Of a stretch of 20,000 bases of DNA, positions 1 through 20,000 are shown in pieces; the first letter of the stretch is position 1, and each line of letters begins with the position of its first letter. A model generated the notes under the pieces. That model was not told where the DNA came from. It saw only the letters and a list, made by a program, of their open reading frames with translations, and did not search any database. The translations under genes were made by a program, and so were the position numbers. The stretch lies in assembly GCA_000934665.2 (NCBI GenBank), contig KZ538698.1, positions 45,748-65,747 on the forward strand, given 5' to 3'. The stretch comes from Catajapyx aquilonaris (Eukaryota).

Positions 1-210
1 TATTATTTCTATTTATGGAAAAATTGTGGAAATCTTGGAACCTATCTCATTTACTTACATTATAAAAATTTTTGTCTTGCGTTAAGCCTTTTCACTTGAC
101 GCCGCTATGTTGCTGGAACCAATTAAAGGCGTAAAATTGGTATTTCCTGCACTGACATTGCAATGCTAACTTCTAAAAATGTCAATGATGGAACTAACAA
201 TTATTATTAA

Positions 211-1092
211 CCCTGTAGCGGGCATTGTTGCCTGAGGGCAACAATTAATTTGCGCAGGCGCCATAAGCTTCAACATTGGTCCTGGAAACCACAGTGTGGC
301 TTGATGTCACCGTTAGTTTCTTAGCTTCCGCTGGATGACATGCAATGTTGACAATGTTACGATCGGGATATGGTATGAAGCGGAGAGAAGCCAAGGTCGT
401 TGAAAATGGCGCGAAATTTGAATTTGCTGAAGCAGCAATTGTTTCTGGAGCTGATTAGATATAGGTGCAGATATTAAATATCCAATTGCATGTGTAACAC
501 TGCAAGAGTAGCTCTCTCGTCGCCATTTGAGGCCATTCTAATTTTGCCAGCACAATTTCATCACAATTTTTTGGCGGCGCAGGCACATATATTGCTTGAG
601 GTTTGAGTCCTAAGTCATTGTACTATTTTTATTCGAAAATGGAAATATGTACAGATATGACCATTACTACGTTTTAAAGGCCCGGCGATTACAATTTGGA
701 CTGGAATATAGATGGCCCAGAGATCTCAAGGGGAGCCGGTAAACGACAGGGGATCGTGACCCCCCACCCCGAGCTGCATGAGACGGTGGAAGGGTGGGGG
801 TTATGATCGCCTTTAGTTATCTGGTCCCCTTTGCGATATGGATGCCATCTATTTATCAGATGAAATTGTAATCACCGGACCTTCAAAACTTAGCAAAGAT
901 CATCTCTGTATGTGTTACCATTTTTGAATAAAAAAATACTCGCCTTGACTTTTGACTCACCCGGTGTAACTTCAAAGTCATTGGGTCAGAGATGACCAAA
1001 ACATAATAAAAACCATCCTTACGTCGCATATGATGAGAAAAAGGCGTTAGAATTTTTTTCTTCCCACAATCCTAAATTGGTGCAGTACAGGG
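211..1092. mobile_element. Putative non-autonomous piggyBac-like element
   Basis: TTAA (207-210)|CCCTGTA ... TACAGGG|TTAA (1093-1096): CCC/GGG termini with TTAA TSD. The TIR match is only 7 bp and there is no transposase ORF. Confidence 0.5.
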
Positions 1093-2028
1093 TTAACGGT
1101 CGATGACACCAGTACTTCACTGGGTCTTTAGAGAAGCTTATTTTGTTGGAAAAAAAACTGGTGCTTATTCAAAACCAGCTTAATGATTTCTTAATTAACC
1201 CTCACTTATGCAAGTGTGCCCACCCAACACTAACTGTATGCAACCCCATGAACAGATGAACGAGTCACTCAGGCACCAACACAAGAGGAAGGCATTCACC
1301 AGTCCCACCAACCAGCAATAACAGTTAAGTCTCTTGATACATCCACTGGACTCTTTCTTACTATGGGAATTGCTTATGTCATATGGTAAACCCCCTCCAT
1401 GAGAAATCAATGTTTTTGTTTTTAATACCTTGTGATAGGGCTTGAGAAATCAATGTTATCAAAAGGACTGTCCTTACTACCTCAACTTGCCACCATTACT
1501 TGATTCCATCACATAATTATTAACTCAATACTGTCATTTGAAAGGACAATCTTCTGCAATACAACATGTTCATTTTGACAAGCCCCTCATCCATCAGAAA
1601 GGTATATGCAGCAAGCACATTTCAGTAATTTATGGCTGTGTTACATCAGTAGGCAGCCTGGTACTGTACTTGTGCACAAGTTTCTGAACTCGCTGGGAGC
1701 ATGGAAACCAGTGAAGCTTCTGAGACCTAATGTTAGGATGCATCCTGGTCGCACCGAGAACTGCCCCCTAAACCCAGGAGTAGTTTGATGTCACAGGGGA
1801 AGAAGAAGGATCTTCAGAATGTAGGAATACCTTCCAGATAAGCACCGGCAGTTCTACTTTGATTTGTGTCATAAAATTATGAGCCATAATGTCATAACAG
1901 TCATGAAATAAAATTTTACACGACTACCTCCAATGGCAGTTACCTCCTTTTTTGCTGACGGGGTCAACCTCTTTTTCTTTCTTCATCTATGTATTTGGAA
2001 TGCCACACACTTGTAACTTCTTGACACT

Positions 2029-3268
2029 AACAGAGTTTATTGGGCGATATAGCCTATAAAATACCCTCCACCCATTCCTACAGGGATAACAAAAACACCA
2101 TAAAAATTAAAATGTTTGGTTCTCTGCCTCAGTCCCAGCACTCGTCCAACCCCACAGCGCCAGGCCCTGAACCACCAGCCCTGTCTTCTTTTTCATTGTC
2201 TGGTATCGTCACCAGTTCGTCTCCCCAAGCGCTAGTGCACCTCGTCCTGAGCCATCACTGCCAGCCCAAACAGCTCCATCATGTCTCGAGTCGTCGCTCT
2301 CTCCCGGCTAGGAGACATCGGGCTCCACATCCTGTCGTTGCCCCCAGTTGCGGCCGGCATTCAGCTCAGTTAGAAGATGGTTAGCCACCAGGGAAAAGTT
2401 GTTAAAGATAGGCAGCATCGTGGCGGTGACCAGAGCCTCCCTAGAGCAGGGACATCCAAGCCTCTTTGACACAGCCGTACATCGTAACATCCTGCGTGCT
2501 TCGGCTATTTCAGGTAGGGAGCAGTCTCATATGATGTGCACAGCTGATTGATTGCCCCTCTTGCATTGACACCTCATCCCTGACGGATCATCCTCTTCTT
2601 CCTGTCCCCCATCTGCTCTTCTTCCCAGATGGAATCGGCCGAGGTAGGTTTTATATGGTCCATGACCCTATATCAACCTTGCCAGATGGCCATGGATATG
2701 TCTCCGGGTCGATACAGTAGGGAAGAACGCAAAGTACCACGAGTCCCTCTGCCGCTCCCACTCACTCTGCCAGGTATCCACCGCCATACACATCGCACGT
2801 CGTCGCACTCCCACGGGGAATCCGGGAGGAATCGACGTCCCACCATGACCATGAGTGTCATCACCTTCTTGGCCTTCTCGTCAGCAAGCTCATTCCCCAA
2901 CCTTAGTTCCCTGATGCCCCTTCACCCAGCATAGGCCAATCTCTCGTCCAGCACTCTTCAGGACCCTCTGTGCGTGCAGGGCTGGTGCCAAGGTGGAACG
3001 GGGATTCACCACCATCTGTAGAGCCGACAGGAAGTCCGAGACCACCCAGACAGGTCGTCTCGAACCAGAGGCCGCGGCCATCTCCACCGCTTGGACGATC
3101 ATTTCCAACTCAATGTCGAAGATCCCCATTTGAGTAGCAAAGGGGAAGGTGTCGCAAGCGACAACCCGCAATCCAGCATCCATGGTCACCACTGCTCCTC
3201 CAGTGCCCCGCTTCATGACCAAACTGTCCGTGAAATAGAGGTGGTCCACTCCGATTGGCGTCCCATCC
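2029..3268 (-). mobile_element. 5'-truncated, decayed R1-like non-LTR retrotransposon (RNase H + C-terminal zinc finger)
   Basis: RNase H motifs YFTDS, IFDIELE, VVSDFLSAL, LCWVKGHQG..GNELADEKAK; then GHGPYKTYLGRF and CQC-x7-H-x4-C, with frameshifts and stops. 15-bp TSD TAACTTCTTGACACT at 2014-2028 and 3278-3292; AATAAA near the 3' end. Confidence 0.9.
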
Positions 3269-4560
3269 CTTGACACTTAACTTCTTGACACTGTGCCACT
3301 CTTTCTGCTCATTCATTCATGCTACTTGCTTTAGCCCTTGCTTTAACAATTTTGTGTTCGGTAAAAGCAATAGCATAAATAAATGTCTTCCCTGAAAACT
3401 ACGATTTTGGCAGTTACCTCCTTATTGCCCTGTGCCCTATATATTCAAATAGGACCTGTGCATAAACATATGGTGAGTTGGACCATGATGTGCTAATCAA
3501 TTTCTTTTGTGCACACTAATTGTTTTAAGAGGGCAGTCACTCAAACATGGGATTAAGGAGTTGGATTTGTGTCCCTTTGAATAGAGTCCAATTGTTGAGT
3601 TCAGAATGGCTTGTGTTGGATCTTGTCTGTAATCATTGTACACTCACCTTTGAATAATTTTTTTTTAAAGCTCTTCTCACATATTACAACCATTTCCATG
3701 GAAATATGACCTTAACCCTCCAGCTTAATATCTCTCCTCTTCATTATCACCTGCATTTAGTACCATTCTTCCATGTGTTTGGAAAGGTGTCCAAAAGGCT
3801 GGGGAGAAAATGTGACATATTTTATTCCTTACAAAAATACAGTCTGTTTGTCGACCAACAATAAATAATACCTCGATCGAGTCTAGAGAAGGCACAAGTT
3901 CGTTCAACAAAATAAGTACCCGAAGAATAATTTTTTGTTTAAATCTATGAAAATGAAATGGTCATTTTCTTTGAACTGGAAACTGACTAGCTTTAGTACA
4001 AAATGAGATTTAATGTACTGTACAATATGTTCTTTGACAATATTATCTAGGTCCTAGGATGTGCAGTGAAATAGGGAACCTTATTCACAAGTTTCACGCT
4101 AATATCACTAGAAATAATGCGGACTAAAATTTACTGTTCCACAGATATCACAACAAAAAATTATTTTGGTCAAAGACAAAAGCAATCATTGGACAGCTCT
4201 TTATTAACACTTCTTTAGCATGTGTTACATAAGTGCACCAAAAAATTAACTGTCTTATTATAGTAATATATTCCTCTCTTGAGACAATTACCATTCAATA
4301 CGGTATTGGACACAAGGTTAACTAAAACATGCCAAGAAAATCAGATAAATATGAAAACCAGAATGGCAACTGCCTAACAACTTGCAAATACACAAACTAA
4401 CAAAATTCAAAGAAGGTCTGTTCTGGATTCACTGAACATCCAAGTGGTGGCCTTCTCATGGGGGCATCTGCTTTGAAGAATACGCTACACAACAAAGAGG
4501 AATAATGGGTTATTTATATGAATTACCATTGAATCACTTCATTAGAAATGGTCTACAGTT

Positions 4561-4869
4561 TATAGAGGCCGGTAATCTGGCCAAGTAATCAGGACCTGTT
4601 ATATTGGGACAAAATACAACTGCCAAGGAAAACACATTGGCAGATACCTGTGCATGAAACTTCAAAGGTGGAATGTTCCACAGTTGGAACACTAAGTTCG
4701 TGAGAAATTTGATCTGGCGTTCGACCGATGCTTCTGACTTGGGACTGTAGTAGTAGTAGGCTACTAGTGATAGTAGTAGTAGTAGAAGTGGTAGTAGTAG
4801 TAGTAGAAGTGGTAGTGGTAGTAGTAGTAGTAGTAGTGGTAGTAGTAGTAGTAGTAGCAGTAGTAGTAG
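4561..4869 (+). mobile_element. Probable 3' terminal fragment of an RTE-type LINE with (GTA)n tail
   Basis: Degenerate PRK..W and ..RNLIWRS motifs resembling the RTE C-terminus, followed directly by a (GTA)n tail. Possible 7-bp TSD TACAGTT at 4554-4560 and 4870-4876. Confidence 0.45.
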
Positions 4870-4871
4870 TA
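4747..4871 (+). repeat. Imperfect (GTA)n microsatellite
   Basis: Seen directly; it explains the poly-T and poly-V ORFs in the track. Confidence 0.97.
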
Positions 4872-5616
4872 CAGTTGAATCCGTACATAACAGACTTCAA
4901 GGAACTGCGTCTATTTTAACCTAGGTCTGTTAGCCAAATCACCACTTTTTCAGCGAAAACACAAAGTTTTCTACCTTCCATAGGACTATAATGCACACTA
5001 CTGCATACTGATTATATTAATGAAACTATCCATGAAAATGCAAAGTTAGCTCACCCGAAAATGCAGGACCAAAAAACCCATAATTTTCTTTTGTGGTCTC
5101 CTTGTTGCCAAATACTGGATACCAGAAAAAGAATTACATATTTTGACTCTTTCTACAAGTGTAAAGAGCACCTCTGAAACTTGCATGAAATTTTGGCCCC
5201 CTTCGTCGGAATAACTGCCTCTTTCAGGAATGGGCTCAGGTATAGTGTGCCAAACCCTATAGGAATCAAAGTCAGCTCTGTGACCCATGACAAACGATAG
5301 AAAACATTGAACAGAGCACATGTGTGGTGGAAAACTTTCCAGTAGAAAGCTTAGTGTTAGATCAGTGACATGTGGGAAAATTACCCCCGCTCCAGTATGC
5401 AGTGCCTTCCTCGTGTGGAAAATGAAGCTGAGTAATCAAAAGCACCATATTTTTCCAGAAGAAGCAAGACATGGTATGATGCGAAAAATGAGTCTGTTAT
5501 TTCAGGAGTAAAAATACACAGGGCCTTATGGAAGTATGCTGGGACTGGCCTTTTGCATCTGTTATAACTGAAAGTCTGTTACAGCAGAGGTCGTTAAGTA
5601 GCTACAGATTCAACTG
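4872..5616. mobile_element. Non-autonomous Tc1/mariner (pogo/Tigger-like) element, copy A
   Basis: TA|CAGTTGAATCC..ATAAC left end and GATTCAACTG right end. Its right subterminal region (~5485-5600) is repeated at ~5955-6062. Confidence 0.7.
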
Positions 5617-5724
5617 TTTTTCAACAGTTTTGAGGTTTTCATATCAGCAGAAACTGTTTAATATTCATTGGGAAAACATTACACAGTTTCTGCTGATATG
5701 AAAAACCTCAAAACTGTTGAAAAA

Positions 5725-6084
5725 CAGTTGAATGTGTACATAACAACCTCTGCTGTAACAGACTTATACTGTACGTGTCTTATTGAGTTTGTACCCTCAT
5801 CTTTCCTCTACATACCCATGTGCATATCACAACGATTACTTTATCTGTTACAAAAATATTTACATTTAAATATGTCACAAAGTCACCCGGCTATGAGGGG
5901 TGATTTTGTGAGGCAACTAGGCAAAAATGGTCTGTTATTGCCGAGGTGAGGTAAAAATGAGTCTGTTATTATGTCAGGAGAAAAAATACACATGGCCTTA
6001 TGGAATTATGCCGGGACAGGCCTTTCGAGTCTGTTACAACCGAAAGTCTGTTATAACTGAGGCTTTTATATCTGGAGTCAACTG
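5725..6084. mobile_element. Non-autonomous pogo/Tigger-like element, copy B (same family as copy A)
   Basis: CAGTTGAAT left end; GGAGTCAACTG|TA right end; shares its right subterminal sequence with copy A. Confidence 0.65.
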
Positions 6085-6608
6085 TATTATGAGAAACATT
6101 CGGTCAATTTTTCGCCCCCTTTTCGTTCAAGACCTTAACTTTGTGAAGTCCTCAGAGGCCAATTTTCTTGGGCTAATTTTTTATTGTTATAATTTCAAGT
6201 TGTACAGTACCCAAAGGGACCGGATCACAGGTGAAAACTTTAAATTATATTCGTGGACTGACTTTGTGACAAGATGATGCTGTCACAAAGTCACCCCGCA
6301 AAACTATGAAATTATCCCAATACCCCCCCTTCATATCTTCCACAAAACAGGTTCAATCTTGCATCATCTTTGATCATTTCTTAGCCAATGTATCTATCTT
6401 TTAAAAAAATTACATGTTTTACTCTCTTCGCACCTGTGCCAGTTGTTATTATAAGGAAATTAGTCGAAGGTAGAGACAACAATCCTCACAGTGTACAGAC
6501 TTGGAATGTGACTACCAACAATGCATGAGGTACAGGAGCTTTCGCAGCTGGCCTCTAGGTGATACTACATACCTGCTTTCCTGCTCCTCTGCCTCCCTTA
6601 TCAACCGA

Positions 6609-6806
6609 TTAAATACATCTCTCATAGTGGGCCCTCTGGCAGTCTGCACTTCTTGGGAGAAGCTGGCGCTGCCCACGCTTGAAGCTGTCATGTCTATATT
6701 CATGGACCACGTGGTTCTCATGAGTGACACAAATGAAACCGTGAGTCTGGAGAACTCGAAGGAAATCACTGGCGCTGCTGATCCCGTACATGCTTAGGTA
6801 CTGCTC
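6609..6806 (-). CDS. Exon encoding the C-terminal half of a divergent HSF-type DNA-binding domain
   Basis: Acceptor TTTTTCATACAG| at 6807. Reads EQYLSMYGISSASDFLRVLQTHGFICVTHENHVVHEYRHDSFKRGQRQLLPRSADCQRAHYERCI*, matching the HSF motifs FVRQLNMYGFRKV and EFQHPCFLRGQEQLL. Confidence 0.72.
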   Translation of the reverse strand, partial: EQYLSMYGISSASDFLRVLQTHGFICVTHENHVVHEYRHDSFKRGQRQLLPRSADCQRAHYERCI

Positions 6807-6865
6807 CTGTATGAAAAATTACAAATGACACCTGTCATATACACCAGTAGGTTACTTGTATACAC

Positions 6866-6886
6866 CTGATCCATCCTGAAGAGATG
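6866..6886 (-). CDS. Candidate micro-exon of the HSF-like gene (HLFRMDQ)
   Basis: CATTGCAG|CATCTCTTCAGGATGGATCAG|GTGTAT, with a 59-nt intron to the 6806 exon in phase 0. FRMDQEQY aligns with HSF1 FHVFDQGQF. An alternative 10-nt version using CTCTTCAG| is possible. Confidence 0.45.
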
Positions 6887-6936
6887 CTGCAATGAGTTAC
6901 AGTATCAATTCCTCTCTCAATTAAATAAGGAATTGC

Positions 6937-7288
6937 GGGGAGGTGTAGATGGCCGAGATGGTAACGTCTCGGCTTGCTGAGTGAAAGGCCCCAGGTTCGA
7001 TCCCCGCCTGGGGAACTTTCCTTTCACCTGCGTCAGGAGGGTCTCTGACCTGCACCAAGGAGGTGTCTGGCAACCTAACCTCCTGGGGAACAGCACATGA
7101 CCCCTTTACAGACCTTGCACTTGCACCTATATGTTCCCTCCCCAAAAATCCCTACCCCTACCCTACATCCTTGAATCCTTGCACCGGAGACTGAAGTTAA
7201 TATCTAGAAAAATGGAATTAAATGGTGGTATTCCACCCCCCTAAAAAGGCTCTGCATTATCACGGGGTATAATAATAATAATAATAAC

Positions 7289-7354
<66 letters not shown>
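6937..7354 (+). mobile_element. tRNA-derived SINE with (AAT)n tail
   Basis: A box TGGCCGAGATGG (~6950), B box GGTTCGATCCC (~6992), (AAT)n tail 7268-7354, 13-bp TSD AATAAGGAATTGC at 6924-6936 and 7355-7367. Confidence 0.9.
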
Positions 7355-7359
<5 letters not shown>

Positions 7360-7375
7360 GGAATTGCCCATCTTA

Positions 7376-7556
7376 AGGGTGGTATCCACTGCTCAATATC
7401 AAGGGGTTTCAACCTGTTCAACATTTTGAATCAACTCCTTGAGCGGGCTTGAACCGAGTAGAGCACGGCCCTACTCAGTTCAAGCCTGCTTAAGGGGTTG
7501 ATTCAAGGAGTTGAACGGGTTGAAACCCCTTAATATTGAGCAATGGATACCACCCT
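7376..7556. mobile_element. PIF/Harbinger-type palindromic MITE
   Basis: TTA|AGGGTGGTATCCA ... TGGATACCACCCT|TTA. The whole 181 bp folds as an imperfect hairpin; 3-bp TTA TSD. Confidence 0.85.
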
Positions 7557-8259
7557 TTAGATTAGACATGCAACTCACAATTTTGACATAACTTATGCAA
7601 AATTATTGTTTAATTGACTTATGACATATTCATAAGTGAAATACTACTGCACCCAAAACTTAATATACCGCATAAACACAAGTATTTTACCATTAATTTT
7701 ACTGTACTGGGACAACATATTGTATATTTACCAAATATTGACCCATATATTACAGTACTGGCTTTATGATTTACACTGCAACATCTGATAATAATGGGCA
7801 GCTGCAAGTTGTTACTTGTTTAGCACAGGAGAAGCAAGCCAATGATTTATAGAATTCTTCTAGAAGCTAAACATATTAGAACCTAGCTACTAAAATAATG
7901 GAAAATGACTATTATCATACTAACTCAAGATCTCTGAGGCGAATTTTGAGTAAAATCTGTGAAATGCACTGAGTTACTGAAAGTTATGTGAATTGCAAAG
8001 AGGGTCTTGGAAGAGTGTGGAGACCACCACAATGTTAAAAATGTCTACTATCCTGTTGCACCACTGCTGGTAGACTGTTAATGAAGACTTTATTATTTTG
8101 GGTTGGCAACAAGAACCTCGCCATATTGCAATGACTTCAATCCACTGTCTAAAAAGTGGGCCTTTGAAATGGAATGCTATTCCCAGTTTAAAAAATAATG
8201 CAGGAAAATGCAACCCATTTCCTTCACAGACAAAACGTTTTCATTTGGTATGGAGATTT

Positions 8260-8510
8260 CGTCGTTAATCTGACAAAAGGACGAATTCAACATTTCCTAA
8301 TTTTACAGGAGAGCCAAAAGAAACCTGCAAACTGCTATACAAATATTGGACATAAGATGGCCTTTTAATTTTCCGCTATAACTCTGACGCACTTGTCCCA
8401 CGTGTTCCCCGTTTTGTCAGAATGTGACTCAACACTTGATGGTGCTGGCAGAGGCCATGACTAGATTTTAGAAAAAATGTCGAATTCGTCCTTTTGTCAG
8501 ATTTACGACG
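8260..8510. mobile_element. MITE with ~40-bp TIRs, superfamily unassigned
   Basis: CGTCGTTAATCTGACAAAAGGACGAATTC ... GAATTCGTCCTTTTGTCAGATTTACGACG; no clear TSD. Confidence 0.75.
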
Positions 8511-9499
8511 ACCTGCTTGATTCCTTTGTTTCCACGGAAAAGATGTGTTGCAGAATCAGTTTCGACTCATTTCTGAATAATTATTTGATATATTGAAACT
8601 CAATTTTTGCCTCCTTTGATCACCAAATGGAAAATCTGGATTTGAAAATTCACTTAGCTTCGAACTTTAAATGGTCGCAGATGATTATTTGCAAATATTT
8701 ATTTGCTTTTAATCCGGAAATGACAAAAAATGCTCAATTTTTGGAGTTGTGTATTGTTTACTGAAAGTAATAGTTCTTAAAATAATTTGTACTCCAGAAA
8801 TTATATAATTTTAGCATACATATTGCAACTCCAAATATTGCCAATTTTCTATCAATTTATTTTAGTTTTTTAATACTCTATACTCCTTTTAGCCCTTTGT
8901 GTCCGCCTTATATTACACCAATTGTCTGCAGATGCAGTGAACCTTTGCATTAACAATGTTGTGCCAACTATATGGGAATATGAGAACCCTAGTGATGAAA
9001 TCTGTTACTTATTCTAAATGTTGAAGAAAGAACAGTTTTTGAGAAGTTTACAACTACACAACATATGGGGTAGAATGTTAATGCTGTACAGTACAGGTAT
9101 ATTTAAAAATAAGATTCATGGGCTCAGAGCATACAGATCTGATAACAGATGACGTGGCAGCTCATGTTGAATTTCCCATCACCCAACACCTGTTAATAAG
9201 TAGTCACGACTTTGTGCCTGTTGGCTCCAATTAACTTTCCTCGCATATGTTTTTAATGCCACCATTGCATTGTGGTCATCCTTTATGGGATTATTTCAGA
9301 AATGAGGAAAATATACCAGTGACTATGCTTATGACTGTGTGCCTTTAACAATATATTGTATGAATAATTTTAAACCTAGACAACAATAATTGTCTTAATT
9401 GCTACCTTGTAGCAAGAATAACTAAAAATAATTTCAGAGCTGCTCATCATTATTAAATGAGTCGAGTCCAGTGATAGAGCCTACTTGGAATAGTCTCAC

Positions 9500-9554
9500 C
9501 CTGAATTATGCTTCCAGAATAGATTGTACATGAACACTTTTGTGGATGAAATGC
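9500..9554 (-). CDS. Candidate upstream exon of the HSF-like gene (ISSTKVFMYNLFWKHNSG)
   Basis: TATTAAG| acceptor and GG|GTGAGA donor. VFMYNLF resembles HSF helix 1 (AFLTKLW). Speculative. Confidence 0.25.
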
Positions 9555-9561
9555 CTTAATA

Positions 9562-9873
9562 TAATAATAATACAATATAATAATTTGTACCCCGTGCTAG
9601 GGCCATGGGCCCTCTTAGGGAGGTGGGATCCCACCTTATTTTTTTTATCTGGAACTCTTGCTTTCGTTTTTACTTCTCGTATATGGGGATGGGATAGGGA
9701 CGGAAGGAAGCGGCTGTGGCCTATAATTACGGGCCCGACCCCAGAATTTTCCTGGTGAGACCATGGGAAACCACAGAAAACCACGGTCAGGGTCGGCGGC
9801 CACCGGGATTCAAACCCAGTACCTCCCGATTAGCAGTCGGATACCAAATCCCCCCCGCTACCACTGCTTCGGT
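9562..9873 (-). mobile_element. tRNA-derived SINE
   Basis: Minus strand: B-box-like GGGTTTGAATCCC, GTTTTCTGTGGTTTCCC core, (TAT)n tail; 16-bp TSD ATGAAATGCCTTAATA at 9546-9561 and 9874-9889. Confidence 0.88.
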
Positions 9874-10157
9874 ATGAAATGCCTTAATAAAAACCAGCGA
9901 GGGGGTTTGCCAAATGATGACAAGAGGGGGAGAGAGGGCGATTGGCTTTAAAAATTTCAAAAATGTGATGTCGTATTACGTGAATCAACGCATATTAGTC
10001 TATTATTGGGAACAACCTAACAAGAGATTTCTGTGACATGAACCCAAACCGATCCTCCAACATATTGAATATATTGATAAATTCAGTCGAAAACCATGTC
10101 ATTCAAAAATGTTCATCCTGTGGGGAGCTGTTCTGCCCAAGTGTCAGCCTATGTATA

Positions 10158-10269
10158 CAGTCCTTGAATCCGGATATATAACAGCCTTGGCTATAACAGA
10201 CCTCAGTTATAAGTTATAACAGACTGATTTCCTCGATCCCTTGAAGTATGTTTTATAGAAGTTTTACTG
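10158..10269. mobile_element. Short chimeric pogo/Tigger-like remnant
   Basis: Left end TA|CAGTCCTTGAATCCGGATATATAAC resembles the 4872 family; right end TTATAGAAGTTTTACTG|TA is identical to the TIR of the adjacent 10274 element. Confidence 0.55.
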
Positions 10270-10273
10270 TATA

Positions 10274-10837
10274 CAGTAAAACTTCTATAAATCGAATCTC
10301 CATGGGACCGGGAAAAAACTTCGAGTTATAGAAGATTCCAGTTAGAGAAGTTTGGATTTTTAAAGCACAGAACTCTGTAAGAGAGCCTATCTTTATATGC
10401 AGCGATGAAAGGTGTTCAAAACTTAAAAATAACTGTCACTATCACACTTACAATGTTCCTCATTGTTTTGTTGAGAAAAAATCTGTTATGGACATTTGCC
10501 TACTCTTAGATTCAAGGATTCAATTGTCACAATCGAGTCAAACACTTCTTTCGGTACGTCTGGTAGACGGAGATCAGGAAATTGAGCCTTTCTGTACATG
10601 TGGCCTACTGTCGACCCTTCGGCTGGGAAATGAGAAAATTTTCCTTACTCGCCAACATGAACTTCGACTTAGGGAGACTGAAAATGCATTGATATCCCAT
10701 CGTAAGGCCCTGCCTGCACTTCGAGTTATGGAGAACTTCCAGTTAGGGAAGTTTATTTCCTATTATTTTACATTGTGACCAACCAAGCTCATCATTTTCT
10801 TCGACTTAGGGAAGTTCGACTTATAGAAGTTTTACTG
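10274..10837. mobile_element. Non-autonomous pogo/Tigger-like element
   Basis: TA|CAGTAAAACTTCTATAA ... TTATAGAAGTTTTACTG|TA (17-bp perfect TIR, TA TSD); internal TTCGA(G/C)TTA repeats. Confidence 0.88.
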
Positions 10838-10838
10838 T

Positions 10839-11000
10839 ATGTTTGAGGAGCTGAATGTGCTCAACACTTCTCTGCAAGAGGTCAAATCAAGCAACATTGT
10901 TTCATAGCATGAAAACAAGTGAAATTTTTCTTCAACTCGAACTCTGGCTGGCAGGAAAAAGTTGAGAAATCTACATTTGAAATGTTTCATCGGCTACAGG
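10839..11000 (+). pseudogene. Decayed hAT (Buster/Charlie-like) transposase fragment
   Basis: MFEELNVLNTSLQ ... LELW / QEKVEKSTFEMFHRL with stops and frameshifts, resembling the Buster-type IFxxLNxLNxSLQG...KLxLW...FxMFPxL region. Confidence 0.7.
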
Positions 11001-11216
11001 AGTGTGTCGAGGACAGTGGCTCAAAATTCAAGAGCGAGTCACCTCCACACACTTGCAAAAAAGGAGGGTTTCGGGGAGGGGGTCACGCATTTATGGAAAC
11101 ATGCCCAAAACTTCTTGAGTTAGGTTAAAATGAACTCTGTCAGGTAAAAAATTCCAGCACAAACACAACACTGTAGTGTGAAGTATATTTGACTTTATCC
11201 CCAAAAAGGCCAGCAT

Positions 11217-11521
11217 TCAATACACTTCCAGATCATGCGAGAAGAATATGGCTGCATTGTCCCCACCACAAATGAGGCTGGACCGGAAAACATCCAGAGT
11301 GTTGATGGCCAGGTGGGAGTCGGGCAGCGCTGCCTTGGTTGCTACCCGTCCTTGCGCCAGACTACCACTGAGCCACAGCGATTCCATGGGTGCCTTCAGT
11401 GCCTGCGAGTATGTGCCGCCGGCTCTGGACTTGAGTGCATCATTCCACTGCCAAGTCTCTCCTCCAAATGAGCAAGTGAACAGATGGTTCGGATTCAAGG
11501 GATGGAACTTCAGCTCACGGA
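11217..11521 (-). CDS. Nup43: Nucleoporin Nup43, exon 6 (last)
   Basis: TTTTCCCCAG| acceptor; VRELKFHPLNPNHLFTCSFGGETWQW...LWLSG...AINTLDV...LICGGDNAAIF...Y*; TGA at 11217-11219. Confidence 0.95.
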
Positions 11522-11574
11522 CTGGGGAAAAAGCAGCTCAATTATCCGACAATTGCGGAAGAACATGCCAGTAC

Positions 11575-11716
11575 CTTCTGATGTATGTCCCTTAAGCAGG
11601 GTGACAGGATACTTTTCCCTCCGGATGTCCCATATTCCGAGTGTCCCTTCCTCCGTCCCTGTCGCAACAATGTGGGGCTGGGTTGGATGCTGATCAATGC
11701 AGGTTATGCCCACCAT
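11575..11716 (-). CDS. Nup43: Nucleoporin Nup43, exon 5
   Basis: CIDQHPTQPHIVATGTEEGTLGIWDIRREKYPVTLLKGH; AG/GT boundaries, phase 0/1. Confidence 0.96.
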
Positions 11717-11768
11717 CTGCAAGGATAATTACTGAATTCACATTTGTGCAGGCTCATTATAGATGTAC

Positions 11769-11917
11769 CTTGTCTTCGGAGAAGGTAAATATGGCAGCGG
11801 GTTTATCACATGAGGTAAGCAGATCGTATACTTTCAGCTGACCTCGCAGGTTGGCCACCATCAACTCATTGTGCTTTAAGTAGCAGACACTTGTTAGCCA
11901 ACCGCTCTCGCCTTTAT
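11769..11917 (-). CDS. Nup43: Nucleoporin Nup43, exon 4
   Basis: DKGESGWLTSVCYLKHNELMVANLRGQLKVYDLLTSCDKPAAIFTFSEDK; TTTGCAG| acceptor and |GTACAT donor, phase 1/0. Confidence 0.93.
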
Positions 11918-11974
11918 CTGCAAACATTTAATTATACAGTCTAGCTTCAGTAATTAATGAACTGTGTTCGTTAC

Positions 11975-12093
11975 CGATGGACCGCATTGGCTCTTGTCTT
12001 GCCGGGTTGAGCATAACTATCCTGCCGTCTTCGCCAACAGTTGCGATTTCCTCCTTAAAATTAGTAACTGCAGTGCATGGCAGCTCTTTGTAC
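11975..12093 (-). CDS. Nup43: Nucleoporin Nup43, exon 3
   Basis: YKELPCTAVTNFKEEIATVGEDGRIVMLNPARQEPMRSI, including the Nup43 TVGEDGRI motif; CTGTAG| acceptor and |GTAACG donor. Confidence 0.94.
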
Positions 12094-12175
12094 CTACAGA
12101 CAATATGGCACCAGTTAATTCGTATTTTACAATAAATCTTACAGCATGAGTTTGTTTCTGAAAATCAATTGGTAC

Positions 12176-12423
12176 TTTTTGTGAATCCCCGTCCATCCCC
12201 GCAGCAGCTTGAACTTCCAAGCTGCATTGAGGGGGGGTCCAGCCAAATAGATTTCGTACAGCCGTACGCTCCCGTCAGAGCTAGCGGTCAGAAAGCGATC
12301 CGAGTCCATGAACTTGATGTCCATGAAATCGGCCTGTTGAGCCGCCATGTCTACACCGACCGGCATGAATCCTTTTCCAGTCAAATCCTCCTGCTGGAAC
12401 TTCCACAACTTCATCTCATTAAC
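12176..12423 (-). CDS. Nup43: Nucleoporin Nup43, exon 2
   Basis: VNEMKLWK...DFMDIKFMDSDRFLTASSDGSVRLY...WTGIHK; TTTGCAG| acceptor and |GTACCA donor (phase 2). Confidence 0.92.
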
Positions 12424-12473
12424 CTGCAAAAACGTGCATTAGAATTTTGCACTCACATGCTTGTAACACTTAA

Positions 12474-14219
12474 GTAAGTTCGGGTAAGTGCGACAATGGG
12501 GAAAGTCCGGAATTGCTTATAATATATAACATAAGGTGGCAGGAGCTATCAAAAATCACGAAAACGTTCATGATGACCTTTGTCCACTCTGCTAAAAGTA
12601 GCACAACCTTCTCTCTTTCATAACATCAAGAGCTAAGTTATTAGCTAAAATAGCAGCCAAGTGCAAGGTGGCCTTTAAACTTTGGCAAGTATGTAAGTAT
12701 CATTTGCAGAATTTCTCACGAGTCATGAATCTCATGCTGCATAACCACTCTGGAAGTGTACATAAGAGGTTAAGGTGTGCTGTCACGCTGTTATTGTTCC
12801 ATTTTGGTGGTATAATCATGCTGGTTTTAAACGGGGCCGCACTTGCCCCTAACAAGTCATGGTCAGGGGCAAGTGCGCACCCAATTAATATGATGGATCG
12901 AATTGCAATATTGGGGGAATAAAACTAGCGGGCACCAAAAGAGGAGACAAGACATATTTTTGTGGGTCACCAGTGGATATTTTGCAAATGGCAACTGGCT
13001 AATTTCGAACACTGGTGTGAAAACACTTCCACAGAATGCATTTAAATCAGATAATGCCAGTACCATTAGCCAACCTGTTGCAGAGCAGTGAATAAAAGTG
13101 TGTCATGTAAGAACTCATCAGAATTTTTTAAAATTCAGAATATACAGACTGACAGAGGAAGTTTGTGTCTTTGTGGCACTAGTCCTATGCAACCAGAGCA
13201 ATGTTTATTACTGTGAGAGAATTCCACAGTTGCACTTACCCCATATCGCGGGGCACGTGCGGCACTGTGCACCACGTGCATATTTTAATTATTTTTCGGA
13301 GCACCCACATAGATGAATGTTATGCAATACGCCATTTTGAAAGGCAATAATAAGGTAAGGTACATCCCAGGTATCAAACCCATATGTGCACTGCAACTTT
13401 TTCTATTTTGAGCCCATATTTGGCCCATATTGGACTCATATTAATTAATATTATGGCCCCCCATATGGGTCCAATATAGAGAAAAGTTGCAGTGCCCATA
13501 TTGGCTACCCATATTGGACCCATATTAATATGGGCTGGCATTGTGGGCTGCCCAGATGGGGCCCATGTAGGGGCTGCCTCGTCAGAATCACGGGAAGTGA
13601 CTTACTATTAGCTGCAACCTCGTTGCAGTCTTACACTCTGACAGGCTGTTGCGATGGTTGGTTGTTTGGTTGCCAGAGAAGTCTAGAAGTGCCTGGCTTG
13701 TATGGCTCTTTTTGTTGAGCCTTTGCAGAAAAAGCCGCCTTTCCATACTGAGAGTTGTCCTGCTTGCACCAAAAACATTGCCATCGAACTATTCTAGCAA
13801 ATTTATGTCACAATGAAGTAGGTCGGGGGTAAATGAGCCGTATGCAGTTGAGTCTCCTGCCACCTTTGTGCACATGTAATGACCAAAATTAATTCGCATT
13901 GTTGTGGGATAAATCGGAGAAGACTTGCAACAATAATCCGATGGCAGCGCCATATGGACGTGGGTTGAATATGGGCTATTTGGCCCCACATACCCCAGAG
14001 GCTGAATGTGGGCACAATATGGGCTATATGCCCCCACATAGCTCACATAGTGCCCATATGGGTTTAATATGGGCTATATGGAGCCCATATATGCCCACAT
14101 AGGCCCCCATATAGCTTGCTACCTGGGATATTGTCCATCACTTATTGCTAAATACTGAGGAAGTAGCATGCCTTTAAACCGCACCTAATCAAAATCCGGC
14201 CGCACTTACCCCGACTTAC
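12474..14219. mobile_element. TIR DNA element filling most of Nup43 intron 1
   Basis: GTAAGTTCGGGTAAGTGCG (12474-12492) is inverted relative to CGCACTTACCCCGACTTAC (14201-14219); internal GCACTT(A/G)CCCC repeats at ~12839, 12866 and 13233. Confidence 0.6.
13366..14127. mobile_element. Non-autonomous CMC/EnSpm-like element nested in the intron-1 element
   Basis: AT|CCCAGGTATCAA ... TTGCTACCTGGG|AT (CCC/GGG termini, 2-bp TSD); dense subterminal CCCATAT/ATATGGG repeats at both ends. Confidence 0.8.
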
Positions 14220-14290
14220 CCTGTTTATTCCCCCCCCCCCCACGCCCCTATTTTTAACTGCACTTATTTTATTCTGCCCAGTTTAAGAAC

Positions 14291-14419
14291 CTTGCTCCCC
14301 CATGATCCTGTCAGGAAGACTTGTGTTGACTGTGATCCAAGGAACCAATCTTCAGAGGCGGGTCTCCATCTGATTTTGCTCACTTTGTGAGGCGTGAACT
14401 TCGCAAAAGAACGCTCCAT
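14291..14419 (-). CDS. Nup43: Nucleoporin Nup43, exon 1
   Basis: ATG at 14419; MERSFAKFTPHKVSKIRWRP...FLTGSWGSK matches the Nup43 N-terminus (AKFVSQKISKTRWRP...FATGSW); donor AAG|GTTCTT joins in phase 0 to exon 2. Confidence 0.93.
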
Positions 14420-14530
14420 TTCCGACGCGACCTCAGTCAGACGGGGCTCAACCAGGCTCAACTGTCACTAACGGTCACAGCCATGGAGGTAGTAAAATAG
14501 TGGCCATTTTATAGTCGCTCCAACCGGTGT

Positions 14531-14626
14531 CCAGGATTGGTCAAAATAACGCGGGTCACGATTGGTCAAAACAACGCCGGCGTTGTTTTGACCAATCGTG
14601 ACCCGCGTTATTTTGACCAATCCTGG
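14531..14626. repeat. 96-bp perfect spacerless palindrome with four CCAAT boxes
   Basis: CCAGGATTGGTCAAAATAACGCGGGTCACGATTGGTCAAAACAACGCC|GGCGTTG...CCTGG, centre at 14578/14579. ATTGG at 14536 and 14561; CCAAT at 14592 and 14617. Confidence 0.95.
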
Positions 14627-14743
14627 CGGCCGGTCACTAGCGTCCCCACCCCCATTCCCCAACTGAACAGCCTGGGGGTGTGGGTGGGTGAGGTTCCGCA
14701 GGATGGAACAGCCGCTTACACGTCCGCGCTTTTGTGGGTAGGG

Positions 14744-14772
14744 TATAAAACGGCCAATTTTCCCGCCCATTC
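14744..14772 (+). promoter_or_regulatory. Histone-gene-like core promoter (TATA box and CATTC cap motif)
   Basis: TATAAAA 14744-14750, CCAAT 14754, E2F-like TTTCCCGC 14759-14766, CATTC 14768-14772; directly upstream of the first H3 fragment. Confidence 0.5.
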
Positions 14773-14806
14773 GACCAGTCTTGATCAGGTGCTAGCTGAA
14801 TCGCGT

Positions 14807-14901
14807 TTGTTTGAGGACACCAACATCTGCGCCATCCACGCCAAGAGGGTCACCATTATGCCCACCAGCTTGCCCGCCGCATCCGTGGAGAACACGCTTA
14901 A
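14807..14901 (+). pseudogene. H3: Histone H3 C-terminal fragment, copy 1
   Basis: LFEDTNICAIHAKRVTIMP [7-nt deletion] QLARRIRGEHA*; approximately the first 100 codons are missing. Confidence 0.95.
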
Positions 14902-14948
14902 AATCTACAGCCCCTGTTAACCTCATCCGACCTCATCACTAAAAAAAC

Positions 14949-14990
14949 AGCCCTTTTCAGGGGTACCACACCTATCACGTAGAGAGAAGT
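14949..14990 (+). other. Histone 3' stem-loop and purine-rich downstream element, copy 1
   Basis: AGCCCT-TTTC-AGGGGT-ACCACA (one stem mismatch), then AGAGAGAAG at 14981. Confidence 0.85.
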
Positions 14991-15098
14991 TATGCAATTC
15001 TGAGCATGTAGTTATTAAGGTAGCACCATTGTCGACTGGCTTGTTTGTACCGGAAGGGAAACGCTGCTCTCGACAAGGTGACCTGGATCATACCCCGC

Positions 15099-15200
15099 CT
15101 ATTTGAGGACGCCAGCCTGTGGGCCATCCACACCAAATGGGTCACCATCATGGCCAAGAACATCCAGCTCGCCTGCCGCATCCGTGGAGAGCAACCCTAT
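15099..15200 (+). pseudogene. H3: Histone H3 C-terminal fragment, copy 2
   Basis: [33 protein letters not shown]; many substitutions and the stop codon is lost. Confidence 0.93.
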
Positions 15201-15224
15201 TTCCACCTGCCCACATTTGATAAC

Positions 15225-15262
15225 AGCCCTGTTCAGGGCTACCACACCTGTCACGTTGAGAT
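15225..15262 (+). other. Histone 3' stem-loop, copy 2
   Basis: AGCCCT-GTTC-AGGGCT-ACCACA (perfect stem, one loop substitution), then TTGAGATA. Confidence 0.85.
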
Positions 15263-15492
15263 ATGCAGTTAGTAATTAAGGTAGCATCATTTCGCAAGGA
15301 AATGGTTGCGCTAGTAAAGACATGACTCCGCTTGACCCCTAACCCCCAGTATCTAGTAGTCCTCATACAGCAATGATAATGGAGATGGGAAAGGAAAGGC
15401 AGGTGTTGGTGTATGTGTTAATTGGAACTGGGAGGTGTGAAGCCCAACATCCATGCCACGCTGCTGCCCAAGAAGATGGGGTAGGTGTTACT

Positions 15493-15494
<2 letters not shown>

Positions 15495-15577
<83 letters not shown>

Positions 15578-15901
15578 TCCGGGGTAGTGCTGACCTCATC
15601 AGAGGTACGTAGCATGGACCTTAATTTATTATGTCAAGTACATTGGAGCCTTTATACGTAACGCCCGGGCCCACGGGCAGGATGACAGGAGGGGATGTGC
15701 AAGGTGCAGTGGATCTGACGCTGTGGCCATTTTTAGTGAACTTCCCCGGGTGGTTTAGTCTGTGGAAGTACCACCCGAGACGAAGCCAGAGGTGACCCTG
15801 AACTCCGCACGAGATGAAGGGGGTGTCCCCGGGTTGGGATCGAACCCGGGACCTAAACATCCGTGGGCGCGTACGTTACCGTAGCACCACTTCGCCTCCC
15901 C
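15495..15901 (-). mobile_element. tRNA-derived SINE with (ATT)n tail
   Basis: Minus strand starts GGGGAGGCGAAGTGGTGCTACGG (A-box-like), B box GGTTCGATCCC, tail 15495-15577; 16-bp TSD GGGTAGGTGTTACTTA at 15479-15494 and 15902-15917. Confidence 0.9.
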
Positions 15902-16548
15902 GGGTAGGTGTTACTTAACTACCAACAGGAGGAAAAATAGTAATGTTTGATAGCATATTTGCAAAAACCCACAGACCGGTTCTTATTTCAATAAGACTGG
16001 TGTAGGCCTAATTGTGTATCTTCTGCACATATCTTAGAAGTGACATGCTACTGCCACTTGCACTTAGCAGTTTGCATATGTATAGTACAGTGCAATTATT
16101 AAATGAGGTTTTTGTAGAGTACGACAATACCTTCTAGCATATATGGTCAGTGGTAACCAGTCATATTTTGACGGTGATATTATTATATGTTTGGTACTTT
16201 GATTCAGTTTGTGATTTGAAGCTCTTATTCTAGGCCACATCCACTTTCAATTTAGAGGCAAGTAAAAGCAATGTTATTATTATTATGTATCGTACATAGA
16301 CTATTACTAGCAGGGGACCCGTTCTTCATACAAGACAATGCCAATGCTCTATCCATCATCTCTGGAGATCTATCCCCTTACACCATAGGATACACAGTAG
16401 GTACAGAATGGCCATGGAATAGATGATGTGGTGAAAATTTACGTTTTCAATCAGTAAATAGCAGCTGAGGCAGCTAAACCCACTCAAGGTAGATAAAAAA
16501 TTAATATATTTTCATTGCTGGAAATAAAGATCAAATTGATAGGTATTT

Positions 16549-18431
16549 ACATACATAACATCACGACATTAATCCCATGATGGGGTAGCCAGGATGACCA
16601 AGTACATTCGCAAGCATAAAGATGTGGATGGTAGAGCAGAGATCTTCCTCGCCCCATGGGCTCTTTGCATGACGTCAGCCCTTCACCCACAGCCCCAGGG
16701 TAGGCCTACTAGTCTAGGACATGCTAAGAATACTTTAATAGCGACAATGGTTACCCAGCCCATGAGGGCTGCACCATCTTCATCATCCACAGTCCCCTAT
16801 TTATTAACAAACAATAATTACAATCCAACATAGCAAATGGCAAACCCAAACCCCCACAGGCGTTTACCAGACGACTCAAATGTCTGTCCACGATAAGGCA
16901 GAAAGTATTCAAGTCCTCCCACAGTTTAGCCGTCCGAACGCCCTTGGAACATGGCCACCCCAGTCCCCTGGACACAGCAGCACACAGAAGAGAACTATGG
17001 GCCCATAGAACCTCAGGAAGGAGACGTGCTCCGCATCCTGTTGTCCAGTTCCACAGGGACAGGCAGTGTCCCCCTTCAGTCCAAATCGATGCAAATAAGC
17101 CAGGAAAGGGCCATAACCAGACACTATGTGTGCTAAGTGTCCAGGAACATGTCTATCTTCGGTCACCAACGAGAAGAACCGGTGGTACCAGCTGCCACGA
17201 GCCCTGCTTCAGCCATTTTGCCAGGACTTCTCTGCTCTTCCCAAGGATTGATGTCTCAGCACAGCCTTTGTCACTGGCAAAAATCTCCACCCCACCGTCA
17301 GGGAAGCTGTCTGCTTCGCTTCTTGGTCCGCTAGCTCGTTCCCAGGAGTTCCATTATGTGCCTTAACCCAGCACAGCTGCACCTCAGCCACTATACCATG
17401 AAGAGTCTGCATGGCCGCTCCACTGCCAGCGATAGTGACCTGGGATCAGCGATGGTTTGTAGAGCCGACATTGAGTTGGACACTACCCAGGCCACCTGTC
17501 CATGTCACCAGGAAGGCTCATGTCCACCAGAACCTCTAGCGCCCTTCCCACCATTTTCATCAGCTCCACCTCATTGATCCTCACTGTGTTGACGAATGGC
17601 ATCAGCTCGATGAACTGCCTGTTCCCCTCCCCTGCCATGCACAGCAATGCGCCACCCGCACTGCAGCCTCTGGTCACTGAATCGTCCGTGAAGGCGATAA
17701 GATCTAGGCCTACACCTCGCAGAACATATGTCCATGTTAGTATGTCCAGGCGACGCCACAGCCAAGGGGGAATCAGATGTCGTAACGTGTTGTTTTTGGC
17801 ACCATCAGTCCAGAAATCACCTGAGGGATTCTAGCACAGCGTTGCTCCACCAGTTTGTCAACTCTAGGCACCAGCAGGGGTACCAACTGAAAAGTTGTAC
17901 CAAATTTTGACGCTGATTGACTTGACATGTCAAGGGCATGAAATCGAAATTCCCTTCCTTTAGTAGGTTGACATATTATTCTCCATAATTGACCTCCCAT
18001 TGTTTGACCTGTGATCTGCAGACAGAGTTCCTAGCTTGAATTGATTCCATGCCTTCTCAGCCCGCCCATGACAGATTTTCCCTACACCTGCCAGACGTGA
18101 CCTTCTGACCCTTGCGGAGAGGCTGTGCACATTTCACGAGGGTTCAAGAAATAGTTGGTGACCCACGTCAGGTCAGGTCCAACCCCACCCGTTTTGCCAT
18201 ATCATATAGCATGTAAAGAGTTCCTAGCTTGAATTGATTCCATGCCTTCTCAGCCCGCCCATGACAGATTTTCCCTACACCTGCCAGACGTGACCTTCTG
18301 ACCCTTGCGGAGAGGCTGTGCAAATGTCACGAGGGTTCAAGAAATAGTTGGTGACCCACGTCAGGTCAGGTCCAACCACCCGTTTTGCCATATCATATAG
18401 CATGTAAAGAGTTCCTTGCTTGAATTGATTC
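16549..18431 (-). mobile_element. 5'-truncated, decayed R1-like non-LTR retrotransposon (RNase H + zinc finger)
   Basis: AFTDDS, NEVEL, VVSNSMSAL, LCWVKAHNGTPGNELADQEAK; SGYGPFLAYLHRFGLKGDTACPCGTGQQDAEHV; (TATG)-like tail at ~16549-16560; frameshifted. Ends are approximate and no TSD was found. Confidence 0.88.
18024..18431. repeat. Near-identical tandem repeat, unit 193/191 bp, 2 copies plus 24 bp
   Basis: AGAGTTCCT(A/T)GCTTGAATTGATTC begins at 18024, 18217 and 18408. Confidence 0.95.
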
Positions 18432-19245
18432 TTTCTTTCTAGCAGATAAAGAACCAGAAAAACACATTTTGAACTTGAACTTCACATAGAAATTCGCCAT
18501 GTTACCTTTTATGTCGTATATACATGACCATATATGGCCATCTCTGTTTCTCATACAGTAGAACCAGCCAATCGACATATTTTATTGTCATTTTCGTGTA
18601 CTGTTCAGCACCTCGAAATTAGTCAAGATTAGCTACTTTCATTTCAAAAACTCTTTGTGTGTTGCTCAATGTAATTTTCAGAGTCCCTCTTTCACTAGCA
18701 AGTCTCGAAAGATGGTTTTACAAATAACAATGGCCACATTATATTACTGCCTGTGCCTATAGTTAGAAAGTTAGCAGTATTGTACTGCACACAAAAGTAG
18801 AAAGCAAAACCAAATACCCATGGGATGACTTTCTTGATAGTAGTCTCTGTCAGGTAGTGTTCCTGCAATTCACTACAGCTATGGTGCTCAAATTCATCAA
18901 TGCAATCTGCCGATCCCATGTGGTCGCAATCAAGTGATCTGAGTCATAGTGTGGGAAGGACATAGCTGCTTTAAGCAGTACATTTTAAAATATAGATGTA
19001 AAGGACTATTACATACTTGTGCTACACATCTTTAAATTCATGAAACAATCAACGAACCTTCATTCCAGATAGGATATCAATCATCAATGTCTTCAAAGAT
19101 CATCACTTCATGCATTTTGGATGGCTCATCTTTCCCTTCTCCTAGGAGCTCCTCTCTAGATAGGAGACAGACTAAGAGAGATGCCAGTCTTTCCTCTCTT
19201 CTTTTTCCTCTTCGTTTCTCTCTCTCCATCTGTCCCACCTTCTTC

Positions 19246-19333
19246 TTATAGCCAGATAGCCATAGTTGCTTTGGCTTCTTCCGAATAAACAAAACCAAAC
19301 CTCTCTTTCAACTCAAAGTGCAATCTGGTAAAC
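19246..19333 (-). CDS. Probable downstream exon of the gene entering from the right edge
   Basis: TTTGTCCTGCAG| acceptor. A phase-2 join gives (V)FTRLHFELKERFGFVYSEEAKATMAIWL*; an overlapping frame runs on to 19077. Confidence 0.45.
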
Positions 19334-19788
19334 CTGCAGGACAAAGTGCAAAGTTCTTAGAAAATATATTAGCAAGCAAAAAATAATTGATCATAGTGTT
19401 ATTATCTTTCTCCAATATTCAGTCAAGTTCTGTACAGTATCAATAATGCTGATTCAGCATCCTCATTAGCACAGCCCTGCACAGCCTTAAATTTCTCATA
19501 TGCAGGTGCATGTGATGCTCACTCATAGCACTTTTATTTGCCAGGCACATAAAAAGGTTCCATACATAAGTTCATATTTTTACATGCAATTTTCCTGTGT
19601 GCATAAGAATCAACAATCCAGCACATCATTCTACTGTGTTACTTCACCTAAAGTGGCATGTCATTGTAGTCGAGGTCGATCAGTTTTTAGAAATGCATGC
19701 ATGATCTGGTGGCTATACTGGAATGCCAGTCTAGTGAGGTATGCTGGTCTAGTGAGGTGTGCTGGTATGAGGTGAGGTCTTCACTTAC

Positions 19789-20000
19789 ACTATCCTTTCA
19801 GAATTGGATATTTCCTTGAAATCAAAAACCATGAAAAGGCTAATCAAAAGAGGAGAAAATTTCAATATAGTATCGTCCCACTGTCGCCAAATAAATGAAT
19901 CATCTGGGTCATTCCATGTCAATTCACCGAGCCCCCTGACCCTTGGGTTGTCAGATTTTGACGAAAATTGGCGAATCGCTTTAATTACGTCTTTCAAAAA
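19789..20000 (-). CDS. Exon of an unknown gene, possibly a highly divergent HSF-like winged helix; runs off the window
   Basis: Open frame FLKDVIKAIRQ...GELTWNDPDDSFIWRQ...LISLFMVFDFKEISNSERIV ending at a consensus donor GT|GTAAGT. Confidence 0.55.

Follow-up and report, generated by a model that had tools for sequence, protein, structure and literature searches.

A strongly diverged exon of the short heat shock factor family in the genome of Catajapyx aquilonaris, probably the remnant of a recently dead gene copy

INTRODUCTION

Does a short exon on the minus strand of a 20,000-nucleotide stretch of the Catajapyx aquilonaris genome, hereafter called the window, belong to a heat shock factor (HSF) reduced to its DNA-binding domain (DBD), and would the product of such a gene recognize a new DNA site? 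The canonical HSF continues into the HR-A/B region after the DBD. The original prediction proposed for this locus a small DBD-only paralog with an altered recognition helix that could have acquired a new specificity or act as a competitor. Small HSFs without a trimerisation domain are a known kind, since a truncated insect 'HSF2' and vertebrate HSF5 have both been described. The former is a second HSF whose DBD is intact and whose HR-A/B is at most partial; it is reported from all Hymenoptera, many holometabolans, Locusta and Pediculus (Glastad 2023, PMC10270196). The DBD of its representative in Harpegnathos saltator, hsalHSF2, is intact, and the protein binds to chromatin and turns on chaperone genes (PMC10270196). 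As portrayed in that source, hsalHSF2 and the hymenopteran short HSFs resemble the present locus in being small HSFs found beside a canonical one, composed of a DBD and a short tail and devoid of full oligomerisation, regulatory or activation domains. Vertebrate HSF5, according to its preprint description, is without HR-A/B, has a poorly conserved wing and an isolated DBD that is monomeric and binds a single GAA (bioRxiv 10.1101/2023.09.19.557986), and it provides a precedent for trimer-free HSFs (Yoshimura et al.). Unlike the window copy, HSF5 as presented there keeps the Ser-Phe-Ile-Arg-Gln motif and is a long, expressed and essential protein. Sex-linked HSF copies are described as possible pseudogenes (PMC12366260).

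IDENTITY OF THE EXON

The exon is preceded by an AG acceptor at 6808-6807, and the phase-0 frame that starts at 6806 carries both sequence motifs on which the original prediction was founded (Table 1). This frame runs in order through the end of helix 2, the recognition helix, strand 3, a short wing, strand 4, a C-terminal turn and 15 more codons and, as predicted, it is closed by a TAA (6611-6609) 15 codons past the final LL of the domain. The peptide matches the HSF profile PF00447 with 22.9 bits when its 65 residues are used (E 1.3e-4) and with 23.6 bits as a 69-residue version (E 7.5e-5), the cut-off being 22. Profile positions 39/43-95 of 100 are covered, which correspond to helix 2, the recognition helix and the wing; positions 1-38, comprising helix 1 and strands 1-2, are absent from the exon and the domain is therefore incomplete. 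A family profile retrieved the exon with an E of 3e-6 among 1942 segments, and the peptide agrees, in order, with 11 of the 23 columns that are conserved in 10 or more of the 11 relatives. The exon DNA itself is single-copy in the genome.

In a PDB sequence search all five entries with E<=10 were HSF DBDs, none of them significant. An AlphaFold2 model computed from a 12-row HSF alignment displays helices at residues 2-6 and 12-21 and strands at 24-29 and 32-37, with a mean pLDDT of 61 and a pTM of 0.40. The top 14 Foldseek rows for this model are HSF DBDs, the best having an E of 0.74 and a TM of 0.45 and none reaching E<=0.001; this likeness is not independent of the sequence since the model was built from an HSF alignment. 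VIA-align against 48,161 chains returned one row (Z 2.1), which is not an HSF. The HSF identity stands for the C-terminal half of the domain only: the proposed HSF-type DBD with an altered recognition helix is borne out by the profiles, but what the exon encodes is half a DBD, and the searches described below detected no exon encoding the N-terminal half.

Table 1. Features of the window around the HSF-like exon
Feature	Positions	Strand	Basis or remark
HSF exon ORF, 65 codons and TAA	6609..6806	-	phase-0 start at 6806
3' splice site, T-rich tract and CAG, phase 0	6807..6830	-	sequence; exon starts of the paralogs
Exon-like sequence past the stop, ending at consensus donor CAG/GTATGT (6573/6572)	6573..6608	-	sequence
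Probable one-base frameshift at codons 51-52, right after the last conserved LL	6650..6657	-	modest support
Candidate 21-nt micro-exon	6866..6886	-	splice signals only; in-frame ATG at 6874
Possible decayed exon-1 remnant (helix-1-like motif)	8916..9008	-	7.2 bits; may be chance
Dispersed repeat copy of ~900 bp with nested elements	5618..6572	+	40/40 scored genome matches
SINE-like repeat with (AAT)n tail, antisense to the exon	6937..7354	+	85% match to another copy
Hairpin element, MITE-like, arms of 95 nt, 87% complementary	7370..7562	.	
WD40 gene with very short introns (52, 52, 58, 85 nt)	11220..12440	-	WD40 hits

THE SHORT HSF FAMILY

A PF00447 search of the whole genome (286 Mb, 20,583 contigs) yielded seven matches from eight candidates. 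These comprise a canonical arthropod-type HSF in two exons (C568), short HSFs on C3568, C1584 and C158, and the window exon, so that this arthropod genome holds at least five HSF loci. A match on C3781 was rejected as fortuitous, lying on the antisense strand of an EcKL kinase gene; on this contig (L016, L069), at least eight EcKL (ecdysteroid-kinase-like) genes, each of one exon, follow one another in tandem within 20 kb. Weak hits on C2203 and C526 contain stops, and those on C3569 and C4475 are hairpin-repeat copies whose DNA scores at shuffle level.

In each of the three short HSFs, exon 1 consists of 46 codons encoding helix 1 and strands 1-2 and is followed by a phase-0 intron. Their exon 2 begins without exception at the E-Y-[LM] motif of helix 2, at the very position where the window exon starts; this family trait, a phase-0 intron before the helix-2 E-Y-L, was derived here from the three paralogs and not from the literature. 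The helix-3/strand-3 motif is interrupted by an intron in the canonical gene and uninterrupted in the window exon and the three short HSFs. The window exon shares with HSF1 and the canonical arthropod HSF a predicted winged helix-turn-helix, the invariant guanine-reading Arg and the F-x-R-G-x-x-x-L-L end of the domain, and differs from them in its intron positions and at the positions aligned with the Asn74, Lys62 and Arg117/Lys118 contacts, which the canonical proteins keep.

Among 15 database candidates, eight relatives of the C3568 protein were retained (162-240 aa), five of which bear hymenopteran names such as 'HSF Y-linked-like', 'X-linked member 4' or 'HSF2-like'. The highest pairwise scores of the window exon (74-78) are to four hymenopteran short HSFs (P0001-P0004) out of a set of eight (P0001-P0008) annotated 'HSF X-linked/Y-linked-like' or 'HSF2-like'; four more gave 59-65, the three paralogs of the genome 61, 62 and 41 and the canonical HSF 41. 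In a tree of 13 rows and 71 columns, the window exon is unplaced, without a supported branch and with a very long end branch (10). On the strength of the shared phase-0 exon start and of the pairwise scores, we favour its assignment as exon 2 of the arthropod short-HSF family. The short HSFs of this genome and their hymenopteran relatives most likely correspond to the truncated insect 'HSF2' class of Glastad 2023, and P0001-P0008 would be orthologues of hsalHSF2, judging by names, size and taxa. Searches for orthologues of the window copy itself were unproductive: eight candidates among longer proteins included none at E<=10, near-length proteins provided no candidate, 1.84 billion representatives gave no hit at E<=0.001 and an Atlas search gave no usable hit. 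Of 496 metagenomic candidates one passed, and its resemblance is fortuitous, lying in a frame of a bacterial-type gene that is not the coding one.

The window copy departs from its relatives in several respects. The S-F-[IV]-R-Q-L-N motif is kept by all 11 of them and changed at S, Q, N and Y in the window copy, whose wing is also 8-12 residues shorter, whose exon 1 is not recognisable and whose tail is broken or short. The three other short HSFs of the genome are intact-looking and better preserved. They represent an expansion of the insect 'HSF2'-type family, which is possibly present outside insects; we found neither described in the literature searched, and the taxon distribution in Fig. 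S4 of Glastad 2023 may bear on the reach of the family.

The paralogs present some peculiarities of their own. C3568 and C158 are recent duplicates (dN 0.107 and dS 0.337 over 118 codons), and exon 1 of both (L002:2702-2697, minus strand; L012:5913-5918, plus strand) ends at a GC donor, CAG/GCAAGT, where C1584 has GT. Their tails (L004:1780-2004 for C158; L002:1450-1351 for C3568) contain a module of ~33 residues with I-K-x-E motifs, presumably SUMO-site-like, that is tandemly doubled in C158.

THE SEARCH FOR EXON 1

An exon-1 profile built from 11 relatives detected no intact exon 1 in 1942 six-frame segments covering the window and 10 kb downstream; the best segment (9008-8916) reached 7.2 bits with an E of 0.52. 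This segment has no in-frame ATG, encounters a stop 10 codons past its motif, lacks a donor and is not coding-like. The same level was attained by three segments in 298,510 bases of unrelated DNA; since only 0.022 such hits are expected per 4.4 kb of one strand, the segment may be a decayed remnant of exon 1. Forty candidates extending from an ATG to a phase-0 donor were collected between 6830 and 11210; the best of them adds only 2.9 bits to the whole-domain profile and none is both coding-like and HSF-like. Exon 1 of the paralogs, used as a control, adds 62-69 bits, a figure that overstates the gain to be expected because these controls are included in the profile. Genome searches recovered three exon-1 copies only, all on the paralog contigs, and a coding-potential scan of 6940-11200 revealed no convincing unique coding block outside repeats, the available space being bounded by the 3' end of the WD40 gene. 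Exon 1 is therefore likely absent, with the reservation that it can have been missed, since a simulated exon 1 as diverged as exon 2 scores below the 7.2-bit noise in roughly 10-30% of runs.

The original prediction also included a micro-exon upstream of the acceptor. The expected splice signals are in place (YAG and CAG/GTG), they delimit a 59-nt intron that fits the local sizes illustrated by the Nup43-like neighbour (Table 1), and signals of this grade occur at 99 of 3696 random positions (2.7%). The candidate has no detectable homology, however: the family-profile score is 19.6 bits with it and 19.8 without it, and its peptide does not rise above background against any of the 11 relatives. 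Two other segments were discarded. An exon 1 made of segment 6936-6856, which ends at an alternative donor at 6856, brings the profile score down to 18.7. The minus-strand ORF 8240-7977 (88 codons), considered as exon 1 or as a second copy, has an eight-residue wing motif in common with hymenopteran short HSFs (tblastn E 0.003-0.08; pairwise E 3e-5); it has no Pfam hit, about 2 bits on the family profile and a coding score of -20.8, and was treated as a probable chance resemblance. Just upstream of the exon, a 19-codon stretch on the minus strand (6936-6880) resembles the C-terminal module of C3568 (8/19 identical) and not that of C158; a score this high is reached by about 1 background peptide in 4363. 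It is not coding-like and starts at the target duplication of the SINE, and may be either a chance resemblance or what is left of the tail of a tandem copy now lost.

THE END OF THE EXON

Beyond the stop, exon-like sequence continues for 36 nt up to a consensus donor. From the acceptor to this donor (6806-6573) the distance is 234 nt or 78 codons, and in six loci the density of equally strong donors is 0.036 per kb. The flanking repeat is cut off exactly at the donor and lacks its last ~78 bp, as established from the junction in 10 copies and from ends at six loci; GTATGT, the donor hexamer, stands at the same junction in 4 of 10 other repeat copies and thus belongs to the repeat as well. The junction would best be explained by a deletion in which this short match joined the repeat to a real donor. 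The idea that the repeat captured the exon was dismissed, the missing repeat end being found nowhere else in the window.

The reading frame between the domain and the donor can be understood in two ways. A one-base shift at codons 51-52 is the best of 34 tested positions (26.2 versus 24.5 bits). Reading through the break raises the PF00447 score to 24.4-24.9 bits (+1.5 to +2.0), extends the match to position 98 and leaves the frame open to the donor, which becomes phase 2. In the shifted frame, the conserved V behind LL reappears, together with a GP-x-M motif that C3568 also carries (P 0.007-0.011); the tail in this frame is significant against only one of the 11 relatives, with a summed P of 0.05-0.10. 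Codon usage over 13 codons gives +4.2 bits to the shifted frame versus -3.8 to the native one. In a second codon model the likelihood ratio for a shift is ~3.5 and the switch point at codons 51-52 is tied with one at codons 34-35; 1/13 training sets of this model, and 1/12 of a further one, were out of frame (47-48 codons), and the correctly framed model that gave +4.2 and -3.8 bits agrees in direction. The native tail also resembles one of the 11 relatives (P 0.014), and the native frame keeps the donor in phase 0, as in three paralog exons (366, 261 and 525 nt). A one-base frameshift right after the domain is thus modestly favoured: an inserted base would be the somewhat more plausible lesion, a nonsense codon in the native frame is less plausible and a genuine stop rather unlikely.

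The stop is more likely damage inside a longer exon than a designed end and cannot, for this reason, carry the argument for a DBD-only protein. The exon belongs to a lineage without a full trimerisation domain, its relatives being short hymenopteran HSFs, and the DBD-only character is a known trait of that family. In the native frame, no HR-A/B coiled coil follows the DBD, and a hymenopteran C-terminal profile retrieved no downstream exon at E<0.1 in eight sources.

PREDICTED DNA BINDING

The recognition-helix changes that had been announced (S>D, Q>V, N>Q and Y>H, with retention of the Arg) are confirmed by alignment, which adds a K>C change; the S-F-[VI]-R-Q-L-N helix is no longer found in the exon. 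The retained residue, R17, is the invariant Arg of the recognition helix in both alignments. Together with this guanine-reading Arg, the hydrophobic core residues are kept. The losses comprise the K and T/R of the turn, the S, Q, N and Y of helix 3 and the basic pair after GF; the nearly invariant terminal V-x-R is absent in the native frame and its Arg in both frames. In HSFs, the helix-3 residues S, Q and Y make contacts to phosphates. In the HSF1 and HSF2 structures as described, Arg71 of HSF1 makes the base-specific contact, Asn74 and Arg117 are auxiliary, Lys118 (and Lys110/Ser112 of HSF2) lie against the backbone and Lys62 connects one domain to the next (PMC8379338). HSF1 residue numbers were mapped to the exon by alignment.

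Since the Arg is kept while an Asp is placed on the helix and basic residues are lost, the encoded protein is predicted to have a low affinity for the same GAA and no new site. With the base-reading Arg unchanged and the neighbouring polar and basic residues lost, a loss of affinity fits better than the proposed new specificity. The competitor role would need a transcript and a complete domain.

CODING HISTORY AND FATE OF THE LOCUS

Neutral decay was simulated down to the observed ~50% identity at the conserved columns. A stretch of 50 codons escapes stops in 23-28% of these runs and, if 0.1 indel per substitution is assumed, escapes frameshifts in 3-5%, both together in about 1%. The GC3 of the exon is 0.62 versus a flank GC of 0.33-0.36, and the HSF frame is the one that scores best in a codon-usage model. 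From these three observations, the exon would have diverged while still coding. The domain part contains no lesion and keeps its codon bias; if the gene is dead, its death must therefore be recent.

We consider it probable that the window exon is a strongly diverged and recently dead copy of a short HSF, a young pseudogene rather than a new regulator. This is the simplest reading of a copy that lacks helix 1 and whose tail looks broken. In such a scenario, an old duplicate of an arthropod short-HSF gene, with a DBD in two exons and no full HR-A/B, would have remained protein-coding for a long time while drifting far, keeping its core and its Arg and losing several DNA-side residues. In its last functional state, the product probably was a winged-helix protein that bound DNA weakly or not at all. 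Breakage would then have come from the loss or decay of exon 1 and from the lesion just after the domain that severed the tail from the donor at 6573, repeats would have filled both flanks, and today the locus most likely makes no functional protein. The data directly establish the HSF identity, the shared intron position, the lack of an intact exon 1 among the tested candidates and the presence of a donor past the stop, whereas the order of these events, the loss of binding and the death of the gene are inferred.

Resemblance to HSFs by chance is very improbable. A score just above the Pfam cut-off, the lack of a library-wide significant hit and the failure of VIA-align to return an HSF chain would speak for it, but the family profile, the matched conserved columns and the coding-type frame bias run against it, and it is largely refuted because the profile match and the acceptor at the exact family intron position agree independently. 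More serious, if still rather unlikely, is a live and fast-evolving short HSF paralog whose exon 1 would be too diverged or split and whose stop would be genuine or an assembly error; its product might be a monomeric winged-helix protein with little affinity for DNA that contacts other proteins or binds GAA weakly, and by analogy with the family it would probably be expressed in the germ line or the embryo. The domain part is indeed stop-free, frame-conserving and codon-biased, its acceptor is good and placed as in the family, the lesion lies beyond the folded core and the profile would miss an equally diverged exon 1 in a minority of the simulations. Against this stand the 40 ATG-to-donor candidates, none of them both coding-like and HSF-like, the coding-potential scan of 6940-11200, in which no unique block outside repeats looks convincingly coding, and the loss of the nearly invariant V-x-R domain end in the native frame.

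A live half-domain microprotein of 68 residues, translated from the ATG at 6874 to the stop at 6609 and serving as a decoy or partner of other HSFs, seems improbable to us. The scarcity of micro-exon-grade signals at random positions, the fitting intron and the in-frame ATG are in its favour. It is opposed by the lack of homology of the micro-exon, by the poor model obtained for the exon alone (pTM as given above) and by the SINE lying 50 nt upstream, where a promoter would be; moreover, it would lack helix 1 and strands 1-2, which belong to the HSF DBD core. Also unlikely in our estimation is a still-expressed 'pseudo-DBD' HSF, an old paralog that would keep the fold and the Arg, shed the phosphate-side contacts, possibly comprise the 68 residues from the micro-exon ATG and damp, at the protein level, the canonical and the short HSFs.

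As a young pseudogene, the window copy is of little weight alone; it shows the short-HSF family duplicating and dying in this lineage. The family count is more useful, with three intact-looking short HSFs and a degenerate fourth, versus the single short HSF per insect given in the account of Glastad 2023. If the copy were expressed, it would constitute a natural experiment on the residues needed for HSF DNA binding and a candidate dominant-negative HSF microprotein.

GENOMIC SURROUNDINGS

The SINE-like repeat upstream of the exon is flanked by a 13-bp target-site duplication (6924-6936 / 7355-7367). Besides the elements of Table 1, the interval contains another hairpin element (8256-8511) and old repeats (9020-9870), and is bounded by the WD40 gene, the upstream neighbour of the exon, which we take to be Nup43-like. 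Farther away, decayed pieces resembling non-LTR retrotransposons lie on the minus strand of the window at 2355-3300 and 16900-17830, the latter with an RNase H hit at 17445-17212.
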